Of a DNA stretch of 64,000 nt, positions 1 through 64,000 are shown piece by piece. Each line of letters opens with the position of its first letter. The stretch's first letter is position 1. The notes below the pieces were generated by a model. That model searched no databases and was not told where the DNA came from. It saw only the letters and a program-made list of their open reading frames with translations. The translations under genes and the position numbers were made by a program. Where the stretch lies: positions 32,001 through 96,000 of the IMG/VR virus record IMGVR_UViG_3300033405_000004. One strand, 5' to 3'. Source of the stretch: a virus.

Positions 1-1
1 G

Positions 2-184
2 CGCACGGCCAGCCCGTTCACCGTCGAGCCGGCTGGGCATACCGGCGACTACTACGGGTTCACGCTGGAGCGCCTCGACCGCACGGACGGGTCGGTGGAG
101 GACGGCGCCTTCCTGGGCAACACCCTGGCCCGCGGCGCCCACCCCTCGCTCTACCTCGGCGCGGACGGCGTCGTCCACCACAAC
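2..184 (+). mobile_element. C-terminal part of an intein in TerL
   Basis: FTVEPAGHTGDYYGFTL...LYLGADGVVHHN|T matches Hint blocks F/G ending His-Asn, followed by Thr (+1 nucleophile). Confidence 0.85.
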
Positions 185-1846
185 ACCTACATCACCGGCG
201 TCATCTTCCTGTACCGCGTCGTCCTGGCGTCCCTCCTGCGCTACCCGGAGCGGTTCTTCGGCCTGGGCAAGGGTAGCCGCATCTACTACGTCCTGCTCTC
301 GATCACGCGGGCCGCCGTGAGCGACACCATCTTCGGCGACGTCCAGAACTTCATGGCCCAGAGCCCCTACTTCCTGGAGGAGTGCCACTTCAACCCCGAG
401 CGGAAGTACGCCGACTTCCGGGTCGGCCTGGGGCGGGGCCTGTTCATCACCGCCGGCTCCAAGGGCTGGCACGTCATCGGCCGCAACACCATGGGCGTTG
501 CCCTCGACGAGGGCAACTGGCGCCTGGAGGCCAACCCCGACCAGCGCGCCTACGACCTGTACGGCGAGGTGCGCCAGCGCATCAAGGGCCGCTTCCAGCA
601 GGTCACCGGCTACCTCCCCGCCATCAGCATCCTCGCCTCCTCGGCGCGCGACGAGTCCGCCTTCACCGAGACGGTCATCAACGAGATCAACCAGGCCGCC
701 AACCCGGCCGTCGAGCTCGTCTACCGCCACGCCAGCTACGAGATCCGCGAGGGTGAGCTGCGCCGGGGCCAGCGGTGGTTCAGGGTCATGTACGGCCTCA
801 AGAACATCGAGCCGGCCATCCTCCAGGGCTTCTACACGAAGGAGGGCGCCCAGGTGCAGGGGCCGTTCGAGGAGGCGCCGCACGGCTCCCAGACCAAGCT
901 TGTCCCCGAGGACTTCCTGCCGGAGTTCCGCCGCAACATGAAGCTCTCGCTGCAGGGCATCTGCGGCGTGTCCACGGGCGGCTCCCACCTTTTCTTCGGC
1001 AGCCCCGTCGAGCTGGAGACCGCCGTCAAGACCGGCGAGGCCAAGGGAGTCAGGAACCCCGCCGACGTGGAGCACATCCCCATCTCCGTCGAGGACACCC
1101 AGGAGGTCTGGGACTACCTCAAGCACGAGCGCTTCCTCACCCGCCGCTCCGGCTCCATCGTCCCCCTGCGCGACCCCGACGCGCCCCGCTTCGCCCACCT
1201 CGACATGGCCACCGAGTCCATCGCCGGCGTGGCGATCTGCCACCCGGTCGGCAAGGTCGAGGTGTCCAACGTCTTCAAGCCGGAGATCCCCTTCCAGCTC
1301 TTCAGCGAGTACCGCGTCGTCGCCGAGTACGACTTCATCCTCGCCATCGTCTCCGGCAAGACCAAGCCGATCAGCTTCGAGAAGGTCCTGCGCTTCTTCT
1401 TCTGGCTGCGGGAGCGGTGCGGCTTCCGCTTCGAGATGATCAGCGCCGACCAGTACCAGTCGGTGATGCCCCTCCAGGTCTTCGAGACCCGCGGCTTCAA
1501 GGTGCGGAACGTGTCCGTGGACCGGACCAAGCTGCCCTACTATGCCTGGCGGGCCGCGTTCACCGAGCGGCGCGTCTGGCTCTACCGGCACGGCCTGTTC
1601 ATGCGCGAGGCCGAGCAGCTTATCGACGGCCCGGACAAGGTGGACCACCGGCCCGAGGGCTCGAAGGACCTCACCGATGCCGCCTGCGGTGCCTACTACA
1701 ACCTCCTCGAAAGCGAATACGCGACCGGCGCGGTCTCCGCCGGGGCGTCCCCGGTGATGACGCCCGACATGGAGGAGGAGAAGCCCCCGATCGACATGAT
1801 GCCGCCCCCGCCGAAGCGCGAGGCGCCGCCGGTGTACACCGTCTGA
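2..1846 (+). CDS. terL: Terminase large subunit (5'-truncated by window; carries an intein in the ATPase domain)
   Basis: Frame open from nt 2. Walker B-like GVALDEGN, motif III LASSA, RNase H-like nuclease acidic motifs AHLDMA / SADQYQS / KVDHRPEGSKDLTDA. Confidence 0.88.
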   Translation, partial: RTASPFTVEPAGHTGDYYGFTLERLDRTDGSVEDGAFLGNTLARGAHPSLYLGADGVVHHNTYITGVIFLYRVVLASLLRYPERFFGLGKGSRIYYVLLSITRAAVSDTIFGDVQNFMAQSPYFLEECHFNPERKYADFRVGLGRGLFITAGSKGWHVIGRNTMGVALDEGNWRLEANPDQRAYDLYGEVRQRIKGRFQQVTGYLPAISILASSARDESAFTETVINEINQAANPAVELVYRHASYEIREGELRRGQRWFRVMYGLKNIEPAILQGFYTKEGAQVQGPFEEAPHGSQTKLVPEDFLPEFRRNMKLSLQGICGVSTGGSHLFFGSPVELETAVKTGEAKGVRNPADVEHIPISVEDTQEVWDYLKHERFLTRRSGSIVPLRDPDAPRFAHLDMATESIAGVAICHPVGKVEVSNVFKPEIPFQLFSEYRVVAEYDFILAIVSGKTKPISFEKVLRFFFWLRERCGFRFEMISADQYQSVMPLQVFETRGFKVRNVSVDRTKLPYYAWRAAFTERRVWLYRHGLFMREAEQLIDGPDKVDHRPEGSKDLTDAACGAYYNLLESEYATGAVSAGASPVMTPDMEEEKPPIDMMPPPPKREAPPVYTV

Positions 1847-1905
1847 GCATTTTGTGGACAAACTCTTCTTGATGAAAAAGCCCACTTGTGCGATGATTCA
1901 GCACC

Positions 1906-2163
1906 ATGGAAACGGAACCGGACTTCGGCCTCGTCGCGCGCAGGGACGCCCTGAGGTCGATGCTCCCGCCGCCGCTCTACCACAAGGTGGTCGACCCCTA
2001 CAAGGGGATGATCGCCGAGATCGCCATGCGCACCGGCTGCTCCGACGCCCAGGCGGCGGTGGCAGTCGCCGAGGCGGCCGTGGAACTGGGCGAGCCGGCG
2101 ATCAAGACGGTGCCCGTGTTCGCCGCCCTGGTCGACCTGCACGACTTGCGCGCCCGGGGCTGA
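1906..2163 (+). CDS. Hypothetical protein
   Basis: Phage-like codon usage; preceded by TTGATG-17-GATGAT promoter-like sequence. Confidence 0.65.
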   Translation: METEPDFGLVARRDALRSMLPPPLYHKVVDPYKGMIAEIAMRTGCSDAQAAVAVAEAAVELGEPAIKTVPVFAALVDLHDLRARG

Positions 2164-2391
2164 CCCCGCCGAGCCTCGCCGAGCTGAAATCCCGCGTCTG
2201 GGCCGTGCCCCGCAAGAACGGCCGCGGGCGGTGGTGGGTGAGCGTGCTCGACATCAGCGACTGCGGGCGCTTCGTCAAGGTGTCGGCGGCCGTCGCCGAC
2301 CGCCCCGGCCTTGGGCTGGAGAAGGGGCCTCGGCCCGCCGCCGGGAAGCCATGGTGGGTCCGGGCCGCCGATCTCCAGAAGGATTGAATCT

Positions 2392-2853
2392 ATGAACGCA
2401 AACTGCGATTCCGCCCCCGACACCGTCGCGCACATCCAGCGCGTCCAGTATCTGCTCGAAGCGTGCCGCCTCAACCTCGTGCGGCGCGGCTGCGACCACG
2501 ACGCGAGCAAACTTGAGGAACCCGAGAAGCCTGCGTTCGACGCTTGCAAGGAGAAGCTGGCGTCGATGGCCTATGGCTCGCCTGAGTACAAGGTGGCCCT
2601 GGCCGAGCTGGGCCCGGCCCTCCAGCACCACTACGCCCACAACTCTCACCACCCGGAGCACTGGCCGAACGGCGTCGACGACATGAGCCTCTTCGACGTG
2701 ATCGAGATGCTCATGGACTGGAAGGCCGCCACCGAGCGCATGAAGGGCGGCGGCGACATCCGCCGCTCATTGGAGATTAACGCGGGGCGGTTCAAGCTCT
2801 CGCCGCAGCTGGCCTCGATCCTGGCGAACACCATCAGGGAGATGGGCTGGTGA
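2392..2853 (+). CDS. HD-like protein (DUF5662-like)
   Basis: HI..V...HDASK...HHYAHNSHHPEHW...EMLMDW pattern. Confidence 0.75.
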   Translation: MNANCDSAPDTVAHIQRVQYLLEACRLNLVRRGCDHDASKLEEPEKPAFDACKEKLASMAYGSPEYKVALAELGPALQHHYAHNSHHPEHWPNGVDDMSLFDVIEMLMDWKAATERMKGGGDIRRSLEINAGRFKLSPQLASILANTIREMGW

Positions 2854-2854
2854 C

Positions 2855-3985
2855 ATGGCCCACGTCGTCATCTGCGGGGACGCCCTGGCGGAGCTGCGCA
2901 AGATGCCGGACGAGTCCGTCCAATGCTGCGTGACCAGCCCGCCCTACTGGGGCCTGCGCAATTACGGCACGGCGCCGCAGGTCTGGGGCGGGTGCTCGGG
3001 TTGCGGGCACGAGTGGGCCGACGCCTCGTGGAAGTTCCCCCGCTGGGGCGCACACGACGACGACAAGATCAAGGCCGGCCGGCAAGTGCGGAACGCGGGG
3101 AGCCTCGGGCATCGTGGGCGGGTGCGCGTCCAGTGGGTGTGCACCCATTGCGGGGCCTGGCGGGGCTCCCTCGGCCTGGAGCCGACGTTCCAAATGTACG
3201 TCGAGCACTTGGTCGAGCTATTTCGCGAGGTGCGCCGCGTGCTCGACCGGAGCGGCACGCTCTGGCTCGTCCTGGGCGACAGCTACGCCAGCTCCAGCAC
3301 CTACAACACGACCAACACCCTCCACACCGAGCACGGCTGGAAGCAGGACGCCGCGGTGCGCCCCAACATCCGGGCCGCCCAGATCGGCCTCAAGCCGAAG
3401 AACCTCTGCGGCATCCCCTGGCGCGTCGCCTTCGCCCTCCAGGCCGACGGCTGGTGGCTCCGCCAGGACGTGATCTGGAGCAAGCCCAACGCCATGCCGG
3501 AGAGCGTGCTCGATCGCTGCACCAAGGCCCACGAGTACGTCTTCCTCCTCAGCAGGCGGCAGAGGTATTACTACGACGCCGCCGCCATCGCCGAGCCCTG
3601 CGCCTCCGGGCCGCCGGGCAACCGGGCGCACCGCGGCGCCTCGGCCTACCACGCGGGCCTCGACGAGCACCAGCGCACCAAGGGCGGCCTGGTGGCCTTT
3701 GCCGAGAAGGCCAGGGCGTCCGGCTGGGCCACCCGCAACCGTCGCTCGGTCTGGGCTATCAACACCAAGGCCTACAAGGAGGCCCATTTCGCCACCTTCC
3801 CGCCGGAGCTGCCGCGGCTCTGCATCCTGGCCGGCAGCAGGCCCGGCGACGCCATCCTCGACCCCTTCGCCGGGGCGGGCACCACCGGCCTGGCGGCCGC
3901 CGGCCTGGGGCGCGACTCCATCCTGATCGAGCTGAACCCGGACTACTGCGGCCTCATCCGGCGGCGCCTGAGTTCTGCTAGTTAA
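2855..3985 (+). CDS. DNA N6-adenine/N4-cytosine methyltransferase (beta class)
   Basis: TSPPYW catalytic motif N-terminal; HFATFP and LDPFAGAGTT SAM-binding motif C-terminal. Confidence 0.92.
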   Translation: MAHVVICGDALAELRKMPDESVQCCVTSPPYWGLRNYGTAPQVWGGCSGCGHEWADASWKFPRWGAHDDDKIKAGRQVRNAGSLGHRGRVRVQWVCTHCGAWRGSLGLEPTFQMYVEHLVELFREVRRVLDRSGTLWLVLGDSYASSSTYNTTNTLHTEHGWKQDAAVRPNIRAAQIGLKPKNLCGIPWRVAFALQADGWWLRQDVIWSKPNAMPESVLDRCTKAHEYVFLLSRRQRYYYDAAAIAEPCASGPPGNRAHRGASAYHAGLDEHQRTKGGLVAFAEKARASGWATRNRRSVWAINTKAYKEAHFATFPPELPRLCILAGSRPGDAILDPFAGAGTTGLAAAGLGRDSILIELNPDYCGLIRRRLSSAS

Positions 3986-3992
3986 GCCGTGG

Positions 3993-5263
3993 ATGAACTA
4001 CTACAACGAGAACAACCCGGAGGCCGCGGCCTGGCTGCGCGAGCTGATCGCCGCCGGGCGGATCGGGGAGGGGGTCGTCGATGACCGGAGCGTCGCCGAC
4101 GTCGAGCCCGCCGACGTCCGGGGGTTCGCCCAGTGCCACTTCTTCGCCGGCGTCGGCGGCTGGGCCTACGCCCTGCGCCTCGCCGGCTGGCCCGACTCCC
4201 GCCCCGCCTGGACCGGCTCGTGCCCGTGCCAGCCGTTCAGCACGGCCGGGCGAAGGCTGGGAACGAAGGACAAGCGCCACCTATGGCCGTTCTTTCGCCA
4301 CCTGGTCGCTCGGTGCCGCCCTCCAGTCGTGTTTGGGGAGCAGGTTGCGAGCTCGGCTGGGCGCCTTTGGCTCGCCGGAGTACGAGCTAACCTGGCGCGA
4401 CTGGGATATGCCGTCGGGGCCGCCGATCTGTGCGCTGCGGGCGTCGGCTCGCCCCAGATCCGGCAGCGGCTCTATTGGGTGGCCTACGCCGATCGGCGAG
4501 GAGGTCAGGGCGGGCACGCACTGCGGGAACCAGGAGACGGTGTCCATGGTTGTGGCGGGCTGGCTGACCCCGACGGAGGCCGCAGCGGGCGCGGCGCACG
4601 GGGGCAGCTCGGCCGGGAACGACTTGAGGAACCAGGTGAGGCTGGCGGGCTGGCCGACGCCCGTGGCGAACGACGACAACAAGACCCCGGAGGCCCACCT
4701 CGCGATGAAGCTGAGGATGGGCGTGCGCGATGGGACGGGGGCCGAGCGCATGGCGATCACCAGCCTCCAGGTGATGGCGCAGACGGCCGACCTGGCCGGG
4801 TGGGCGACCCCGAACGTGCCGAACGGGGGCCGGACGAGCAACGACTCGAACTGGCGGCCGGACGGCACGAAGCAGCAGGTCGACCTGGGGGCGCAGGCCC
4901 GGCTGGCGGGCTGGCCGACGCCCATAGCGACGGACGAGGCCCACGGGCACTCGGCGACGTGGGCGACCACCCGGTGCAACCTCCACAACGTGGCCCTGGG
5001 GATCGGGAGGCAGACGACGGGCGAGGTGGTGCCGGCGGCGGAGGCGGTCCCGGCTGGCCATCCCTCGCTGTCTGGGACGACTTCGACCTCGTCCCCTGCC
5101 GCGACGGCAAGGCGCGGCGTGTTGAACCCGGCTCTCCCCGCTGGTTGATGGGCTTCCCGGCCGCGTGGGACTCCTGCGGGGCTACGGCAATGCAATCGTG
5201 CCGCAGCTCGCGGCGGTCTTCATCCAGGCTGCCGAGGAGGGTCGCGATTTGATCAATTTATGA
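3993..5263 (+). CDS. DNA C5-cytosine methyltransferase, frameshifted near 5136-5139
   Basis: FFAGVGG (I), GSCPCQPFS (IV), GEQV (VI), QIRQRLYW (VIII). Motif X (LRGYGNAIVP) lies in the -1 frame after 5139 and ends at TGA 5263, ATGA-coupled to the next gene. Confidence 0.8.
4081..5148 (+). CDS. Overlapping alternate-frame ORF with W-[PLA]-T-P repeats (putative second methylase polypeptide)
   Basis: Five WPTP-like repeats then LNPAL; the expected RWLMGFP..WD continuation is in the neighbouring frame. True start uncertain. Confidence 0.55.
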   Translation: MTGASPTSSPPTSGGSPSATSSPASAAGPTPCASPAGPTPAPPGPARARASRSARPGEGWERRTSATYGRSFATWSLGAALQSCLGSRLRARLGAFGSPEYELTWRDWDMPSGPPICALRASARPRSGSGSIGWPTPIGEEVRAGTHCGNQETVSMVVAGWLTPTEAAAGAAHGGSSAGNDLRNQVRLAGWPTPVANDDNKTPEAHLAMKLRMGVRDGTGAERMAITSLQVMAQTADLAGWATPNVPNGGRTSNDSNWRPDGTKQQVDLGAQARLAGWPTPIATDEAHGHSATWATTRCNLHNVALGIGRQTTGEVVPAAEAVPAGHPSLSGTTSTSSPAATARRGVLNPALPAG

Positions 5264-5580
5264 AACCCATAGACTTTCTTGAGGCGAACGTGTCGTTCGG
5301 ACCCCCGCCGGGCTTCTCGGAGGAGCAGGTGGCCACCGTCAGGGCGCATCGTACCACACTTCGGGGCGGTTCCTGTGACGGCGCTGAAGTCGTAGTGACG
5401 GCGTGGAGGCCGTCTGACGCCGAGCGGCTTCGTTTGGCTGCCGGGGCCCCTGTGTTTCTCACCTTCATGGGCGGTGGGTTGCCGCCCCACGCGGTGACGA
5501 CCAGCTTCGATGAGGCCATGGAGGTTGCGCGCCCAGTGCGCGAGCGGTATGGGGGCTGGGTCGCCCCGCCTGCCCCGTAG
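5260..5580 (+). CDS. Hypothetical phage protein
   Basis: MKPIDFLEAN...VVTAWRPS..ER..L..G..VFL pattern; ATGA overlap with upstream gene. Confidence 0.75.
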   Translation: MKPIDFLEANVSFGPPPGFSEEQVATVRAHRTTLRGGSCDGAEVVVTAWRPSDAERLRLAAGAPVFLTFMGGGLPPHAVTTSFDEAMEVARPVRERYGGWVAPPAP

Positions 5581-5587
5581 TTAAGTC

Positions 5588-6007
5588 ATGAACGCCGTCA
5601 AAAAGCTTTTGGGGGAGTCGCGACAGGAGCGGTGGTGCTTCACCGAGTACGAGCTGGGCAACCCGGAGGCGCTCAAGGCCTGCCGTGGCGAGGACGAGTT
5701 CGTGGCCAGCGCCTATGACGAGGAGGGCAACCGGCTCGAACTGGGCGTGTTGGTCTACCGGGACGGTCGCGCCACGAATCGGTGGGAGGACGGGACAGCC
5801 GGCGTGCCGGAGGAAGTGCAGCGGGAGGCGGAAGTCGACGAATCCCCCTCGAAGCCGATCGGGCGTGGCAGCGGCAGCCCCAGGCTCGGCGACGACGACC
5901 TCATCGCGGACAACTGGCGCGACGTCGAGGTCGCCGAGGACGGCAGCTTCACAATCGTCCCCGGCGGTTCGAGGCGCTACGTCAACCCGGGCGGGCGCCC
6001 CTATTGA
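5588..6007 (+). CDS. Hypothetical protein with leader MNAVKKLLGE
   Basis: TAGTTAAG motif directly upstream; acidic protein. Confidence 0.7.
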   Translation: MNAVKKLLGESRQERWCFTEYELGNPEALKACRGEDEFVASAYDEEGNRLELGVLVYRDGRATNRWEDGTAGVPEEVQREAEVDESPSKPIGRGSGSPRLGDDDLIADNWRDVEVAEDGSFTIVPGGSRRYVNPGGRPY

Positions 6008-6270
6008 TGGCCGACTACCTTCCAGAGGCCGTGGCGGCCTTCGAGCGCCGGCACGGCTCCAAGCCCTCCCAGGTCGTGATCGGCCTCTCAGCGGCCATTG
6101 CGCTGGCCAAGGCGGGGCAGCTGCGGCCGGAGTGCGACGGCGTCAAGGTCGTCGCGCGGCCGCTGGAGCCGGGCGAGCGCCCGGTGAGGCCGGGCGGGGG
6201 AACCAAGCTGTTCGTCAGCTACGAGCTCCGGGCCGGCGAGGGGCGCCTGGAGGCCTTCGAGCTGGCCTGA
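6007..6270 (+). CDS. Hypothetical protein
   Basis: TGATG coupling with previous gene; starts MADYLPEA. Confidence 0.65.
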   Translation: MADYLPEAVAAFERRHGSKPSQVVIGLSAAIALAKAGQLRPECDGVKVVARPLEPGERPVRPGGGTKLFVSYELRAGEGRLEAFELA

Positions 6271-6584
6271 GCGCCGGCCCAGTGCGTGCCGCCCTGGCCG
6301 CCGCTGGTCGCCGTGCGGGTCGGGAGGGCGTAAACATTATCCTCGGTCCTGATGGCGAGGGTGGCGAAGGCGTAGTGCAGGGCGTTGTCGAAGGTCCACT
6401 GGATGTTTCCGGTGTCACTCTCGCCCGCCGCGGTGCGGTGGCGCACCCCGTACCCGTAGACGCGCCTCCCGTCGTACACGTAGACCCTCGGCTCCACCCG
6501 GATGCCGGCGGACCGGAGGATGGCGGCGATGGCCAGCTTGGCCAGCAGCCTACGGGGCGCGCGGGCGGGGGGTTTCTTCTTCAT
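6219..6584 (-). CDS. Hypothetical protein
   Basis: ORF with GGAGAG upstream of ATG. Confidence 0.5.
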   Translation of the reverse strand: MKKKPPARAPRRLLAKLAIAAILRSAGIRVEPRVYVYDGRRVYGYGVRHRTAAGESDTGNIQWTFDNALHYAFATLAIRTEDNVYALPTRTATSGGQGGTHWAGAQASSKASRRPSPARSS

Positions 6585-6783
6585 GGGGTCTCTCCTCCTT
6601 GGTGGCCGCGTCCCGGCGCTGGAGCTCCTCCAGCAGCCGCTCGCACAGGGCGAGGCTCTCGCCGGTGAGCTGATAGAAGCCCCCGATCATGCCGTACTGG
6701 GCGCTCAGCGCCCTCAGGTGCAGGCGGGCTTCCCGCGCGAACTTGTCGGCGGCGGATTTCTGTTGGTTTTCGGGCTCGGCCAT
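6550..6783 (-). CDS. Hypothetical protein
   Basis: GTTCT motif upstream; plausible helical protein. Confidence 0.6.
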   Translation of the reverse strand: MAEPENQQKSAADKFAREARLHLRALSAQYGMIGGFYQLTGESLALCERLLEELQRRDAATKEERPHEEETPRPRAP

Positions 6784-6812
6784 CGTTCTTATGAGAACAG
6801 ATTACTTAGACG

Positions 6813-9164
6813 ATGGACCTCCCGAAGTTCTCGCTCATCTACACCTCGGCCCGCCCGCACCTGATCGCCGACGTCGTGCGGCGGTGGAAGGGCCGCGCCG
6901 CCCGCCCGGCCGACGCCCGCTTCGCCATCGCGGTGGACGACGAGGCCGCCCGCGCGGTCGCCGCCGGGACGGCGGAGGACGTGGTCGTGAACGGGGGGCC
7001 CAAGAACTGCGTGGCCGGCTGGAACGCCGCCGCCAAGCTCGCCGAGCGCCAGGGCCTGGGTGACGTGCTCATCGCCGTGGCCGACGACTTCGACGTGCCG
7101 GAGCGCTGGGACGACCTTCTGGCGGGCGTGGCCGCCCCCGGCTGGTGGCTCCAGGACTTCGCCGTCCGCGTCTACGACGGCTACAACTCCGACCTCTGCA
7201 CGCTCGGCATCGTGACCGCCCGCCGCTACCGCCGCCGCGGCTACCTCTTCTACCCCGACTACGAGTCGATCTATTGCTTTCCGCCCGACACGCCTATCCT
7301 GATGGCCAACCATACTCTTAAACCTATTGGTGACGTTGTCCCCGGCGATGTCGTGGTGGGTTCGGTTCGCAGGATTGGGTCGCGGGGCACTGGCAAGCAA
7401 AGGCGGGAGTTTCTTCAGCCGTCCCGAGTGCTGGAGGTCCATCGTAAGCGCGACAGGCTGGTGAGGCTTACGCTGAAGTCCGGTAAGGTGATCCTGTGCA
7501 CTCCTGACCATGTCTGGGCCTACTATGGGGATACCCGCGTGTATTTGCGAAACCAAGCTGGAACCGTGTTGCGTGGACAGGGGGGCCACCCGCGTCAGAA
7601 GGCCGACGGCCAGCTTTTGTACGGAACTCCGAGGATCGGGCGTCGGTTGGTGAAGGTTCTGGACATGCCCCCTTCGCCGCCAATGGACGATCAATCGGTT
7701 CGGGAACTGGGTTGGCTCGCTGGGATTTATGACGGCGAGGGGTGCTTTCCGACCATAACCCAGTCGTTCGACAAGAATCCTGAGGTGTGCAAGGAGCTGG
7801 AGCGCGTGCTGACTCGGTTGGGTTTCAGTTTCACTGTGAAAGGTTATCGTCGGAAATGGAGGGGCAAGCTGATCGAGCAGCACGGTTACTGCATCACTGG
7901 CGGGAGGCCGGAGTACTTGAAGTTTCTGTCGTGGGTCCGGCCCGTGAGAAGCTTCAAGCGAGCGGTGTCCAAGAGAATGTTCACATCCAGGTTTGGGGCG
8001 CCAGACGAGATCGTCAGCATCGAATCGTATGTCGATGACAAGGAAGTCTACTGCCTCTCCACGGAGACCCAAAACTACGTGGCGGACGGTTATCTGAGCC
8101 ACAACAGCGACACCGAGCTCACCTACTCGGCGGCCTACGAGAAGAGGCTCATCTCGGCCCCCCGGCTCCTCTTCGAGCACAGGCACCCCGACTGCGGCAA
8201 GCGCGCCCGGGACGCCGTCGACGAGGCCCACTCCTCCAAGGGCCGCTGGCAGCGCGGGGAGATGCTGTTCAAGTTCCGCATGAGCCAGAACTTCCCCATC
8301 GACGTGGAGCCGCCCGCTGAGCTGGACCGGTTCGCCCTCTACATGCAGGCCATCCGCGACGACTTCTGCCTCTACGACGTGGCCCGGCGCATCGTCGACG
8401 AGGGGAGGGCCGGCCCCGCGCCGGTCGGGCGCGTCTACCTGATGTGCCCCGACGAGTGGTGGTCGGGGCGGCCCCGCTCCCCCGCCGAGATGGCCGAGGT
8501 TCAGGCGGCCGCCAACCGGCTGTGCGCCGAGGGCGTCGACGCCGTGCTGGTCGACCAGCGCGTCGGGCCCGCCCGCGCCTTCTTCCGCACCCGGATCGAC
8601 GTAGAGACCGCCATGCGCAACGAGGCCCTCGACCGGATCTACGCCGACGGGTTCGCCCACGTCATCATCGCCGACGGCGACGAGTTCTGGCGGCGCGGCT
8701 TCTACGCCCGCCTCGCCGAGTGCGTCCAGACCACCGCCGGCGTCACCGCCGGCCTCTACACGGGCATGACGCCGGTCGTGGGCTACCCGGGCTACCCGGT
8801 GGAGGGCTCCACCGACAAGGCGACCGTCTACATCGCCGCGCCCCACCACCTGGTGGACTGCCGCACCGTGGCGGGCAGCCGGGCCGAGCTGCCGGGCCAC
8901 GACGTGATCCACTTCACCGCCACCCGCCGCACCTACGAGGAGGTCGTCCAGAAGCACCGCGAGAGCGGCCACTACGACGACCCCAATTATGACTTCGAGG
9001 GTTGGATCGCCAACACCCTCCCGAAGATCAAGCCTGGCTTCAGGAACGCCCACATGTACAGGCACTATCAGGTCTGGCCGCTGATCCGGGCCTGGAGGCC
9101 CGAGGAGCTGGCCGACCTGCCCGCCTGCGTGCTGCCGTACCTTGGGAATGGAACGGCCAGTTAA
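6813..9164 (+). CDS. Two-domain GT-A/GT2-like glycosyltransferase with intein
   Basis: SLIYTSARP, CVAGWNAA, IAVADDF (DxD-like), YPDYESIY|SDTELT after intein removal; second domain IIADGDEFW. Confidence 0.75.
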   Translation: MDLPKFSLIYTSARPHLIADVVRRWKGRAARPADARFAIAVDDEAARAVAAGTAEDVVVNGGPKNCVAGWNAAAKLAERQGLGDVLIAVADDFDVPERWDDLLAGVAAPGWWLQDFAVRVYDGYNSDLCTLGIVTARRYRRRGYLFYPDYESIYCFPPDTPILMANHTLKPIGDVVPGDVVVGSVRRIGSRGTGKQRREFLQPSRVLEVHRKRDRLVRLTLKSGKVILCTPDHVWAYYGDTRVYLRNQAGTVLRGQGGHPRQKADGQLLYGTPRIGRRLVKVLDMPPSPPMDDQSVRELGWLAGIYDGEGCFPTITQSFDKNPEVCKELERVLTRLGFSFTVKGYRRKWRGKLIEQHGYCITGGRPEYLKFLSWVRPVRSFKRAVSKRMFTSRFGAPDEIVSIESYVDDKEVYCLSTETQNYVADGYLSHNSDTELTYSAAYEKRLISAPRLLFEHRHPDCGKRARDAVDEAHSSKGRWQRGEMLFKFRMSQNFPIDVEPPAELDRFALYMQAIRDDFCLYDVARRIVDEGRAGPAPVGRVYLMCPDEWWSGRPRSPAEMAEVQAAANRLCAEGVDAVLVDQRVGPARAFFRTRIDVETAMRNEALDRIYADGFAHVIIADGDEFWRRGFYARLAECVQTTAGVTAGLYTGMTPVVGYPGYPVEGSTDKATVYIAAPHHLVDCRTVAGSRAELPGHDVIHFTATRRTYEEVVQKHRESGHYDDPNYDFEGWIANTLPKIKPGFRNAHMYRHYQVWPLIRAWRPEELADLPACVLPYLGNGTAS
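7275..8105 (+). mobile_element. Intein with LAGLIDADG-type endonuclease motif (277 aa)
   Basis: Begins CFPPDTPILMA, block B CTPDH, WLAGIYDGEG, ends NYVADGYLSHN|S; visibly lower GC than flanks. Confidence 0.92.
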
Positions 9165-9179
9165 GTTGTTCTAATAAGC

Positions 9180-9545
9180 ATGCACGATGACTTGATTGCC
9201 CTCGTCCTTTCGGCGACGGCGCTGGCGTTGTCTGCAGGCGCATGGGTCTGGATCATTTCCGCCGAGCGGAGGCTGCGGGCCGCGCTGGGTGGCGCGGCGG
9301 TGCGCCAGGCGATGCACGCGCACGAATACGTGGTCCAGTCGGTGAACTCCTACGAGGGCGGCGAGGTCGTCTTCGAGGTCGCGTGCGAGTGCGGCGCGGT
9401 CGAGACCCGGCTGGTGGACGGCTCGGCGGTCGCGGCCCTGGTGGAGCAGGCCGGGTCGACGTGCACGGCCGAGGAGGCCAGGGGCGCCCTCATGCAGGCC
9501 TGCGGGGACCCGGAGGCGGCCCTCGACCTCCTGCGCGGGGGGTGA
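9180..9545 (+). CDS. Membrane-anchored protein with C-terminal UBA/EF-Ts-N-like helical domain
   Basis: N-terminal TM helix, CxCG, then ..TAEEARGALMQACGDPEAALDLL. Confidence 0.55.
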   Translation: MHDDLIALVLSATALALSAGAWVWIISAERRLRAALGGAAVRQAMHAHEYVVQSVNSYEGGEVVFEVACECGAVETRLVDGSAVAALVEQAGSTCTAEEARGALMQACGDPEAALDLLRGG

Positions 9546-9588
9546 CGTATGTCATTTCCGGCGTGTATGTTATTATTTTGACGTACAC

Positions 9589-9637
9589 AAAATGTCATAA
9601 ACTTTTTGCTTGAGTCCGGGCGCCCGGCGGCTATGAT
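9589..9637 (+). promoter_or_regulatory. Sigma70-like promoter with upstream AAAATGTCATAAAC box
   Basis: Box 9589-9602, TTGAGT-16-TATGAT, ATG 7 nt downstream. Confidence 0.6.
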
Positions 9638-9644
9638 CCCCGGC

Positions 9645-10646
9645 ATGATAAACGAACAGCCTCTGGTGGTCTGCTACGGCGCGGGAAGGGACAGCACGGC
9701 GATGCTCGTGGGTCTCCGTCAGCGGGGCATCCGGCCCGACCTGATCCTGTTCGCCGACGTCGGCGCCGAGCGCCAGCCGACCTACGACTACCTCCCCGTG
9801 ATGAACGCGTGGCTGCGCTCCGCCGGGTTCCCGGAGGTCACCGTCGTCCGCTACGAGCCGTCCAACTTCAAGCACTGGCCGCACTACCACACCATCGAGG
9901 AGAACATCCTCACCAACGTCAGCCTGCCCAGCATCGCCTACGGCGGCCACTCCTGCTCCAGCAAGTGGAAGATCACCCCGCAGTTGAAGTACGTGGCCAA
10001 GTGGCAGCCCGCCCTCGACGCGTGGGCCAGGGGCCTCAAGGTGGTCAAGGCCGTCGGGTTCGAGGACTCCCCGCACGAGCACCAGCGGGCCGAGCGGGGC
10101 TGCGCCACCTTCGCCGTCAGCGACCTCGAAAAGACCAAGTACCAGCTTTGGTTCCCCCTGCAGGAGTGGGGTTGGAACCTGGAGCGCTGCATCGAGGAGA
10201 TCGCCAAGGCCGGCCTGCCGGTGCCCCCGAAGTCGTCCTGCTACTTCTGCACCGCCATGAAGCCGTGGGAGGTCGACGAGCTCGCGAGGATCGACCCCGA
10301 CAAGCTGCGCCGCGTCGTCATCGTCGAGGCCCGCACCGCGCAGCGGCACCTGCAGTTCGCCGAGGCTAAGGGCTGGCCGCGGGGCGTCGGCGTCCCGCTG
10401 ACCGAGGGCATCTGGCGCAGGCGCGTCAAGGGCATGCGCGGTTCGACCCCGCACCCCGGCTCCATGACCGAGTACATCCGCGAGAAGGGCTTCCTGCCCG
10501 GCGCCGAGATCGACGCCTTGGTCGCCGCCACCCCCACCTGCTACTTCACCGCCGAGGACTTCGCCCGCGACGGCGTGCAGGGCTGGAAGGACTGGATCGT
10601 CCGCGTGATCGTGAAGGCGCAGGCCGCGATCGCCAAGGCCGCGTGA
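9645..10646 (+). CDS. PAPS-reductase-like (PP-loop, Cys-rich) protein
   Basis: CYGAGRDSTAM PP-loop, LFADVGAE, SCSSKWKITP, PPKSSCYFC. Confidence 0.8.
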   Translation: MINEQPLVVCYGAGRDSTAMLVGLRQRGIRPDLILFADVGAERQPTYDYLPVMNAWLRSAGFPEVTVVRYEPSNFKHWPHYHTIEENILTNVSLPSIAYGGHSCSSKWKITPQLKYVAKWQPALDAWARGLKVVKAVGFEDSPHEHQRAERGCATFAVSDLEKTKYQLWFPLQEWGWNLERCIEEIAKAGLPVPPKSSCYFCTAMKPWEVDELARIDPDKLRRVVIVEARTAQRHLQFAEAKGWPRGVGVPLTEGIWRRRVKGMRGSTPHPGSMTEYIREKGFLPGAEIDALVAATPTCYFTAEDFARDGVQGWKDWIVRVIVKAQAAIAKAA

Positions 10647-11014
10647 GTGCGCCTGCCCCCATCTGCCCCGGATGCGGCGGCCCCCGTCTCGAACCTGTCG
10701 CCGAGAGGGAGCCTCTGGCCTCGGTCTACCTTTGCCGCGACTGCGGGTGGCGGGGCCGGCTGTGCGCCCTGTGCCTGGCCGGCTGGGCGAACTCGCGCCA
10801 CCATCTCGTCCCGCACAGCCGGGGCGGGCGCGGCACCCGGCCGTTCTGCACCCCCTGCCACCGCATGGTTCACGCCACGTTCTCCGAGAAGCAGCTCGAA
10901 CGCGAGCTCCACACGGTCGAGCTGCTGCGGGCGCACCCGGTGATCCGGGCCTTTCTGGCGTGGCGCCGCGAGCGCCCCGGGCAGGACGTGGCGGTGCGCC
11001 GCGGGCGGAAGTGA
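10643..11014 (+). CDS. HNH-family protein
   Basis: CxxC...HHLVPHSRGG...CxxCHRMVH. Confidence 0.75.
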   Translation: MSAPAPICPGCGGPRLEPVAEREPLASVYLCRDCGWRGRLCALCLAGWANSRHHLVPHSRGGRGTRPFCTPCHRMVHATFSEKQLERELHTVELLRAHPVIRAFLAWRRERPGQDVAVRRGRK

Positions 11015-11123
11015 AAAATCGTGTCAAGCGGAATCTTCTCAGAGCGGGGCGGTCCCGCAACCCGTTGATTTCGGCCCCTCCGCGCAAAAAGTCGTAAACG
11101 CGATTTGATATAATGTGCGCACT

Positions 11124-11336
11124 ATGCAGAAGATATATCCAACCGAAGCCGAGGCCCGCGAAGCCGCCAGGAAGCTCGGAGGCGTGCGGGTCCAGATAGT
11201 CGAGAGCAAGCGCGAGGGGTACCGCGACACGGGCCCCTGGGTGTTCTACCTGGAGACCGACGAGGGCAGCAGATACTCGTCGTTCGTCCGGGCGTGGGAG
11301 CGGCTGGTCTACTCGGGCAGGGGGGCCGGCGCATGA
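11124..11336 (+). CDS. Hypothetical protein
   Basis: TATAAT at 11109 upstream; ATGA overlap with next gene. Confidence 0.6.
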   Translation: MQKIYPTEAEAREAARKLGGVRVQIVESKREGYRDTGPWVFYLETDEGSRYSSFVRAWERLVYSGRGAGA

Positions 11337-11536
11337 GCGAGCGCACCCGCCTCCTCATCAACCGGGCGGCCGTCCGGGACAAGGCCCTGGCCGTCCTCGC
11401 CTCCAGGCGGGCGCACCTCGCCGCCAAGATGACCCGCGTCGGTGCCCAGTTCTACGTCGACGCCGAGGCCGCGCTCGTCCGGTTCATCGAGGCCCGGATC
11501 GAGTCGATGCCCAGTGCCGGGAAGACGATCCGGTAG
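11333..11536 (+). CDS. Histone-fold-like small basic protein
   Basis: LLINRAAVR..AL...TRVGAQFY...L..FI...I....GKTIR fits the alpha1-L1-alpha2-L2 histone-fold pattern with truncated alpha3. Confidence 0.6.
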   Translation: MSERTRLLINRAAVRDKALAVLASRRAHLAAKMTRVGAQFYVDAEAALVRFIEARIESMPSAGKTIR

Positions 11537-11537
11537 C

Positions 11538-11888
11538 TCAGTCGAAACCCGGAGTCTGCTCGACTATCCTCTCGATCTGACTCTTTTCCTCGCTGGTGAG
11601 CTCGCGGGCGGCGTTGGCGTCGTCGTCGCCCCAGAAAATCGAGATGTAGTTGTACCCGTCGTAGCCGGGGACCACTTGGACGCCGTACCTCACCCAGCGC
11701 CGTACCCTGCTCCCCTTGCGGAGGTGGTCGGCGAAGTCGGACTCGGTTTCGGAGACGGAATCGTACTTCTCGTAGTTGGACGCGTCGCCCCAGCGGACCC
11801 AGACCCATTTCGCCATGGCTTTCGCGACGGCCGAGCCCGCCGAGGTGGTCATGGGGAGGATCGCTTCGAGGATTTGCTTGGCGCGCAT
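11538..11888 (-). CDS. Putative capsid-internal protein (leader MRAKQILE)
   Basis: TAATTAG motif 3 nt upstream; shared leader. Confidence 0.65.
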   Translation of the reverse strand: MRAKQILEAILPMTTSAGSAVAKAMAKWVWVRWGDASNYEKYDSVSETESDFADHLRKGSRVRRWVRYGVQVVPGYDGYNYISIFWGDDDANAARELTSEEKSQIERIVEQTPGFD

Positions 11889-11895
11889 GGCCTAA

Positions 11896-12330
11896 TTAGG
11901 ATTCGTCCCCGCGCTCCCATTTGTTGCAGCAGCCGTCGCGGTAGATGGTGCCCCCGACCTCGCTGCAGGAGCCGGTCTCGCCTTCCCCGCCCCCGCCGTA
12001 GTACTTGCAGTTGGCGCACCGGGTCGGGCCGTCCTCGGCGTAGCCGGCCTGCTCCTTGGGGATGAGCTGGAGCGGCCTGCTGCCCTCTTGGGCGATCACG
12101 GCGCGGCCCCCGGTGGCCCCGAGGAACAGGGCGCAGACCCCGCGCCTGGCGTCGCAGGCGGGCGGGCTGGTGAGCATGCACTCGCCCCCGTGGAAGAAGA
12201 TGCAGGCGCCGCAGTGGCACCCGGCCGGGTCGCCGATCTGCTCCGGCTTGAGGTACACGACGACCTCCGGGCGGAGCTTGCCGCCCTCCACCTCGTGCTC
12301 GTCGAGCAGCCGCTGGACGGCCCGGTTCAT
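11896..12330 (-). CDS. Tandem HiPIP-like Cys-motif protein
   Basis: Two CxxCx[FY][FY]...C...GxCxx[FW] units. Confidence 0.6.
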   Translation of the reverse strand: MNRAVQRLLDEHEVEGGKLRPEVVVYLKPEQIGDPAGCHCGACIFFHGGECMLTSPPACDARRGVCALFLGATGGRAVIAQEGSRPLQLIPKEQAGYAEDGPTRCANCKYYGGGGEGETGSCSEVGGTIYRDGCCNKWERGDES

Positions 12331-12339
12331 GCGAGGAAC

Positions 12340-12582
12340 TTACCAATTTGAGCCAGGCGGCGAGGGTTCCTCCTCAAGATACGGTTCACGTTTGAGGATA
12401 GCGCATGCCTTCATGTAGGCGTCACCTAAGTCGGTCCATTCGCGGTCTCCGACAGGTGCGTAAAAGCCATCTGGATTTTTCGCCACGCCGCCCGCCGCCT
12501 CAATCGTCTCGATAAAGTCGAGCAAAGCAGCTTCCACAGTACCAAAAGGCTTCTGAGGCTGGGTGTCCTCGGTGATCTCCAC
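12340..12582 (-). CDS. Hypothetical protein
   Basis: ORF in the gene string; start uncertain. Confidence 0.55.
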   Translation of the reverse strand: MEITEDTQPQKPFGTVEAALLDFIETIEAAGGVAKNPDGFYAPVGDREWTDLGDAYMKACAILKREPYLEEEPSPPGSNW

Positions 12583-12600
12583 GAGAATCTGTTTGGTGCC

Positions 12601-13026
12601 CTAACTACCGGTCAGATAGTTTATGGCTGATCGCAGGTTCTTCACTGAGTCTTCGAAGAGGCCCAGGCCTCGATTACAACCGCCGCATAACAGTCCCCTG
12701 ATCTTTCCGCTGTCGTGGTCGTGATCCAAGTGGGACGCCTTTTTGACGCGACAGATGGCGCACAGGCCATCCTGTCTGTCGTATAGCTTTTCGAACTCTT
12801 CCTGTGTGATTCCGTAGAGGTATCTTCTGCGTATGGCGGCCATCTTTTCTGGATGCTTTTCCCGCCATTTTCGGTTGTTGTAAAGCTTGTGCTGGGGGTC
12901 GCTAGACACCCTGCTTTGGTTCGCGCACGCCCTGCTGCACGACTTGCGCCTTTTGGCCTGGGACGGCGGCACTTTGAACGGCTTGCCGCAGTTGCTGCAA
13001 ATTAGTTCAATCTGTCGGTTCCTCAT
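12601..13026 (-). CDS. Endonuclease VII-like (probably homing) nuclease with N-terminal Zn finger
   Basis: YGIT...QDGLCAIC...LDHDHDSGKIRGLLCGGCNRGLG; lower GC. Confidence 0.88.
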   Translation of the reverse strand: MRNRQIELICSNCGKPFKVPPSQAKRRKSCSRACANQSRVSSDPQHKLYNNRKWREKHPEKMAAIRRRYLYGITQEEFEKLYDRQDGLCAICRVKKASHLDHDHDSGKIRGLLCGGCNRGLGLFEDSVKNLRSAINYLTGS

Positions 13027-13375
13027 AGCCTTTCACCAGGCTCTCGACGAGTATGCCTGTGTTCGTGATCACTTGCTTAGCTCGGTCGTCGTAAAGGCAA
13101 ACCATCTCCATGTCCTTCTCCCAGGTGATCGGAAGCTCCCGGCCGAAGTGCTCGATGCACCAGGCCCTGACCGCCGGCACCGCCGCCGGGGCGTCCGGGT
13201 TGGTCGGGTTGGAGCGGGCGGTGAAAATCCGCACGTCCACGCCCTGCGCCAGCCATCTCCTGACGCGCTCCGCCATCGCGGGCACCGGCTCGCCGATGTG
13301 GGTGGGCCCCTTCCAGCCCGTGTAGAGGGCCAGGGTGCCGTCGAGGTCGACGCCGATCCAGCCTTGGTGTGCCAT
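13007..13375 (-). CDS. HAD-family phosphatase-like protein
   Basis: IGVDLDGTLA, IFTAR, K...LYDDRA. Confidence 0.85.
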   Translation of the reverse strand: MAHQGWIGVDLDGTLALYTGWKGPTHIGEPVPAMAERVRRWLAQGVDVRIFTARSNPTNPDAPAAVPAVRAWCIEHFGRELPITWEKDMEMVCLYDDRAKQVITNTGILVESLVKGYEEPTD

Positions 13376-13382
13376 GCGCTAA

Positions 13383-13721
13383 CTAGGGTGCCCGCTTGCG
13401 AGGCGGCTGGGGTGTCTCCTCTTCCCCGTAGCCCTGCGGCGGGGGCGGAGGGGGCGCGCGCAGCGACTCCAGCTTGCGCACCGCCGTCTCGACCTGCCTC
13501 TCGCGGTAGTCGGCCACGGCCAGGTCGTACAGGACGGTGTGCAGCGTCTCCAGCGCGCCCTTGGCCTGCTGGTAGGGCACGGGCGGCGTCTCGCCCATCG
13601 CGACCGGGCCCATCCCGTGCTTCGTGAGGAAGTCGTTCACCGGGGACAGCAGCTTGTCGACGTCGAGGCGGCATTGCCCCTCGGCGATGCCGACCAGCCG
13701 CTCCTCTATGCTTTTCATCAT
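13383..13721 (-). CDS. Hypothetical protein
   Basis: Starts MMKSIEERL, overlapping the upstream stop. Confidence 0.6.
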   Translation of the reverse strand: MMKSIEERLVGIAEGQCRLDVDKLLSPVNDFLTKHGMGPVAMGETPPVPYQQAKGALETLHTVLYDLAVADYRERQVETAVRKLESLRAPPPPPPQGYGEEETPQPPRKRAP

Positions 13722-13972
13722 GTTGGTTCCGCCAGCTCCGTGGCTGGCCTCCGTTGGGCTTCGGTTTGCGTTTCGAGGAAGTTGGCGATGTCGCGCAGGC
13801 AGTCCTTCTCGAAAAGGGTGCCTGGCTCGGGGAAGAAGGAGTAGCGGCGCCAGGCCCCGTGCCACCGCACGCTGCCGAGCGGGGGGCCGCCGTCCTTCGC
13901 GTGGACGCTCCAGACCTTGGTCTTCCCGCTGGGGGAGGTGGCCGTCTGCGTGAACTCGATCCACTTGGCCAC
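13718..13972 (-). CDS. Hypothetical phage protein
   Basis: GKTKVW...LGSVRWHGAWRRYSFFP...FEKDCLRDIA. Confidence 0.7.
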   Translation of the reverse strand: MAKWIEFTQTATSPSGKTKVWSVHAKDGGPPLGSVRWHGAWRRYSFFPEPGTLFEKDCLRDIANFLETQTEAQRRPATELAEPT

Positions 13973-13973
13973 G

Positions 13974-14525
13974 TCAGCCCCCTTCTAGGTGCGTCAAGAC
14001 GCAGGACAGCGCGTCGGCCACCGCGTAGCAGTCGTCGAGGTCGGGCTCCGTCGCCTTCGTCTTCTTCATTGGCCACCCGGCGAAGTCAGGCCAGGCCTTC
14101 TTCACCGCCGCCAGCACGTCGTCCTTCTCCGCGTCGGGGGCGCCCGCGCTGCCCCGCTTGTTCTCGGCCGGCGAGATGTACCGGGCCGGGACCCCGAGCC
14201 GGTGGAGCGTGACCACCGTCGTGGCGGCGCCGAGCGCCATGCCCTTGATGGCCGCGGCGTCCCTCGCCCCGGCCGACGGGAGCTCCACGATCGCCAGGTC
14301 CGGCTTGTGCGCCCGGACCAGCTTCTCGATCTCGTCGCTTATCCTCACGCAGCGGCGCGCGTCGTCGTCGGATTTGTAAACATCCTTCTTGTCGCGCTGC
14401 TTCTCGGTGAGGCCCTTGGTGTGGAAGCAACTTCCGTGCAGCACCTTGTCGTGCCCGTCGCCGGCGTCGACCACCGCGAAGCCGGGGGCCGCGAACCCGC
14501 TGTCTATGCCTAGGTAAATCGCCAT
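13974..14525 (-). CDS. ruvC: Holliday junction resolvase RuvC-like
   Basis: YLGIDSG, AIVE, K...G...AEKDDV, VADAL. Confidence 0.85.
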   Translation of the reverse strand: MAIYLGIDSGFAAPGFAVVDAGDGHDKVLHGSCFHTKGLTEKQRDKKDVYKSDDDARRCVRISDEIEKLVRAHKPDLAIVELPSAGARDAAAIKGMALGAATTVVTLHRLGVPARYISPAENKRGSAGAPDAEKDDVLAAVKKAWPDFAGWPMKKTKATEPDLDDCYAVADALSCVLTHLEGG

Positions 14526-14599
14526 GCGAGGTCAGAACAGATTTCCTCCCGGCCGCGCCGGCTTTTTTGTTCTTAGTCCACAGCAACCATTTATTCCCA

Positions 14600-15622
14600 G
14601 TGAGCTCACCAACTGCTGACACCAACGCCAACGTCGCCGCCCCGGCGACCACCAACACCGTCGGGTTCTTCAACCCGAACGACCACCCCGTCTCGCTGCA
14701 CTCCTCCAAGCTCGGCCTCGCGAACCTCATTGTCCAGCCCAACAAGTTCATCACGGACGAGAGGGGGAACCAGATCAACGACCCGGCGCTGGAGGCCTTC
14801 GTCGGCCCCCACATGCTGGCGAAGCAGATCTCGGACGAGCCGGTGCCCGTGATCAGCTTCCGTATGCGCCCGCCCGGCGCGCCCGCCCCCATGGGCGCTC
14901 CCGGCTTCTCCGGCAGCCGCCAGGTCCCGGCCTCGATGAGGCCCGGCGGCGAGGCCGCCGCCCACCCCGCGCCGAGGGCGCCGCTCCCCCCGAGGCCGCG
15001 CCCGCCCACCGCCCGGATCGCCGGTCAGCCGGTCGTCCCCGTGGCGCCGCAGGCGGGCTACTCGCCCGTCGCCGGCATGACGATGGCCGAGGCCCGCGCC
15101 CGCGGCCTCGTGGCCCCGAACATCATCCCGGCCCCGGAGGGGATCGAGGACGTCCCCGGCAGGGACGTGGGGAAGGCCGCGCCCTACATCGGCATCGCCA
15201 GGGACGCCGGGGTCAAGCGCCAGCCCCCGCCGGCCGCCAGGATGAACCCGCCGCCCCCCGTGCCCCCGGCCGTGATGAAGAAGGGTGGCATCGCCGAGCG
15301 CCTCGCCAAGGCCGCGGCGAGGAAGGTCCCCGACGTTGTAATCGACCCGGTCATGGAGGAGGCTACCGCCCGGGCCGCCGCGCCGGAGGAGGCCGCCCCG
15401 CCCGTCGAGGAGGCCACACCCCCCGTGGAGCGGCCGCTCCCGGAGCCCAGGCTCCCGCCCGCGCCCGTCGGCGAATCCCCGCCGCAGGCCGCCGGGACCG
15501 AGAAGTTCGTGTGCGTCGCCTGCGGCAGGGCCTTCGGCACCAGGAACCATCTCCAGCAGCACGCGAAGGGGAAGCACCCGGCCCAGCTCGGCGCCGTCAT
15601 GGCGCCCTACCCCAAGGGGTAG
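14600..15622 (+). CDS. Pro/Ala-rich protein with C-terminal C2H2 zinc finger
   Basis: FVCVACGRAFGTRNHLQQHAKGKH; start uncertain. Confidence 0.7.
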   Translation: MSSPTADTNANVAAPATTNTVGFFNPNDHPVSLHSSKLGLANLIVQPNKFITDERGNQINDPALEAFVGPHMLAKQISDEPVPVISFRMRPPGAPAPMGAPGFSGSRQVPASMRPGGEAAAHPAPRAPLPPRPRPPTARIAGQPVVPVAPQAGYSPVAGMTMAEARARGLVAPNIIPAPEGIEDVPGRDVGKAAPYIGIARDAGVKRQPPPAARMNPPPPVPPAVMKKGGIAERLAKAAARKVPDVVIDPVMEEATARAAAPEEAAPPVEEATPPVERPLPEPRLPPAPVGESPPQAAGTEKFVCVACGRAFGTRNHLQQHAKGKHPAQLGAVMAPYPKG

Positions 15623-15629
15623 TTAGGGC

Positions 15630-16418
15630 ATGCCCGCCCCGTCCACCCAGCCGCTGGTTCCCGTCCCCCAGGCCGACCACCAGGTAACGACCAGCGCCCA
15701 GTCCACCAGCACGCTCCCGGCCTACGGGTACACGATCGACCAGCTGTCCTCGTACATCAAGCGGTCGCTCGGCCAGCCCACGATGATCGTGGAACTGCCC
15801 CAGCAGAACATCCTCGACGCCATCCAGGACGCGCTCGTGCTCTACAGCACCTGGCGCCCCGTCCTGCGCTACGGCGCCATCCAGCTCCAGCGCGGCCAGT
15901 TCCAATACCTCGTGGGCGTCGACATGGGCCAGGGGCCGATCCGCGTCGACTTCGTCCAGCCCAACCCCGTCCCCGCCGAGCTGTTCTGGGGCAACCTCAT
16001 CGACCCGGCCCCGCTCCTGCGCAACGGCCTCGACGAGCTCGACAGCTTCCTGCGGTGGATGAAGGTCTGGATGCGCGTCACCTCGATCCAGCCCAACTGG
16101 ACCTACGACTTCGCCAACAAGCAGCTCCTCATCTGGAACCCGCTCGACCGCTACCAGGCCGGCCTCCAGTGGTACCAGCCCTACTCCGACACGAAGGGGC
16201 TGGACCAGTTCGGGGCCAAGTGGGTCAAGGACTACGCCTTCCAGAAGGCCCGCCACCAGTACGCCGAGATCCTCAGCAAGTACTCCGGGGCCATCCCCGG
16301 CCCGCTGCAGAACCTCCAGTTCGACCAGCAGCGCCGCGACAAGGCCGAGGCCAAGCTCAAGGAGCTGGAGGAGCACCTCCAGGCGGCGCAGATCTTCGCC
16401 CCGCTGGACATCGACTGA
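15630..16418 (+). CDS. Neck/head-completion protein (T4 gp13-like)
   Basis: YIKRSLGQP..IVEL...I.DAI.DAL and WVKDYA..KA......SKYSG.IPG patterns. Confidence 0.75.
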   Translation: MPAPSTQPLVPVPQADHQVTTSAQSTSTLPAYGYTIDQLSSYIKRSLGQPTMIVELPQQNILDAIQDALVLYSTWRPVLRYGAIQLQRGQFQYLVGVDMGQGPIRVDFVQPNPVPAELFWGNLIDPAPLLRNGLDELDSFLRWMKVWMRVTSIQPNWTYDFANKQLLIWNPLDRYQAGLQWYQPYSDTKGLDQFGAKWVKDYAFQKARHQYAEILSKYSGAIPGPLQNLQFDQQRRDKAEAKLKELEEHLQAAQIFAPLDID

Positions 16419-16651
16419 TGAACGCAAAACAGCATCTTGACAGGCTTTTGGAGGGGCTTGAGCCGGCTTCCGCAGTCGACCGGCAACTGTGCCCCGTCTG
16501 CGGGGAGCGATATGTCTCTACATGCCGCTGCAGCAGCAACGTGAAGCATACCGTGGAGAGCTTGAGGAACGGGCACGGTGCTCGTTGCCCCAACGGGCAC
16601 CGGTGGAGTTACCAGACTGAAGATGGCCGAGTGGTGGTTTTGAAAAGCTAG
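16418..16651 (+). CDS. Small Zn-finger protein (leader MNAKQHLDRLLE)
   Basis: CPVCG...CRC...CPNGH; lower GC. Confidence 0.65.
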   Translation: MNAKQHLDRLLEGLEPASAVDRQLCPVCGERYVSTCRCSSNVKHTVESLRNGHGARCPNGHRWSYQTEDGRVVVLKS

Positions 16652-16679
16652 CAACCGGCCCCTGTTTTCCTCGCGCGCG

Positions 16680-17297
16680 ATGGATGACGTTCGCACATTC
16701 TGGCTGGAGCCTACCTCGCGCGTGCGGCGCAGGCTGCGCGTGTTCCGCAGGACGTGGGGCATGCCGGAGGACGTGGCGGCCCGCGCCTGCGACTGCGACG
16801 AGTCGGCCCCGCTCGACGAGGTGGACGACGGCCCGGAGCACGCCATCCGCTCGGTGGAGCCGATGCCCGGCCACCCGAAGGCGTGCCCGAAGTGTGGCCG
16901 CGTCTTCACGCCGGCCGAGGACGAGTTCCAGATCTTCTGCGAGACGCTGTACCGCCGCGCGGACACCGGGGAGATCCTGGGCCTGCGTGACGCCCCGCCC
17001 GGGGCCTCCTGGGACGCCGTCTGGTACCACGACATCCCCGAGTGGTGCGGGCTGGATGGCCGGGCCGTCATCGTCAAGTGCCCCGACGGGCACGACTGGC
17101 ACGTCGACGGCAAGTGCAGCAACTGCACCAGGCCCGACGACAAGGTCCACAAGTGCTGGTGCCGCCACGGGGACCCCACCAAGGCGGAGCTCACGGTCGA
17201 CAAGAACGGCGACACCTGTCAGGCGGGCGCCGGCTCGATCCAGGCCCCCCACTGGCATGGCTTCCTCACCAACGGGGTGCTCAGCGAGCGCCGATGA
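16680..17297 (+). CDS. DUF6527-like protein 1 (Cys-rich)
   Basis: W.RHGDP...LTV...SI...WHGFLTNG. Confidence 0.6.
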   Translation: MDDVRTFWLEPTSRVRRRLRVFRRTWGMPEDVAARACDCDESAPLDEVDDGPEHAIRSVEPMPGHPKACPKCGRVFTPAEDEFQIFCETLYRRADTGEILGLRDAPPGASWDAVWYHDIPEWCGLDGRAVIVKCPDGHDWHVDGKCSNCTRPDDKVHKCWCRHGDPTKAELTVDKNGDTCQAGAGSIQAPHWHGFLTNGVLSERR

Positions 17298-17608
17298 ATA
17301 CCGGCTTCTACGACTGCCGCCGGAAACCCGACAACTGCGACCCCTCCGAGCTGAGGGAAATCGGGGACTTCAACTGGCGCTTCATCCCCGTCGTCGAGGA
17401 CGGCCGGGTTCAGGGGATGCAGATCGTGATGCCGACCGGCGAACAAACCTGGCTTCCTGTTGTCCGAGGCCCCGCCCCCGCGGATAGGGCGGTCTGGGGT
17501 TGGGACGGCGACCTGGACAGGCCCACGCTTGAACCTAGTATTCTCGACTCGGCCCAGGTGCCCAAGTGGCACGGCTATCTCAGGGCTGGCCGGTTGGAAA
17601 GTTGCTAG
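17294..17608 (+). CDS. DUF6527-like protein 2
   Basis: WGWDGDLDRPTLEPSIL...WHGYLRAG. Confidence 0.7.
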   Translation: MNTGFYDCRRKPDNCDPSELREIGDFNWRFIPVVEDGRVQGMQIVMPTGEQTWLPVVRGPAPADRAVWGWDGDLDRPTLEPSILDSAQVPKWHGYLRAGRLESC

Positions 17609-17932
17609 ATGAGGCTCGTCGAACTCCGCCCCCGGTGGGTCGGCCTCCACAACTGGTCGAGCCCCTCGATCTACCACGTCGGGCTCTCCTTCGACTCCCC
17701 GTGGAACCGCGCGCGCCGCCTGGCCGTCTTGTTCACGCCGGCGATCGACCCGGAGGGGCTGGCGAAAAGGCACGGCTGGGACGAGGCGGCTTTCTTCGCC
17801 GACCAGCTCAAGTGGGCCAGGGTCGGCGACACGTTCGAGACGCTCACGCTCGCGCCGTCCCTCAACTTCATGCCGCACGACTGGCACGGCAGCATCACGG
17901 GCGGCGAGGTCACCACCACCGCGCACCCTTGA
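17609..17932 (+). CDS. DUF6527-like protein 3
   Basis: WARVGDTFETLTLAPSL...WHGSITGG. Confidence 0.65.
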   Translation: MRLVELRPRWVGLHNWSSPSIYHVGLSFDSPWNRARRLAVLFTPAIDPEGLAKRHGWDEAAFFADQLKWARVGDTFETLTLAPSLNFMPHDWHGSITGGEVTTTAHP

Positions 17933-17947
17933 GAGTTCTACACCGGC

Positions 17948-18166
17948 GTGCCCACCATCCTCATCCAGACCGTCACCGTGAAGCTGAGCAACGGCGTCAC
18001 GGGCAGGTTCGTCGGCCCGGCCATCGTGGACGAGACTACCCCCAAGGAGGTTGAGGTCGTCGACGTATCCTTCTCCCCGCCGCGGCAGTCGCCCTACGAG
18101 GTCAAGATCGTAGAGCAGCCTGCCGAACCTGCTCGGCCAGATCCAAAAGCGACGGCGCCACCCTGA
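17948..18166 (+). CDS. Hypothetical protein
   Basis: GTTCT motif 13 nt upstream of GTG. Confidence 0.6.
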   Translation: MPTILIQTVTVKLSNGVTGRFVGPAIVDETTPKEVEVVDVSFSPPRQSPYEVKIVEQPAEPARPDPKATAPP

Positions 18167-18560
18167 CCTCCGGCCTCGCCAGCCCCGTCTGGATCAGCAC
18201 GTCCTGGGTGCGCTCGTAGTGGGGGTCGCAGCCGACGAAGATGGGCCTGACCCGCGAGTTCCCCCACATTCCCAGCTCGTAGAGCACGATGGGGTTCAGC
18301 GAGCCGCGGGCGAACCAGAACAGCACCATGGAGGCGCAATCCAGCCGCAGATACTCCCACTCGATCTGCGCCTTGGCCGCGTTCGGGTCGTGGATCGGGA
18401 AGTTCTTCCGCCGGGGGTTGTAGACGGTGAGGCAGGTGCCGGCCAGCAGGCCCGCCATCTCCGCCTGCCAGTCGGGGCAGCCCGTGATGCCGCCGGCGAG
18501 GAACAGGTCCGGCTCCCCCAGGGCGCCGAACGACGGGTCGGGTGCTTCGATGAGTTTCAT
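18102..18560 (-). CDS. Nucleoside 2'-deoxyribosyltransferase-like protein
   Basis: LFLAGGITGCPDWQ, VYNPRR, QIEWE, VLYELG. Confidence 0.85.
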   Translation of the reverse strand: MKLIEAPDPSFGALGEPDLFLAGGITGCPDWQAEMAGLLAGTCLTVYNPRRKNFPIHDPNAAKAQIEWEYLRLDCASMVLFWFARGSLNPIVLYELGMWGNSRVRPIFVGCDPHYERTQDVLIQTGLARPEVRVAPSLLDLAEQVRQAALRS

Positions 18561-18985
18561 GTGGAAAGGTCCGCGACCAGCTCCCGCGCCGCCGCCGCCA
18601 GCGCCGCCTCCAGCGGGTCCGGGGCCGGCTCGGCGGCGAAGCTGTCGGCCTCCAGGGCCTCGGCCACCCGGTTGAACTCCTCGATCGCTTCCGGTCTCAC
18701 TAGCGGGCGCACCGCCCGGGCCAGCACCTCCGGCTCCTCGCCGCCCTCCTCGACCAGCTCCGGCCGGGTCGGGTCCCGCCAGGCGGCGATGAACTCGCCG
18801 GGCGCGCACTCGACGCGCACGTAGTCGCCCGACAGGGGCGAGTCGGCCGAGAGCTTCTGGAAGTCGGCCCGGCCCCAGTCGGCCCGCACGTCGGAGCCGC
18901 GCGCCAGGATGCTTTCGCGGCGCCCGGAGTCTTTCAGCAGGGAGTACATGGTCTCGTTGCGCAGCCTGTCCAAGGGTATCGGCAT
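18557..18985 (-). CDS. Hypothetical protein
   Basis: GTTCT motif 12 nt upstream. Confidence 0.65.
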   Translation of the reverse strand: MPIPLDRLRNETMYSLLKDSGRRESILARGSDVRADWGRADFQKLSADSPLSGDYVRVECAPGEFIAAWRDPTRPELVEEGGEEPEVLARAVRPLVRPEAIEEFNRVAEALEADSFAAEPAPDPLEAALAAAARELVADLST

Positions 18986-18989
18986 ATCG

Positions 18990-19799
18990 TTAAGAACTTC
19001 CCAGCAGGTACTTCGCTTCCCACTGTTTTTTCAGCCCGATATAGCTGGCCGTCGGCTCGCGCTTCGTGAAGTCCGCGAAGGGATCGGGGGGTGGCTCCGG
19101 CTGACGGTGCCTCTGGCGGCGGGGCGTCGTTGGGCAGGCGTTGGCCTTGAACCGCCAGATCGAGTTTTGATGTGCGGTGCTGGCGACGGGGGCCGTCAGG
19201 TCCGGGGGCTTGATCGCGGGGGGCTTGAGCTCGTAAAACACTTTTTTAGGGGTCAGCGTGATTGGGGCCGGGGCCGGTGCTTGTGCAAGCGGAGTTATCG
19301 GCGGCGGTGGACTAGGCGGGGCGGGTGGAGTGGTGGTCGGGGCGCCCTGTTTCTTCCGTTTCTCATAGTAGATGCCGCCTTTTCGCCATCTTCCGGCGTG
19401 GGCGTCGCGGTAGGCCTTGGCTCCAATTCTCCTGGTCTCGGCGTCGGCGGCCGTCGGCGCCCGCGGCGCGATCTTCCCGCTGCCGGCGGTCAGCGCGACC
19501 GGGGTTGGGGTCGGTGCTTGTTTGTGGGGTGGCGGCCTCTTCCAGCAGGGGTGTTTTTTGGCGTTGCGTACGATCTTCTTGCCTACCGCGTCCTCTGGCT
19601 TCTCCTCCGCTTTTTGGCTGGGCCGGTAAATTAGTTTCCATTTGTCCGGGTGGGCGTGGTAGTAGGCCTTGTTTTGCTCCCGTTTCTTCTTCGGGGTTTT
19701 GAACTTCTTGGGCTTCATGGCTATGGGGGGCTTGAGTTTCCCGCGATGCAGTGCGCTGTACCGCCTTACGAAAGCCTTGAGCTGTTTCGAGCCCCTCAT
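18990..19799 (-). CDS. Lys/Pro-rich basic low-complexity protein
   Basis: ATGA-coupled to the helicase stop; atypical codon usage. Confidence 0.5.
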   Translation of the reverse strand: MRGSKQLKAFVRRYSALHRGKLKPPIAMKPKKFKTPKKKREQNKAYYHAHPDKWKLIYRPSQKAEEKPEDAVGKKIVRNAKKHPCWKRPPPHKQAPTPTPVALTAGSGKIAPRAPTAADAETRRIGAKAYRDAHAGRWRKGGIYYEKRKKQGAPTTTPPAPPSPPPPITPLAQAPAPAPITLTPKKVFYELKPPAIKPPDLTAPVASTAHQNSIWRFKANACPTTPRRQRHRQPEPPPDPFADFTKREPTASYIGLKKQWEAKYLLGSS

Positions 19800-21403
19800 C
19801 GGAACTGCACCAGCGAGTCGGTGAACCACCCAGGCAGGTCGTCGTGCCACTCCCGCAGCAGCCGCTCCGCGTCGGCGTCGAGGATGTAGGTGGAGCTGTG
19901 GTCGGTCTCCGAACGGCAGGCCCGCCCGCACGCCTGGAGGATCGTCTTGACCGTCTCGGACTCGTACCAGCGCCGGTTCCGCGCCAGCTTGGCCGCCACC
20001 TGCTTGTCCCCCAGCGACGGGTACGGGCACTTGAGGATGATCTGGAACCGGGCGATGTCGTCCTTGAAGTCGAACCCCTCCGCCATGCTCGGCGAGAGCA
20101 GCACGCTGTCCGGCTTGGCCATGTGCGCCTTGAGCGCCTCGTCCCGGTCATCCGCCTTCCTCGGGTAGGTCAGCCGCCGGGCGTGCGGCGACCAGGTCAG
20201 CCACTCGTTCACCTTGTCGGCCAGCTCGTAGCTGTGGCTGTGGATCACGCCCCGCTCGCCCGCGTGCTTGGCGAGGAGCTTCGCGACCATGCGCAGCAGG
20301 GCCGGCGTCGTCGCCTCCTTGTTCGCCCGGCTCATGCTCCCCACCGTCGTCAGGTAGACCGGGCGGTGCTCGACGGGGAACGTGCTATCCAGCGACAGCC
20401 AGGCCACCGCCGCCGGGTCCAGCCCCAGGTCGCGGCAGAACGTCCGCCGGTCGCCCGGGAAGGCCGAGAGGTAGATCCGCAGCGACCCCGCCGACATCAC
20501 CAGCTGCGGGAAGAACGGCGCCGCCTCCAGCGGCCGAGCCGTCAGCTCCACCCCGTCCCGCCCGTCCTCCCGCCAGAAGATCCAGTCCTGCGCGCCCTCC
20601 AGCAGCCGCTCCACCGCCGCCTCCACCTTCTGCTGGTGCTGCGCCACCTCGTGGGCCAGCTTCGCCGCGTCGGGCAGGTCGTGGTGCGTGTCGGCCAGCG
20701 CGTTCACGATGGCCACCTTCTCCTTCACCGCCGGGATGTACGTCCGCACCAGCCAGGCCACGAACTCCGCCACCGTCTCGATGCGCTTCAGGTCGGGGGC
20801 CAGCTCGCTGTTGGCGAACTTCTCCAGCCCCTTCTCGTTCACCGTCACGTCCACGAACCGCGTGATGAGCTTCGCCAGGTTGTGGCACTCGTCGAGGCAC
20901 AGCACCCTCCGGGCGATCAGCTCGCCGACGAAGGCCCGCTCGGTGAAGAAGTAGGCGTAGTTGGTCACGCCGAGCGGCGAAGTCACGAAAACCTCCTTCG
21001 CCAGCCGGTACGCGCAGTCGCCCTCCTTGCGGTGCGGGCACTTGCGGACGGCCCCGTGCGAGCAGAGCCTGTGGATCGGGCACTCGTACTCGACCGCCGA
21101 CTTGATCAACGCGGCCCGGCCCTTCGAGGCGTCGAATCGCATCAGATCCACCGCCATCTGGTCCTGGAGCATCTTCTGGTTCACCAGCACGTAGCCGCCC
21201 GCCATGCCGCCCAGCTCCATGGCCGACGCATCCTGGCCCCAGAGCGCCGCCGCGCTGGCGATGAAGCTCTTGCCGGTGCCCGTCGGCGCCTCGATCACGA
21301 CGTCCCTGAACCCCTGCTCGTAGGCCCGGCGGATGAAGTCCAGCGACTCGGTCTGGGCGGGCCGCGGCGCGGCCGTCGGAAAATAATCGCGCGGGGTCGG
21401 CAT
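19796..21403 (-). CDS. DinG/XPD-family SF2 helicase
   Basis: APTGTGKS, LDECH, LSA, EGFDFKDD, QACGRACR; Cys cluster. Confidence 0.9.
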   Translation of the reverse strand: MPTPRDYFPTAAPRPAQTESLDFIRRAYEQGFRDVVIEAPTGTGKSFIASAAALWGQDASAMELGGMAGGYVLVNQKMLQDQMAVDLMRFDASKGRAALIKSAVEYECPIHRLCSHGAVRKCPHRKEGDCAYRLAKEVFVTSPLGVTNYAYFFTERAFVGELIARRVLCLDECHNLAKLITRFVDVTVNEKGLEKFANSELAPDLKRIETVAEFVAWLVRTYIPAVKEKVAIVNALADTHHDLPDAAKLAHEVAQHQQKVEAAVERLLEGAQDWIFWREDGRDGVELTARPLEAAPFFPQLVMSAGSLRIYLSAFPGDRRTFCRDLGLDPAAVAWLSLDSTFPVEHRPVYLTTVGSMSRANKEATTPALLRMVAKLLAKHAGERGVIHSHSYELADKVNEWLTWSPHARRLTYPRKADDRDEALKAHMAKPDSVLLSPSMAEGFDFKDDIARFQIILKCPYPSLGDKQVAAKLARNRRWYESETVKTILQACGRACRSETDHSSTYILDADAERLLREWHDDLPGWFTDSLVQFR

Positions 21404-21514
21404 TTTGTTTACAAAAGTTGTTCTTTAGAACTGCATGCTGGGGGTGTCAACGGATAGAATCATAAATCTTTTCGGGCGCGGCCCCCCGCGGCCCGGCCGC
21501 GTAGTTAGGGCAGC

Positions 21515-23740
21515 ATGAAGGACAAGTTCCTCAACTACATTTTCGGCGAGTCCCAGGAGCAGGACGCCCGCGAGGGCGACATCGAGGCCCTCCTGGAGGA
21601 GCTGAAGGCCATGGGCATCGGCGCGGCCGAGGTCAAGGCGCGCAAGCCGGCCGAGAAGGCCGTCCGGGCGCTCGGCGTCGAGGGCGGCGAGTTCGCAGTC
21701 GGGGAGGGCGACGTGTTCACCCTCACGTTCGAGGACTCCGAGGAGTTCCTCAGGGCCGCCGCCATCCTCGGCGACGTCAACAAGGTCAACGAGCTAGCCG
21801 ACGCCGGCTGGGTAGCCGTCCCCGAGGGCGACGTCGCCGGCATGACCGAGCCGGGTGACTTCCGCATCAATTTCGTGCACGTCGGCGTGGCCCAGCCCGC
21901 CGAGCGGACCCCCAAGACCGGCGAGCGGCCGGAGAAGGCCGCCGACCAGATGAACGAGCCGGGCACCGAGGATCTCACTGGCGCCAAGGGGCGCCGCCGC
22001 GGCCTGCCCAAGGGCGTCGGCAAGGACGCCGCCCAGTTCGAATCGCTGGGCGGCCTGCTGCTCCACGCCCAGGAAGCGGCGAAGGGCCCGGTGAAGATCG
22101 TGCACTGCGGCTCCTGCGAGGGCTACCACAGGATCGATTTCCGCGGCGACTGCCGCGAGGACAGCGAGCGCTTCGCCAGCCCGGAGGAGGCCGAGGAGCG
22201 CCTCGGGTGCGAGGTGGTCGAAGTCGACGAGGAGAGTCCCGAAGCGCAGGCCGGGTTCCCGCCCATCGGCGTGGGATTCTGGAAGGGCGCCGGCATCCCC
22301 AGGCGCGAGGAGGCGCGTGAGCTTTCCGTGGCGGACCAGCACCGGCTGAGGATCGCCCGCCAGACGCTCAAGATGAACGACGCGATGGCCAACGTCATGG
22401 GCGGCATGACCAAGGACGAGGCCCGCAAGGTCGTCAAGGAGCTCGCCGGCCGCGAGGCCTGCGATGACGACTCGAAGTGCGAGGAGCCCGTCGGCGAGGC
22501 CGTCCAGCCCGGCACGCTCACCGTCGAGCGGGCGCTGCAGCTTCTTTCCGCCGGCCAGTCCACCTGCCCGACCTCGGACGGCCACGACCTGGACGTCTGG
22601 GACGAGGCCCTTGAGATCTTCCAGGGCGAGCGGGCGCGCCGCCGCGGCGGCTACCAGGGCATCGCCGGGCGCCGCCAGCACGCGATGGCCTGGCGCGAGT
22701 CCGTCGAGGAGGCCAGGATCGGCAGCGGCCGCGTGGCGGCCGCCTTCGCCGCGGGCCGGCCCGCCAGCGAGGCCAACACCTCCACGGACGGCCAGGCGTT
22801 CTTCCTTCACGGCAACAAGATCGCGGAGATCCGCGACGGGCACCTCTGGGTCAGCATGGCCGGGTGGAACAGCGCCACGACGCGCGAGCGCCTGAACGCG
22901 GTGCTGGACGCCTTCGGGCTCCCGGCGCGCGTCCACTCGCAGGGCGGCGTCCGCGGCCAGCCGTTCTCCGGCAAGTCCTACATCCGCCGCACCGACACCG
23001 AGGAGGAGCCGAAGGAGCTGCCCCTGGGCATGCGGGGTGGCGGGGGCCAGTCGCGCCCGGAGCACTGGTTCGACGTGGGGCACGTGATCCAGCGCGATCC
23101 CGCCGCCCCCAATCCGGGCGCCGCCGAGGAGGCTGACCTCGGCCAGTTCCGGGCCGAGGCGTCCGCCCTCGTGGACGAGCTGCTCGGCGAGGACGAGGCC
23201 GAGCCGCGGGACGTGCAGCCCGCCACCGCCTCCGCGCACCTCTACAAGTTCGACGAGCTTTCCCCCAAGGCCAAGGAACGGGCGAAGCGGAACGCCGAGG
23301 AGGCGTTCGGCTACTCCTGGGCCGACGAGTCCATCGAGAGCCTGAAGGCCCTGGCCAAGGCCTTCGGCGGCGAGCTGAAGGACTACGAGATCGACTGGGG
23401 CGGGGGCACCCGCTCCTCGGCCGAGTTCGACATGCCCGATATGGAGCCGACGCAAATCGAGGCGACTCTCAGGGGCCTCGGCACCTACGATGAGAAGACT
23501 TTGAAGGGCCACGGCGCTTGCAAGCTCACGGGCGTCTTCTGCGACGAGAGCGCCATCGACGGCTTCCGACAGGCGTGGCACGCCGGCGAGCGCGATCTCA
23601 ACGCCCTGATGCAGGCCGCCTTCGAGACGTGGCTCAAGGACGCCCAGTCGGACTACGAGCACGAGTACTCCGACGAGGGCTTCGGCGAGACCGCGGACGC
23701 CAACGACTGGCTGTTCCTGGAAAGCGGGGAGATGCCCTGA
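21515..23740 (+). CDS. Large acidic multidomain protein (putative virion-internal polyprotein)
   Basis: Late motif upstream; mosaic of short domains separated by ..E|S/A linkers. Confidence 0.75.
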   Translation: MKDKFLNYIFGESQEQDAREGDIEALLEELKAMGIGAAEVKARKPAEKAVRALGVEGGEFAVGEGDVFTLTFEDSEEFLRAAAILGDVNKVNELADAGWVAVPEGDVAGMTEPGDFRINFVHVGVAQPAERTPKTGERPEKAADQMNEPGTEDLTGAKGRRRGLPKGVGKDAAQFESLGGLLLHAQEAAKGPVKIVHCGSCEGYHRIDFRGDCREDSERFASPEEAEERLGCEVVEVDEESPEAQAGFPPIGVGFWKGAGIPRREEARELSVADQHRLRIARQTLKMNDAMANVMGGMTKDEARKVVKELAGREACDDDSKCEEPVGEAVQPGTLTVERALQLLSAGQSTCPTSDGHDLDVWDEALEIFQGERARRRGGYQGIAGRRQHAMAWRESVEEARIGSGRVAAAFAAGRPASEANTSTDGQAFFLHGNKIAEIRDGHLWVSMAGWNSATTRERLNAVLDAFGLPARVHSQGGVRGQPFSGKSYIRRTDTEEEPKELPLGMRGGGGQSRPEHWFDVGHVIQRDPAAPNPGAAEEADLGQFRAEASALVDELLGEDEAEPRDVQPATASAHLYKFDELSPKAKERAKRNAEEAFGYSWADESIESLKALAKAFGGELKDYEIDWGGGTRSSAEFDMPDMEPTQIEATLRGLGTYDEKTLKGHGACKLTGVFCDESAIDGFRQAWHAGERDLNALMQAAFETWLKDAQSDYEHEYSDEGFGETADANDWLFLESGEMP

Positions 23741-24495
23741 TGGCCTCCAAGGTCATACGCGGGCTGCTTTCCGAGGCCAGCGTCGTGGGGTTCTACCAGA
23801 CGCTGGGCGAGATCGAGCGGCAGGCGAGGGATGGTGCGGACGCCCTTGAGAAGGGCGACGTGAACGGCGCCATGCTCTGCTTCAACGGCATCCTTGGCAT
23901 GGTTCAGGAGATGCTGGAGCCGACCCCGCGCCGCGAGCGCGTCGGCGTCGGCGAGTCCGAGGAGCTTCACAAGGCCCTTGACGGCGTCATCGCGCGGTGG
24001 AACCAGCGGCAGGAGTTCGAGGTGGCCTACTACGACGACAACACCATCGAGGGCTTCATCTGGCACGACAACTTTTACCCCGCCGCCGACGTCGCCGACC
24101 CGCTCCGCGCGGCGCAGTTCGACGTGCCCGTGCCCCTCCGGCTCAAGTGGCAGGAGATGATCGCCAAGGAGGGGGCGCATGCGCCCCCGTCGGACGCCTA
24201 CCCGCACGTCAGGACCAGGAGCGTCCCGGTTCCGCAGGCCGAGTCGCTGCTCGCCGAGATCCTCGACGTGGAGCGTGACGGGGACCCGACCCAGACCGCC
24301 TCCACCCCCGACATCGAGGTCCAGAACCACGGCTCCATCATCCTGCTCGCCCCCGTCAGCGACGCCGCCGACGAGTGGCTCCGTGAGCACGTCGGCGAGG
24401 ACGCCCAGTGGTTCGGCGGCGCGCTCGCCGTCGAGCGGCGCTACGCCTACGACATCATCTCAGGTGCCATCGAGGATGGCCTCGTCGTCAAATGA
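23740..24495 (+). CDS. Multidomain hypothetical protein (leader MASKVIRGLLSE)
   Basis: TGATG coupling; internal AESLLAEIL linker. Confidence 0.7.
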   Translation: MASKVIRGLLSEASVVGFYQTLGEIERQARDGADALEKGDVNGAMLCFNGILGMVQEMLEPTPRRERVGVGESEELHKALDGVIARWNQRQEFEVAYYDDNTIEGFIWHDNFYPAADVADPLRAAQFDVPVPLRLKWQEMIAKEGAHAPPSDAYPHVRTRSVPVPQAESLLAEILDVERDGDPTQTASTPDIEVQNHGSIILLAPVSDAADEWLREHVGEDAQWFGGALAVERRYAYDIISGAIEDGLVVK

Positions 24496-24746
24496 ACATC
24501 AAGGACTACGAAACCCTCCAGTACCTCGCCGAGGCTCGGTCGGGCGGAACGCCCTTGGAGTCCGAGGAGGACCTCAAGTGGCTGCACGACGTCCACGGCG
24601 TCGACGTGACGGGCGTGAAGATCGCCATCCTCTACGGGAACGAGGACTGGCCCGACAAGGTCGAGACCTACGCGGAGAACGACTATCGCGCCACCCCGAC
24701 GGTGTGGGTCACGCCGGAGGGCGGCGGCAAGATGGTGCGCAAATGA
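24492..24746 (+). CDS. Hypothetical protein (MNIKDYE leader)
   Basis: ATGA coupling. Confidence 0.7.
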   Translation: MNIKDYETLQYLAEARSGGTPLESEEDLKWLHDVHGVDVTGVKIAILYGNEDWPDKVETYAENDYRATPTVWVTPEGGGKMVRK

Positions 24747-25270
24747 ACATCCCCGACTACGAGTCCTTCGCCTATTTCTTCGAGGCCCCGCCCAGGCTGG
24801 ACGAGATGTACTCCGGCCAGGAGGTCGTCGCCTGGCAGGGCCGCATCGAGCGGCAGCTCATCAAGCACATCGAGGAGTACGAGGCCGCCCGCAACCCCGG
24901 GTACGCCGACAAGCTCCGCGCCTTCCTCCAGACCTGGCGCCAGCACCAGCTCACCGGCTCGCTCAACGTCGAGACCATCGACGCCCTGCTCGCCTCCTGC
25001 GAGGTGCTCGGCGTCGATCCCTGGAAGCTCCAGACCTACTTTTCCAACCTCCGCGACAACCTCCGCCAGCTCAAGGCCTCCGTCGAGCAGCTGCCGGTCG
25101 ACGCCTACAGCGCCGCCCGCGGCTCCGGCGCGCCCCCGTTCGCGGAGCCGCCCCCGCCCTCCGGCGGCGCCCCGGCCGAGGAGCAGCCCGCCGGCGGCGA
25201 GGCCCCTGCGGAGGAAACTCCCGCCGAGGGGGAACCCGCCCCCGCCGCCGCACCACCCCCAGCTGCCTGA
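24743..25270 (+). CDS. Hypothetical protein (MNIPDYE leader)
   Basis: ATGA coupling. Confidence 0.7.
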   Translation: MNIPDYESFAYFFEAPPRLDEMYSGQEVVAWQGRIERQLIKHIEEYEAARNPGYADKLRAFLQTWRQHQLTGSLNVETIDALLASCEVLGVDPWKLQTYFSNLRDNLRQLKASVEQLPVDAYSAARGSGAPPFAEPPPPSGGAPAEEQPAGGEAPAEETPAEGEPAPAAAPPPAA

Positions 25271-25275
25271 ACCCC

Positions 25276-25845
25276 ATGAACTATTCCCGCATCGCCAAGA
25301 CCATCCTCCAGAGCCAGACCAACATGGGCGCCGTGGACGCCTTCGCCATCAAGGGGGCGGTCACCCAGGAGGAGTACTCCGAGGCCCTCGCCCGCGGCTG
25401 GATCGAGGCGCGCGAGGACGGCTGCGTCGGGCTGCCGAGCAGGGCCTCTTGCCTGGACGAGCTGCGCGCCGCCGCGGCCTCTGAGGGTTTCAAGCCCGCC
25501 GAGGTCGACCACGCTCTCGACGTGGACACCTTTGCCTCCTACCCTCGCTTCGTGATGAGGGAGAGCCTCGCCGAGGACGTTGACCCCGGCGTGGGCGACG
25601 AGTGTGTCGTGGCCGAGGGTGGCAAGACCTACACGGCCAGCGTCGCGAGCCGCAACGCGGACGGAACATATAAGTTAAGCTTTTCGGGCGATAAGCCCAC
25701 CAAGGACTCGTTCACCCGCTCGGAGATCCGCGTGACCAAGCCGGTGGCCGTCGCGGCCACGGCGCCCGCCACGCCCCCGCCACCGGCGGCGCCCGTCGTG
25801 CCCGCCGCCTCCCCCGTCGGCCCCGGCCTCGCGGGGCGGGCGTGA
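25276..25845 (+). CDS. Hypothetical protein with possible SH3/Tudor-like C-terminal domain
   Basis: VGDECVV...YTASVASRNADGTYKLSF. Confidence 0.65.
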   Translation: MNYSRIAKTILQSQTNMGAVDAFAIKGAVTQEEYSEALARGWIEAREDGCVGLPSRASCLDELRAAAASEGFKPAEVDHALDVDTFASYPRFVMRESLAEDVDPGVGDECVVAEGGKTYTASVASRNADGTYKLSFSGDKPTKDSFTRSEIRVTKPVAVAATAPATPPPPAAPVVPAASPVGPGLAGRA

Positions 25846-25897
25846 ACCTTTTTGTTTACAACCCCGGAACGGGGGCCTAGGTGGCTCTGGTCTGCGT

Positions 25898-25974
25898 GTC
25901 CTCGTAGCTCAATCTTGGACGAGCGACGGACTCTAAATCCGGGGATGCGGGTTCGACCCCCGCCGAGGGCACCA
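25898..25974 (+). tRNA. Amber suppressor tRNA (anticodon CUA)
   Basis: Acceptor GTCCTCG/CGAGGGC + A-CCA; D arm GCTC/GAGC; anticodon arm (A)CGGA-CT CTA AA-TCCG(G), CTA at 25933-25935; T arm GCGGG-TTCGACC-CCCGC; 77 nt with encoded CCA. Confidence 0.92.
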
Positions 25975-26307
25975 TCACTTCGCGAGCATCGCCGCGTGGC
26001 TGATCGCCCGCTGCGGGCTTCTCATCCGCTGCGCCCCCACCGTGAAGACCGGGTACACGCTCCCGTCCGGCCGCTGCCGGAACTCCGTCTCGATGCCGAG
26101 CTGGGCCAGCAGGGCCTGGGCCTCGTCGCGGTAGACCCGGGCGGTTCGCGCGCTGGTCAGGCCGCCGGCCCGGTCGGCCGTCGCCGCCAGGTCGAGCAGG
26201 CGCTCCGCCCGGTGCGACTCGTCGGGCGCCGCCCGCCGGAGCCAGTCCTTCCATTGGACTTCGAAGTCGTCCTCGAACAACCTCTCCAGGATCTGGCGTG
26301 CCCTCAT
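25975..26307 (-). CDS. Putative capsid-internal protein (leader MRARQILE)
   Basis: TAGTTAC motif upstream; stop abuts the tRNA 3' end. Confidence 0.65.
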   Translation of the reverse strand: MRARQILERLFEDDFEVQWKDWLRRAAPDESHRAERLLDLAATADRAGGLTSARTARVYRDEAQALLAQLGIETEFRQRPDGSVYPVFTVGAQRMRSPQRAISHAAMLAK

Positions 26308-26359
26308 GCCGTAACTACTATCGGTTGACTCCGGGCCGGGGATGCTGTTCTATTGGGGC

Positions 26360-26737
26360 ATGGACGAGTAGGTAGCACCCGGGGACGGTTACCGCCTGTA
26401 CGCGGTCGTGCGCGAGGACCTCGCGATGCCGCCGGGCAAGCTCGCCAGCCAGGTCGGCCACGCCTACCTTGAGGCGTTCCTGCGCGCCGGCCCCGAGCGC
26501 CAGTCCGCCTACCGGGCGGGCGGCATGGGCGTCAAGGTCTGCCTGGGCGCCCCGGGCCTGAACGCCCTCGGGCGCCTCTACGACCGCGCCCTCGCGCTCG
26601 GCCTCCCCTGCTACCTCGTCGAGGACTCTGGCCGGAACACCACGTTCGGCGGCGTCCCCACCGTGTCCGCGCTCGGCGTCGGCCCGCTCACCGCGGGCGA
26701 GGCCGCGTTCCTGCGGCGCCTGCCCCTTCTCCCATGA
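26360..26737 (+). CDS. pth2: Peptidyl-tRNA hydrolase Pth2 with in-frame UAG at codon 4
   Basis: YAVVREDL.MPPGKLASQVGHA...KVCL...VEDSG.....PTVSALGVGP...L.LL. ATG GAC GAG TAG then the frame stays open. Confidence 0.85.
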
Positions 26738-27183
26738 ACACCACCGACACAGCCCAACCCGGGGCGGACACGCCCCTTTCGTTCCACCCGCAGCACGCCC
26801 CGATCGACCTCGCGTTCGCGGCCAGCGTCCCGGCCTACCGGGATTTTGTTTACGAATGGCGGGCGCTCTACCGCTGGCTCAGCGCCACGATCCGCCACGA
26901 CAAGCTGGTGTCGCGCGCCGCCGAGTCGGAGCGGGCCAAGCCCAAGCTCAACGTCAAGCCCGGCCTGCTGCGGGCCCTGGCCGGGAAGTGCAAGCCCGCC
27001 GGCCCGCCGCCCGCGGCCTACGCCGCCACCTGGAGGCTGCCCCATTGGCAGATCCGGTGGAGCGTCAACGACCGCGACCGCTACGGCGACCGGGCGTACG
27101 CCAACTACCTGCTGGCCCTGCGGGCGGACGCGAAGCGCGCGTTCAAGGCGCGTGACGCAGTTCTTACCCCGCATGAGGTTTAA
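26734..27183 (+). CDS. Hypothetical protein
   Basis: ATGA overlap with pth2. Confidence 0.6.
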   Translation: MNTTDTAQPGADTPLSFHPQHAPIDLAFAASVPAYRDFVYEWRALYRWLSATIRHDKLVSRAAESERAKPKLNVKPGLLRALAGKCKPAGPPPAAYAATWRLPHWQIRWSVNDRDRYGDRAYANYLLALRADAKRAFKARDAVLTPHEV

Positions 27184-28120
27184 CAGCCGCGGTGTTGCCG
27201 GCATCGACGACCTGGCGATCCTCGTCGTCGTTGTCGTCGTCGCGTGGGGAGGCCTGACGCTGGGCCGGATTTCCCTGCACAACCCGTTCGCGAAGAAGCC
27301 GCCGGTGGAGCAGGTCAAGCAGATGCAGGACCAAATCGATCAGACCACCAAGGAGCGGGACGCCGCCAAGCAGGACGCCGCCGCCGCCCGCCAGCAGGCC
27401 AAGGACGCCGAGGCTGACGCCAAGGCCGCGGTCAAGCTGCAGATCACTGACATCCAGCAGAATGACCGCGGCGCCCAGGTGTTCCTCGACAAGGTGGCCC
27501 CCGAGCACGTCACCGCCGAGGTCAAGGGCGCCCGTTCGTTTCTCCTGCACAACAACATCCACCTCGTGGCCTTGAACGGCAAGCTGTCGGACGACCTTGA
27601 GGCTCAGGTGCAGCAGCTGGTGGCCGACTGGGAGGCCGGCAAGGAGGCCGAGTTCAACGCGGCGATGGCGGCGAAGGACAAGGTGGTCGACGCCGCCCAC
27701 GCCGCCCAGGTGGTGGCCGAGACCAAGGAGCAGCAGCAGACCCAGCGGGCCGATGACGCCTACAAGCTGGTGGACCAGAAGGACGCTACCATCGCGGACG
27801 AGCGGGTGAAGGAGAAGGGCTACCAGCAGCAGATCTCCGCGTGGATCACCAAGCGGCTGTCGTCTGAGACTCTCGCGGCCGACGCCCAGCACGCGGCCGA
27901 CTTCCTGTTTTGGTGCCTGATCGCCTATATTAGCCTGCACCTGTTTAGCGCATGGGTCGCGCCGGGCTGGCTCTCGCACATGCCGGCATGTGCCCTCAAG
28001 ACCGTGCTGCACAAGGTGACTGGCATCCTCGCCGGGGGCCTGCACTTTATCAAACACGAGCAGACCATCGCCAAGCTGACCGCCGGCGCCGTGACCGTTA
28101 GCTCCGCCGGCACGAAGTGA
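27173..28120 (+). CDS. Membrane-anchored coiled-coil protein (possibly spanin/lysis-related)
   Basis: N-terminal TM, long Q/A/K coiled coil, C-terminal hydrophobic segments. Confidence 0.6.
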   Translation: MRFNSRGVAGIDDLAILVVVVVVAWGGLTLGRISLHNPFAKKPPVEQVKQMQDQIDQTTKERDAAKQDAAAARQQAKDAEADAKAAVKLQITDIQQNDRGAQVFLDKVAPEHVTAEVKGARSFLLHNNIHLVALNGKLSDDLEAQVQQLVADWEAGKEAEFNAAMAAKDKVVDAAHAAQVVAETKEQQQTQRADDAYKLVDQKDATIADERVKEKGYQQQISAWITKRLSSETLAADAQHAADFLFWCLIAYISLHLFSAWVAPGWLSHMPACALKTVLHKVTGILAGGLHFIKHEQTIAKLTAGAVTVSSAGTK

Positions 28121-28121
28121 C

Positions 28122-28340
28122 ATGTCCCTGAGGCACTACATGCCGGCGGTCGGGACCAAGTTCCTGTTCAAGGGGGTGGACAGCCACTTCAACGCGTATG
28201 ATCTGCATGGCGAGGTCGCGGCCGTGGATTTCGTTGAGCAGTTCGTGAAGATGAAGAGCGGCGACGCTGTGAGTTTCGAGGCGTGGGAGTGGATGATGGA
28301 GAACTGCCGCAGCCAGTTCGTGTTCATCAACGGGGCCTGA
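28122..28340 (+). CDS. Hypothetical protein
   Basis: Tightly packed ORF. Confidence 0.6.
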   Translation: MSLRHYMPAVGTKFLFKGVDSHFNAYDLHGEVAAVDFVEQFVKMKSGDAVSFEAWEWMMENCRSQFVFINGA

Positions 28341-28344
28341 CTTT

Positions 28345-28788
28345 ATGCCTAAAATCGACGTAAGCAAAGTGGCCGAGATACTGCAGCACAACAAGCTGCC
28401 GCCGGAGCAGCTTCGGCGCATCATCGAGGAGATCAACAACGCCGTCAGGCGGCGGGCCGAGGAGGACGAAGGGAAGGAGCCCGCCGTCAAGAAGCAGTGG
28501 GTCATCCTCGTCTCCGACCCGACCGGACCGGCCGGCAGGTCGTACACGGGCTGGGTCGTCCAGCTCCCTGAAAGCGAGAGCGCGCTGACGGCGCTGGACC
28601 GCGTCCACATGGCGGCCTATGACTTCAACGCCTCGAAGCGGGGCCGGCTGCTGCCGGTGAAGACGGTGGGCGAGGCGCTGGAGAGCGTGCCCGCCAAACA
28701 CTTTAAGGGGGCCGAGCTCTGGGTGAAGACCAAGACCCCCGTCCAGGTTCTGACCACGGACAACAAGATCCCTGTCGCCAGCGAATAA
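28345..28788 (+). CDS. Hypothetical protein
   Basis: Globular-looking ORF with phage codon usage. Confidence 0.7.
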   Translation: MPKIDVSKVAEILQHNKLPPEQLRRIIEEINNAVRRRAEEDEGKEPAVKKQWVILVSDPTGPAGRSYTGWVVQLPESESALTALDRVHMAAYDFNASKRGRLLPVKTVGEALESVPAKHFKGAELWVKTKTPVQVLTTDNKIPVASE

Positions 28789-28867
28789 GGCGGCACGCCT
28801 AGCCTATCCATGACTGGCCGCACTGGGCTGTGGCAGGCCGTGGCACGCCGCTTTCGATAGTTAAGAC

Positions 28868-29287
28868 GTGGCAACCACTTTGAGCAGGGCTCAGATAGAT
28901 CGCGTCGTCGAGCAGGCGTGGTACGTCGTCAGCGTCAACGCGCACACTGTCGACACCGCTGGCGTGGCCATCTCCGGCTTCTACGGGAACGACGTCGTCT
29001 ACTCCGGGGAGGGCTCCAAGGGCATCGCTTACCTCCAGAAGCAGCTCGCCAACTGGCCGAAGGCCGCGCTCCAGCTCGATGTGCCGGTCGCCCCGCCCAA
29101 GCCGCCCCCGCCGGCGGTCAACCCCTACGACGCCTTCATCGAGAACTCCATCGAGGGCCCGGCGCTCCAGGCCGGGGCCAACTGGCTCACCATCACCAGG
29201 GACGACCTGGAGGCCGTGCGCCAGGCGTTCATCGCCAGGTGGGGCGACGTCTGGAAGCCCAACGTCTACTTGACCCATGGTGCGTGA
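28868..29287 (+). CDS. Hypothetical late protein
   Basis: TAGTTAAG upstream. Confidence 0.7.
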   Translation: MATTLSRAQIDRVVEQAWYVVSVNAHTVDTAGVAISGFYGNDVVYSGEGSKGIAYLQKQLANWPKAALQLDVPVAPPKPPPPAVNPYDAFIENSIEGPALQAGANWLTITRDDLEAVRQAFIARWGDVWKPNVYLTHGA

Positions 29288-29624
29288 CGTCCCCGTCCAG
29301 GTCGAGCAGTCCAGGCGGAAGATCTGCGGGCGCTGCCTGGCGAGGTGCCCAGGCTTCCTCTCCGGCTCGCTCCGGCTGGACCTGGCGGCGTCCCGCTGCC
29401 CGCACCCCGCCGGCGCCCGGTGGGCCCCGTTCCTGCCGGGGGCGCCCGTCGTCCCACCCACGCTCGGCGCCGGGACGGCCTTTTCCTACCTCGCGCGGCC
29501 GGTGGCCAGGGTCGCCGACGCCGTGCTCAGGACCAACCTCGCCAACTGCCCGGGGTGCGCCGACCGCAAGGTGCGGTGGGACAGGAAGGTGCCCGACATA
29601 ATCCATCCGTGGCGCCGTGGTTAG
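29277..29624 (+). CDS. Cys-rich hypothetical protein
   Basis: CxxC...CP...CxxCxxRK. Confidence 0.6.
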   Translation: MVRDVPVQVEQSRRKICGRCLARCPGFLSGSLRLDLAASRCPHPAGARWAPFLPGAPVVPPTLGAGTAFSYLARPVARVADAVLRTNLANCPGCADRKVRWDRKVPDIIHPWRRG

Positions 29625-29631
29625 TTAGGGC

Positions 29632-31356
29632 GTGGCCGATCAGGTAACCCAGTTCAACTTCGTCGACAGGTCTTTCGCCAACCCCGTCGCCTGGGAGTGG
29701 GACTTCGGCGACGGCGCCACCTCCGACGCCCAGAATCCGTCCCACGCCTACCCGTCGGGCACCGGGGTGTACCTCGCCCGGCTGACCGCGTCGGCCCTGG
29801 CCTGCGGCGGCGGCCTGACCAGCGGCACCGTGTGGCACCCTGTGGTCATCCGCAACGTGCAGGTGTACTCCTCCACGATCGTCACCGGCGTGACCTACAT
29901 CGGCGGCTTCGTCTGGTACGGCTTTTACCCCTACACTTACACCGGCTTCGACGGCGTGAACGTGCCCGACCGGTACCTGACCAAGACGGTCTCCGGCTCC
30001 CAGAGCCAGGACCAGTACCCCGACGGCTACATCCTCCCGCCGATGGGCAACATCACCATCGGCCAGCTCGGCGGCTCGGTCGAGATAGACCACTCCACCG
30101 GCGCGGTCGTCAGCAACACCATGGTCGGCACGCAGACCTTGATCGGCAACTTCTGCACCGGCCTTTCCTGGCGTGGCTCCTACGGAGGCTCCACGGCGAC
30201 CATTTCCTACCAGGTTTACGGCAGCCAGATCGAGGACTTCCTGGTCGCCGGCGGCACCGTCGTCCTTGAGCCCACGGTCAAGCAGTACGTCGTGTCGCCC
30301 GTCCCCTTCCCGACCGGCGGGGGCTACGTGTGCACCTACTGCGACAACGGGGTGTGGGGCCACAACAACGACGACCCGGACCCGTCCGACACCGGCTTCG
30401 ATCCGCCGACGGAAGTCTTGTCGAACAAGATGACCTTGGCCGAGGCGGCGGCCAACGGCGGCGCCACGCAGGTCCCCTGCACCTACAGCTCCAGCGTGTC
30501 GAGCTTCAACCCGGCCACGGGGGCCATGAACTGCACCGCCTCAACCCTCACCATCGGGTACCTCAAGCCGAGCACGACCGGCCAGTTCCTGGTGACGCTC
30601 ACCTACAACGTGCAGGCCATCGGCGGGGGCCCGACCACCACGCTGACCAAATCGTACGCTCAGACCGTCGGCGTGGGCGGCTATCTGACCAGCTTCTCGG
30701 TGGACGTCCCGATGATGGTGGGCTACACGGTCACGCTGGCCTCGTGCGTGGTGCTGGACATCCTTGAGTGCTCGGACGACTTCGAGGAGCTCACCAGCCA
30801 AAGTTGGTATGGCAACCTTGCCGCGGGCTACCCGGTGACTGCGAACGGTACGTACGCCCCCGTTTTCGGCTCGGTGCAGCCCGCGGCCGAGTGCAGCTCG
30901 GACTGGGAGGACGCCACCTCGTCGGGGCCGATTCTCACCGACCCCTGGGGCTACTACTGGGCGGCGGCCGGCACGTTCTCGACTGCCAATTATTTGGAGG
31001 CCTCCGACGACTTTGAGGAGTGGGGCGGCTCGGGTTCGGGCGTGGTCGTCGCCAACCCGGTGGGCTTCTGGTCCAAGGGCCTCGGATGGGCCACCCCCTT
31101 CGGCTTCTTCCAGACGATAACGTACGCGGTCTGCACCGACGACTTCGAGAGCTACGCGGTCGGGGCCATCACTGACCTGAACAACACCTCGCAGGCCCTC
31201 AACAGCAACCAGAACTGGTCCGGCGACGGGGTCTTCGGCCTCGTCGTCTACCTGACGGCGTACGACGACTTCGAATCCTACCCGGCGGGGCCGATCGCGA
31301 CCCTGCCCGCGGGCGGCGGTTCCTGGTCCGGCGCGGGCGCCATCGGTTCGGCGTAA
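29632..31356 (+). CDS. PKD-domain virion/tail protein with DDFE repeats
   Basis: FVDRS..NPVAWEWDFGDGATS..QNPSHAY PKD signature; repeated xDDFE[ES] units. Confidence 0.8.
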   Translation: MADQVTQFNFVDRSFANPVAWEWDFGDGATSDAQNPSHAYPSGTGVYLARLTASALACGGGLTSGTVWHPVVIRNVQVYSSTIVTGVTYIGGFVWYGFYPYTYTGFDGVNVPDRYLTKTVSGSQSQDQYPDGYILPPMGNITIGQLGGSVEIDHSTGAVVSNTMVGTQTLIGNFCTGLSWRGSYGGSTATISYQVYGSQIEDFLVAGGTVVLEPTVKQYVVSPVPFPTGGGYVCTYCDNGVWGHNNDDPDPSDTGFDPPTEVLSNKMTLAEAAANGGATQVPCTYSSSVSSFNPATGAMNCTASTLTIGYLKPSTTGQFLVTLTYNVQAIGGGPTTTLTKSYAQTVGVGGYLTSFSVDVPMMVGYTVTLASCVVLDILECSDDFEELTSQSWYGNLAAGYPVTANGTYAPVFGSVQPAAECSSDWEDATSSGPILTDPWGYYWAAAGTFSTANYLEASDDFEEWGGSGSGVVVANPVGFWSKGLGWATPFGFFQTITYAVCTDDFESYAVGAITDLNNTSQALNSNQNWSGDGVFGLVVYLTAYDDFESYPAGPIATLPAGGGSWSGAGAIGSA

Positions 31357-31365
31357 TTAAAGCGT

Positions 31366-32136
31366 ATGGCTGAGATTTACCAAACTCTCGCCCTGGAGAA
31401 CGCCCTCATCCTAGAGTCGAGGGAGTACATGCTGCGGCAGTTCAACTTCCAGAACGCCGGCAACCCTTGGACCGAGATGCGCATGGGCATGCTCTACGCG
31501 GGCGTCTCGTTGACGAACGACAACGTCAACTCCGCGGCTGAGGACGTCGTCGTCTCCAGCGCCGCCGACCGGATAGCCTTCGGGATAAAGGATTCGGGCG
31601 CGGCGATCCCCGGCACGACTGGCTCGCCTAGCTCGTGCCTCTTCCTGGGGGCCACCACCGCCCTTGACGCGGTCGTGTTCCACGTGCCCAGCTCCTACGT
31701 CAACGTCGAGGGGGGCGGCCAGAACAGCTTTGGTAGCTACGGGGTGGGGGGAAACTTGGCGGCGTGCGGGGCCGTGGACGCCAGCTACATCAGCGGCTAC
31801 AATGCCGAGTACCTCGACCGGATGCTCTTCCCCACGGTGGCCAGCGGCGCCAACAACTACTGCGGGTTCTACGCGCTCAGATTCGTAATCGCCAACCAGG
31901 GGCTGGCCGCGCAGACGGTGACCATATCCGACTCCACCTCCCAGCCCGTCGGGGTGCCGTACACGGTGGCCGCGCTGCGGACCCTGATCAACAACGCGAG
32001 CTACCAGAACGCCCGGGTGATCGCCTGGAACAACGGCTCGACCGCATACGCGATCCCGAACTGCTGGTTCCTGCGGCTCCCGTTCTACAACAACCGCATC
32101 CGCATCTCGGCGCTCGACATGATCATGATCAGCTAG
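31366..32136 (+). CDS. Putative tail/receptor-binding protein, paralog A
   Basis: Thr/Gly/Asn-rich beta-type sequence; shares N- and C-termini with paralog B. Confidence 0.7.
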   Translation: MAEIYQTLALENALILESREYMLRQFNFQNAGNPWTEMRMGMLYAGVSLTNDNVNSAAEDVVVSSAADRIAFGIKDSGAAIPGTTGSPSSCLFLGATTALDAVVFHVPSSYVNVEGGGQNSFGSYGVGGNLAACGAVDASYISGYNAEYLDRMLFPTVASGANNYCGFYALRFVIANQGLAAQTVTISDSTSQPVGVPYTVAALRTLINNASYQNARVIAWNNGSTAYAIPNCWFLRLPFYNNRIRISALDMIMIS

Positions 32137-32139
32137 CCT

Positions 32140-32949
32140 ATGGCCGAGATCTACAACAACACTGTCGAAAACACCCTCATCCTGGCGCCGAGGGAGTACG
32201 TTTCGCGGCCGTTCAGCTTTGGCGCGTCGTGGACGGAGATCCGTATGGGGATGTTCTTTGGTCTGGTTTCCGCAGTTGGCGACAATGTCAACTCCGTTGC
32301 GGAGACCGTGGCCATCGCGAGCGCCGCCGACCGGATAACTTTTGGGATAAAGGACTCTAGCGCGGTGGTCCCCGGCGCGGTGGGCTCCCAGTTTCTCGGC
32401 GCGATCACGAACTACGCTTCGGGCGCCTACGGCTATCCGCCCACCTCGCAGAACGTCGTCGGGGCTGGTTTGAACTGGGTTGGCACCAATTATGCCGCCA
32501 GTGGAAACAACACCCTGTGCGCGGTGGGGGCCAACGGCACGACCCTCGCGACGGCGGCGTCGCAAGCGGCTCCAGGGACGCCGGTGACTTCGGGTTACAG
32601 CACCACGATGGATAACATGTGGTACCCCACGACGATCAGTGGCGTGTCGAGCTACTGCGGGTTCTTCGGGCTCCGGTTCGTCATCGCCAACGCCGGGTTG
32701 GCCACGCAGACGGTTACCATCTGGTATTCGAGCAATGGTCAGCAGGCTGTTGCTGGAAGCAATTATTCGGTGCCTGCGCTGCAGACTTTGCTCAACAACA
32801 CGGCTTGGGGCGGCACTGGTAACACTTGGATCATCCAGTGGAACAACGGCTCGGTCGCCTACTCCATTCCGAGCTATTGGTGGTTGCGGCTCCCACTCTA
32901 CAACAACCGCATCAGAATCTCCGCGATGGAGATCATGAAGATCAGCTAG
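32140..32949 (+). CDS. Putative tail/receptor-binding protein, paralog B
   Basis: MAEIY...WTE.RMGM...LRLP.YNNRIRISA. Confidence 0.7.
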   Translation: MAEIYNNTVENTLILAPREYVSRPFSFGASWTEIRMGMFFGLVSAVGDNVNSVAETVAIASAADRITFGIKDSSAVVPGAVGSQFLGAITNYASGAYGYPPTSQNVVGAGLNWVGTNYAASGNNTLCAVGANGTTLATAASQAAPGTPVTSGYSTTMDNMWYPTTISGVSSYCGFFGLRFVIANAGLATQTVTIWYSSNGQQAVAGSNYSVPALQTLLNNTAWGGTGNTWIIQWNNGSVAYSIPSYWWLRLPLYNNRIRISAMEIMKIS

Positions 32950-34013
32950 TAGCTGAACGTGACCGGGTGGACGGGCTGGTTCGGCGCCGCGGCGGCGCAC
33001 ACGTATGCGACGGGCAGGGCGAAGTTCAGGGCGACGAACAGCCAGAGCGCCCACGCCGGAAGCCGCGTCCGGCTCGCGCCGAGCACCGCCCACGGCAGCA
33101 GAACGGCGATGGATCGGCTGGAGTCCCACGCGAGGAAGTAGACCACCAGCAGGCAGGCCGCGCCGATCGCCATCGCCCACCGGGCCAACGCGCCGCCGAA
33201 GGCGGGGCGCGAGTCCCAAACTATCCAGAGCGTCGGGGCGATCACCAGCCAGCCCGCGCGCCAGCCGTGCCACCAGCCGACGGGGAGCCAAGCCGCGAAG
33301 TTCGCGAAGCAGCCCCCCTGCATCCTGATCTGCTCACCCACGCCGGGGTCCCCGGTGAAGTGGGCGTAGAGGCGCCCCGCGCAATAGGGCAGCGCGCCGA
33401 GGGCGGGCCACAGGCCGCGCGGCCAGCCGCTGCGCCGGTCGACGCCGCGCAGGGCGGCGCAGAGCGGGAGGGCGAGCAGGAACCGCTCGTCGACCCACGG
33501 CCCGAAGAGGCACGCGGCCAGCGCCACGGTCGGCGACGGCGAGAGGCTGAACGCCAGCAGCGGCAGGAGGTACCACGCGTCCATCGCGAAGACCCACGGC
33601 CCGCTCGTCCACGCCGACGAGGTCACGAAGAGGCCCGCCGCCACGGCGATCCGCGCCGGGTCGCGGCTGTCGCGCCAGGCGTAGTGCATGACCGCGAGCA
33701 GCAGGACGATCGAGCCGAGCCACGGCACCCAGAGGTACTGCTGGTCGGAGAGGCCGAGGTCGTGGCAGACGACGGGCACCAGCATGCGCCAGCGCATCGC
33801 GTGGGCGACGCCGGTCTGCATGCAGAAGGCGTAGGCCCGGTCCCAGTGCACCGGGTCGTGCAGCTGGGCCAGCAGGGGCGGCACGCGGATGCCCTCGTGG
33901 TTGATGTCGATTAGGCCGCAGGGCAGCGACTTCGGCGGGTAGCGGTAGAGTGACAGCAGGGCGAGCGCAACGGAGCCCGCCACGGCCAGGGAGAGGCGCA
34001 TGGGTTTCGTCAT
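32946..34013 (-). CDS. Multi-pass membrane protein (GT-C-like candidate)
   Basis: Many hydrophobic segments; own promoter TTTACA-17-CATAAT, 7 nt before ATG 34013. Confidence 0.6.
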   Translation of the reverse strand: MTKPMRLSLAVAGSVALALLSLYRYPPKSLPCGLIDINHEGIRVPPLLAQLHDPVHWDRAYAFCMQTGVAHAMRWRMLVPVVCHDLGLSDQQYLWVPWLGSIVLLLAVMHYAWRDSRDPARIAVAAGLFVTSSAWTSGPWVFAMDAWYLLPLLAFSLSPSPTVALAACLFGPWVDERFLLALPLCAALRGVDRRSGWPRGLWPALGALPYCAGRLYAHFTGDPGVGEQIRMQGGCFANFAAWLPVGWWHGWRAGWLVIAPTLWIVWDSRPAFGGALARWAMAIGAACLLVVYFLAWDSSRSIAVLLPWAVLGASRTRLPAWALWLFVALNFALPVAYVCAAAAPNQPVHPVTFSY

Positions 34014-34119
34014 GGGGCCGATTATGGCCGCCCATGCTGGGGCTGTAAACAAAAATGTTTATGACATTTTGTGGGCAGTGGCGGGCAACAATGCCATTCT
34101 TATCCCATGTAGTTAGGCC

Positions 34120-34497
34120 ATGAGGTTCGACGAGCACGACGAGACGATGCCCGCCGCCCAGGAGCTGGCCCGCAAGGCCCGCGAGCAGGGCTGGGAGGTC
34201 GAGCTGCACCACGACACCATCGACCTGCAGCGAGGCGGCGACTGGATCGACGTGGTCTACGACGACGGCCGCCCGGTCGAGGTCCGGGTGCTCGCCGGCT
34301 CCGTTGGCTTCGAGGGCCTGCTCGCCGTCGTCGAGCGGTCGGTGGACGAGTTCCTGGCGGCCATCGGCGGCGAACGCGCCGAGCTCAGGACGGCCATCGC
34401 GCCGGGCGTCCACGAGGCCATGCGCTGGCTGGCTGACCTGCCCCCGGTCCCGGAGGCCGACGGGATCAAGCCCATCCTCAGGCGGTTGCTCGGCTAG
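34120..34497 (+). CDS. Hypothetical late protein
   Basis: TAGTTAGG upstream. Confidence 0.65.
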   Translation: MRFDEHDETMPAAQELARKAREQGWEVELHHDTIDLQRGGDWIDVVYDDGRPVEVRVLAGSVGFEGLLAVVERSVDEFLAAIGGERAELRTAIAPGVHEAMRWLADLPPVPEADGIKPILRRLLG

Positions 34498-34907
34498 AAC
34501 GGGTCGCCGTCCTCCGGGTTCGGCTCGATCTGCGGCGCGGTGGCCGGCCACCGCTTGCTGTTCGTGTCCTCCGCCGCCCGGCGGGAGTTCTCGGCCACGG
34601 TGAGCAGCCGGATGTTGTCGATGGAGTAGCCGAGCCAGGACTTCACCCGGTCGATGGAGAGGCAGCGGCTGTTCCTGCCGCGGGCCGTGAGGTAGTCGGG
34701 GTGGCTCGCGCAGAAGGCTTTGAACTCCTCCAGGGTGATGGAGAATGGGATGCCCCGCCTCTTCGCGTTGGACCGGAGCTTGTTCAGCGTGTAGCTGGCC
34801 GGCTGGTTGGCCGCCCAGCGGCGGGTCGCGCAGCGGCAGCAGTAGGTGTTCCGCTTCTTCCGGGGCCGGCCGCAGCCGGGCGTCTTGCAGCGTCCAGTTT
34901 TGGGCAC
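34494..34907 (-). CDS. HNH-type endonuclease
   Basis: AKRRGIPFSIT...SIDRVKSWLGYSIDNIRLLTVAEN. Confidence 0.8.
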   Translation of the reverse strand: MPKTGRCKTPGCGRPRKKRNTYCCRCATRRWAANQPASYTLNKLRSNAKRRGIPFSITLEEFKAFCASHPDYLTARGRNSRCLSIDRVKSWLGYSIDNIRLLTVAENSRRAAEDTNSKRWPATAPQIEPNPEDGDPF

Positions 34908-34972
34908 GGAGGCGAAGAACGGATCGCTAGATGTTTACGCCGTCGGTTACAATCCGGTTCTATACTTACGGC

Positions 34973-35371
34973 ATGGCGCTGACACAGGCTGAGAAGGACG
35001 AAATCCAGAGGATGCTCGACGGCTTGCCCTGCAACGAGCACGGGCGCCTGAGCGAGGAGATGAGGTCCGAGCTGATCGGCTATCGGGAGACCATGCAGAC
35101 CCTCGCCAAGGCCATGGAGCGCCTCAGTCTCGTGGTGGTCGGCGACGACGAGCTCAAGATCGTCGGCCTGGGCCAGCGGGTGCAGCAGGTCGAGGGGGCG
35201 CAGAATAAGCTTCGGGAGGACGTGGAGAGGCGGTGGCAGCGGGACGACATCCAGCGCACCAAGATCGTCTTCTTCGTGATCGGGGCGGCTGCCGTGATGA
35301 ACGCCGCCTTCCGCCTCGTGGCATGGGTCGCCGGCCTTCTCGGCCTGGGCGGCATCCCCGGCCTTCATTAG
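34973..35371 (+). CDS. Coiled-coil protein with C-terminal TM (holin-like candidate)
   Basis: TACTTAC motif upstream; C-terminal hydrophobic helix. Confidence 0.55.
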   Translation: MALTQAEKDEIQRMLDGLPCNEHGRLSEEMRSELIGYRETMQTLAKAMERLSLVVVGDDELKIVGLGQRVQQVEGAQNKLREDVERRWQRDDIQRTKIVFFVIGAAAVMNAAFRLVAWVAGLLGLGGIPGLH

Positions 35372-35387
35372 TCCGTACTTAGGCATC

Positions 35388-36035
35388 ATGGACTCGCCGA
35401 CTGCAAGCACTTCTTTGAAGCCCCTGAGCAGCTACTTTGGCCGCGACTCGGCCTATTGGGGCGAGAAGGGCGACTGGCTTGTCGTCCTCGCCCACACCCG
35501 CGACTCCGATCTCATGGCGGAGTCCAACTGGCGCACCGTGCTCGCCTACCTTGGCGGCGAGCGGGGCGACGTCGCCATCGAGCGCGCCAGCCATTGGGGG
35601 CCGGGCTGGGTCGAGTACATGCTCGTCAACCCGTTCAACGTCGAGCTGGTCGAAAAGGCTGAGGCCGTCAGGGCGCAGCTCGACGACTACCCGGTTTTCG
35701 ACGAGGAGGACTGGAGCCGCTCGGAGATGGAGGAGTACGACCGCCAGTGGGAGGACTGGGGGGCCGGCGACTTCGTCAGGGAGCTTGAAAAGAAGCTCGA
35801 CCTCACCGACGAGGAGCGGGAGCGCTTGGAGGGCATGGACAAGGAGGAGCTCCGCGAGTTCTTCGAGTCGCTCATAGGTTCGGGCGAGTACTACGTCGAA
35901 GATGGCGATCCGAACATCAGATCTGCCATGAACAGCGCCAACGAGGCCGCCCTCCGGGGCTGGTGGACCCGGCGGGATGAGCAGGCTTCCGATGTGGTGA
36001 CCGGCCAGAAGTTCCTGGACTTGGGGGAGAGGTGA
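35388..36035 (+). CDS. Hypothetical acidic phage protein
   Basis: RDSDL..ESN...HWGPGWVE...LDDYPVFDEED. Confidence 0.75.
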   Translation: MDSPTASTSLKPLSSYFGRDSAYWGEKGDWLVVLAHTRDSDLMAESNWRTVLAYLGGERGDVAIERASHWGPGWVEYMLVNPFNVELVEKAEAVRAQLDDYPVFDEEDWSRSEMEEYDRQWEDWGAGDFVRELEKKLDLTDEERERLEGMDKEELREFFESLIGSGEYYVEDGDPNIRSAMNSANEAALRGWWTRRDEQASDVVTGQKFLDLGER

Positions 36036-36036
36036 C

Positions 36037-36489
36037 ATGCCCAGCGTGCTCCACGTCGAGGACGACCGCGGATTCAACGCAGCCCTGGCGGCCACGCTCG
36101 GCCCCGGCTTCGACCTGGCCCTGGCGACGACGCTGCAGGAGGCCATCGTGGCCGCGTGCACGCGGCAGTTCGACGGCTGCCTGCTCGACCTCAACCTGCC
36201 CGACTCCGAGGGGTTCGCGACCTTCCAGAAGTTCCGCTGCTGCGCGGACGTGCCCGTCATCGTGGTTACCGCCATCGACGACGACCAGCTGGCCCTCAAG
36301 GTGCTCCGCTCCGGGGCGAAAGACTTCTTCGGCAAGGACAAGATTTTCGACGCCGAGGGCCGCGCCCGGCTGGCCCGGTCCATCCGGTGGCACTTCGGCG
36401 ACGGGGCCAACGTCAAGTGCTCGGACATCCTGGCCCTCAGCCGCCGGATTCACGAGCGCGTGCTGGAGCGCTGTGCGATCAGTATTTAG
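36037..36489 (+). CDS. Response-regulator receiver (REC) protein
   Basis: VLHVEDD, LLDLNLPDSEG (phospho-Asp), VIVVTA, GAKDFFGK. Confidence 0.88.
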   Translation: MPSVLHVEDDRGFNAALAATLGPGFDLALATTLQEAIVAACTRQFDGCLLDLNLPDSEGFATFQKFRCCADVPVIVVTAIDDDQLALKVLRSGAKDFFGKDKIFDAEGRARLARSIRWHFGDGANVKCSDILALSRRIHERVLERCAISI

Positions 36490-36492
36490 ACC

Positions 36493-36771
36493 ATGAGCCT
36501 CATCGACGAAAAGAAGCTTACCTACAAAGCCAAGAAGAAGCTGCCGCGGGCGAGCTTCGCCATCCCCGGCAAACAGGACGGGGTCAAGGGCAAGTACCCG
36601 ATCCACGACGCGCCCCACGCCCGCAACGCCCTGGCGCGGGTGTCCGCCCACGGCTCCCCCGAGGAGAAGAAGAAGGTGCGCGCTGCCGTGCACCGCCGGT
36701 TCCCGGGCATCGGCAAGGACAGGAAGACCGAGTCGCTCGCGTGCACCCTGGTGGACCGCCTCCTGGAGTGA
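36493..36771 (+). CDS. Small basic phage protein (FAIP..YPIHD..HARNALARV family)
   Basis: Recognisable motif; ends TESLACTLVDRLLE. Confidence 0.7.
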   Translation: MSLIDEKKLTYKAKKKLPRASFAIPGKQDGVKGKYPIHDAPHARNALARVSAHGSPEEKKKVRAAVHRRFPGIGKDRKTESLACTLVDRLLE

Positions 36772-36774
36772 GCC

Positions 36775-37083
36775 ATGCGCGCCCGCCAGATACTTGAGTC
36801 GCTCCTCTTCCTGGAGGCGGGCGAGGGCCTCCGGCTCAGGCGCCACGGCTTCCGGCCGCTGACCGACGCCGACCGCCGCTACCTGCCCGCCGGTGTCGCC
36901 GCCGGCGACGTCGTGATCAAGGTCACGGACGATGGGGCGATTGTTTACGATTTCACAAGGCGGTACGTCGTCGAGTACGACAGGAATGGCAGGTCGCTTG
37001 ACGCGAGGCACATCTCCATCGACGACTTCGTCAACGAACTCGACCGCGAGGCCCGCCAGGCTAGGGTGGGCGCGGTCCGCTGA
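36775..37083 (+). CDS. Putative capsid-internal protein (leader MRARQILE)
   Basis: Shared leader. Confidence 0.65.
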   Translation: MRARQILESLLFLEAGEGLRLRRHGFRPLTDADRRYLPAGVAAGDVVIKVTDDGAIVYDFTRRYVVEYDRNGRSLDARHISIDDFVNELDREARQARVGAVR

Positions 37084-37093
37084 GTCCCCGCCC

Positions 37094-39115
37094 ATGCCGT
37101 CCAGAATCGTCCAGAGGCTCATGGAAGGCTCGTGCGGCTGCCTGCTGTGCAGGCTCCCCGCCGTGGCCGACTGCGCCAGGATCACCGCTTGGGCGCATGA
37201 GAACGTCGGCGAGCTGGACCTCGCCGGGGACGGCTATGAGAACGACGCCCACGTGACCGTGCTCTACGGCTTCACGCCCGACGTCCGGCCCGAGGAGGTC
37301 AACGAGGTCGTCCTGCGCCACGCCCCGGAGGGCGTCGACTTGCGCCTGGGCGCCGTGGGCTTCTTCACGAACGACCCGGACTACGATGTGCTCAAGGTTT
37401 CCGTGGAGAGCGGCGGGCTCCAGGCCCTCCACTATTCGCTTTGCGCCGCCTTCAGCGGGCGCGTCCAGAGCGACTACCCCGATTACCACCCCCATCTGAC
37501 CCTTGCCTACGTGAAAAAGGGCTGCTGCAGGCATCTGGAGGGCAATGCGAGCCTGTCTGGCTGGGCGTTCAGGTGCTCCGAGTTCACTTTTTCGACCCCC
37601 GGCATGGCCCTGAACTACAAGCTGCCCATGGCCCCCGCCGAGCCGCCTCCCGTTTCGGTTCCGTCGGCCGCCCCGGAGCAGCCGCCTCCCCCGCCGGTGC
37701 CCCCGCCCGCGCAGCCCGCAGTGTCCGCCGAGCCGGCGGCCGCCCCCGTCGCGCCCGTGGTGGCCGCGATGGCCGAGTCGCGCGACGACGACCCGGCGGC
37801 CTGGCGCCTGTCCGAGTTCGACTACAACGTCGATCTGGCGCGCTATCGGGACAAGCCCGCCCCGGCCAAGGGGAGCAGGGGCGAGCCGAGCAAGGAGGGG
37901 CTGGCGTGGCTGCGCGCGGAGCAGGAGAAGGCATCCGCCGCGCAGGAGAAGGCCAGGAAGGAGAGGGAGGAGAGGGAAAAGAGGGAGAAGGAGGCCGCCG
38001 TGGCCGAGGGCATGCGCCCGCTCTACTCCATTAACCGGGCGGTCATCGCAGTCGTCCGGGCGCTGGCCGGCAAGGGGGACTACTCCCCGACCACGATCCG
38101 GTGCTACATTAACGATTTGCTGGACGCCAAGGAGAGGGAGGGCTTCAACGTCGACTTCGGCTACGACCAGCGCAAGGCCGTCGCCCGGGCCCGCCTGCTC
38201 CTGCAGGCGCACCGGATCGCCTCCGGCCCGGCGAACGAGAGCCGCCGGGTCATCGACGAGATTATGGAGCAGCCGGAGGCCCCCGGCCAGGCTGGCAAGC
38301 TGAAGGTCTTCGTGGCCACCAAGCGCGGCCAGGGCCAGCGCAAGTCCGACTTCTTCTGGTGCAAGGAGGGCGAGCTGCTCATCTTCGGCACCGAGTGTGA
38401 CACCGACGCCAACGACCCCAACCCCGACGGCGGCTGCGGCTGCGGGCGGTCGCTGGTCGGGATCGAGACCCTCAAGGGCACCACCACCTTCACCGTCGAG
38501 GAGCGCGACATGACCCCCGAGCAGTTCGAGGAGGCCTACGTCGAGGGCCAGAGGGCCGGCGGTTGGCCGGTCCACGACAAGCAGTACGCCGCGGCGGTTC
38601 GCTCCGACGCGAAGGAGGTCCTGCGCGTGGCCAAGACGTTCCCCGTCGGCGTCGTCCTGGAGAAGCGCAAGGACGTCATCCAGGTTCGCCGCGAACCGGC
38701 CCGGAAGGCCCGCGGGGCCGTCGAGGGGCTGCTCGGAGAGACCTGGGGCGTCCCGGACGAGGCCGAGGTTGAACCCGACGCGGACCCGGCGCAGGAGCAG
38801 CAGGTCGAGGACTACGAGGAGATGCGGCGCGACTTGGAGAGCGGCGACTGCTACGCCATCACCGACAGGGTGCGCGGGGGATACGACTTGGCGGGCCCAA
38901 CGCACCGGAGCGCCGAGTGGGGCCGGTACGCGGCCCCGGGCCGGCGCGTCGCCCACTTCGACGACTTCGACGATGCGGTGCGCGCGATGGTGCACCTGGC
39001 CAACACCAGCCAGTATTGGCCGAACGCCTACAGCATCAACGACCACGGCAACGTCACCCAGCTCGTCGTGAACTGGGACGAGGGCACCTACGAGTTCGGC
39101 CACGCCTGGGTCTGA
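37094..39115 (+). CDS. Polyprotein with N-terminal 2H phosphoesterase (Acb1/T4 gp57B-like)
   Basis: Two HxT motifs, AHVTVLYG and YHPHLTLAY, then Pro linker and several unrelated domains. Confidence 0.8.
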   Translation: MPSRIVQRLMEGSCGCLLCRLPAVADCARITAWAHENVGELDLAGDGYENDAHVTVLYGFTPDVRPEEVNEVVLRHAPEGVDLRLGAVGFFTNDPDYDVLKVSVESGGLQALHYSLCAAFSGRVQSDYPDYHPHLTLAYVKKGCCRHLEGNASLSGWAFRCSEFTFSTPGMALNYKLPMAPAEPPPVSVPSAAPEQPPPPPVPPPAQPAVSAEPAAAPVAPVVAAMAESRDDDPAAWRLSEFDYNVDLARYRDKPAPAKGSRGEPSKEGLAWLRAEQEKASAAQEKARKEREEREKREKEAAVAEGMRPLYSINRAVIAVVRALAGKGDYSPTTIRCYINDLLDAKEREGFNVDFGYDQRKAVARARLLLQAHRIASGPANESRRVIDEIMEQPEAPGQAGKLKVFVATKRGQGQRKSDFFWCKEGELLIFGTECDTDANDPNPDGGCGCGRSLVGIETLKGTTTFTVEERDMTPEQFEEAYVEGQRAGGWPVHDKQYAAAVRSDAKEVLRVAKTFPVGVVLEKRKDVIQVRREPARKARGAVEGLLGETWGVPDEAEVEPDADPAQEQQVEDYEEMRRDLESGDCYAITDRVRGGYDLAGPTHRSAEWGRYAAPGRRVAHFDDFDDAVRAMVHLANTSQYWPNAYSINDHGNVTQLVVNWDEGTYEFGHAWV

Positions 39116-39158
39116 AAACTTTTTCCGGGTTCCTGCCCGGGATTCTGTTCTTTGTTGG

Positions 39159-39235
39159 TAGCGCCCGACGCTTCTCACACCGCCGGCTGGCGGTGGGCGA
39201 TCGGTCGCGAGCTAGCGACTGCCGGCCTGGCAGTC
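39159..39235 (+). ncRNA. Structured 5' leader / candidate cis-regulatory RNA
   Basis: Long interrupted hairpin 39159-39214 plus GACTGCC/GGCAGTC hairpin abutting SD AGGAAAGG. Confidence 0.45.
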
Positions 39236-39248
39236 AGGAAAGGTGACA

Positions 39249-40139
39249 ATGACATACGAGACGAAAATGGCGCGGGTTCGCGCCTTGATCGAGGCGTTTA
39301 ACGCCTCTGCGGCCACGAAGATCGAAATCGAGGCCTTTGAACTGAAACTGAAGGGGCTCGGCGTGTACTCCGAGGGGACGCTGGACCTCGTGAGGCCGGA
39401 GGACCTGGAGGACGCCGGCCTGCCCACGATCCTGGCCCGCCAGGTGTGCCTGGAGCTGAAGGGCAAGAAGGACGACGACTACGTCTCCCAGAAGAAGGTC
39501 GACCGGATGAACTACCAGGAGCTCCTGGAGCGGTACGACCCGCGCGAGGACAACCTGGTGGCCCGGAAGCTCAAGGAGCTGTCCGGCGGCAAGCGGTTCA
39601 TCGTGTTCCTCGCCGGCGACAAGGTGGACGTCGAGGCCAGCGTGAGGCTCCTCACCGAGCTCAAGCGCGGCCTGGGCGAGGCCCAGATCACGAACAACTC
39701 CAAGGGCGTGCCCGTGAAGCCCTACAAGGTCGGCGAGGTGCCCAACGACGAGGTGGACGAGAACCCGCTCTACCCCGGGCGCGTGCTGCGCACCGACGAG
39801 ACGTGCGACCAGACGCTGCGCTCCTGGAAGGGCGTGCCGCTGGAGCTGCGCCAGCTGCTCTACATCGCGGTGTCCGAGACCAAGGAGGCCAAGGTCGCCA
39901 GCATCGGCGAGGCCCACGACCTGCTCGACCGGGTGCTCGCGGCCGTGGCCGAGTGGAACCAGCCCCCGGCCGGCGCCGTGACCGCCATGTCCCCCATGGG
40001 CAGGCTCGGCCAGCGGTACCCGCGGGCCGTCATCCGCTTCGAGGAGCTCAAGGAGAAGGGCCAGCTCCCCCGCCTCAAGATCAAGTCGTCCCGCGCCGCC
40101 CCCGCGGCCGGGCACCCGTTCTTCCAGCCGGAGGAGTGA
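39249..40139 (+). CDS. Hypothetical protein with SAM-like N-terminal helices
   Basis: GV.SEGTLDLVRPEDLEDAGLP..LAR. Confidence 0.7.
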   Translation: MTYETKMARVRALIEAFNASAATKIEIEAFELKLKGLGVYSEGTLDLVRPEDLEDAGLPTILARQVCLELKGKKDDDYVSQKKVDRMNYQELLERYDPREDNLVARKLKELSGGKRFIVFLAGDKVDVEASVRLLTELKRGLGEAQITNNSKGVPVKPYKVGEVPNDEVDENPLYPGRVLRTDETCDQTLRSWKGVPLELRQLLYIAVSETKEAKVASIGEAHDLLDRVLAAVAEWNQPPAGAVTAMSPMGRLGQRYPRAVIRFEELKEKGQLPRLKIKSSRAAPAAGHPFFQPEE

Positions 40140-40142
40140 GCC

Positions 40143-41372
40143 ATGGCCAAGTCCCACCTGTTCCTGTCGGTCCCGGGCGACCCCCGCCTGGGGCTCACCG
40201 TCAACCTCCCCGCCGCCCTCGCGGGCGGCGGGTTGTTCGGCCTGCCCCCGTACGCGCGGGTGCACGGCCACCGGGTCGACAACTACCCGGCCTGCCCGGA
40301 GGACTGGCCCCGCTCCACCGCCTCCATGGCCAGCTACTTCATCCCCATCCGGGAGGGCTGCGGCATGTGGCTGGACTTCAACAAATGCGCCGCCCACCCG
40401 CACCACGTCGCCATCGTCGTCTCCATCCAGGGCGTCAACCCGCTCACCGGCCGCAAGGCCGACAAGCTGGAGATGGAGCGGTACCCCGATGACCCGAACG
40501 TCGAGGCGTGGCTCCGCGGGCGCCAGAACTACCTGTCGTCCGTGGCCACCCCGGAGGGCCTGATGTGGATCGACGGGTTCCGCGCCAAGGACGGCACCGT
40601 CCGGCAGTACGTCTTCGCCAAGGACGAGAGCCGCGGCGTGGCCGCCCAGATCATCGGCGTGGACCGGGTCTTCGCCATCGGCGTGGCCTTCTTCCTGAGC
40701 AAGGAGCCCAAGCCCCCGCCCCCGAAGGTCGAGGAGCGCACCACCTACGGCGGAATGGCCGTCCAGGACTATGGCGGGGCCCTCCAGGACTTCGACGGGG
40801 TGAAGGGCCTCCTGGGGCCGTTGGGCCCCAAGGGCACCCCGGGCGACTGGTCCGGCGGCACTGTTACCATCCCCAACAGCTCGATCACCTGGACCACCCA
40901 CATGGGCGTGAACACGGCCCAGTACACGTTGACGAGTGGCATGACGAAGCTCGGCAACATCACCAACCACGCGGGGTCGACCAAGGCGGCCGCCTACTGC
41001 GCCAACAGCATCCCCAAGGTGGACGGCGAGCAGGCGTTCATGTTCCTCGCCCCCGAGGCCGCCATGCAGATCAGCCGGTGCCTCGGCCAGGACGCGGCGG
41101 CGCCCGACGGGAACCTCGTCAGGAAGGGGCTAATCTCCGGCCAGACGGCTGGGGAGGTCTGGGCCGAGACCGACCGCATCGAGATCGCCGCCGGGGCCGA
41201 GATCCAGCAGGAGCTCTACCGCGACACCGTCGGGGCCGAGTTCTGGCAGGCCGCGTGCGCCGGCATCGTCGCCGTCAGCTACGCGCCCGTCGCACTCGTG
41301 AGGAAGATCCTCGCGGCCGGCGAGGCCGAGGAGAAGGAGGGCTTCCTGGAGGGCCTCAAGGTGGGGAACTGA
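40143..41372 (+). CDS. Conserved hypothetical protein
   Basis: VDNYP..PEDW...FIP...GMWLDF...GVNPLTG...QNYL...WIDGF...G.VRQYV. Confidence 0.75.
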   Translation: MAKSHLFLSVPGDPRLGLTVNLPAALAGGGLFGLPPYARVHGHRVDNYPACPEDWPRSTASMASYFIPIREGCGMWLDFNKCAAHPHHVAIVVSIQGVNPLTGRKADKLEMERYPDDPNVEAWLRGRQNYLSSVATPEGLMWIDGFRAKDGTVRQYVFAKDESRGVAAQIIGVDRVFAIGVAFFLSKEPKPPPPKVEERTTYGGMAVQDYGGALQDFDGVKGLLGPLGPKGTPGDWSGGTVTIPNSSITWTTHMGVNTAQYTLTSGMTKLGNITNHAGSTKAAAYCANSIPKVDGEQAFMFLAPEAAMQISRCLGQDAAAPDGNLVRKGLISGQTAGEVWAETDRIEIAAGAEIQQELYRDTVGAEFWQAACAGIVAVSYAPVALVRKILAAGEAEEKEGFLEGLKVGN

Positions 41373-41388
41373 TCCCGTTCTTATACGC

Positions 41389-41925
41389 ATGGGCGAGACG
41401 CCTCATTTCAGCAAGCTGCCGCCCTCCTCGTTCGAACTGGTGGGCGGCGACCCCGCCACGCTACGCCCCTCGCCGCAGGTCCCCGACGGGCAGGTCCCCC
41501 ACCGCGACGGGCAGGCGATCACCGAGGTGCCCGACCAGGCCGCCGTCATCCGGGCGGCCTGCCAGCTCTTCCTCGACCGGGGCTGGACGGACCTGGCCTC
41601 CGGCCGCAACAGCTTCACCGTCGAGAAGGGCGAGCAGGTGTTCAGCTGCTTCCTCTACCCGTCCGACAAGGTCATCGCCATGCGCGGCCTTTCGGGCGTC
41701 GAGGTTCAGCGGCTGTCCGACGCCATCAAGGAGCCGTTCTGCCTGGTCCTCACCATGGAGAAGGACCACCGCACCGGGAATCCCGTCTACGTGGGGGTGC
41801 GCGACCTGTCCAAGGTGCCGGAGCTGGTCGGCGACAAGGTGCTCGCGCTGCGGCCCGACCCGCCGTTTGGCACGCATGTGCGCGAGGCTGTCGCCATCGT
41901 CAAGGACTGGGTCAGGAACCCGTGA
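41389..41925 (+). CDS. Hypothetical protein
   Basis: GTTCT motif 12 nt upstream. Confidence 0.7.
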   Translation: MGETPHFSKLPPSSFELVGGDPATLRPSPQVPDGQVPHRDGQAITEVPDQAAVIRAACQLFLDRGWTDLASGRNSFTVEKGEQVFSCFLYPSDKVIAMRGLSGVEVQRLSDAIKEPFCLVLTMEKDHRTGNPVYVGVRDLSKVPELVGDKVLALRPDPPFGTHVREAVAIVKDWVRNP

Positions 41926-41997
41926 GGGACGGCCTGTACCAGGTGACCACGCCGTACCTCTGCGCCGGCTTCGTCGCGGATCAGCCACTGGGCCGCG

Positions 41998-42975
41998 CTA
42001 GGCCGTCGTCTTGATGAACTCGAAGGCCTTGATGGCGCCCCGCAGGGTGGGCTTGGCCGTGCCGGCTCGGTGGGTGTTGCAGACGTACCAGGGCTTCCCC
42101 CGCACGATTGACTTCCAGACGCCGGGGCTGGGCTTCTGCTCGCCGTCCTTCCAGGCGTGGTGCCAGACCGCCCCGGCCTTCATCACCTCGTCCCGCTCCT
42201 CGTCCGTGAGCTTCACCTTCCCGGCCTTGAGCGTCTCCATCCGGGGGCACTCCAGCAGGAGCAGGTCGACCAGCAGCCCGGCCAGCTCGCGGGAGTCGCC
42301 GAGCCTGGCCCCGTAGTGGGCGGGCTGGGCCGCGACGTCCATCTGGCGCAGCTGAGCGCTCGGCCCGGTCGGCGGCTCGGTCCGCTCGCCGCTCTCGCCC
42401 GTCTCGATCTGGCGCAGGGTGAGGTAGAGGCTCTTCCCGTCCAGCGTGTGGATGGTCAGCTCGTGGTCGTAGGGGTGCTCCTCGCCCGCGTCGCCTTCGT
42501 CGCCGTCGTAGAAGCCGTTGTCCTCCAGGATGGAGTGCACGCCGCTGACGAGGTCGGCCTTGGTCGACTCGTCCCACGTGGCCAGCCCGAACCAGTCGTC
42601 CTTGCACCAGATCCAGCCCCAGTGCTGCATGGCGTATTCGCGGGGGTCGGCGCCCGAAAGGAATAGAGCGCAGGCGATCAAGTCCGCGTACTCCGCCGGG
42701 TCCTTCCCGTTGGCCTGGAGCAGCACCTTCGCGGCCTCCTCCGCGTCGTCCGGCGCCATTTCGGGGTCCAGGACCTCCCCGGCGGCCGCCTCGACGAGAT
42801 CCTTGCCCAGCTGCTCCCAGTCGCCGCCCTCGTAGTCGACGTTGCAGAGGTCGGCCAGCTCGGAGGCGGCGCGCTCGGCCGCCACGCCCTCGTGGTTGAA
42901 GTTGCCCACGTCGCCGTCGGCGAAGGTGACCTCGCCGTCCTCGATCCAGTACTCGCCGCGGAAGTAGTCGGGCAT
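41998..42975 (-). CDS. Two-domain late protein joined by an LLVDLLLLE linker
   Basis: TAATTAA motif upstream; acidic N-domain, basic C-domain. Confidence 0.75.
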   Translation of the reverse strand: MPDYFRGEYWIEDGEVTFADGDVGNFNHEGVAAERAASELADLCNVDYEGGDWEQLGKDLVEAAAGEVLDPEMAPDDAEEAAKVLLQANGKDPAEYADLIACALFLSGADPREYAMQHWGWIWCKDDWFGLATWDESTKADLVSGVHSILEDNGFYDGDEGDAGEEHPYDHELTIHTLDGKSLYLTLRQIETGESGERTEPPTGPSAQLRQMDVAAQPAHYGARLGDSRELAGLLVDLLLLECPRMETLKAGKVKLTDEERDEVMKAGAVWHHAWKDGEQKPSPGVWKSIVRGKPWYVCNTHRAGTAKPTLRGAIKAFEFIKTTA

Positions 42976-43009
42976 GCTGGTTTAATTACGCGTGGTGGTT
43001 ACTTAGGGT

Positions 43010-45316
43010 GTGGCTGACACGTTCCAATACCTGAAGGTCGACTTCGCCTCCCAGCAGCAGGCCCTCATCCAGCGGAGCAGGGCCCGGTACCCCGGCGTGT
43101 GGAACGACTACGTGGCCGGGAGCTTCGGAACCGTGCTCATCGACCTGATGTCCTGGTCCGCCGCGACCCTGGCCTACACCGCCAACCGGCTCGCCGCCGA
43201 GAACTACCTCCCGACCATGCAGCTGCGGGAGTCCGCCGTCCGGCTGGGCACCCTGGTGGGCTATCAGCTCCGCGGGCCCGCCCCCGCCACCGTCCCGTGC
43301 GACGCCACCCTCTCCGCCCCGGCCCCGGCCGACGTGCTGCTGAGCAAGGGCACCGCCGTGCGCACGGGCGACGCCTCGTCCCTGCCGTTCGAGCTGGACA
43401 CGGACTACACCATCCTCGCCGGCGACACCTCGCCGCTCTCCACGGTCGTCACCTTCGACCCGTCGCTCGGCGGCTCCCGGGTCATCCAGGCGCTCGTCAA
43501 CCTGGTCAACGGCCAGCCGTACGCCGACTGCCTGGACAGCACCGTCGACCTGACGCAGTACGTCGAGGCGGGCCAGCAGTTCCAGGCCGGCGCCCTCGGC
43601 GGCCCGGAGTACCCCGTCGTCTCCGTCGAGTCCGCCCCCGGCGCGATCAGCTACAACCGCATGGTCCTCGCCACGCCGTGGGCCGGGGCCACCGGCGCCA
43701 CCACCGCGGAGGTCGTGGACCGGCGCGTCTTCTTCATCCAGGGCACCACCCAGACCGAGCAGATCGTCACGGCGGACGTGGTCGTCCCCGGCTACACCTA
43801 CCAGCTCACCTACGCGCCGATCATCGACGGCTCGCTCGGCGTGACCGTCAACGGCGTCGCCTGGGCGCAGGTGGGCAACCTCATCGAGAGCGCGGCCGAG
43901 AACCTCGCCTTCCAGGTGCGCACCCTCGCCACCGGCAACACCGTGGTCACCTTCGGCGACGACACCTTCGGCGCCGCCCTCCCGACCGAGGCCACCGTGG
44001 TCTTCACCTACCGCACGGGCGGCGGGAGCGTCGGCAACGTGACGATCGGGGCCATCAGCGCCTCCATCGTCGGCCTCGTCACCAGCCTCTCCAACCCGGT
44101 CAACGTCACCGTCGTCAACAACCAGCCCGGCTCCGGCGGGGCCGACGCCGAGACCCTGGGCGAGGCCCAGGCCAAGATGCCCGCCTTCGTCCAGTCCAAC
44201 AACCGGGCCGTCACCTTCGGCGACTACCAGGCGCTCGCCACCAGCTTCAACAGCCCGCTCGGCCAGGTCCAGTACGCCCGGCCGAGCGTGCGCAGCGGCA
44301 ACGCCCTCCTGGAGGGCAACGTCGTCGTCATCTACGCCTGGACGACCGGCGCGTCCGGCGGCCTCGTGCCGCTCTCCGCCGCCCTCAAGGCCTCCCTCCA
44401 GGACTACCTCCAGGGCGTGGCCGTCGGCACCGACTACATCCTGATCGCCGACGGCACCGCGGTGCCCCTTCCCTGGGCCGTCCGGTTCATGACCTCGGCC
44501 GGCTATTCGGCCGCCGATGTCGAGACCGCCGTAAGCGACCAGATGACGGCCTACGTCAACGCCCTCGTGCCGGGCGCCCCCGTTGTGTTCAGCGCCATGC
44601 TCTCCCAGCTCTTGGCCGTGCCCGGCGTCCAGAGCATGGTCGTGGCGACCCCGAACGGCGACCTCGTGCCGCCGAGCGACGACAGCCTCTTCATCCCGCC
44701 GAGCGCCGAAGCCACCTATGCCGTCGACCTGGTCTCCGCCGGAGTCAGCACCTCCGGCTCGAACGTCTACACCGCCCAGTCGCCGGCCGTGCCGCTCCAG
44801 GCCTGGTGCTTCAACGCCACCCTCGGCGGCCAGGCGCTCGCCGTCGTCCCCGACGTCCAGCCGGGCTTCGCCGACCTCTCCGGCGTCAACCTGGACTCGA
44901 CGGTCACCTCCACCGTCAACTTGCTCACCGGCCAGTTCACCCTTTACGTCCTCGGGCCTCCGGGCGACTTCGTGGTGACCCTCATCCCCGCCAGCGGCTA
45001 CGAGCTCGTGCGCACCGTCGACGTCTACGCCGGCTACACCGGCGACCAGTCGCTCACCACCCGCCAGGCCATGCGCTCCGCCCTGCGGGCCTGGGCCGGC
45101 GGCCTCTCGGTAGGCTCCTCGCTCTTCGCCCAGCAGATTTCCGGCGTGCAGGCTTCGGCCACGAACGTCCAGGCCGTCCTGGCGGCGGTCAACGGGGTAA
45201 CCTCGATCACCCGTGTCTCGCTCGACTCGGCCGCCAACCCGGCCCAGCGCATCGACGTCGGCGAGTACGAGCTCGTCGCTCTGGGGAACATTTACCTCAA
45301 CAATCAGATTTCGTAG
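43010..45316 (+). CDS. Baseplate wedge protein (T4 gp6 / J-like)
   Basis: DF......LI...WND...SFG..LIDL, VTFGDDTFG..P, GGADAET, RAVT..DY. Confidence 0.88.
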   Translation: MADTFQYLKVDFASQQQALIQRSRARYPGVWNDYVAGSFGTVLIDLMSWSAATLAYTANRLAAENYLPTMQLRESAVRLGTLVGYQLRGPAPATVPCDATLSAPAPADVLLSKGTAVRTGDASSLPFELDTDYTILAGDTSPLSTVVTFDPSLGGSRVIQALVNLVNGQPYADCLDSTVDLTQYVEAGQQFQAGALGGPEYPVVSVESAPGAISYNRMVLATPWAGATGATTAEVVDRRVFFIQGTTQTEQIVTADVVVPGYTYQLTYAPIIDGSLGVTVNGVAWAQVGNLIESAAENLAFQVRTLATGNTVVTFGDDTFGAALPTEATVVFTYRTGGGSVGNVTIGAISASIVGLVTSLSNPVNVTVVNNQPGSGGADAETLGEAQAKMPAFVQSNNRAVTFGDYQALATSFNSPLGQVQYARPSVRSGNALLEGNVVVIYAWTTGASGGLVPLSAALKASLQDYLQGVAVGTDYILIADGTAVPLPWAVRFMTSAGYSAADVETAVSDQMTAYVNALVPGAPVVFSAMLSQLLAVPGVQSMVVATPNGDLVPPSDDSLFIPPSAEATYAVDLVSAGVSTSGSNVYTAQSPAVPLQAWCFNATLGGQALAVVPDVQPGFADLSGVNLDSTVTSTVNLLTGQFTLYVLGPPGDFVVTLIPASGYELVRTVDVYAGYTGDQSLTTRQAMRSALRAWAGGLSVGSSLFAQQISGVQASATNVQAVLAAVNGVTSITRVSLDSAANPAQRIDVGEYELVALGNIYLNNQIS

Positions 45317-45321
45317 TTCTA

Positions 45322-45714
45322 ATGCAGAGATCCGAAAAGGAGCTGTACAGCCCGACCTGGGCGGCCGACGCCGCCGCCGCCACCCCCGCCATCGTCACCC
45401 CCGCCGCCGACGGGCTCTCCGCCCTGATCGTGGCGCCGCTCGCCGTCGACCCGGACCCCGCGAAGAACGTCACGACCGTCAAAGTCTCGGCCTTCGTCGA
45501 CGCCGCCCTGACCCAGCCCCTTTCGGACACGGTCGTCGTCACGGTGACCCAGGCCCCCGCCGCCGCCCTCGGACTGGCTGCGGGCGCCCCGGTGGACAAG
45601 AACCCGCCAGCGGCCCCCGCCGCTGAGGTGGATGTGACGGCCTCCGCCCCGGCCGCCGGGGCGGATGCGACGACCGAAGCCCCCACCCCTCCGGCCCCGG
45701 CCCCCACCGCCTGA
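45322..45714 (+). CDS. Ala/Pro-rich, possibly Ig-like protein
   Basis: Beta-strand-like core; start uncertain. Confidence 0.55.
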   Translation: MQRSEKELYSPTWAADAAAATPAIVTPAADGLSALIVAPLAVDPDPAKNVTTVKVSAFVDAALTQPLSDTVVVTVTQAPAAALGLAAGAPVDKNPPAAPAAEVDVTASAPAAGADATTEAPTPPAPAPTA

Positions 45715-45730
45715 GTCCCGTACTTAGGCT

Positions 45731-46153
45731 GTGAAAGCCGCGCAGATCTTAGAGGCGCTCGTCGAGGACGCCCCCGCCCTCGACGAGTTCACCCGCGCCT
45801 ACATCGAGTGCGCCCTGTGGTCGTCGAACGACGAGTCCACGCCCCAGGGCGGCGAGCCGATGGACGCGAACTACTCCATCGACGACATCGCCCCGGAGGC
45901 GCTCGCGGGGATGGCCGAGGACTGCCGCAAGTTCCAGGAGCAGTTCGGCGTCCCGGCCTACAACCGCGGGGACTACACCGACGAGGAGATGGCGGGCCAC
46001 GACTTCTGGCTCACCAGGAACGGCCACGGCGCCGGCTTCTGGGACCGCAGCGAGCTGGACGAGGCGACGCGGAAGAAGTACACGGACGCCGCCCACGGCT
46101 TCGGCGAGTGCAACCTCTACGTCGGCGACGACGGCAAGATCTACTGCTCCTGA
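45731..46153 (+). CDS. Putative capsid-internal protein (leader MKAAQILE)
   Basis: TACTTAGG upstream; GHDFWLTRNGHGAGFWDR motif. Confidence 0.75.
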   Translation: MKAAQILEALVEDAPALDEFTRAYIECALWSSNDESTPQGGEPMDANYSIDDIAPEALAGMAEDCRKFQEQFGVPAYNRGDYTDEEMAGHDFWLTRNGHGAGFWDRSELDEATRKKYTDAAHGFGECNLYVGDDGKIYCS

Positions 46154-46329
46154 GGCGCCGGCGGCACGGAGAAGCCCGCCTTCTCCAACGTCTCCCGGCT
46201 GACCGTGCTGTGCTTGCAGTGGCCGGGGATGTCCTCCGTGAGGTTGTACAGGTCGATTGGCGGCCCGATCCGCTGCGTGCCGATGAAGATCGCGGGCGCG
46301 GGGGGCTTGGAGGCTTGCGTTTCTTCCAT
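46141..46329 (-). CDS. Hypothetical protein
   Basis: Short ORF: LYNLTEDIPGH...STVS..TL. Confidence 0.55.
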   Translation of the reverse strand: MEETQASKPPAPAIFIGTQRIGPPIDLYNLTEDIPGHCKHSTVSRETLEKAGFSVPPAPQEQ

Positions 46330-46334
46330 TTGAT

Positions 46335-46589
46335 TTAATTTCTGTCGCGGGTGCTTCGCGGGGCGTCGGTCTTCAGCGCACGCTCGTATTCCCTGCACTC
46401 ACGGCAGATCCGTTCGGCCTCGCTGGCGACGACGTCGGACGGATCGAGTTCGCCGAGGTAGCCGGCGATGACGTGGGCGGCGGCGTGGAAGGCGTTCATC
46501 CCGGCTTGGTCGCCGGTGGTGCTGAGGTACACCTTCCACGCTATGTCGACGATGTCGGCGCCGGGTTCGAGCGGGCCGTGCTTGCTCAT
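46335..46589 (-). CDS. Hypothetical protein
   Basis: ATGA overlap with upstream gene. Confidence 0.5.
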   Translation of the reverse strand: MSKHGPLEPGADIVDIAWKVYLSTTGDQAGMNAFHAAAHVIAGYLGELDPSDVVASEAERICRECREYERALKTDAPRSTRDRN

Positions 46590-47218
46590 GATCCCTCCCC
46601 CAGCCCGAAATGCTTGTCGACGTCGATCTCCAGCCACGCCTGTGGGATGCGCTCGGCGAACCAGGGGCTCTTGGCCGGGTTCTGGAGCTCGGCGATGACG
46701 ATCCAGTAGAGCGACAGGACGAAGGCGGTCGAGGAAACGGCGGCCAGCCCGGCCCGCCAGCTTGAGTACTCCAGCCCGCCGATCATCGCTAGCAGCGGCA
46801 GCGACAGGGCCGCTATGAGGAGGTGCACCGTGATGGGCACCCGCTCGTCGCGGTAGCAGAGGAAGGTGTCCCGGTCCTTCTTCAGCACGCAGACCACGAC
46901 CTTCTGGTACTTCTCCCACACGGTGCCGAAGACGAGCGTCACGGTGATGCCATAGGCCACGGCCAGCGTGGTGACGACGGCGCCGATCAGCGGCGCCTCG
47001 TCCGCCTTCGAGAAGTGGAGCCCGGCCGCGTTGGCCAGGCACCAAAGGCCGGAGGCGAGCGCCGACAGGTAGAGCGGCTCGCACAGGAGCAGCGTGTGGG
47101 CCACGAAGGAGCGCCGCCTGCGGGCCGGGTCGGAGCGTTTGGACAGTCGCTTCAAGCATACCTCCATCCGTATCGGACAAAGTTTTCGCTGACGTGCCAT
47201 GCGCCGAACTGCGAGCAC
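46586..47218 (-). CDS. Multi-TM membrane protein
   Basis: About four hydrophobic helices, IAELQNP; start uncertain (47167 possible). Confidence 0.65.
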   Translation of the reverse strand: MLAVRRMARQRKLCPIRMEVCLKRLSKRSDPARRRRSFVAHTLLLCEPLYLSALASGLWCLANAAGLHFSKADEAPLIGAVVTTLAVAYGITVTLVFGTVWEKYQKVVVCVLKKDRDTFLCYRDERVPITVHLLIAALSLPLLAMIGGLEYSSWRAGLAAVSSTAFVLSLYWIVIAELQNPAKSPWFAERIPQAWLEIDVDKHFGLGEGS

Positions 47219-47379
47219 CAGGCTTCCAGGAGGTGCTGCTTCTCGTCGGCGGGCGTGCCGCGCGGCAGGATTACGGTCTCCCGCCTGTTCGTGCCCCGGC
47301 TGGAGCGAATCCAGAAGACTACTTTGATCTGCGGCGCCGTCCTGGGCAGCGCCTGTTCTTTGAAGCCTAGTACTTTCAT
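47152..47379 (-). CDS. Hypothetical protein
   Basis: ATGA overlap. Confidence 0.5.
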   Translation of the reverse strand: MKVLGFKEQALPRTAPQIKVVFWIRSSRGTNRRETVILPRGTPADEKQHLLEAWCSQFGAWHVSENFVRYGWRYA

Positions 47380-47681
47380 ACTTCGGGGAGGTCGGGTGGG
47401 ATGATGTCGCCGAAGAGCCGCTGCGGCACGAGGAGCAATGTGAGTTCGCCCTTCCCGCAGCGGGGGCACTCGCCGTACGAGAACGCGTCGCCGACGAAGT
47501 CCGCCTCGGCGTCCAGGGGGCGGGCGCCCATGTACTCGACGTTGCCCGGCGGCATGGCGGCGACCTCCGCCCGGCTGGCGACGTAGCCGCAGCGGTCGCA
47601 CTGCGGCCTGCCGTGGGCGCCGGGCATCCTGGTCCAGTGGATTTTCGCGGTTGGGTTGGGGAAGAGCACGGCGGGACTCAA
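47376..47681 (-). CDS. Zn-ribbon hypothetical protein
   Basis: CDRCG...CPRCG. Confidence 0.5.
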   Translation of the reverse strand: MSPAVLFPNPTAKIHWTRMPGAHGRPQCDRCGYVASRAEVAAMPPGNVEYMGARPLDAEADFVGDAFSYGECPRCGKGELTLLLVPQRLFGDIIPPDLPEV

Positions 47682-47816
47682 GCACGAAACTGGATTGTTG
47701 TAAACAAAATAAAGTTTACGACGTTTTGCGGACGGTCAGTCCGGGCCGTTTTTGCCAAAAAGTCTATGACATTTTGTTGTTTACAAGCGGCCCGGTTCCG
47801 TCCAGATTCCCCGTCG

Positions 47817-49349
47817 ATGAAAAGCCCATCCACTCCACCCGCCCCCAAGAAGCTCCACCCGCTGGACGCCGCGAGGCGCGCCGGCGTCCCCCTGCTGGCC
47901 TACGAGACCAGCGACCCCCAGGCCACCATCGAGGGCTGCACGCGGGCCCTCAACTCCAAGCTCGACGAGACCCCGGTCCTCCGCTGGGACTACGTCCGGG
48001 GGCTGGTCGGCCTCAACGACCTCGGCATCCAGGTGGCCAAGAAGCTCGCGCCGCAGAGCCCGATGCAGGCCGCCGAGCCGCGCGCCTGCCTCCAGGCCCT
48101 CGCCGCCTGCGCCGAGCCGAAGGTGCTCTGCTTCTGGCTCAACGCCCACCGCTACATCAGGGACGTGGCCGTGGCGCAGGGCCTCTGGAACCTGCGCGAC
48201 GCGTGGAAGGTCCACGGCTCCACCCTCGTCCTTTTGTGCCCCGCCATGCAGCTGCCCGACGAGCTGTCCCACGACATCGTCGTCGTGACCGAGCCGCTCC
48301 CCACCCCGGAGGAGATCGGCGTGATCGCCGACCGCATCGCCGAGGCCGCGAACATCAAGCTGCCCGACGAGGACAGGCCGAAGATCATCGACACCCTTTT
48401 GGGCATCTCCGCCTTCGCCGCCGAGCAGTCCCTCGCCATGAGCATCGTCAAGAAGGACGGCAAGTGGGGCGTCGACCGCGACGCCCTGTGGGAGAGGAAG
48501 AGGAAGATGGTCGAGCAGACCCCCGGCCTCTCCGTGTGGCGCGAGACCACCACCTTCGACGACCTCGGCGGGCTGGAGAACATCAAGGGCTTCATGACCC
48601 GGATACTCAAGAGCGGCAAGAACCCCGTCAGGGCGGTCGGTTTCGTCGACGAGATCGAGAAAATGTTCGCCGGAGCGGCGGGCGACCTGTCCGGCGTCTC
48701 CCAGGACCAGCTTCGCGTGTTCCTCACCGAGATGCAGGATCACAACATCCCCGGCATCATACTGATTGGGCCCGCAGGCACGGGCAAGAGCCACATCGCC
48801 AAGGCCGCCGGGGCCGTCGCCGACGCCGAGGTCCTCAACATCGACACCGGGGCCATGACCGGCTCCCTCGTCGGCGAGTCGCAGGCCAAGATCAGGAAGG
48901 CCTTCCAGACCCTCCACGCCGTCAGCCAAGGCAAGTCCCTCGTGGTGGCCACCTGCAACAAGATCGCGGCGCTGCCGCCCGAGTTGCGCCGCCGCTTCAC
49001 CCTCGGAACCTTCTTCGTCGACCTCCCGTCGGACAGCGAGCGCAAGGCCATCTGGAAAATCTGGCTCAAGAAGTACGGCTTCGCCGAGGACTCGAAGCTC
49101 CCCGCCGACGAGGGCTGGACGGGCGCCGAGATCAAGGCGTGCTGCGACGTGGCCTACCGCACCAGCATGGACCTCGCCGAGGCCTCCACCTTCGTCGTCC
49201 CCGTCTGCCAGTCCGCCGCCGACCAAATCGAGGCCCTGCGCAAGCAGGCCAACGACCGTTTCATCTCCGCCAGCAAGCCGGGCATGTACCGCTACGTCGA
49301 GCGCGCCGCCCCCGCTCTCCCCACCCACCGCAAGATCGACCTGAACTGA
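47817..49349 (+). CDS. AAA+ ATPase (Ycf46-like)
   Basis: FDDLGGLENIK, GPAGTGKS, VATCN, LPPELRRRF, FFVDLP, WTGAEI; promoter TTTACA-17-CAGATT upstream. Confidence 0.9.
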   Translation: MKSPSTPPAPKKLHPLDAARRAGVPLLAYETSDPQATIEGCTRALNSKLDETPVLRWDYVRGLVGLNDLGIQVAKKLAPQSPMQAAEPRACLQALAACAEPKVLCFWLNAHRYIRDVAVAQGLWNLRDAWKVHGSTLVLLCPAMQLPDELSHDIVVVTEPLPTPEEIGVIADRIAEAANIKLPDEDRPKIIDTLLGISAFAAEQSLAMSIVKKDGKWGVDRDALWERKRKMVEQTPGLSVWRETTTFDDLGGLENIKGFMTRILKSGKNPVRAVGFVDEIEKMFAGAAGDLSGVSQDQLRVFLTEMQDHNIPGIILIGPAGTGKSHIAKAAGAVADAEVLNIDTGAMTGSLVGESQAKIRKAFQTLHAVSQGKSLVVATCNKIAALPPELRRRFTLGTFFVDLPSDSERKAIWKIWLKKYGFAEDSKLPADEGWTGAEIKACCDVAYRTSMDLAEASTFVVPVCQSAADQIEALRKQANDRFISASKPGMYRYVERAAPALPTHRKIDLN

Positions 49350-49368
49350 AACCCGAACCTTCCCAACC

Positions 49369-49779
49369 ATGAGTCACATAGAAACAAGCTCCGTCGTAAT
49401 CAAGAACCTCGACGCCCTCAAGCGGGCGTGCGAGAAGCTCGGCCTGGCCTTCAAGGAGGGCCAGGACCACTACCGCTGGTGGGGCACCCGCCACGGCGAG
49501 TCGGCCTACGGGGGCCACTGCGACCACGCCATCCGCGTCCCCGGCGCCGACTACGAAATCGGCGTGACCAAGGCCGCGGAGGACACCTGGGTGCTCGCTC
49601 ATGACCCCTACTACCAAGGCGGGCTGCAGGTCCTCAGCGACCCCGGCTCGACCGGGCTGGAGAAGCTGTACGACGCCTACTCCGCCGAAGTTCTCAAGGC
49701 CGAGGCGTGGTCGAAGGGCTACCGGGTGGAGGAGAGCTTCACCGAGAGTGGCGAGATCAAGCTGGAGGTCTTCACCTGA
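49369..49779 (+). CDS. DUF1257 (Ycf35-like) protein
   Basis: MSHI......IKNLDALKRAC..LG...YEIGV...Y....L...A...GY. Confidence 0.75.
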   Translation: MSHIETSSVVIKNLDALKRACEKLGLAFKEGQDHYRWWGTRHGESAYGGHCDHAIRVPGADYEIGVTKAAEDTWVLAHDPYYQGGLQVLSDPGSTGLEKLYDAYSAEVLKAEAWSKGYRVEESFTESGEIKLEVFT

Positions 49780-49844
49780 TTGTAAAACGTCATAAACATT
49801 TTGTTGACTCACCACCCCTCAACGTCCATAACCATCATATCGCA

Positions 49845-50045
49845 ATGGAACAGAAAATCACCTTCATCATAGCCCACGGCAAGGTCAAGATCGAGGCCCA
49901 CGGCTTCATCGGCCCCGCCTGCGAGGCGGCGACCAAGGCCTTCGAGGCCGCCCTCGGCGGCGAGGTCAGCGACAAGACCAAGAAGCCGGAGTACCACCAG
50001 TTCACCAGCGAGTCCCAAGGCGAGAGCGCCAAGCAGGGGTTCTGA
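49845..50045 (+). CDS. DUF2997-like protein
   Basis: GKVKIEAHGFIGPACEAATKAFEAALG...KPEY. Confidence 0.8.
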   Translation: MEQKITFIIAHGKVKIEAHGFIGPACEAATKAFEAALGGEVSDKTKKPEYHQFTSESQGESAKQGF

Positions 50046-50046
50046 A

Positions 50047-50310
50047 ATGCGCGCCGTGTTCATCATCGGGGGAAGGAAGGTCACGGCTCTGGCCGGTGGC
50101 CCCCTGTCCCTCGCGGGCCTCGGCCCCCGCACCACTCGCCGGGTCAGCCGTGTTGAGTTCAATGGCGTGACCAGCCTGTGGGAGGTCCTCGACCCCGTCG
50201 ACCGCGCCCTGCCCGCCCTCTTCACGCACGCCGACTACGACATCTGCCTCCGCTGGGAGGCCGACCACTTCAACGCCGTCCTCGCCAGCAACCCCGCCGC
50301 ACTTCGATGA
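50047..50310 (+). CDS. Hypothetical protein typical of AAA/DUF1257 modules
   Basis: LG....RRVSRVEF......W. Confidence 0.65.
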   Translation: MRAVFIIGGRKVTALAGGPLSLAGLGPRTTRRVSRVEFNGVTSLWEVLDPVDRALPALFTHADYDICLRWEADHFNAVLASNPAALR

Positions 50311-50675
50311 GCCTCGACAAACCCATCCTCACGCGCATCCCCTTCCGCTCGCAGAGCAAGCCGGAGAACAGCTACGAGACGATAGTCTACACCGACCTCA
50401 GCACCAGTTGTAACTGCCGGGGCTGGTGCATCGCCAAGAACGGCATCCGCGAGTGCCGCCACACCATTCAAGTCGAGGAGAGCATCAGGAGCGGCCTGCT
50501 CCAGCTGGACCCGCAAAAGATCGCGTGGTCGGAGGTCAGCCGGAAGATGCAGGAGGCGAAGAACGTCCTGACTGGCGGCGTCGCCCCGTCCATCCCCAAC
50601 GCCGTCCCCGCCAGAAAGTCTAGGAAGCCCTCCGGCCCCGCCCCCATCCGTAAGTTCGACCTGACCGAGGGCTGA
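50307..50675 (+). CDS. SWIM Zn-finger protein with PIRKFDL tail
   Basis: SCNCRGW...CRH. Confidence 0.75.
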   Translation: MSLDKPILTRIPFRSQSKPENSYETIVYTDLSTSCNCRGWCIAKNGIRECRHTIQVEESIRSGLLQLDPQKIAWSEVSRKMQEAKNVLTGGVAPSIPNAVPARKSRKPSGPAPIRKFDLTEG

Positions 50676-50696
50676 ACCTTTCCATCCAATCCATCC

Positions 50697-51608
50697 ATGA
50701 CCCTCCAACCCGAAGCTGCCATCCTGCGACAGGCGATGCTATTCAGCCTGACGCGCCACGCGTGGTCGAACCGCCGCGAGGGCGACAAGACCGCTATCGA
50801 GACCACCGCCGACAAGAAGAACCTCAACATGACGAAGCGGCTCCTGAACTGCAAGGAGCTCGACGCCGTCAACGAGCACCTGAACGCCATCTACGAGTGG
50901 TGCTTCAGCCACGCGATGCAGTCCAGGACCCGCAAGGGCATCTACTTCGTCAAGCGGGACATGATCCCTGAGTTCGAGGCCCGGCTGGCCGAGGCCAACC
51001 GGAAGCTGCGCGAGGATCTCGTGCCCGCCCTCGTCGCCGCGTACCCCGCCGCCCGCGAGTCCATGCGGCTCCCCGCCGAGAACGGGGGCCTGGGCGACCT
51101 CTTCAAGGAGAGCGACTACCCCACCGCCGCCGAACTGGCCAAATCCTTCTACGTCGAGTGGTCGTGGCTGGCCCTGTCCGTGCCGAACGAGCTTCCCGAG
51201 GAGGTTCGCCAGCGCGAGGTCGCCAAGCTGCGCGAGAGCATGGAGGCGGCGCAGCAGGAGGTCGTGTACGCCCTCCGCGTCGGCTTCAAGAAGCTGGTCG
51301 ACCACGCCGTCGAGCGGCTCACGCCGAACCCGGACGGCAGCGTCAAGGTCCTCCGCGAGAGCACCCTCACCGGTAACTTCGAGCAGTTTTTCGAGGCCTT
51401 CCACGCCCGCGACCTGATGGGCGACTCCGAACTCAGCGCCCTCGTCGACCAGGCCCGCGCCATCGTCAAGGACATGCCCGACTCCGAGAAGCTGCGCAAG
51501 CGCCGCAGCCTGCTCTCTTCGACCGCCGCCTCCTTCAAGAAGGTCGGCGACGTGCTGGACACCCTCATCATCAACACCCCCATCCGCAAGTTCGACTTGG
51601 AGGCCTGA
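50697..51608 (+). CDS. Helical protein (DUF3150-like) with PIRKFDL tail
   Basis: GIYFV, LG.LF..SDYP; module context. Confidence 0.7.
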   Translation: MTLQPEAAILRQAMLFSLTRHAWSNRREGDKTAIETTADKKNLNMTKRLLNCKELDAVNEHLNAIYEWCFSHAMQSRTRKGIYFVKRDMIPEFEARLAEANRKLREDLVPALVAAYPAARESMRLPAENGGLGDLFKESDYPTAAELAKSFYVEWSWLALSVPNELPEEVRQREVAKLRESMEAAQQEVVYALRVGFKKLVDHAVERLTPNPDGSVKVLRESTLTGNFEQFFEAFHARDLMGDSELSALVDQARAIVKDMPDSEKLRKRRSLLSSTAASFKKVGDVLDTLIINTPIRKFDLEA

Positions 51609-51821
51609 ATGAGCGACTTTAGACTCTACGTTGTCTTTATTACCCTGCCGGACGGTACGCGTCGCTATTTTAAGGGCCATCGGACTCCGGCGATTAAGAG
51701 CTTCCGTGGTCGCGTCAAAGCTAGCCAGATTGGCGTGTGCCGCGGTCAGGCCGAGGGCCTGCGGGGCATGTACTCCGACCTGAACGCTCAGATTGAACCC
51801 CGAGACGCAGTGGAGGCCTGA
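51609..51821 (+). CDS. Small hypothetical protein, lower GC
   Basis: GGAGG SD upstream; flanked by 11-bp direct repeats. Confidence 0.55.
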   Translation: MSDFRLYVVFITLPDGTRRYFKGHRTPAIKSFRGRVKASQIGVCRGQAEGLRGMYSDLNAQIEPRDAVEA

Positions 51822-52039
51822 TGCCGCTGATCAAGAAGTTCCACGACGCCGAGATCGAGCCGGTGCTGGAGGCGGTCCGCTCCATCGTGAGGAAGCTGCC
51901 GCAGCGCGCGAATCGCGTCCGCATCCCGCCCGGCCTCAGCCCCGATCAGGTCTATTACATCGAGCATGGCCACTACCCGCCCAGGAAGGAAAAACCCAGG
52001 AAGCCCATCCGCAAGTTCGACTTGGAGGATCGCCAATGA
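51821..52039 (+). CDS. Small basic protein with PIRKFDL tail
   Basis: TGATG coupling. Confidence 0.65.
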   Translation: MPLIKKFHDAEIEPVLEAVRSIVRKLPQRANRVRIPPGLSPDQVYYIEHGHYPPRKEKPRKPIRKFDLEDRQ

Positions 52040-52527
52040 CCCCCTTTCAACAGGCTGAAATCCCCGCCTCCGAGCGAGCGGCCACCCGCGCTTCCATCCT
52101 CGAAGCCCACCGCAGGGGCGAGCTGCTCCCCGGCAAGACCGAGGCCGAAGTCGTGGCGGAACTGGACGACGTCGACCGCGAGGACGCCGACGCGGTGTAC
52201 TGGCGTAACGACCTCTACCAGGTGCGCGTGTGCCCCGTCGGCCCGCCGCGGTCCGGCTGGCCCCCGATGGTCCACCTGAGCATCAAGCGGCTCGACCGCC
52301 AGCCCATCCATGACTGGCGCGACCTCCAGGAGATCAAGAACCGGCTGGTCGGCCCGGAGTGCGAGGCGGTCGAGCTTTACCCCGCCGAGAGCTGCGTGGT
52401 CGACTCGGCCAACCAGTTCCACCTGTGGTGCCTCGGCAACGCCGGCCAGCGCTTCCCCTTCGGCTTCCAGGAGCGGCTGGTCACCGACCTTTCCGTTCAC
52501 AAGTCCAAGAATCGCCCCCGAACATGA
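52036..52527 (+). CDS. Conserved phage hypothetical protein
   Basis: HLSIKR....PIHDWRDLQEIKN..VGPE.EAVELYPAE...VD.AN..HLW. Confidence 0.75.
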   Translation: MTPFQQAEIPASERAATRASILEAHRRGELLPGKTEAEVVAELDDVDREDADAVYWRNDLYQVRVCPVGPPRSGWPPMVHLSIKRLDRQPIHDWRDLQEIKNRLVGPECEAVELYPAESCVVDSANQFHLWCLGNAGQRFPFGFQERLVTDLSVHKSKNRPRT

Positions 52528-52784
52528 GACGCCCCCGCCTAGTTGTTTGTGCCGCCCTCCGCCTTGGCATCCGCATCATCTGCGGGCCACGCCATTACGA
52601 TTCCACCATGCGCCAGCAGATGCTGGAGCCGCGTGCGTGGTGCGTTGCGGAGCAGGGTTTCGTCGACCAGAAGGGCCGGTTCCTTACCCGCGAGCAAGCG
52701 CGCGCCATCGCCGAGAGGCGCGGCCAGATCCGCTACCGCTGCGGCGGCGACGAGAAGAAGCTATTTAGTGACAACCTCTACTGA
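52524..52784 (+). CDS. Conserved phage hypothetical protein
   Basis: VVCAA...GPRH...QGFVDQ.G.FL.RE.A...LFS.NLY. Confidence 0.75.
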   Translation: MRRPRLVVCAALRLGIRIICGPRHYDSTMRQQMLEPRAWCVAEQGFVDQKGRFLTREQARAIAERRGQIRYRCGGDEKKLFSDNLY

Positions 52785-52785
52785 A

Positions 52786-52983
52786 ATGCGCAAGGCAATC
52801 ACAACCCTTTTGAGCGCCCTGTGGGTGGTGGGCTGGGTCTCGGCGGGCCTCGCGACGCTGAACCGCTCCCATCTGTTCAAGGTGCCCCAGCCGGCCCACG
52901 CCTGGTTCGTTGTCATCGTGTTCTGGCTGGCCATCCTGTTCGCCGGCCTGGGCCTCATCCGCGGGGCGATGCGGGAGCGTTAG
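52786..52983 (+). CDS. Small two-TM protein
   Basis: Two hydrophobic helices. Confidence 0.6.
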   Translation: MRKAITTLLSALWVVGWVSAGLATLNRSHLFKVPQPAHAWFVVIVFWLAILFAGLGLIRGAMRER

Positions 52984-55514
52984 GCGACGGTGGCGCTCTT
53001 GATTTCGACGGCGTAGCCCTCCGCCGCGCCGATGGTGGCCCCGGACGCCTGCTGCGTGGTCGTCGTGGCCGTGAAGTAGATGTAGACGTTGCTCAGGACC
53101 GGCGGCAAGCTGCCGTCCAGCGGGTAGGTGGAGAGCGTCGCCGTGATCGTGTAGGCGTCGCCCACCGTCAGGTTGATGCAGGTGACCGTCCAGTCCACGG
53201 TCTGGCTCAGGGTGCCGCCGGCCGGGCCGGGGTTGGCGACGGTGTAGGCCAGGGGCTGGTTGCCGTCCGGCGAGCCGGGGTAGTGGCTCACGGCCGCGAT
53301 GTCCACGATCGTGGGCTCGGTGGCGAACTGGCCGAAGGCCGACGGCACCGCCGAGAAGTCCGCCGTGAAGGGCTGCAGGCCCTGGGACGCGCAGCCGTTG
53401 TCGACGAGGGGCAGGAAGTCCGGGCCGGCCACCACCGCCCCGAAGTCGTTCATCCACGCCTGGAACGTGCGGAGCACGGGCGTGCAGTTTGGGTCCGTGG
53501 CGAGCACCCGGGTGCCCTGGTCGAGCTGGAGGCCCGCCGGCACGAGCGCCAGCCGCCCGACGTCGCCCGGGCCCCCTAGCTGGAACGCCTGGGCGAGCCT
53601 CGTCTCGACGAGGGAGATGGCCCTGAGCCATGCGCCGTTCGCCGCCGCGTCCCACAGGTGGTCCCCCGTGGCCGGGTCCAGCGTGCGGTAGTCCGTGGGC
53701 GGGGTGGTCTGCGTCGCGGCGGCCGAGCGCTGCACGCTCTCCAGGGCGCGCTGCACGAGCAGCTGCTTGTAGGGGTCGTAGGCCAGCGGGTTGGGCAGCG
53801 TCTCGACGGTGTCGAAGACGCGGACGTCGTAGGCGAAGACGTAGAGGCAGATCTGGGTGCCCCCGGACCAGCTGACCGTGAGCGTCGGCTGCGTCAACGC
53901 GGACGTGACGCACACGTCGAACCAGGCCGCGTCGACCCGGCCCGGCACCCCGGCGAGTGTCAGCGGGTACGAGCTGTAGCCGCCCAGGCCGACCTGCACG
54001 GTGTACAGCACCTGCTGCCCGGAGGCCGCCTGGGTGAAGAAGGAGATCTCGTCGAGCGTGAACTGCCCGGCCGCGCCGTCCCAGGTCACGGTGAACAGGC
54101 CCGGGCCGCCGGGCGAGTTCAGCTGGACTAGCTGGCTCGTGACGGGCGTGCCCGCGGGCTGGTTGTAGACCAGCGACCCGTCGAAGACGGCCACGCCGTT
54201 GTAGGCGCAGCTTAGGTTGAAGCTGAGCGTCTGGGCGGTGTCGTCCCGGAAGGTGAGGCTGAAGAAGAGCGTCCCCGCCGGCAGCGGGAACTGCCAGGAG
54301 TGCGTCCCGCCCTGGTAGTAGGTCACGGCCGTGCCGTTGGCCGACCCCTCCAGGTTCTGGAAGCCGAGGATGTCGATGTCCGTCGAAGGCTGGAGCGTCA
54401 GGCCGACCCGCACGCAGGAGGCCGGGATCTGCGCGGGCACGCCGAACGTCGCCGAGCCGGCGACGGGGAGCAGCACCGAGTCGGACTGGTAGAGGCCGCC
54501 GGAGGTGACGAAGTTGTTGGGCAGTGCGGTGAGGAAGAGGGTCCGGTCCTTCCAGGGGCGCACGTTCACCCGGGCGGATTTCTGCCGCCAGTACTCGGCG
54601 TCGAGGTAGCCCGGCACGTCGTAGATGACCGTGACCGTGCTGTTGAACGCGCTGCTGAAGCTCGTGGCCGTCGGGGAGGGCCCGCCCGCGTCGGACAGGT
54701 CCTCGCCGGCCCAGGAGAGCGTCTGGGTCGTCCGGTCGAAGACCAGCTGGAGCCTGCCGGGCACGAGCGGCTGCGCGGCCCAGGTGCGGAAACGCCCGTC
54801 GTCGCTGACCAGGGCGTAGACCTCCGGCTCGGCCGCGTTCGGGCCGGCGACCTGCACCAGCAGCCGGGAGGCGACGGCGTAGACGTTGCCCAGGTTGTTC
54901 ACCGTGGCCGCCACGTAGGCGGCCAGCACGTTGTCCCGCCACGCCAGGAACTGGTCGGTGCTGGAGAAGAGCCCGGGGGCGAGCGGGAGGTTGTAGCCGG
55001 CGTCGACGTTGCCCTGGCTGATGCCGTAGGCGAGCGCCCAGAGGTCGCTCGTCGCCAGGCCGGGGAGCACGTCCGCGGGGAGGGGGTTGTCCGCCAGCTG
55101 CTCGGCGGCCTGCTGGAGGGCCTCGTAGATCAGGAGGTCGCGGGCGTAGAGCTGCTGGTCCGTCGCGGCGGCGTTCACCGGGAGCGACTGGTTGTCCACG
55201 TGGTCCACGGTGCCGGGGAAGCCCACGGTCGGCGGCAGGTCCACGGCGGCGTTCTGCAGCGCCCCCGCCGCGGGGTACGGGAGGGCCGGCCTGGGCGCCC
55301 GGAAGTCCCAGATGTCCGAGGTCTTGAGTGCCACCTGGGCGATGGCCGCCCCGACGAGCAGGTCCCGGTAAGCCAGCTCCCGGTCCCGCCCGGCGTACTG
55401 GCCGACGTCGAGGGCCGCGTCGAACGCCACGGTGCCCAGGGTGGGGCCGGGCGCCACCGCCTTGGCCCAGTCGAGCCGCGGCACCAGCGGGAGGATGTAG
55501 GCGGACTGCAGCAT
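52980..55514 (-). CDS. Large virion structural (tail/baseplate) protein
   Basis: Thr/Gly/Val-rich; end of a late operon. Confidence 0.7.
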   Translation of the reverse strand: MLQSAYILPLVPRLDWAKAVAPGPTLGTVAFDAALDVGQYAGRDRELAYRDLLVGAAIAQVALKTSDIWDFRAPRPALPYPAAGALQNAAVDLPPTVGFPGTVDHVDNQSLPVNAAATDQQLYARDLLIYEALQQAAEQLADNPLPADVLPGLATSDLWALAYGISQGNVDAGYNLPLAPGLFSSTDQFLAWRDNVLAAYVAATVNNLGNVYAVASRLLVQVAGPNAAEPEVYALVSDDGRFRTWAAQPLVPGRLQLVFDRTTQTLSWAGEDLSDAGGPSPTATSFSSAFNSTVTVIYDVPGYLDAEYWRQKSARVNVRPWKDRTLFLTALPNNFVTSGGLYQSDSVLLPVAGSATFGVPAQIPASCVRVGLTLQPSTDIDILGFQNLEGSANGTAVTYYQGGTHSWQFPLPAGTLFFSLTFRDDTAQTLSFNLSCAYNGVAVFDGSLVYNQPAGTPVTSQLVQLNSPGGPGLFTVTWDGAAGQFTLDEISFFTQAASGQQVLYTVQVGLGGYSSYPLTLAGVPGRVDAAWFDVCVTSALTQPTLTVSWSGGTQICLYVFAYDVRVFDTVETLPNPLAYDPYKQLLVQRALESVQRSAAATQTTPPTDYRTLDPATGDHLWDAAANGAWLRAISLVETRLAQAFQLGGPGDVGRLALVPAGLQLDQGTRVLATDPNCTPVLRTFQAWMNDFGAVVAGPDFLPLVDNGCASQGLQPFTADFSAVPSAFGQFATEPTIVDIAAVSHYPGSPDGNQPLAYTVANPGPAGGTLSQTVDWTVTCINLTVGDAYTITATLSTYPLDGSLPPVLSNVYIYFTATTTTQQASGATIGAAEGYAVEIKSATVA

Positions 55515-55954
55515 CAGGAGGTGAAGTTCATCACCCGGAAGGCCCCGGAGCACGCCACGTCGACGTCCGATTCCGCCAGGTTGTTCACGAGCAGGATGAG
55601 GTAGGTGCCCGTCGACTCCACCTCGTGGTAGAAGTACGGGCTGGTCTGGTTCACGCCGGGCACGTCCACCGGCGTGTACGCCAGCGGCTGGCCGGGGGCC
55701 GTGAGGATGCCCGCCCCCGCCTCGTAGAAGCCGGCGTAGACCGAGCCGAGGCCGGGGTTGACCTTGGCCGGGAGGTCGGGCGCCAGCACCCTGATCAGGT
55801 GCACGGAGAGCCACCTGAGCCGGAAGACCTGCCCTGCCGCGAGGTTTAGATAGGCGACGGGGATGCTGTACTGGGCTTTCACCCGGCTCTGCTGGAGGCT
55901 GAAGCCCTGGTCCAGCACCTGGCTCAGGCCGGCGTCGGTGACGTAGGCGCCCAT
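55514..55954 (-). CDS. Structural protein, paralog of 55957-56493
   Basis: YVT...L...F.LRWL..HLI...LG.VY.G.Y...VNN......V..SG..RV. Confidence 0.7.
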   Translation of the reverse strand: MGAYVTDAGLSQVLDQGFSLQQSRVKAQYSIPVAYLNLAAGQVFRLRWLSVHLIRVLAPDLPAKVNPGLGSVYAGFYEAGAGILTAPGQPLAYTPVDVPGVNQTSPYFYHEVESTGTYLILLVNNLAESDVDVACSGAFRVMNFTS

Positions 55955-55956
55955 GG

Positions 55957-56493
55957 TCAGCTGCTGGCGTTGGTGCCGAACGCCAGGTTCACGCGCACCT
56001 GTCCAGAGACCGACACCCGCTCCAGCTGGTTGGTGGTGTTGTTCACGATCACGAAGGAGTAGACCCCGGCGGCCGCGTAAGTCGTGGGCGCCAGCGGGCG
56101 GATGGCGTACTGCGGGGGCAGGAGCGCCGCGTTGTAGGGGATGTAGAGGGGTGCCTCCTGCGCCGCCTGGAAGCTGGGCACCTGTTGGTCGTCGAAGCCC
56201 GTGTAGAGGCCCACGTAGACCAGGCCGAGCGTCGGCACCACGAGGTTCGGGCCCTGCGCCGGGAACACGCACTCGCCCTGGGCGTTCGGGGTGGTGACCA
56301 CCACCGCGCCGGTGCTGCCCACCGCCTCCATCTCGATCAGGTGCAGCTGGAGCCACCGCAGCGTGAAGGCCTGGGGCGTGTCGATGCGGAATGTCGAGAC
56401 GATCAGCCACTGGTTCGCCGGGAGGTCCGTCAGCGGGAGCTGCACCGGCACGTCGAGCTGCTGGTCAAGCTGGTCAAGGGTCACATAGCTCAC
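55957..56493 (-). CDS. Structural protein
   Basis: TAGTTAG upstream; paralog of the downstream gene. Confidence 0.7.
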   Translation of the reverse strand: MSYVTLDQLDQQLDVPVQLPLTDLPANQWLIVSTFRIDTPQAFTLRWLQLHLIEMEAVGSTGAVVVTTPNAQGECVFPAQGPNLVVPTLGLVYVGLYTGFDDQQVPSFQAAQEAPLYIPYNAALLPPQYAIRPLAPTTYAAAGVYSFVIVNNTTNQLERVSVSGQVRVNLAFGTNASS

Positions 56494-56500
56494 GCACTAA

Positions 56501-57202
56501 CTAACCCGGAGGCCCCGAGGCCACCGGCACCAACGTGTAGCCCTGCATGTCCGGGTCGATGTAGTCCTGGAGGTCCCTCAGGAGCGGGTCCATCTCATCC
56601 CAGTCTTTTGACCAGCCTTCAGGGTCTAGCTCGTCTTCGCCCAAGTCGAAGTGGACCAGCGTTTCCATCGTGGCGTCGAACAGCGTTATCCGGTAGGGCT
56701 TCTGGCCGGGCTTCGTGTTGCGCGAGACTAGCATCCATCCGTGCCCCGTGTACTCCTTTTCCTCCTCGTCCAGGGCGTCGTAGTCGATCCGATACCGTCC
56801 GAGGCCTAGTTTCGCCTCGCCGATCCGGGCCCGCAGCCGCGCCTGGTAGTGGGCCGGGCAGGGGGCCTCCTGGCAGTCCATGCCCTTGGCCTTGGCCCAG
56901 TCCCGCACCTCCTGCGCGTCGGGGCACTCTGGGCAGACCTTCGCCATGAAGCCGCCCCGCGGGTTGGGCTTGTAGCCTTGGAAGGCTTTCCAGTCGCGGG
57001 AGTCGTCCTCCAGCAGCGCGTCCGCCAGCCGGCGGCCAAGAGCCTCGGCCTGCTGGCGCCAGTGTGGCGCCCCGTAAAACATCCGGGCGCGGCACCGCTT
57101 GCAGTCAGCCACCAGCCACCCGCCGACCACGTGGTGCACGAGGTCGTTGCTGCCGCACTCCACGCACTCGGTGGGCACGGCCTGGTCGATGGCGGCGGGC
57201 AT
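56501..57202 (-). CDS. Zn-ribbon multidomain late protein
   Basis: CxxC pairs; internal LADALLE linker. Confidence 0.65.
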   Translation of the reverse strand: MPAAIDQAVPTECVECGSNDLVHHVVGGWLVADCKRCRARMFYGAPHWRQQAEALGRRLADALLEDDSRDWKAFQGYKPNPRGGFMAKVCPECPDAQEVRDWAKAKGMDCQEAPCPAHYQARLRARIGEAKLGLGRYRIDYDALDEEEKEYTGHGWMLVSRNTKPGQKPYRITLFDATMETLVHFDLGEDELDPEGWSKDWDEMDPLLRDLQDYIDPDMQGYTLVPVASGPPG

Positions 57203-57239
57203 GCCCTAACTACGTTTTCTAAGCGTGATCCCGTGAACA

Positions 57240-57269
57240 GGAAGGCCCGCCTTTTGGGGCGGGCCTTCC
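57240..57269 (-). terminator. Hairpin downstream of major capsid gene
   Basis: GGAAGGCCCGCC-N6-GGCGGGCCTTCC, perfect 12-bp stem; weak U-tract. Confidence 0.7.
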
Positions 57270-57309
57270 AATGGAAACCCAAAACTACTCTCTATGGCCG
57301 AAGGTTGGT

Positions 57310-58764
57310 TCAGCCGATGATCGGGCCGAAGCTGACCGGGCTGTTGAGCACCAGGCCGCGGGCGTAGAACTTGTCGTTCACCATCTTCTTGGCGAAGCTG
57401 GTGGCGAAGCCCCGACGGTGCAGGAAGTCCGTCAGCATGATGTCGGGCGTGGTGTAGAGCTTCTGGTACTCCGCCAGCACGTAGCCCGTCGTGAGGAACT
57501 GGTCGCCCTTGTAGCCGATCAGGAACTCGTTGATGGGATAGTGCGGGTCGGCGAAGACCTTAAATTGGCCTAAATCGCCAATGTAAGTGATGCCCTGCAT
57601 CTTCACCCGGCTGCCCTTTGCGTTGAACTGGGGCAGCGTCTCTACCACCGTGGCGGCCTGCAGGCCCAGGAGCAGCCAGTTGCCGGACGCCATGTTGCTG
57701 GCGCTGAAGATGAAGTTGGATGCGGTCGTGAACGCGTCGATGATCGAGAACTTGTGCGTCTGGTAGTTCACGCCCGAGGGGGCGGTCGCGTCCCACTGCA
57801 CGAAGCCGGCGTCCGCGCGAGCGCGGAGGTCGTAGATCACCTGGCGGTGCTTCTGGTACTGGAGCGCGTTGACCAGCGCGTTGAGGAGGGTGCTCTCCAT
57901 CTTCACGTTGTACATCGCGGCCAGGTTCTGGTCGGCCTCTTCCGACCAGAGGGCGCGCAGCTTGAGGACCTTCGCGGTCACCGGGGTCTGGGTGAGCTTG
58001 AGCTCGTACCCCTGGATGTTCGCGTTGCCCTCGGAGTTGTACGCGTAGGTCACCGTGCAGGCGGTGGTCGTCGGGCCGACGAGGACGATGGTGCCCAGGG
58101 CGTAGTTGATGGTGCCGGTGATGCCGGTGCCGACCACGTTCCCGTTGCCGTCGTCCGTCGCGTAGTCAGCGCCCATCGTGACCTGGAGGGTGCCGGAGCG
58201 GACCGGCGTCCAGGACAGGGTGGTGCTGACGTTGCCGGCGCCGTCGGAGGTGCCGAGCGACTCGTTCGTCACGAGCTCGTCCGAGTCGTCGAAGCGGTCG
58301 ACTGCGCCCTGCAGCGCGCGCCACATGGGCGTGCCCGCCGGGGTCTGGCCCTTCGCGCGCTCAGTCACGATGTCGAGGTAGACGATCTGGCTGACCGGGC
58401 CGGCCATGGGCTGGAGCGCCACGAGCTGGTCGATCACGTCGTTCTCCGACATGTTCGCGATGACGGGGAAGATCCACTTGTCGAAGGTGCCGAGGCTCTG
58501 CGTGCGGGTCACCTCGTCGAGGCGCCCGAACCGGCGGCGGCAGTTTTCGAGCATGATGGCCGTTGTGGCCTGTTTGTGCTCAGGCATGTGCGAGACGTAC
58601 TGCTTCCAGCCGCGCGCCTCCCACAGGTTCTTGTACGAGCCCTCCGGGACGCCGATGTCGGTGGTGGCGAGCCGCGCACCCCATTCGAGAATCTGGGGGA
58701 ATGTCGCTGCCCCGCCTCCATCCGTCACCAGGGTGGGCCTGTTAACGCTGTCCATGAGAATCAT
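57310..58764 (-). CDS. Major capsid protein (T4 gp23-like)
   Basis: TAIMLEN, LVALQPMAGPVSQIVYLD, VTAKVLKLRALWSEEA.QNL.A, LIGYKG, G.VLAEY. Confidence 0.9.
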   Translation of the reverse strand: MILMDSVNRPTLVTDGGGAATFPQILEWGARLATTDIGVPEGSYKNLWEARGWKQYVSHMPEHKQATTAIMLENCRRRFGRLDEVTRTQSLGTFDKWIFPVIANMSENDVIDQLVALQPMAGPVSQIVYLDIVTERAKGQTPAGTPMWRALQGAVDRFDDSDELVTNESLGTSDGAGNVSTTLSWTPVRSGTLQVTMGADYATDDGNGNVVGTGITGTINYALGTIVLVGPTTTACTVTYAYNSEGNANIQGYELKLTQTPVTAKVLKLRALWSEEADQNLAAMYNVKMESTLLNALVNALQYQKHRQVIYDLRARADAGFVQWDATAPSGVNYQTHKFSIIDAFTTASNFIFSASNMASGNWLLLGLQAATVVETLPQFNAKGSRVKMQGITYIGDLGQFKVFADPHYPINEFLIGYKGDQFLTTGYVLAEYQKLYTTPDIMLTDFLHRRGFATSFAKKMVNDKFYARGLVLNSPVSFGPIIG

Positions 58765-58829
58765 GGTGATGTCCTTTATTGGATGATGTGAGTGTTACCG
58801 GGTTGTTTGGCGGTGTAACTGCGGGGCAG

Positions 58830-60392
58830 TTAGCCGTTCAAAACTGCTTTGGAGAGGCGGGCCGTGAGCTCGGTGCTCTCGGCGACCGTGAAGGGCCGGT
58901 CGACGGGGTACTCGGGCGCCTTCGGCGCGTCCTTCGGGGCGTCCTTGGGGGTGTCCTTCGGGGCGTCCTTGGGGGCGTCCTTCGACTCCATCGCGGGCTG
59001 CGGGGCGACGACCTTGCCCAGGCCGGCCTTCTCGTCCTTGATGTCGGACGGGACCTTGCCGGCGGCGTCCTTGCTGCCGCCCTTCTCGCCGTCCTTCTTC
59101 GCCTTCTTCAGCTCCTCCTTGATGGGGAGCAGGTGGGCGGGCTTGGTGGCCTCGTTGAGCCTCTTCTTGATGGCCTCGTCCGTCGGGTTGAACTCCAGGA
59201 TGATGAGCCTGCGGCCGAGCGAGGTGGTGTCCTCGTTGTAGCGGCGGGTCATCTCGTCGAGGGCGGCGCAGGTGATGTCCACCTTGCGCTCCAGGAGCGC
59301 GCACTTGCGGGCCTTCGCCTGGAGGCTGTCCCGGAGCGCGGCGATGCGCTTCAGGGTCTCGGCCATCTTCCCCTTGTAGGAAAGAGCCGTTTCGGCGACG
59401 CCCTTCAAGACCTTGAGGGTCTTGGTCTGCTGCTCCTTGAGCGTGGCCGCCTCCCTGCCGGGCGCGGTCGCGGCCTCCGAGAAGCTCTTCTCGATGGCGT
59501 TCAGCTCGTCGTCGATGCGGCGCCCGTCGTAGGACAGCTTCGGGTCCTCTGCGACAAGGGCGGCCACTTCGCGGTGGAGCTGCTGCGCCTGGGTGAGGCT
59601 CTCAGCGAACCGCTGCGGGTCCAGCTTGGTGGGGTCCACGGACCGGAGCCGGCTGACCGATTCATTGATGGATTTGATGTCCGGCATGGGTGTGGTTTTG
59701 GTTGGAGATTTGCCGGCGTCGCCGGCGGGTTGGGAAGGTTTGGCGTCCGCCGCGGGCGCGGGCGGTGCTGCCTCCGAAAGGGGTTGGGCCTTGGCGGCCG
59801 GGGCGGACTCCTTGACCGGCCCCTCCGCGGCGGCCGCCTTGGGCGGCTCGCGGTTGGGGTGGAGCTCGGCCTCGGTGAAGCTCGGCGTGAACACGCAGTC
59901 CCAGGTCTCGCAGACGTAGTCCTCCTGGACGACGTCGACGCCCCTGTCGTTGGCCACGACCGTGCCGTAGCCGCGCGAGGAGACCAGCGGGTTGTAGCCG
60001 ACCTCGATCAGGGCCGACAGCTTGTGACCCTCGGCGGTGTTCACCAGGGTGATCTCGCCGTTGACTTCGTTGCCCTCCATCCAGACCTTGGTCAGGACGT
60101 GGGAGATGGGGCTGTTCAGGTCGACCTTGCCGTCCTTCGGGTGCTCAAGCAGGCCGAAAGCCGAGCGGGCCGCGATCGACTTCTGGAGCTGGGAGCCCTC
60201 GGCGAGGTTCTTCTCCCAGACGGCCTTCGGGTAGATGCGGTTGTTGCCGTTGACCAGGTCGCAGATGGAGAGCCGGCCAGGGATGGTCAGGGGGAAGACG
60301 CTCTTGCCCGCGCTCCTGTCCTCGTGCAAGCGGGTGATGGCCTCGGGCTTGGGGACGAAGGCGTAAGTCTCGTACAGCAGTTGCTTTGCCAC
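58830..60392 (-). CDS. Prohead protease (T4 gp21-like) fused to coiled-coil scaffold
   Basis: NGNNRIYP, GLLEHP, VSSRGYG, WDCVFTPSF (His/Ser/Asp); long helical C-terminal region. Confidence 0.88.
   Translation of the reverse strand: MAKQLLYETYAFVPKPEAITRLHEDRSAGKSVFPLTIPGRLSICDLVNGNNRIYPKAVWEKNLAEGSQLQKSIAARSAFGLLEHPKDGKVDLNSPISHVLTKVWMEGNEVNGEITLVNTAEGHKLSALIEVGYNPLVSSRGYGTVVANDRGVDVVQEDYVCETWDCVFTPSFTEAELHPNREPPKAAAAEGPVKESAPAAKAQPLSEAAPPAPAADAKPSQPAGDAGKSPTKTTPMPDIKSINESVSRLRSVDPTKLDPQRFAESLTQAQQLHREVAALVAEDPKLSYDGRRIDDELNAIEKSFSEAATAPGREAATLKEQQTKTLKVLKGVAETALSYKGKMAETLKRIAALRDSLQAKARKCALLERKVDITCAALDEMTRRYNEDTTSLGRRLIILEFNPTDEAIKKRLNEATKPAHLLPIKEELKKAKKDGEKGGSKDAAGKVPSDIKDEKAGLGKVVAPQPAMESKDAPKDAPKDTPKDAPKDAPKAPEYPVDRPFTVAESTELTARLSKAVLNG
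58919..58982 (-). repeat. 12-bp tandem repeat x5 encoding KD[AT]P
   Basis: KDAPKDAPKDTPKDAPKDAP in the scaffold tail. Confidence 0.8.
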
Positions 60393-60517
60393 GTACTAAG
60401 TGGCGGTGATGTTTACGCCAACCGGGCGCGCCTATGAAGTTGTTAGCAAAACCATTGAGCGCTAATGGAAAAGCGTTAACGCCCGGCCCGGCCCCGCAAG
60501 GCTCAACCCTCTGCGCC

Positions 60518-60826
60518 TCAAACTTTTGGCTCGCCGGGAACCTCGGCCGGCTTCACGGGCTTCGCGATGACGACCTCGGAGTGGTAGAAGTTGAACGCGT
60601 CGTTGATCGCCTGGTTGACCTTGTCCATGTCGACGGCGCCCCTCTTCCTGAACCATTCCAGGGCCTCGACGTGCTCTAGCTCCTCGGTCTTCCCATCCTC
60701 GTATTCGAGCGTGACCCAGGGCAGGCCGAACTCGTGTGTGATGATGACGCGCAGGGAGCCCGGCGGGGGCGGGGCCGACTTCTTGGGTTCTGGCAGGGGC
60801 GGCCTGCCGGGCTCGATGACGATCAT
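60518..60826 (-). CDS. Hypothetical protein
   Basis: ATGA overlap. Confidence 0.65.
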   Translation of the reverse strand: MIVIEPGRPPLPEPKKSAPPPPGSLRVIITHEFGLPWVTLEYEDGKTEELEHVEALEWFRKRGAVDMDKVNQAINDAFNFYHSEVVIAKPVKPAEVPGEPKV

Positions 60827-61530
60827 GAGATGCCGCCCGGCCGGTGGAACTTGGTGTTCTCTGGCGCGGGCGGGGGCAGCCCGGCCGCCATGAGGCTCGC
60901 GCCGACGGGCGCGTCGGCGGCGGTCTCCACGAGATCCGCCACGGGCGACGGCGGCGTGATGATGGCCGGCACGCCGGTGGGGGCGTTCACGCCCATCTCC
61001 TCCAAAATCTGCGCCGTGCTGGGCCTGCCGTCCTCCGCCACGGCGGCGGACGCCGCGGAGGCGGGCCGCGGCGGCACGTTGTCCTGGCGGGGCACGGACG
61101 GGACCACCGGCGGTTGAGCCGGCGACGGCGGGACTCCGGGCGCAGCCCCCGGCGTGGGCTTCCCGCCCTTCAGCTCGGTGACCTGCGCCTGCAAGTCGGC
61201 CATCTGCTGCATCAGGACGGTCGCCCAGGGCGGCGCGTCGACGACCGGCTCCGGCCCGGCGGCGGGGAGCGGCACCGGGGGCGGCTTGTCCACGCTGGGC
61301 GCCGGGGCGCCGTCGTCCGCCTCCTCCTCGCCGATCAGGGCCTCCACGGCCCGGCGGCGCCGTTTCGGATCGAGGCGGCGCGGGACCCGGATGAGCGGGC
61401 GGCGCGGCATCGGCTTGGGGGCGAGGCCCGGCGCCGGGCCCTCGGTGGTGCCCATGGAGGCGCACCCGGTGAACTCGCTGAGCTCCTCCCCGTCGAGCAG
61501 TCTGCGGCTTGGTGACGACGATGATGGCAT
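60823..61530 (-). CDS. Pro-rich late protein
   Basis: TAATTAAG upstream. Confidence 0.65.
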   Translation of the reverse strand: MPSSSSPSRRLLDGEELSEFTGCASMGTTEGPAPGLAPKPMPRRPLIRVPRRLDPKRRRRAVEALIGEEEADDGAPAPSVDKPPPVPLPAAGPEPVVDAPPWATVLMQQMADLQAQVTELKGGKPTPGAAPGVPPSPAQPPVVPSVPRQDNVPPRPASAASAAVAEDGRPSTAQILEEMGVNAPTGVPAIITPPSPVADLVETAADAPVGASLMAAGLPPPAPENTKFHRPGGIS

Positions 61531-61559
61531 GCCTTAATTACGATTCAGTTCTAAAGAAC

Positions 61560-62513
61560 ATGCCCAAGGAGACCGGGACCGCGAATAATCCTGTAAACAT
61601 CGCCGCGGGAACGACGGCGATCGCCATCCTCACCTACCGCCGGGCGCAGGCCCTGCGGACGTTCATGACCAGCCTGCGGGAGCACTGCCCCGGCTACCCC
61701 GTCGCCGTCTTCGAGGACATGGGCAACGTCGACGACACCAGGCGCTGGCTCACCCAGTCCGCCGCGTTCAAGGAGCACGACGCCGAGCTGGAGGCCGACC
61801 GCTGGGAGGCCTTCGACTACACGGCCTTCCTCGGCACCCGCAACGTCGGGGTCAGCGGCAACAGCAACCGGGCGATCCGCTGGTTCCTGCGCGACATGCC
61901 CGGGTTCGACCACCTGTGCCTCTGCAACGACGACCTGGAGGCCAAGGGCGACTGGCCCGCGGTCTACGCCGACGCCCACCGGTTCTTCCCCGCCCTGGGC
62001 CTGTTCTGCTTCAGCGACTGGTTCGACGACGAGAGCAAGTTCGTCCCCATCCGCGAGCGCGGCCGGGTGCTCCGCTTCCTCCCCGTCCGCAAGGGCGCCA
62101 TGATGTCCATTACCCGAAAGCTGCTCGACCGGATCGGCTACTTCGACGCCGAGACCTTCGGCAAGTTCGGCGACGAGCACAACGACTTCACCAACCGCGC
62201 CGCCCAGGCCGGGTTCATGACCGTCCGCGGCCAGCCCCAGCACTGCCTGGACGTCCCCTGCGACCTGCTGGCCCACCAGGAGGCGCAGCCCTCGATCAGC
62301 CCCATCGAGAAGCCGGCCCTGGACCGCGAGTCCGCGTCCGCGCTGAGCATCGCCTCGGGGCGCTACCCGTTCACCGAGCCGTGTCGCCCGTTCACGCTGG
62401 GCGGCTACAGCCGCATGGCCGGGGCCTACGCCGGAGCCGGCATCCACATGTACAGCCTCCGGCGCATGAACTACGACGCGGTCGTCCACGGCTGGGTGCC
62501 CGACCTGTTCTAG
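61560..62513 (+). CDS. GT2-like glycosyltransferase
   Basis: IAILTYRR, VFED, NVGVSGNSN, CLCNDD, IGYFD..FGKFGDEHNDF..R. Confidence 0.85.
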   Translation: MPKETGTANNPVNIAAGTTAIAILTYRRAQALRTFMTSLREHCPGYPVAVFEDMGNVDDTRRWLTQSAAFKEHDAELEADRWEAFDYTAFLGTRNVGVSGNSNRAIRWFLRDMPGFDHLCLCNDDLEAKGDWPAVYADAHRFFPALGLFCFSDWFDDESKFVPIRERGRVLRFLPVRKGAMMSITRKLLDRIGYFDAETFGKFGDEHNDFTNRAAQAGFMTVRGQPQHCLDVPCDLLAHQEAQPSISPIEKPALDRESASALSIASGRYPFTEPCRPFTLGGYSRMAGAYAGAGIHMYSLRRMNYDAVVHGWVPDLF

Positions 62514-62520
62514 TTAGGGC

Positions 62521-62751
62521 ATGAGAACCGCCGACGAGGTGAAGGCCGCCGTGCTGATCCGGTACAACGAGGAGCGCGCGGCGTACGGGGACCCGCCCGT
62601 CGCCATGCTGTCCCGCCAGATCAGCGCCCTGATCGAGGTGCTCTGCACCCCGGAGGGGCAGCCCCTGTTCAAGAGGACCGCCTCGAAGCTCCCGCGGGGC
62701 GTCCAGGCCGCGCTGTCCGAGCAGGATCGGCTCCCGTCGGACCCGCCTTAG
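62521..62751 (+). CDS. Hypothetical late protein
   Basis: TAGTTAGG upstream. Confidence 0.65.
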   Translation: MRTADEVKAAVLIRYNEERAAYGDPPVAMLSRQISALIEVLCTPEGQPLFKRTASKLPRGVQAALSEQDRLPSDPP

Positions 62752-63271
62752 GCTCCGGCGGCGCCAGCGGATGCCTGTAGCTCTCCCCCATCGCGTTCTC
62801 GTAGACCCCCTGGAGGACCCTGAGCGCCCCGGAGCCGAGGTAGGTCGCCTCCTCGATGTAGGTCAGCCCGAGCATGTTCGTCATCCAGTGGACGACGTCG
62901 TAGAGCTGGCCGAACTGCTTCGGCTTGGCCCGGCGGATCTCCCTGACCACCTCGTACGCCCTGGAGTGGGCCTCGCTCCACGGCCCCCGGGACCGGACGG
63001 TGACCTTGGCCTCCGCCGGCACGGCCTCGTGGTGCCTGATCCAGTCGCGCAGCTGCGGCACCGTCGCCGGCGCCTTGAACTTGATCTCGACCCGTGGCGC
63101 GGCGCCCTTCGAGTCGTAGGCGGCGAAGTAGATCGAGCGGACGCTCCAGCGAGCCACGAGCGCCTCGCAGAACGCGAAGCCCCAGTCGGCGTCGAGGCCC
63201 CTCGCCGCGACGATTGCCAGCATCCAGCGCGGCTCCCTCTTCGGGCCGAGTATCCGCCGCAGCAGGCTCAT
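62669..63271 (-). CDS. Hypothetical protein
   Basis: ATGA-coupled start. Confidence 0.6.
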   Translation of the reverse strand: MSLLRRILGPKREPRWMLAIVAARGLDADWGFAFCEALVARWSVRSIYFAAYDSKGAAPRVEIKFKAPATVPQLRDWIRHHEAVPAEAKVTVRSRGPWSEAHSRAYEVVREIRRAKPKQFGQLYDVVHWMTNMLGLTYIEEATYLGSGALRVLQGVYENAMGESYRHPLAPPEPKAGPTGADPARTARPGRPAGASRRSS

Positions 63272-63519
63272 TTGCCCAGTCTCCAGCCCCAGCTGCGCCC
63301 GTCGCAGTCCCAGCGGGCCAGCCCCTCCTTCTCCAGCCGCTTGAGGATGCGGGTGGCGGCGCCGCCCGCGCCCTGGGAGTGCATCTTATGGTCGGGCCAG
63401 ATGGCGGCGGCCACCCAGTGGGCGGGGAGCAGGCCGCCTGCCGTTCGGAGGCAGGCAAGGGCCCGCTCCTTCGCGACTGCGAGGGGCACCCTGGGCTGTT
63501 TGGAGTACTTGAGCAGCAT
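63268..63519 (-). CDS. Small winged-helix-like protein
   Basis: ..RILKRLEKEGL..W....W.L. Confidence 0.55.
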   Translation of the reverse strand: MLLKYSKQPRVPLAVAKERALACLRTAGGLLPAHWVAAAIWPDHKMHSQGAGGAATRILKRLEKEGLARWDCDGRSWGWRLGK

Positions 63520-63732
63520 CTAGGTTGCGCGGAGGGCTTTCGTGAGTTCGTCTGCCACGGCGCCGGTCACTTTCACGGTGTAGCTTGTGTTGGCCGCGAT
63601 CACCGAGCCTGCGTATTGCACGCGGAGCACCGCCTGGCCGGATTGGGCCAGCGGGTCTAGCTGGAGGGCCGCCACGTGGTCGAGGTTCAGCAGGAGGGCG
63701 CTGTCGTCGGTGCAGATGAAGATGGCGGTCAT
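63520..63732 (-). CDS. Hypothetical protein
   Basis: LLNLDHV; ATGA overlap. Confidence 0.6.
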   Translation of the reverse strand: MTAIFICTDDSALLLNLDHVAALQLDPLAQSGQAVLRVQYAGSVIAANTSYTVKVTGAVADELTKALRAT

Positions 63733-63977
63733 TTGTTGCTTTGGCTGACGTTGATCGCGAAGGGCGAGGCCGCGCGGACGAGGCCGCTCAGGATGCCCAC
63801 GACGATGAAGATCCCGACGCAGTTCCAGAACGGTATCGCCTGGTAGCGCTCCGGGACGAAGTAGAAGTAGGTCTTGCCGACGCCGCAGGCGGTCCAGCAG
63901 ATCCAGAAGGGGATCGACAGGGACACGTTGGCGATGAAGGACAGGAGCCAGCCGATGAATGGGAGTTTGTTTATCAT
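63729..63977 (-). CDS. Small membrane protein
   Basis: Two hydrophobic segments. Confidence 0.7.
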   Translation of the reverse strand: MINKLPFIGWLLSFIANVSLSIPFWICWTACGVGKTYFYFVPERYQAIPFWNCVGIFIVVGILSGLVRAASPFAINVSQSNK

Positions 63978-64000
63978 GGGGGCGGTCGGTCACTTGAGGG

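Follow-up and report, generated by a model that had tools for sequence, protein, structure and literature searches.

We find that, in a large phage of high GC content, a gene encoding a predicted Pth2-family peptidyl-tRNA hydrolase is interrupted at its fourth codon by TAG, and that the sole tRNA detected by ARAGORN in the window (the whole stretch of 64,000 nt that was analyzed) is an amber-suppressor-type tRNA encoded upstream of this gene on the same strand. From comparison with related loci, we propose that the tRNA and pth2 probably constitute a translational gate on Pth2, in which synthesis of the complete hydrolase would depend on decoding of the UAG by the phage tRNA. The features are the following.

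25898–25974, + strand: amber-suppressor-type tRNA, anticodon CUA (ARAGORN, Rfam RF00005)
25975–26307, − strand: 110-aa gene, oriented opposite to the tRNA and pth2 and located between them (ORF list; coding by the codon model)
26325–26353, + strand: promoter-like stretch, read from the sequence, consisting of TTGACT (26325–26330), a 17-nt spacer, and TTCTAT (26348–26353)
26360–26371, + strand: leader and proposed gate, the four codons ATG GAC GAG TAG, with TAG at 26369–26371 followed by G (GTA)
26360–26737, + strand: complete pth2 frame of 125 codons, the TAG counted, with TGA at 26735–26737 as its stop (Pfam PF01981)
26408–26410, + strand: GTG (Val17), the start chosen by the ORF caller and the first canonical start past the TAG
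26734–27183, + strand: conserved 149-aa partner gene, overlapping the pth2 stop (ATGA)

The start of pth2 reads ATG(26360) GAC GAG TAG(26369–71) GTA GCA CCC GGG GAC GGT TAC CGC CTG TAC GCG GTC GTG(26408). An initial sequence-only reading had placed TAG at codon 4, and this is confirmed by contig L179 from another run, an independent assembly that is 100% identical over positions 25880–26440 of the window; the same protein call is present on 10 contigs. The product matches the Pfam PTH2 model (PF01981) with an E value of 1.6e-16 and 61 bits against a cut-off of 23, over profile positions 1–100 of 115 (60.3 bits in a whole-genome profile scan), and the match begins at Y11 (26390), upstream of GTG 26408. 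The AF2 model of the product (mean pLDDT 90.9) has the alpha/beta fold of Pth2 with a four-stranded sheet (strands at residues 12–18, 58–64, 84–89, and 101–110) that includes the N-terminal strand, and residues 1–6 are disordered in it. Foldseek gave TM-scores of 0.77–0.89 to 2zv3, 1q7s, 3erj, 1wn2, and 1xty over 117–122 alignment columns, and its matches include archaeal Pth2 and human Bit1. In the PDB profile alignment the conserved Met of the product aligns to residue 13 of 2zv3, and this profile together with the AF2 model places strand beta1 at residues 12–18 (26393–26413), bearing out the original remark that a start at GTG 26408 would remove the first beta-strand. The PPGK of the product aligns with GKGK, and (E/I)D(S/T)G with RDAG, of M. 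jannaschii Pth2; K27 is invariant in our alignment, and the motif Asp is replaced by Glu in some relatives. Following studies of archaeal Pth2, we take the conserved Lys of the G-K motif and the Asp of the D-x-G motif to be catalytic. Profile, fold, and the Lys/Asp motifs together predict that the product is a Pth2-family peptidyl-tRNA hydrolase.

The tRNA scores 54.3 bits with the Rfam tRNA model RF00005 (cut-off 29) and has, according to ARAGORN, a 7-nt anticodon loop (CUCUAAA) and an encoded CCA. It is predicted to combine the features of a suppressor tRNA, namely a cloverleaf, an anticodon complementary to a stop codon, a 7-nt loop, U33, and a purine at position 37; its acceptor has G1:C72 and discriminator A73. 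A role as an initiator tRNA starting at the UAG is ruled out for this phage by the G1:C72 pair and an anticodon stem without three consecutive G:C pairs. The scaffold is common to the CUA, UUA, and UCA tRNAs that adjoin pth2 in relatives. For 40 of 68 suppressors the closest match among ordinary phage tRNAs is a tRNA-Arg, a weak hint at the ancestry of the suppressors and not at their charging. Two observations on this tRNA count against a gate: the anticodon stem has only four pairs, with an A27/G43 mismatch, and the stability of the fold is close to that of shuffled sequence (z = −0.44).

We collected relatives at 40% identity or more, which gave 92 distinct pth2 loci (34 clusters when grouped at 70% identity). 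Going upstream from beta1, the first in-frame stop is TAG in 85 of these loci, TGA in five, and TAA in two, and an in-frame ATG lies no more than 15 codons upstream of the stop in 72 of the 92. A CUA tRNA is present in the DNA examined around 60 of the 85 TAG loci, so the co-occurrence of early TAG and CUA tRNA in homologues that had been suggested as a check is indeed found. The tRNA was first described as complete and about 390 nt upstream of pth2, and its measured 3' end lies 394 nt before the TAG; the median distance to the stop in the relatives that combine a CUA tRNA with TAG is 45 nt. That the tRNA lies so far from the stop and behind an opposite-strand gene in the window's phage, unlike in most relatives, is a further point against the gate. 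The frame of this 110-aa gene is coding by the codon model and is called as a gene on other contigs too; the gene has no Pfam match and only a weak PHROG match, and it lies outside the cassette in most relatives.

The identity of the stop follows the anticodon of the neighboring tRNA. In locus L014 a UUA tRNA accompanies two TAA stops, and in locus L066 a UCA tRNA accompanies TGA. The Pth2 homologue of the cultured phage Atu_ph07, which is annotated from an internal Met, reads ATG ATT GGC GAA CAC TTT TGA, and the sole suppressor tRNA of this phage is UCA (PMC6102473). Among the loci examined we saw no in-frame gate beside a tRNA with the wrong anticodon. The gate is kept in the two closest relatives examined, with two TAGs in L180 and one in L184. 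The ungated locus L056 has its own ATG, yet it has kept a CUA tRNA; P0005, considered as an ungated control, was dropped, as a TAG immediately precedes its called GTG start. The last sense codon before the TAG is ACG or ACA in 59 of the 85 relatives and GAG in the window's phage. In five relatives (L006, L057, L016/17, L044, and L021) the interval from the tRNA 3' end to the TAG contains no start codon, and these are unexplained by the gate model. More distant Pth2 genes of cultured phages have ordinary starts (XacN1, phiCbK, phiM12, Myrna, and RsoM2USA), and that of Milchi has a TTG directly after TAA; the gate therefore appears to belong to one Pth2 clade and not to all phage Pth2. The proposal that intact Pth2 requires the TAG to be decoded by the phage tRNA thus gains comparative support from the 85 gated loci and from the match between stop type and anticodon.

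Three related loci (L001, L015, and L088) need a +1 shift at UAGA or UAGG instead of read-through of an in-frame stop. In L001 UAGA would have to be read as one step, and the adjacent tRNA has eight unpaired loop bases, AUUCUAAA. Engineered tRNAs that read UAGA usually carry UCUA in an enlarged loop. The site is UAGG in L015 and L088, and the sole tRNA on the L015 contig carries CCUA, so that in two of the three loci a tRNA carries the complementary four bases. A shortage of RF1, which the sequence-only reading had offered as a trigger, fits poorly with these loci, in which a +1 site takes the place of an in-frame stop; the common factor looks like the special tRNA and not RF1.

The region after the stop bears the marks of a translated sequence. 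Over the ten codons before R-x-D-L the amino acids are conserved while synonymous codons vary freely, with Arg and Leu each using six codons, and we therefore regard this segment as translated. The base that follows the gate TAG in the 85 loci is G in 70, A in 14, T in one, and C in none, that is, a purine in 84 of 85, compared with 17 of 42 for the terminator TAGs of the window's phage (Fisher p 3e-14). A purine 3' of UAG favors amber suppression (PMC6266110).

The promoter-like stretch upstream of ATG 26360 includes the TTGACT that had been noted further upstream of the start. Its TTCTAT hexamer ends 6 nt before the ATG, which suggests that the pth2 mRNA is leaderless or nearly leaderless. 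A TATAAT-like box is found at the equivalent distance from the ATG in 15 of 72 relatives, compared with a background of 1.4%; a scan of 25200–27400 with the sigma-70 consensus called no promoter. Within the same stretch, GTTCT (26347–26351) lies 13 nt upstream of the ATG, a spacing that had been described as recurrent at starts in this DNA; the count agrees, as the window has four copies of GTTCT-N8-ATG where 0.52 would be expected, and no fewer than three of them lie at predicted gene starts.

Downstream, a homologue of the 149-aa partner lies directly 3' of pth2 in most of the 57 loci that have a downstream ORF of at least 90 aa, and the 4-nt overlap between the two genes is frequent among relatives. 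The partner has two conserved helical motifs, F..KE.YL.WR..WK..Y..LS..IR and A..ML..RK..K.EAQRQYLA, and no Pfam, PHROG, or PDB profile match. Searches of Pfam, PHROGs, and PDB profiles gave no function for this partner, the 110-aa opposite-strand gene, or the 189-aa upstream gene, and no homologues of release factors or SmpB were found on the contig, an IMG/VR fragment estimated to be 69% complete.

We propose the following sequence of events. The pth2 mRNA would probably begin at or just before ATG 26360, and ribosomes would translate M-D-E and reach the UAG at codon 4. If RF1 acts there, the tripeptide would be released and no Pth2 would be made, because there is no usable start codon before beta1. 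Decoding of the UAG by the phage tRNA(CUA) would instead let translation continue to give the complete 125-residue hydrolase with the Pth2 fold, and any residue should be tolerated at this position because the insertion falls in the disordered N-terminal tail. The overlapping partner would then probably be translated by translational coupling, and the output of Pth2 should track the activity of the non-standard tRNA of the phage. Read-through may be weak, because a strong suppressor would be costly in a genome where TAG ends about a fifth of the genes and backup stops are not enriched. Some truncated product from GTG 26408, or initiation at a non-canonical start such as CTG 26396, is possible.

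As to purpose, the likeliest in our view, although we give it clearly less than even odds, is that the gate would supply the hydrolase only when, and in proportion as, read-through generates additional stalled or dropped peptidyl-tRNA. Drop-off from an MDE minigene, a timing switch, and a role in counter-defence, which were all raised at the outset, are conjecture. A broader reading, the odds of which we place slightly below even, is that of a mobile, self-contained decoding switch made up of the tRNA, pth2, and the 149-aa partner. Its key would be any non-standard decoder (an amber, ochre, or opal suppressor or a four-base UAGA/UAGG tRNA), and its lock a site among the first pth2 codons that matches the decoder. 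Such a switch would provide a natural target for the orphan suppressor tRNAs of standard-code phages and would include natural, conserved four-base decoding.

The gate may also be real and serve negative feedback. In this case the Pth2-like enzyme, perhaps with the partner, would act on the peptidylated or acylated special tRNA, so that a rise in suppression would raise the enzyme level, which in turn would lower suppression; such a prfB-like homeostat would keep a costly suppressor at a low set level for the benefit of other targets. Like that of prfB, the recoding site lies close to the start of the ORF, the self-contained cassette travels as a unit across very different phages, unchecked suppression should be harmful where TAG ends about 22% of the genes, and the genome has a second internal TAG, in vsr at a conserved Trp. 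However, solved Pth2 enzymes are named as general peptidyl-tRNA hydrolases and to our knowledge are not tRNA-specific, the conserved Lys and Asp fit an ordinary hydrolase, specificity for the phage tRNA found no support in our analysis, and the vsr TAG is lineage-specific, with one relative having TGG there. We consider feedback unlikely as the purpose of the gate.

Still less probable is that Pth2 is made without the tRNA, either from a start past the stop (GTG 26408, CTG 26396, or another codon) or by re-initiation, with ATG-GAC-GAG-TAG serving as a regulatory uORF or as a minigene of the bar type, the form of which it has. GTG 26408 exists and is picked by ORF callers, GTG or TTG stands right or soon after the stop in a few relatives (L034, L180, and L184), in 6 of 77 loci the RLYA Leu codon is TTG, and the five relatives that have no visible upstream start would fit such a scheme. 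However, a mini-ORF could use any stop, yet the stop type follows the neighboring anticodon, and the +1 variants fit four-base complements. Of the 92 loci, 57 have GTT or GTA immediately 3' of the stop and just two have GTG, and the window's phage itself has GTA there even though about 94% of the third codon positions in its genome are G or C. None of the downstream start codons is conserved, the equivalent of Val17 being encoded by GTG in just 37 of 74 loci, and a start at GTG 26408 deletes a core beta-strand. A pseudogene, a lone nonsense mutation (the outcome that the sequence-only reading had named as fatal to its proposal), or an assembly error could account for a single TAG interrupting an otherwise intact gene and is extremely improbable, given the identical independent assembly, the same early stop in 85 of 92 relatives from 34 clusters at 70% identity, and an intact remaining ORF with a high-confidence predicted fold.

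Equally hard to sustain is a genome-wide reassignment of TAG to an amino acid (genetic code 15), which would make the pth2 TAG one of hundreds. The genome carries a CUA tRNA, and crude ORF statistics seemed to favor recoding, third-position GC being high after TAG and ORFs being longer with TAG as a sense codon. This signal is an artefact of the antisense frame that shares the third codon position, which is broken almost only by TAG (2.1% TAG codons vs. 0.17% TGA and 0.16% TAA); in the TAG-rich ORFs GC1 is lower than GC2, as is characteristic of this antisense frame. This effect can make high-GC genomes wrongly appear TAG-recoded. A six-frame codon model instead shows that TAG ends about 42–55 genes, roughly a fifth of those of the phage, and that the coding signal stops at TAG as it does at TGA and TAA, in agreement with the early statement that there is no genome-wide recoding. 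About 55 TAGs have coding sequence upstream and ten have it on both sides; among eight of these ten that were examined, five are gene junctions, where ATG or GTG follows after 0–2 codons, two are gene ends that have a second stop no more than one codon away, and the remaining one is the TAG in vsr, so that seven of the eight are ordinary gene ends or junctions. Backup stops are not enriched after terminator TAGs, and an internal TAG is found only in pth2 and the one vsr gene.

The proposed gate has counterparts among known systems. Recoded phages (code 15, TAG = Gln; crAss-like and Lak) carry suppressor tRNAs (bioRxiv 10.1101/2021.08.26.457843, PMC9523058), and in these, too, a phage CUA tRNA decodes in-frame UAG and tRNA-conditional gene expression has been proposed. 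However, the window's phage keeps the standard code, the target of its gate is the extreme 5' end of a single small gene linked to the tRNA, and the pth2 cassette also exists in ochre, opal, and +1 versions. XacN1 and Atu_ph07 are likewise large standard-code phages with suppressor tRNAs and Pth2 genes. XacN1 has two CUA tRNAs, the target gene of which its authors could not identify (PMC5852040), and the Pth2 of XacN1 itself starts at an ordinary ATG and is of a distant lineage; for Atu_ph07 we can now assign a target, as the in-frame TGA of its Pth2 matches its UCA tRNA. Engineered amber gates and four-base-codon tRNAs follow the same logic, with a gene bearing an early UAG or UAGA being expressed only with the cognate suppressor tRNA, whereas the pth2 cassettes are natural, conserved, and phage-borne.

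Release factor 2 (prfB) is autoregulated through an early in-frame UGA and a +1 frameshift. Like prfB, pth2 has an early in-frame stop that must be bypassed for the product to be made, and in both a site a few to a few tens of codons into the ORF would decide the synthesis of a termination or rescue factor; the +1 relatives L001, L015, and L088 also shift frame at a stop codon. The product of prfB reads its own stop, closing the loop without a special tRNA, whereas the decoder for pth2 would be a dedicated neighboring tRNA gene. The bar minigenes of phage lambda cause toxicity when host Pth is in short supply, because a specific peptidyl-tRNA drops off; they resemble the pth2 start in that an mRNA connected with the biology of peptidyl-tRNA hydrolase has an ORF of just two to three codons (ATG-x-x-stop), whereas the pth2 mini-ORF shares the reading frame of the hydrolase and ends in a stop that corresponds to the suppressor tRNA.

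We found no description of a suppressor gate on pth2 in the literature searched. If the gate is real, a conserved and physically linked target would explain the suppressor tRNAs of standard-code phages, which have so far had no known purpose, nature would provide an example of the tRNA-dependent gene gate built by synthetic biologists, and stop-codon read-through would be tied to ribosome rescue and tRNA recycling during infection. The gate can be tested in cultured phages, Atu_ph07 offering the opal version. Gene callers start most Pth2 homologues at the internal conserved Met, and annotation pipelines thereby shorten gated pth2 genes to 102–103 aa.

The window holds one tRNA, with the anticodon CUA, and a frame for the peptidyl-tRNA hydrolase Pth2 that is interrupted near its start by an in-frame TAG. 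The features are as follows:

25898-25974, plus strand: tRNA with anticodon CUA and a normal 7-nt anticodon loop (ARAGORN; Rfam tRNA, 54.3 bits), the sole tRNA of the window
26372-26737, plus strand: Pth2 peptidyl-tRNA hydrolase frame after the TAG (PF01981, E 1.6e-16)
26734-27183, plus strand: conserved 149-aa partner gene that overlaps pth2, the overlap often being ATGA in homologues

From 26360 onward the sequence reads ATG GAC GAG TAG GTA GCA CCC GGG GAC GGT TAC CGC CTG TAC GCG GTC GTG; the PF01981 match starts at Tyr11 (26390), and the earliest canonical start 3' of the TAG is GTG 26408 at codon 17. The co-presence of a CUA tRNA and a TAG at pth2 codon 4, from which the sequence-only reading had set out, holds, and an independent contig, obtained from a different sequencing run, shows no difference from the window at positions 25880-26440, including at the TAG.

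Many Pth2 homologues retrieved by homology search are called at 102–103 aa, the internal Met conserved in (A/G)-M-P-P-G-K being taken as their start, which hints at a family without a normal start. The comparison drew on 110 loci fetched from collections of viral and metagenome sequences, to which the two closest relatives were added; it covers the 92 loci that are distinct and reach 40% identity, and these fall into 34 clusters at 70%. As had been proposed for homologues of this gene, we looked for an early TAG accompanied by a CUA tRNA: the nearest in-frame stop before the first β-strand is TAG in 85 of the 92 loci, TGA in five, and TAA in two, and a CUA tRNA is present in the fetched DNA of 60 of the 85 TAG loci, upstream on the same strand, the median distance being 45 nt. 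Many TAG loci without this tRNA in the fetched DNA are short contigs, and in two loci (L005 and L010) it lies farther off on the same contig. In 72 of the 92 loci an in-frame ATG occurs within 15 codons upstream, ATG-ACG-TAG being the most frequent leader. L180, which at 73% identity is the closest relative, carries the tRNA, and its leader contains two TAGs. The homologue P0005 was considered as an ungated control and rejected, as a TAG immediately 5' of its called GTG start makes it gated.

Over the ten codons ahead of the invariant R-x-D-L motif, the amino acids D-P-T-L-R-L-Y-A-I/V-V are kept while the codons are free (six codons for Arg, six for Leu, and four for Ala), and by the usual comparative test this post-stop segment is to be counted as translated. 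No conserved alternative start after the stop was found among the aligned loci; the Val at the position of GTG 26408 is encoded by GTG in 37 of 74 loci and the Leu of R-L-Y-A by TTG in six of 77. The family profile aligns its conserved Met with residue 13 of M. jannaschii Pth2. In an AF2 model (mean pLDDT 90.9; TM-scores of 0.77–0.89 against archaeal Pth2 and human Bit1), residues 1–6, including the TAG position, are disordered and residues 12–18 form the first of four strands, in agreement with the earlier statement that a start at GTG 26408 would remove the first β-strand.

Among the compared loci, no in-frame gate, that is, an early in-frame stop to be read by a phage suppressor tRNA, lies next to a tRNA with the wrong anticodon. 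In one locus (L014) TAA occurs twice in frame, both times after TTCACG, and the UUA tRNA there shares the scaffold of the CUA tRNAs; another (L066) reads ATG ACC GCT TGA, with a UCA tRNA 26 nt upstream. In the cultured Agrobacterium phage Atu_ph07 (L142, MF403008.1 198552-198938), ATG ATT GGC GAA CAC TTT TGA precedes the Pth2 homologue, which is annotated as a "hypothetical protein" from an internal Met. The sole suppressor tRNA of this phage has the anticodon UCA (PMC6102473), and the full Pth2 frame, as read from the sequence, needs that tRNA. Three loci (L001, L015, and L088) require a +1 shift. In L001 (2787-3060) the leader reads ATG ACC TCA TAG-A and the Pth2 frame picks up after the A; its adjoining tRNA keeps the CGG/CCG stem core of the family and has eight unpaired loop bases, AUUCUAAA, which include UCUA, the complement of UAGA, and the CUA anticodon is absent from the other examined tRNAs of this contig. 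L015 (2420-2560, with L115) and L088 (230-360) are mutually diverged and both have ...ATG CAG TAG-G followed by the +1 frame; the only tRNA of the L015 contig has the loop C-G-CCUA-A, with G in place of the usual U33. The L001 and L015 tRNAs look derived from tRNA-Arg (UCU or CCU), and suppressors are most often closest to phage tRNA-Arg (40 of 68), a resemblance that bears on ancestry at best. Several relatives carry more tRNA-like genes with 8-nt anticodon loops within ~1.5 kb of pth2, for which ARAGORN gives the four-base "anticodons" gcaa, gtaa, agta, and taaa:

L006, 3145-3223: tRNA-like gene, 8-nt loop
L008, 3862-3941: tRNA-like gene, 8-nt loop
L020, 2852-2929: tRNA-like gene, 8-nt loop
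L022, L045, L057, and L099: tRNA-like genes near pth2, 8-nt loop

Of the 85 gate TAGs, 70 are followed by G, 14 by A, one by T, and none by C, whereas a purine follows only 17 of 42 of the phage's own terminator TAGs (Fisher p 3e-14). A purine after UAG is given as the classic context for efficient amber suppression in PMC6266110, citing Bossi 1983. ACG or ACA stands just before the stop in 59 of 85 loci. Just after it, 57 of 92 loci have GTT or GTA and only two have GTG; in this phage the codon is GTA, despite ~94% G/C at genome third positions. Such a choice fits selection acting on the nucleotides, in part to keep out a start codon by which the gate could be bypassed. ARAGORN's one further tRNA on the contig is a 92-nt "tRNA-Thr(CGU)" outside the window (genome 29760-29851); its codon would be ACG, which precedes the gate TAG more often than any other codon in relatives but not in this phage.

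Genome-wide use of TAG as sense, suggested by high third-position GC past TAG and by ORFs about twice as long on read-through, proved to be an artefact. The contig (157 kb, 68% GC) has ~94% GC at third positions, so that an antisense frame sharing the third position can be broken by TAG alone (from sense NNC-TAY); TAG makes up 2.1% of codons in this frame versus 0.17% for TGA and 0.16% for TAA, and the "TAG-rich genes" have GC1 < GC2, the mark of such a frame. Long "ORFs" broken by TAG alone that are antisense of real genes include window 52543-55371 and 31366-34992 (both plus strand). We trained a six-frame codon model on 64 long genes that follow the standard code, and it placed coding sequence upstream of 55 TAG, 142 TGA, and 43 TAA codons (42, 120, and 29 in a stricter count); TAG resembles TGA and TAA, coding on both sides is rare, and seven of the eight TAGs examined with coding on both sides are ordinary gene ends or junctions. 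TAG thus acts like the other stops in this model, and the sequence-only reading was correct to exclude genome-wide recoding. In high-GC phages, automated detectors of recoding could be misled by this antisense-frame effect, which looks like a switch to code 15.

On comparative grounds, we consider it likely that no full-length Pth2 is made unless the early stop is read by the tRNA of the phage. The inserted residue would sit in the disordered tail, so any amino acid should be tolerated, and an unread stop would cost one tripeptide only. As to purpose, we tentatively prefer a feed-forward arrangement in which the supply of the recycling enzyme matches the extent of read-through; the chief alternative is a negative feedback loop that acts on the suppressor. 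RF1 shortage, proposed earlier as a trigger, is weakened by the +1 versions, with the special tRNA as the common factor. Weak points of the gate reading are the weak anticodon stem of the CUA tRNA and the use of TAG to close about a fifth of this phage's genes, in which no protection by backup stops after terminator TAGs was seen. The translation start is a further weak point in L006, L057, L016/L017, L044, and L021, where the tRNA 3' end lies 11–23 nt before the TAG and the pyrimidine-rich spacer has no in-frame ATG, GTG, or TTG. Jumbo-phage Pth2 has been treated as a ribosome-rescue factor, with the gate not mentioned in the searchable literature (PMC7824862), and targets of such suppressor tRNAs have been reported as not found (PMC5852040).

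Upstream of ATG 26360, and at three other sites in the window, are the following motifs:

26325-26330, plus strand: TTGACT, followed by a 17-nt spacer
26348-26353, plus strand: TTCTAT, ending 6 nt before ATG 26360
26347-26362, plus strand: GTTCT-N8-ATG
27160-27175, plus strand: GTTCT-N8-ATG
14523-14538, minus strand: GTTCT-N8-ATG
24312-24327, minus strand: GTTCT-N8-ATG

The position of TTGACT and TTCTAT, together with the equally spaced TATAAT-like box that 15 of 72 relatives have ahead of their ATG (background 1.4%), makes a leaderless mRNA from ATG 26360 plausible; a consensus promoter scan gave no call at this stretch, and another 15 of the 72 relatives have a Shine-Dalgarno motif instead. 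A second in-frame ATG (26342) lies inside the spacer, and TAG decoding is required from there too. The four GTTCT-N8-ATG copies compare with an expectation of 0.52, and no fewer than three of them coincide with predicted gene starts, as had been noted earlier for this spacing; the motif is a candidate for a phage-specific signal near starts or at leaderless promoters.

Homologues of the partner gene follow pth2 in L180, L184, L040, L044, L052, and other relatives, and the gene would probably be expressed via translational coupling to pth2. Its product contains two helical motifs, (F..KE.YL.WR..WK..Y..LS..IR) and (ML..RK..K.EAQRQYLA), and searches of Pfam, PHROGs, and PDB sequences gave no match. 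With one mismatch allowed, TTTGTTTAC occurs 11 times versus 1.4 expected (window 25851, 26845, 21404, 34045, 47700, and others), one copy being 47 nt 5' of the tRNA and another just past a hairpin within the partner gene; it could serve the phage as a promoter or a regulatory element.

Elsewhere in the genome, a homologue of the Vsr mismatch endonuclease (approximately genome 118267-118710, minus strand; L181:471-911:-; PF03852, E 1.1e-18; E. coli Vsr 1cw0, E 2e-24) carries TAG in frame at genome 118488, exactly on the conserved Trp of the HGCFWH motif. The base 3' of this TAG is C, and a relative with 47% identity has TGG at the position; either the TAG arose recently as a nonsense mutation, which the suppressor may help the phage to tolerate, or it is a second target.

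Follow-up and report, generated by a model that had tools for sequence, protein, structure and literature searches.

A protein of an uncultured T4-like phage that joins an Acb1-like 2H phosphoesterase to three other modules, and its possible role as a capsid-targeted polyprotein

Why would a large phage join an Acb1-like phosphodiesterase to three other modules in a single protein and place the same short peptide ahead of most of them? The question is raised by a gene at positions 37094-39115 (+) of the window, the whole 64,000-nucleotide stretch of DNA analyzed here, which belongs to a large, high-GC, T4-like, uncultured phage known from an IMG/VR record. The 673-amino-acid (aa) open reading frame is a real gene. 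It lies in an open frame at 36932-39115 with a GC3 of 0.91, and since the stop of the upstream gene is at 37083, the ATG at 37094 is taken as the start, giving 673 aa. The public gene call for the same protein (P0002) is 664 aa long and starts at Met10, with an adjacent AGAGG, and this start, if true, would remove the leader discussed below. In relatives, the leader is preserved in the protein sequence and no Met occupies the position of Met10, which favors Met1. In order, the protein comprises an 11-residue leader, a 2H domain, a Pro/Ala linker, an orphan helical region, a DUF7715 module, and a C-terminal domain.

It is clear from our results that aa 12-180 (37127-37633, +) form an intact 2H phosphoesterase domain with intact catalytic motifs, as both features of the superfamily, two H-x-T/S motifs and the 2H fold, are present. 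The motifs recognized in the initial annotation, HVTVLYG (aa 53-59; 37250-37270, containing H53-V-T55) and HLTLAY (aa 134-139; 37493-37510, containing H134-L-T136), are both in place, and H53 and H134 are invariant among 48 aligned homologues. The domain matches the Pfam family 2_5_RNA_ligase2 (PF13563) with an E value of 5.8e-12 and a score of 46.4 bits (cut-off 27), and its AF2 model (pLDDT >90) aligns to 2H structures with Z scores of 13-15 and an rmsd of 2.7-3.6 over 135-165 residues. Separate 2H and DUF7715 alignments were built; a joint full-length alignment of homologues misaligned the 2H rows and was discarded.

The label "Acb1-like", also given in the initial annotation, holds only moderately. 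By family profile, the closest solved relatives are Acb1 chains, ahead of LigT-type enzymes: against PDB sequences, the profile matches 9q2g (5.8e-8), 9q2y (8.8e-6), and 7t26 (1.2e-4), then PH0099 (4.9e-3), and E. coli LigT is absent from the matches at E ≤ 1. The ThpR/LigT model TIGR02258 gives 25.9 bits, far under its equivalog cut-off of 65.7. By fold, Acb1 and the LigT-type enzymes are tied. The motif YPDYxPHxTLxY around the second HxT, which includes Y128, is common to this domain and the Acb1 of phage FBB1, and the invariant F91 aligns with a Trp of T4 and BCSR5 Acb1. In the FBB1 enzyme, the described residues are the base-stacking Y12, W74, F107, and W147, a C-terminal lid, and E141 (PMC9117128); no equivalents of Y12, the W147 lid, or E141 were recognized in the 2H domain. 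The Pfam Acb1 model PF23474 scores the 673-aa protein at 20.5 bits, under the gathering threshold of 27, and its relatives P0003 and P0004 at 17.3 and 21.7, whereas eight low-GC relatives exceed the threshold with 29-33 bits. Comparison of the domain with T4 Acb1 by hhalign gives a probability of only 55%.

These results also bear on a rather doubtful alternative, in which the protein is packaged and tagged but its 2H domain acts on RNA ends, or as an RNase, instead of on immune cyclic nucleotides. Such an enzyme would heal or trim the 2',3'-cyclic phosphate ends produced by host anticodon nucleases, or would be Usb1-like. Fold comparison is consistent with this, as TT0787, PH0099, CPDase, LigT, and Usb1 (Z 14-15) equal or exceed Acb1 (Z 13.7), a tie by which the model cannot separate Acb1 from LigT-type enzymes. 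At ~170 aa, the domain is also of LigT size, whereas Acb1 is compact (137-152 aa); PF13563 outscores the Acb1 model for the 673-aa protein, and Iyer et al. (2017) listed RNase among the options for 2H domains in polyvalent proteins. The preference of the family profile for Acb1 chains, the low TIGR02258 score, and the extended motif shared with FBB1 Acb1 argue against it, as does the finding that neither an Rnl2-type ligase nor RtcB is encoded in the 157 kb of the record, although this is only 69% complete. In the best reading, Acb1 is the closest solved relative of the 2H module.

Beyond the 2H domain, the initial annotation had described a Pro-rich linker and at least three further domains, one of them with a Cys cluster, and all of these were recovered. 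The linker (aa 181-250; 37634-37843, +) is 27% Pro and 23% Ala and is predicted to be disordered, with a pLDDT <50 over aa 207-248. It is followed by the orphan helical region (aa 251-381; 37844-38236, +), which AF2 models as a long charged helix (aa 267-324) and a small helical bundle (aa 332-377). This region matches no Pfam or PHROG family, and an exhaustive homologue search, of which the best 150 of 4,239 matches were considered, yielded no homologues of it beyond the protein's own record among those representatives. The DUF7715 module (aa 403-534; 38300-38695, +; pLDDT 94-98) matches PF24831 over aa 403-533 with an E value of 1.4e-33. It harbors the Cys cluster, ECDTD (aa 434-438) and GGCGCGR (aa 446-452), of which Cys435, Cys448, and Cys450 are conserved across the family, and free-standing DUF7715 homologues of ~130 aa start exactly at the position of aa 403. 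DUF7715 was not detected in 50,697 phage records, and scanning viral and genome contigs for peptide patterns did not detect it either. The C-terminal alpha/beta domain (aa 565-673, with the stop codon; 38786-39115, +; pLDDT 76-92) is common only to P0003, P0004, and P0011 among the best 150 representatives; a word-based search detected no short free-standing homologues of it, and no IMG/VR relatives were found. Prediction of structure by domain, as the initial annotation had suggested, thus recovered the 2H fold, but DUF7715 and the C-terminal domain gave no convincing match with Foldseek against PDB, with VIA-align against 48,161 chains, or in BFVD. The best results were a Z score of 4.6, which for the C-terminal domain leaves no clear solved relative, and one 86-aa uncharacterized marine-virus protein (E 6.5e-4); a search of the ESM Atlas returned nothing over 0.76. 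Only four Pfam families match the 673-aa protein at E ≤ 1, and none is of the MuF, portal, or MPTase type. Relatives at the same locus differ in their middles and keep the third copy of the tag described below together with the C-terminal domain, and the modules appear to be portable.

Three of the four modules are preceded by a tag, a short amphipathic peptide with the approximate pattern small-basic-x-h-h-acidic-x-h-h-Glu, which is also present on many unrelated proteins of this genome. The first copy, ahead of the 2H domain, is the leader that had already been noted (aa 1-11; 37094-37126, +). It ends in L-M-E, scores 19.2 in cross-validation between genome halves, is conserved in P0003 and P0004, and is modeled as a low-confidence short helix over aa 6-11. 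The second copy, ahead of DUF7715 (aa 382-392; 38237-38269, +; cross-validated score 13.0), ends in I-M-E and lies in a helix over aa 380-391 followed by a 10-residue low-confidence linker. The third, ahead of the C-terminal domain (aa 538-549; 38705-38740, +; cross-validated score 12.4), ends in L-G-E, keeps its position in P0003, P0004, and P0011, and is followed by an acidic linker (aa 550-564; 38741-38785, +; 40% Asp plus Glu, low pLDDT). Each copy is thus modeled as a short helix after a folded region, with a low-confidence linker before the following module. Of the four internal junctions at which the initial annotation placed cleavage, ANE/SRRVIDEIME and AVEGLLGE coincide with the second and third copies. 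The other two are not supported: AMAE/S (aa 225-229) carries no tag and lies inside the disordered linker, where it would be a non-canonical site at most, and AVAE/G (aa 302-306) carries no tag and lies within the predicted long helix.

The tag is a genuine recurring element. When a motif model was built from one half of the genome, it found 13 matches in the other, compared with 2.4 ± 1.5 in shuffled sequences, and 7 compared with 0.7 at a stricter threshold, although these shuffle controls disregard the natural excess of amphipathic helices. The reverse split gave the same picture, and all three copies in the 673-aa protein rank among the top matches. Against this, reversed sequences still gave 10 matches to a crude regular expression that had 21 real ones. 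By position, the tag occurs at C-termini, at N-termini, and internally. The 92-aa product of the phrog_16160 gene (36493-36771, +; assigned by PHROG match) ends with a tag, as does its orthologue in a relative, and the translation of the 102-aa upstream neighbor (36775-37083, +) begins with the same kind of tag by tag family analysis, so that neighboring genes end or begin with tags a few bases apart. Further downstream, the 140-aa product of a phrog_1915 gene (45731-46153, +; PHROG match, cross-validated score 12.3) also begins with one.

The same window encodes a head maturation protease of the T4 gp21 type, Peptidase_S77 (58830-60392, -; PF03420, 76.3 bits; phrog_207, 9e-37), fused to a coiled-coil scaffold-like tail, and a T4 gp23-type major capsid protein (57310-58764, -; PF07068, 108.6 bits; BLASTP match to T4 gp23), the alignment of which to T4 gp23 is gapped at the L-T-E cut position. 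In T4, gp21 cleaves after Glu at I/LxE motifs, and the internal proteins reach the core by means of a capsid-targeting sequence (CTS) (PMC5694885, PMC12991175). The N-termini of T4 IPII and IPIII read MKTYQEFIAE. A processing system of the phiKZ type, with A/S/G-x-E sites, was considered and rejected because the protease is of the S77 type and the capsid protein is gp23-like.

Homologues of the 2H domain in 42 other viral contigs have mostly T4-like leaders. A leader of at least 8 aa stands ahead of strand 1 in each of the 76 homologues whose 2H domain is N-terminal, and 46 of these have an h-x-E no more than 10 residues away from the domain, compared with 23 in shuffled leaders (maximum 36). 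At 16 of the 42 viral loci, a total of 72 neighboring ORFs match the 2H gene at 7 or more of 13 leader residues, whereas the control residues 14-26 produced no such match. The leader varies between phage groups, with the 2H leader tracking the genome's own, and an S77 protease is present in four of five phage records with neighbor-shared leaders. The low-GC relatives of the 2H gene have leaders very close to the T4 CTS and lie within arrays of genes with the same leader, and in three related phages the 2H gene adjoins a baseplate module. Other members of the 2H clade occur within MuF/NUDIX/ART polyvalent proteins, some of which carry Phage_Mu_F, and this protein class was earlier proposed to be virion-delivered (PMC5512222). 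Sequence comparison thus supports a repeated link of the 2H family to devices for virion delivery, either CTS-like leaders or MuF polyvalent proteins. On the opposing side, Maribacter phages have a leaderless 2H homologue amid small unannotated genes, T4 Acb1 has no h-x-Glu leader, and the Acb1 homologue of phage G was undetected in the proteomic data of the study concerned (PMC12484599). We found no report in the literature of a virion-packaged Acb1 or of a capsid-targeted anti-CBASS enzyme.

Given that three of the four modules stand behind a reused tag, loading into the head, cutting, and injection with the DNA are the most likely fate of the protein. We assign a probability of about 0.55 to the reading that this T4-like jumbo phage makes it as an internal polyprotein, targeted to the capsid and processed by the protease, the 2H module of which most likely degrades cyclic-oligonucleotide immune signals. 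The tag would act like the T4 CTS, docking the protein on the scaffolding core during prohead assembly, and the gp21-type protease would cut after the terminal Glu of each tag. Cuts are predicted after E11, E392, and E549, and the three products would be the 2H enzyme together with its linker and the helical region, the DUF7715 module, and the C-terminal domain. All three would be retained in the head and passed with the DNA into the next host. There the 2H module, a predicted active metal-independent phosphodiesterase, would most likely degrade cyclic-oligonucleotide signals in the manner of Acb1 and so destroy them prior to any phage gene expression. The cleavable virion-delivered polyprotein of the initial annotation thus gains one reused tag, a matching T4-type protease, and portable modules, whereas two of its proposed sites lack support. 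Its Acb1-like character gains the first place of Acb1 in the profile search and the low-GC relatives that pass the Pfam threshold, set against the subthreshold score of the protein itself and the tie by fold with LigT and Usb1.

It is unlikely that the tag is instead a docking helix for another partner or compartment and the protein an uncut multidomain enzyme of the infected cell. Because it also occurs at C-termini, the tag could be a general docking helix, and its presence at both ends of and inside proteins would fit this, as would the lack of functional assignments for the other tagged proteins. However, its terminal h-x-Glu is what a protease of the encoded type cuts, and T4 Alt is cut at both N- and C-terminal propeptides. 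The near-CTS leaders of the low-GC relatives within same-leader arrays and the proximity to a baseplate module in three related phages also argue against the alternative. Least probable is that the internal tags merely record past gene fusions after stop-codon loss, with only the N-terminal leader working and the chain packaged whole. Each internal tag does directly precede a module that is, or could be, free-standing, and neighboring genes meet at tags. However, the third copy has the same pattern and position in four diverged relatives, whose flanking linkers differ, which argues for continued selection on it.

A broader version of the internal polyprotein reading can be advanced only tentatively. 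The tag may be a portable load-and-cut cassette, with cargo modules lined up behind successive copies in this lineage and then separated by the head protease, so that one gene product becomes several injected effectors, and DUF7715 and the C-terminal domain also serve in counter-defense. According to a 2026 preprint, T4-type head proteases themselves trigger CBASS at a late stage of infection. If the Acb1-like enzyme is produced together with the head proteins and cut by the same protease, it might be the corresponding countermeasure, at work in the producing cell as well as in the next host.

Acb1 enzymes are generally regarded as made after infection. A pre-made, head-packed, and injected Acb1-like enzyme, if true, would destroy host alarm nucleotides from the very start of infection and would make the "internal proteins" a general delivery route for enzymatic counter-defense. 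The tag would also provide a simple way to predict, from sequence, which proteins uncultured T4-like giant phages inject, and the resulting list would include DUF7715 and the C-terminal domain as candidates against defense systems. If its cleavage is confirmed, the inter-domain tag would join the T4 CTS and the polyvalent proteins, two ideas that until now have been described apart.

The closest parallel is provided by the T4 internal proteins IPI, IPII, IPIII, and Alt, which, like the tagged proteins here, share a peptide ending in h-x-Glu, at their N-termini, and the accompanying S77 protease and gp23-type capsid protein likewise occur in the present genome. IPI* has an anti-defense function, and the cargo of the 673-aa protein plausibly does so too. 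In contrast to the T4 CTS, the tag here is a differing, high-GC dialect, occurs three times in one chain, and is also found at the C-termini of other proteins, and the putative cargo is a four-module protein of 673 aa rather than a small basic protein. With the Acb1 enzymes (T4 gp57B; Erwinia phage FBB1, 7T26; Burkholderia phage BCSR5, 9Q2G), the protein has in common the 2H fold, the HxT/HxT tetrad, the extended second motif, and F91 in alignment with a base-stacking Trp, but its 2H domain is larger, falls under the Pfam cut-off, and is fused and leader-bearing, whereas T4 Acb1 is free-standing. The polyvalent proteins (Iyer, Burroughs, Anand, de Souza, and Aravind 2017) similarly combine several unrelated effector-like domains per chain, and 2H domains of the same clade occur in MuF/NUDIX/ART-PolyVal/InPase polyvalent proteins; the 673-aa protein differs in having no MuF, portal, or metallopeptidase domain and in its proposed loading by a T4-type tag and head protease. 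In phiKZ- and SPN3US-like giant phages, ejection or inner-body proteins are also cut after Glu, sometimes at several sites, by a gp21-related protease, but these systems employ an A/S/G-x-E motif and an S80 protease, and no shared, portable inter-domain tag of the kind found here has been described for them.

The 673-aa protein P0001 (window 37094-39115, + strand) is encoded in a source IMG/VR record of 157,322 bp, estimated to be ~69% complete, and in a window of ~68% G+C that covers bases 32001-96000 of that record. The open frame in +2 spans 36932-39115 with a GC3 of 0.91, and because the upstream gene stops at 37083, the ATG at 37094 is taken as the start. In P0002, the public record of the same gene (664 aa), translation begins at Met10, directly 3' of an AGAGG (window 37094-37123), a gene call that removes the leader. 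The conservation of this leader in relatives lacking Met10 argues for initiation at Met1, and automated annotation may mask such leaders systematically.

The features listed for P0001 in the initial annotation, which read it as an Acb1-like 2H enzyme heading a cleavable, virion-delivered polyprotein, were each present where described. Two AlphaFold2 runs predict a 2H domain at aa 12-180 (pLDDT >90; Pfam 2_5_RNA_ligase2 at aa 48-142, 5.8e-12), a disordered Pro/Ala-rich linker (aa 181-250), a long charged helix (aa 267-324, moderate to high confidence), a small helical bundle (aa 332-377) and a short helix (aa 380-391), both of moderate confidence, and a low-confidence linker (aa 393-402). These are followed by DUF7715 (aa 403-534, pLDDT 94-98; Pfam aa 403-533, 1.4e-33), a second short helix (aa 540-546, moderate confidence), a low-confidence acidic linker (aa 550-564) and a C-terminal alpha/beta domain (aa 565-673, pLDDT 76-92).

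The three copies in P0001 of a short amphipathic tag all end in h-x-Glu (LME, IME, and LGE, respectively), and the tag recurs across the phage. A crude regular expression matched 21 times in phage proteins, compared with 5.1 +/- 2.2 after shuffling and 10 after reversal of the sequences. When a position matrix was built from genes beyond 100 kb alone and tested on the other half, it gave 13 matches versus 2.4 +/- 1.5 in shuffled sequences (maximum 7), or 7 versus 0.7 at a stricter threshold, and reversing the split gave 13 versus 1.9 and 8 versus 0.7. The P0001 copies rank among the best matches, with independently trained matrix scores of 19.2 (aa 1-12), 13.0 (aa 382-393), and 12.4 (aa 538-549). 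Neither AMAE|S nor AVAE|G, two of the cleavage junctions initially proposed, is a copy of the tag, and the latter falls within the predicted long helix. Elsewhere, the tag forms the N-terminus of the genes at 36775, 45731, and 23740 and the C-terminus of the gene at 36493-36771, with further copies inside larger proteins; in the related contig L056 (63% G+C), orthologs of two neighboring genes likewise end with it. A 741-aa Kyano_Gp96-domain protein (window 21515-23740, +) has a very strong internal tag (score 19.1) at ~aa 550, with an acidic linker after it, a layout matching that of the third copy in P0001. A 233-aa protein (window 56501-57202, -) adjoining the major capsid gene has a strong internal tag scoring 16.9, with acidic residues after it, and could belong to the core or scaffold.

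The phage also encodes a head module of the T4 type, comprising a Gp23-type major capsid protein (window 57310-58764, -; 108.6 bits) and a gp21-type Peptidase_S77 head protease (window 58830-60392, -; 76.3 bits; phrog_207 9e-37). The protease has a coiled-coil, scaffold-like tail of ~340 aa with a run of DAPK/DTPK repeats, ending in a loosely tag-like peptide. In T4, a capsid-targeting sequence brings internal head proteins to the scaffolding core, and gp21 removes the propeptides by cutting after Glu, as at ITE-6 and LTE-619 of Alt (PMC5694885); I/LxE is its preferred motif (PMC12991175). IPII and IPIII both begin MKTYQEFIAE in the T4 record. A 2026 preprint shows CBASS activation by T4 gp21 itself at a late stage of infection, which would, speculatively, make an Acb1-like enzyme linked with the head module an interesting pairing.

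The identity of the 2H enzyme was approached by both fold and sequence. The predicted structure confirms the 2H fold, but fold comparison is unable to choose among 2H enzymes (Z of 15.1 for TT0787, 14.8 for Usb1, 14.6 for LigT, and 13.7 for FBB1 Acb1, the last over 135/137 residues at an rmsd of 2.8). Sequence is more telling. In a phmmer search of P0001 against all PDB chains, Acb1 was the sole 2H protein matched (E 0.58), with a near-identical motif around the second HxT; the family profile placed three Acb1-named chains on top (5.8e-8, 8.8e-6, and 1.2e-4) and did not recover Escherichia coli LigT among PDB chains. P0001 scores 25.9 against the NCBIfam ThpR/LigT cut-off of 65.7, and no Rnl2-type ligase or RtcB was found within the 157,322-bp record (~69% complete). 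Its Pfam Acb1 score of 20.5 bits is under the cut-off of 27, which low-GC relatives exceed, and hhalign to T4 Acb1 alone gave a probability of 55%. Hobbs et al. 2022 (PMC9117128) list the features with which Acb1 binds its ligand; of these, the catalytic tetrad and one or two aromatic residues could be located in the P0001 2H domain, and the lid could not. Taken together, these results lead us to call the domain Acb1-like by its nearest relatives, and not a demonstrated Acb1; support for the initial assignment is moderate, with a subthreshold Pfam score and an indecisive fold comparison against it.

At E<=0.001, an exhaustive search returned 4,239 proteins; the top 150 form two groups, 2H homologs, mostly free-standing at 175-190 aa, and DUF7715 homologs, free-standing at ~130 aa with a first residue aligned to P0001 aa 403. 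The invariant DUF7715 positions (Gln, Arg, Asp, Cys-Gly-Cys-x-Arg, Thr, Glu, and Arg) suggest an enzyme or ligand binder, and its three Cys together with an Asp might coordinate a metal. DUF7715 had no relative among solved structures or viral structure models and was not found in cultured phage records; it is present on a Euzebya pacifica megaplasmid and a metagenomic contig, at both sites among small unknown genes arrayed in the same direction. The plasmid copy (572-kb pEDY32-46I, L054:7001-7405) is free-standing in a long array of such hypothetical genes that also holds a GNAT, a DUF4262 protein, and a cytosine methyltransferase. Sequence and structure searches found no informative relatives of the helical region or C-terminal domain of P0001.

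The closest homologs of P0001, P0003 (503 aa), P0004 (442 aa), and P0011 (322 aa), share with it the 2H domain, the third tag plus acidic linker, and the C-terminal domain. The leader is kept in P0003 and P0004, and P0011 as deposited starts within the 2H domain. Their middle regions differ, from DUF7417 in P0003 to almost nothing in P0011. In the locus that P0004 and P0011 share, a receiver-domain gene and a ~92-aa gene precede the 2H fusion, and two unknown genes separate it from Baseplate_J; modules are thus gained and lost in place. The stand-alone response-regulator receiver domain (window 36037-36489, +; PF00072 3.7e-15) lies two genes upstream of P0001 and is conserved at this position in two related contigs. 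In L056, a 251-aa gene on the opposite strand (8529-9284, -), with a putative GIY-YIG homing endonuclease-like N-terminus, stands where the 102-aa tagged gene precedes the 2H gene in the window.

A leader of at least 8 aa precedes the 2H domain in all 76 homologs in which that domain is N-terminal, and 46 of these have an h-x-Glu no more than 10 residues from strand 1, compared with 23 for shuffled leaders (maximum 36 of 500). Among 42 IMG/VR loci with a 2H gene (25-39% G+C), the gene is often part of an array, up to 13 genes long, with a common T4-like leader, such as MKHIKLFEEFVTE; in 16 of the 42 loci, 72 neighboring ORFs match the 2H gene at seven or more of 13 leader residues, compared with none over control residues 14-26. 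Where neighbors carry a different leader (MNLQENI...), that of the 2H gene switches alongside. Of five of these phage records, four encode the S77 protease, among them all three complete ones. Leaderless forms occur as well, as in T4 Acb1 and a 161-aa homolog in Maribacter phages. The adjacent T4 genes for Acb1 (57B, L050:3952-4410) and IPI (ipI, L050:3591-3878) start alike over seven residues (MMEFKDF and MKTFKEF), and Acb1 has no h-x-Glu before its first strand.

The most economical explanation, to which we assign a probability of roughly 55%, is that a T4-style internal protein has grown into a tag-delimited polyprotein; in this reading, the tag would load the protein into the head and its internal copies would be cut. 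Capsid-targeting leaders, Acb1, and 2H domains in virion-delivered polyvalent proteins are already known. Other members of the 2H clade of P0001 form part of polyvalent proteins that also contain Phage_Mu_F, NUDIX, ART-PolyVal, InPase, or GNAT domains, an association described by Iyer et al. 2017, who predicted that such 2H domains degrade defense nucleotides or act as RNases (PMC5512222). We found no report in the literature of a capsid-targeted Acb1-type enzyme. What sets the P0001 locus apart is the high-GC dialect of the tag, the placement of copies between domains and at C-termini, and a 2H domain fused to DUF7715 and two orphan modules.

Follow-up and report, generated by a model that had tools for sequence, protein, structure and literature searches.

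A seven-residue peptide, P-I-R-R/K-F-D-L/F, is common to eight otherwise unrelated proteins encoded by one phage, at either their N- or their C-terminus. On balance, comparison of these proteins and of their homologues leads us to favour the view of this tag as a short linear motif for docking, portable between proteins, which would attach its carriers to one receptor site of, or working with, a module made up of an AAA ATPase and DUF1257-, DUF2997- and DUF3150-like proteins. In the literature searched, we found no published description of the shared tail, nor a function for this gene set.

Eight copies of one terminal peptide

The tag-bearing phage is a large soil phage, with a record of 157 kb (157,322 bp). 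The window is the whole stretch of 64,000 nt analysed here (positions 32,001 to 96,000 of the record); C-terminal copies and module genes are given in window coordinates, and N-terminal copies, which lie outside the window, in genome coordinates.

49329..49343, + strand: R-K-I-D-L of the AAA ATPase, one residue before the stop (protein end PTHRKIDLN)
50643-50663, + strand: PIRKFDL of the SWIM-like protein (protein end PAPIRKFDLTEG)
51579-51599, + strand: PIRKFDL of the DUF3150-like 303-aa protein (protein end TPIRKFDLEA)
52004-52024, + strand: PIRKFDL of the 72-aa ORF, in its last 12 residues (protein end KPIRKFDLEDRQ)
genome 6475/6502-6798, + strand: N-terminal copy, ..QTPIRRFDLGD-PPPPPEP
genome 6814-7656, + strand: N-terminal copy, AAIRKFDLEE-PSAPRPKKPK
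genome 15869-16117, + strand: N-terminal copy, MARPIRRFDFGD-AAPPSS
genome 29503-29826, - strand: N-terminal copy, MSDPIRRFDLDG-RPRPPAG

The four C-terminal copies had all been noticed, at these places, in an earlier inspection of the DNA (the sequence-only reading), but its restriction of the tag to the C-termini of four proteins of the ATPase operon was too narrow, as four N-terminal copies occur elsewhere in the record. Pro-rich linkers adjoin the tags at both termini (four N-terminal and four C-terminal copies); the linker that precedes three of the four C-terminal tags, already described as Pro-rich in that reading, is rich in Pro, Ala and Lys, and the tag of the 303-aa protein directly follows its last helix. 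In the C-terminal copies, 1-12 residues stand after the motif, with no Tyr. The four N-tagged proteins are ORFans, without homologues in the searches made, and the GC3 of their frames (0.87-0.96 in all four) is the same as that of confirmed genes of the record.

In the six-frame translation of the 157,322-bp record, IR[RK]FD[LF] occurs seven times where residue frequencies predict 0.005, always at the terminus of a GC3-supported frame, and it never occurred in 30 third-order Markov simulations. The pattern [RK][RK][FILVMYW]D[LIFMV] occurs 14 times in the same translation, only the four C-terminal tags lying at most 8 residues from a stop. A chance origin of the shared tag is excluded.

Codons vary across the eight copies (CGC/CGA/CGT, AGG/AAG, CTC/CTG/TTG/TTC). 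The SWIM-like copy at 50643 has just two differences from the 25-nt repeat described below, CGT/CGC and CTG/TTG, which are synonymous as had been claimed, and the protein-level selection then proposed agrees with these differences and with the motif being kept in homologues of three families, a conservation on which that proposal had been made to depend. Because the copies differ at synonymous sites, the tag is judged to be under selection at the level of the protein.

One copy has another recent history, visible in a direct repeat and the two small ORFs beside it:

51579..51603, + strand: 25-nt direct repeat, copy 1, CCCATCCGCAAGTTCGACTTGGAGG, at the end of the 303-aa gene
51609..51821, + strand: 70-aa ORF, untagged, between the two repeats (GC3 0.66 against 0.88-0.96 in its neighbours)
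51821..52039, + strand: 72-aa ORF, lineage-specific (GC3 0.88), with no homologue in related loci
52004..52028, + strand: 25-nt direct repeat, copy 2, identical to copy 1, at the end of the 72-aa ORF

The identity of the two copies, pointed out in the sequence-only reading, is exact, and includes the Leu codon TTG, which is rare here (6% of all Leu codons); the same peptide would be encoded independently twice by identical 25 nt with P of about 0.02. Both copies end in GGAGG, 5-7 nt upstream of the next start codon. The tag of the 72-aa protein looks like the product of a recent 25-nt DNA duplication of the 3' end of the 303-aa gene, and since duplication explains it best, the 25-nt identity would speak for spread of the tag, not for selection. 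The 70-aa ORF, with its atypical codon usage and no homologue found in related loci, is probably a recent insertion.

The module and its proteins

47817..49349, + strand: AAA ATPase, 510 aa, modelled as a tandem p97/Cdc48-like fold (tail ..PALPTHRKIDLN)
49369..49779, + strand: DUF1257-like protein, 136 aa, untagged core partner (PF06868, E 0.012)
49845..50045, + strand: DUF2997 protein, 66 aa, untagged core partner (PF11211 match)
50047..50310, + strand: 87-aa protein, untagged, kept by most phage forms of the module
50307..50675, + strand: SWIM-like zinc-finger protein, 122 aa, with Pro-rich linker and tag (8 homologues)
50697..51608, + strand: DUF3150-like 303-aa protein, tagged core partner of the ATPase (homologue searches, AF2 model)

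The ATPase matches PF00004 (E 3e-14, 54 bits against a cut-off of 21.2), and its best sequence matches in the PDB are p97, VAT and Cdc48. Its AF2 model (pLDDT 93.4) is matched by Foldseek to p97, Cdc48, Rix7 and NVL with E of about 1e-12 over 550-600 columns, in alignments covering D1 and D2 of p97, Rix7 and NVL. As modelled, it is a tandem p97/Cdc48-like fold composed of a degenerate D1-like half and an active AAA half, with a D1-like and a D2 domain and without a separate p97-type N domain. Motif order is non-canonical, a Walker-B-like FVDEIEK (276-282) preceding the Walker A motif GPAGTGKS (318-325). The pore-loop position reads GSLVGES, and because Leu-Val replaces the aromatic residue of classical unfoldases, the term unfoldase is not established for this protein.

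At least 2,493 homologues of the ATPase were counted. In its tail, R505 is invariant in 71 homologues, and [RK][RK] plus a hydrophobic residue is found within the last 16 aa in 91 of 120, typical ends before the stop being TGRKIEV, GRKMEL and TRRIQL. One Acidobacteriota AAA subclade has the tail GPLTVMPPS[KR]SE[AV], yet its partner retains RKFRF, so that the ATPase's own tag is dispensable.

The 303-aa protein belongs to a family of 7,576 cluster representatives (E<=1e-3), and a strict pattern finds the tail motif in 78 of the best 150 of these, a loose pattern in 116; from the 78 strict matches came the tail logo [DE][RK]PxR[KR][FI][DNS][FL][DE][ED]. R297 is invariant in 28 homologues. In the AF2 model (pLDDT 84.7), the tail (291-303) is a coil, with pLDDT below 50 at 297-300, and makes no contact with the protein's own body. 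The protein has no Pfam match to DUF3150 (PF11348) at E<=10, one of its 28 homologues does (7.8e-5), and PF11348 is found in 18-43% of the members of its nearest Atlas clusters. The tag is thus not peculiar to this phage, but marks the tails of the DUF3150-like protein and of the ATPase throughout their families.

For the SWIM-like protein, C35, C37, C50 and H52 (CxCx12-16CxH), as well as R115 and F117 of the tail, are invariant in all eight homologues, and no match to Pfam SWIM (PF04434) was obtained at E<=10. The names SWIM and DUF3150-like have indirect support only. As to the names first given to the untagged partners, DUF2997 stands (PF11211, E 2e-12, 47.2 bits, above the gathering score of 24.1), whereas the DUF1257-like protein of the window scores 16.3 bits with PF06868, under the cut-off of 22.2, which its homologue in locus L013 passes with 23.3 bits. 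The 87-aa protein has tblastn matches in loci L001/L004, L006/7, L008, L013 and L003/5, and no family match in profile searches.

Distribution and lineage-specific spelling

Among 80 genome loci, the AAA gene co-occurs with a DUF1257-like gene in 72 (detected with our own HMM), with a DUF2997-like gene in 71 and with a DUF3150-like gene in 66. The core set is present in every complete phage locus except the most distant, L021, where no DUF1257-like gene was detected, and the module is also found on Acidobacteriota MAG contigs, some of them Mb-sized, and in phages of 57-77 kb. The spelling of the tag differs among lineages (FDL, FNF, FRF, MRL, IVM) and tends to match within genomes, with RKFDL three times in the present phage, RRFNF twice in L004 and in L006, RKFDF twice in L017, R.FQF twice in L010, and DUF3150-like RKFRF paired with ATPase RAFR in Acidobacteriota loci. 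Phylogeny is a confounder of this match, and in the case of the 72-aa protein DNA duplication is another. The x position of the tag is concordant in 38 of 46 loci. Such agreement of spelling would fit a co-evolving receptor; a charge-swap column scan singled out none of AAA, DUF1257 and DUF2997 over the control.

A proposed docking motif for an ATPase module

The sequence-only reading had the tag organise the AAA-DUF1257-DUF2997 module; conservation in three families, synonymous differences and a coil tail without body contact speak for this, whereas its confinement to the operon and to C-termini does not hold. As we picture it, the general motif would be basic-basic-hydrophobic-x-hydrophobic followed by acidic residues and would cap a flexible tail or linker, whether N- or C-terminal; the alternation of its hydrophobic residues would suit a peptide that lies stretched out in a groove. 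The candidate receptor would be encoded by the module itself, as the double ring of the ATPase or as a sub-complex of DUF1257 and DUF2997. Constitutive partners or adaptors may be seen in the DUF3150-like and SWIM-like proteins, while lineage-specific ORFans (the four N-tagged proteins and the 72-aa protein) may have been recruited as additional clients or cofactors, new tagged proteins arising when the end of a gene that encodes the tag is copied by a short DNA duplication. In the ATPase itself, the tail might be a weaker version of the tag, and could occupy the receptor site or compete for it.

More tentatively, and at a confidence below even, one may imagine a self-contained tag-and-machine system of phages and mobile elements, in which a Cdc48-like double-ring ATPase and its DUF1257/DUF2997/DUF3150 partners would read an address peptide at either end of a protein, re-spelled in each lineage and duplicated onto ORFans. 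If true, such a machine would be reprogrammed toward a changing set of viral proteins, as a ubiquitin-independent viral counterpart of the p97-cofactor network, and bacterial viruses would offer a clear example of hub wiring through motifs that evolves by short duplications. The gene set concerned is very common, in phages as on Acidobacteriota MAG contigs. The address peptide would offer a direct experimental handle, since a seven-residue bait should retrieve the receptor, and the list of tagged proteins of each phage would name the partners or clients of the machine; the choice of binding modes is already smaller, given the N-terminal copies.

Comparison with known systems

HbYX tails (PAN, Rpt, archaeal Cdc48) and GQYL tails (mycobacterial Mpa, Bpa) dock AAA+ and non-ATPase proteins alike onto the proteasome by inserting into partner pockets, and need the extreme C-terminus, a penultimate Tyr and a free carboxylate. 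The tag resembles them in that the same short peptide is carried by an AAA+ ATPase and by unrelated non-ATPase proteins, but differs in that no proteasome-like partner is seen. Docking of this type was rejected for the tag, with its 1-12 following residues, its lack of Tyr and its four N-terminal copies, which imply that a free C-terminal carboxylate cannot be required. The VIM, VBM and SHP box of p97/Cdc48 cofactors bind the p97 N domain, VBM being rich in Arg/Lys with hydrophobics. Here too a Cdc48-like ATPase is associated with a changing set of unrelated proteins sharing short linear motifs; unlike in the p97 system, the model has no p97-type N domain, the motif sequences are others and the ATPase itself is tagged.

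Tat signals consist of an N-terminal S/T-R-R-x-F-L-K followed by a hydrophobic h-region. A Tat signal peptide was discarded as an identity for the tag, given the spacing RRF instead of RRxF, the Pro-rich or charged linkers after the N-terminal copies, and the C-terminal position of half the copies.

The cyanobacterial and plastid cluster of DUF2997 and Ycf35 genes presumably has the AAA ATPase Ycf46 as its companion. This DUF2997/Ycf35 (DUF1257) cluster is of equally unknown function (PMC4284462). The phage module is like it in having DUF2997 (above the Pfam cut-off) and DUF1257 (through a homologue), and the phage and mobile-element version is extended by the DUF3150-like and SWIM-like proteins and probably by the shared tail.

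Motifs that bind the beta clamp are likewise short and linear, lie in disordered N- or C-termini of unrelated proteins, span 5-7 residues, fit one pocket of one hub and are often followed by acidic residues (PMC11139829). They work from either terminus, with the consensus Q-aliphatic-x-[LM]-[FL] or Q-aliphatic-x-[LM]-x-[FL] (PMC11139829). Unlike them, the tag has Arg/Lys in place of Gln, its carriers are not replication or repair proteins, and it tracks an AAA+ module and not the clamp. A beta-clamp-binding motif was rejected, the eight copies reading [RK]-F/I-D-[LF]-[EDGTN]-x, with neither Gln nor a hydrophobic residue in last position.

Other readings of the tag

The tag could instead be a degron or engagement signal, recognised by the Cdc48-like ATPase at its pore or D1 face, before tagged substrates are unfolded, extracted or disassembled. 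Degrons of ClpXP are known at both protein termini, flexible linkers at either terminus are what an unfoldase needs to start, and the tandem fold is that of p97, Cdc48 and Rix7. However, a substrate signal would hardly be expected on the ATPase and its constant partner, which are themselves tagged, Leu-Val and not an aromatic residue stands at the pore-loop position, and no protease partner is evident within the module, which together make this reading unlikely.

The receptor might also belong to the host instead of the phage, as a hub such as the beta sliding clamp, ClpX, Lon or an adaptor, RNA polymerase or similar. The core R-[KR]-[FI]-x-[FL]-acidic is kept across a very large family, and its placement at either terminus mirrors that of clamp-binding motifs (Hda N-terminal, polymerases C-terminal; PMC11139829). 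No clamp gene was found in either of two near-complete relatives, so that a clamp, were one involved, would come from the host. We nevertheless regard a host hub as quite improbable: the tag departs from the clamp consensus in having no Gln and an acidic or small residue at the required last hydrophobic position, the tagged proteins are not recognisable as replication or repair proteins, and the spelling shifts markedly among lineages while the motif tracks the module.

Very little favours an address for capsid loading or virion targeting, comparable to the capsid targeting sequence of T4 internal proteins. Phages do use shared peptides for head loading, the T4-type sequence bringing cargo into virions and being cut off at a prohead-protease site, and the operon is flanked by tail or baseplate-like genes; but no protease-site pattern ([LI]-x-E) is evident after the tag, and the ATPase module whose tail it forms also occurs on Acidobacteriota MAG contigs and in 57-77 kb phages. 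Finally, it is scarcely credible that some element of the DNA, such as a recombination site, a regulatory repeat or a carrier of Shine-Dalgarno sequences, is here translated by happenstance, as the 25-nt identity of two copies with GGAGG 5-7 nt before the next start might suggest, since the other six copies retain the peptide despite synonymous differences, no start codon follows the N-terminal copies, which are internal to genes, and homologues at 30-60% identity retain the peptide and not the DNA, which largely refutes conservation as DNA regardless of frame, the other outcome held in the sequence-only reading to tell against a peptide tag.

C-terminal tags in the AAA operon

The viral record (157,322 bp, 67.7% G+C, estimated completeness 69%) carries a closely packed gene row on the plus strand of the window, at 47.8-52.5 kb. 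The sequence-only reading had described a common C-terminal peptide on four of its proteins (the ATPase, the SWIM-like, the 303-aa and the 72-aa protein), and all four copies are present as written.

Genes of the operon (window coordinates)
47817-49349, +, AAA ATPase, ending PTHRKIDLN
49369-49779, +, DUF1257-like protein
49845-50045, +, DUF2997 protein
50047-50310, +, 87-aa protein
50307-50675, +, SWIM-like protein (putative zinc finger), ending PAPIRKFDLTEG
50697-51608, +, 303-aa protein (DUF3150-like), ending TPIRKFDLEA
51609-51821, +, 70-aa ORF
51821-52039, +, 72-aa ORF, ending KPIRKFDLEDRQ
52036-52527, +, DUF7694 protein

The strict pattern [RK][RK][FILVMYW]D[LIFMV] occurs 14 times in the six-frame translation of the record, and lies at most 8 residues from a stop only in these four copies. 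Literature searches on DUF1257, DUF2997, DUF3150 and Ycf46 with phage gave mentions in gene lists only and no account of the tail.

N-terminal copies elsewhere in the record

The tag, taken in that reading as a C-terminal feature of the operon, is also found outside it and at the other end of proteins, as four further proteins beyond the window are headed by the same peptide.

N-tagged proteins (genome coordinates)
6475/6502-6798, +, ORF 1, QTPIRRFDLGD then PPPPPEP
6814-7656, +, ORF 2 (280 aa), AAIRKFDLEE then PSAPRPKKPK
15869-16117, +, ORF 3, MARPIRRFDFGD then AAPPSS, with GAGGAGG upstream
29503-29826, -, ORF 4, MSDPIRRFDLDG then RPRPPAG

The GC3 of these four frames (0.87-0.96) resembles that of the confirmed operon genes. 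The peptide IR[RK]FD[LF] is observed 7 times in the record vs 0.005 expected, and never in 30 Markov simulations; each of the eight matches to R[RK][FI]D[LF] is a tagged terminus. None of the four proteins has a Pfam or PHROG match, and a homologue search with the 280-aa protein gave none. ORF 1 (L026:6475-6798 among the loci surveyed) combines a PVPVPVPV repeat with a hydrophobic C-terminal stretch and is possibly membrane-associated, judging from its sequence; a TGTAAACA box stands immediately 5' of its ATG. A candidate N-tagged ORF in a relative, G002 (MVVVRRFDLG), was set aside as an apparent off-frame artefact.

Selection on the peptide and a probable recent duplication

Codons vary across the eight tag copies (CGC/CGA/CGT, AGG/AAG, CTC/CTG/TTG/TTC) with the peptide kept, which indicates selection on the peptide and bears out the protein-level selection first proposed from synonymous differences. 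One pair is the exception: the tag DNA of the 303-aa and 72-aa genes is identical across exactly 25 nt, down to the rare TTG used for Leu (6% of Leu codons), and the chance of two independent encodings matching in this way is about 0.02. Between these two repeats lie the 70-aa ORF and the 72-aa ORF up to its tag; neither ORF has a homologue in related loci, and the GC3 of the 70-aa ORF (0.66; window 51609-51821) is atypical of the genome's genes (0.88-0.96). The 70-aa ORF is thus probably a recent insertion. We read the 25-nt pair as the product of a recent duplication, in which the 3' end of the 303-aa gene was copied and a new tagged protein arose, the spread of the tag being caught in the act. 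What this genome adds is twofold: N-terminal copies that constrain the binding mode, and a 25-nt duplication yielding a tagged ORF.

Conservation and spelling across lineages

Lack of conservation in homologues, which would have told against the sequence-only reading, is not what the comparison shows: the peptide is kept in the 303-aa, SWIM-like and ATPase families. In the first, KPxR[RK]F[DN][LF] followed by an acidic residue is retained in 28 homologues of 30-63% identity, with R297 invariant. A profile search with this protein matched the representatives of 7,576 clusters at E<=1e-3; among the best 150 of these, the last 20 residues hold the strict motif in 78 and the loose motif in 116, and the 78 strict matches give the logo [DE][RK]PxR[KR][FI][DNS][FL][DE][ED]. 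The closest homologues lie on long contigs, up to 223 kb. The SWIM-like tail is kept in 8/8 homologues, its R and F being invariant alongside the CxCxnCxH residues. ATPase tails (commonly TGRKIEV, GRKMEL or TRRIQL) have [RK][RK] plus a hydrophobic residue in 91/120 homologues and the full pattern in 58, and R505 is invariant across 71 sequences. Nothing was found by scanning viral contigs with the 303-aa protein as sole query, by searching genome contigs with A1 or A2, or by blastn against the phage collection.

Spelling differs between lineages. This phage has RKFDL three times and RKIDL in the ATPase; L004 and L006 have RRFNF twice, with RRFGS or RRFSN in the ATPase; L017 has RKFDF twice and L010 R.FQF twice; in the Acidobacteriota loci the DUF3150-like tail reads RKFRF, RKFRL or RKMRL and the ATPase tail G(R)RAFR. 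The residue flanked by these hydrophobic positions is of one class (basic or not) in both tails at 38/46 loci, a within-genome match that fits a co-evolving, element-encoded receptor but is not proof of one, being confounded by shared descent.

An ATPase subclade in Acidobacteriota MAGs bears another conserved tail, D-L-x-G-P-L-T-V-M-P-P-S-[KR]-S-E-[AV], and no basic motif (L040, L044, L045, L050, L052, L058, L059 and about 20 more genome loci; ATPase ends near 9450), with DUF1257/DUF2997 upstream, not downstream. Its DUF3150-like partner retains the RKFRF end, so the ATPase's own tag is dispensable.

Possible modes of action

The tag consists of two basic residues, hydrophobic-x-hydrophobic, then acidic residues, at the tip of a flexible linker, a layout typical of a peptide that lies extended in a groove. 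It occurs at either terminus and is followed by 1-12 trailing residues, so a free C-terminal carboxylate cannot be required, unlike in HbYX/GQYL proteasome tails. In the confident model of the 303-aa protein (84.7) the last 13 residues are coil (pLDDT <50 at 297-300) and the tail is not folded back onto its own protein; in the ATPase, pLDDT falls from 83 at residues 491-500 to 67 at 501-510. Docking on a site encoded by the module is the reading we somewhat favour. A charge-swap column scan, resting effectively on two clades, did not favour AAA, DUF1257 or DUF2997 as receptor over the control (1.2, 2.4 and 3.1 matches per 100 columns, against 1.6 for the 303-aa body).

That the tag is a signal for direct engagement by the ATPase, or a degron, seems unlikely. 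Docking on a host hub is rather improbable. The tag does not fit the beta-clamp-binding consensus given in PMC11139829. A search of G000-G003 for a beta-clamp or gp45 gave no match; neither near-complete relative encodes a clamp, and any clamp involved would then come from the host. PolB was not found in the record, itself an estimated 69% complete. That the tag is an address targeting proteins to the virion is very improbable, and a DNA element, with the peptide spelled by differing codons, is scarcely credible.

The ATPase and its module partners

The ATPase model (pLDDT 93.4) aligns across both AAA domains of p97, Cdc48, Rix7 and NVL, and the Pfam AAA match is confined to the second half of the protein; the predicted structure is thus that of a tandem AAA protein whose first domain is degenerate. 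NCBIfam names nothing past generic AAA families. A Walker-B-like strand, FVDEIEK (residues 276-282, window 48642-48662), is encoded before Walker A (GPAGTGKS, residues 318-325, window 48768-48791); the pore-loop position, GSLVGES, is without an aromatic residue, and Sensor-1 (ATCN) and Arg residues (PELRRRF) come straight after this region.

The 303-aa protein is tied to DUF3150 by indirect evidence: 1/28 homologues matches at 7.8e-5, and the nearest Atlas clusters, mostly viral, have PF11348 in 18-43% of members. Fold searches with its model gave generic helical-bundle matches only (Foldseek E >= 0.1; VIA Z <= 9.2 over residues 164-298) and no functional lead.

Across 11 loci of phage or metagenome origin and 80 from genome collections, the ATPase is accompanied by three partners, which in the genome loci number 72 (DUF1257-like), 71 (DUF2997-like) and 66 (DUF3150-like) of 80; SWIM-like and 87-aa genes are common among phage versions. 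Nearly all 80 come from Acidobacteriota MAGs. The module is plentiful in MAGs of Bryobacterales and Terriglobia (L040-L119), on contigs of up to 3.6 Mb and with up to 4 copies per MAG (e.g. MFD05580.bin.1.127, Bin_54_2 and co.spades.DASTOOL.2.5kb_066), which points to Acidobacteriota as the host phylum, with the module carried on integrated elements.

The DUF1257-like gene is duplicated at L004:12533-13854 and L008:9361-10706; G001 has two copies of it, L008 as many as three. Some phages have in the DUF2997 slot of other loci a small ORF with a His-rich tail (e.g. HSHDHEHGGEHHTH), which suggests metal binding; the one scanned, L002:4837-5055, had no Pfam match.

Small ORFs with a His-rich tail
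L002:4837-5055
L018:9178-9537
L020:4050-4256
L021:3787-4011
L012:30-224

Between DUF2997 and the DUF3150-like gene, Acidobacteriota loci have an ORF starting MLIHGF..NGPG.R.V.YFQG (L043:10312-10914, L053:10615-11538, L090:10990-11592), a start that we take to resemble the N-terminus of radical-SAM activating enzymes.
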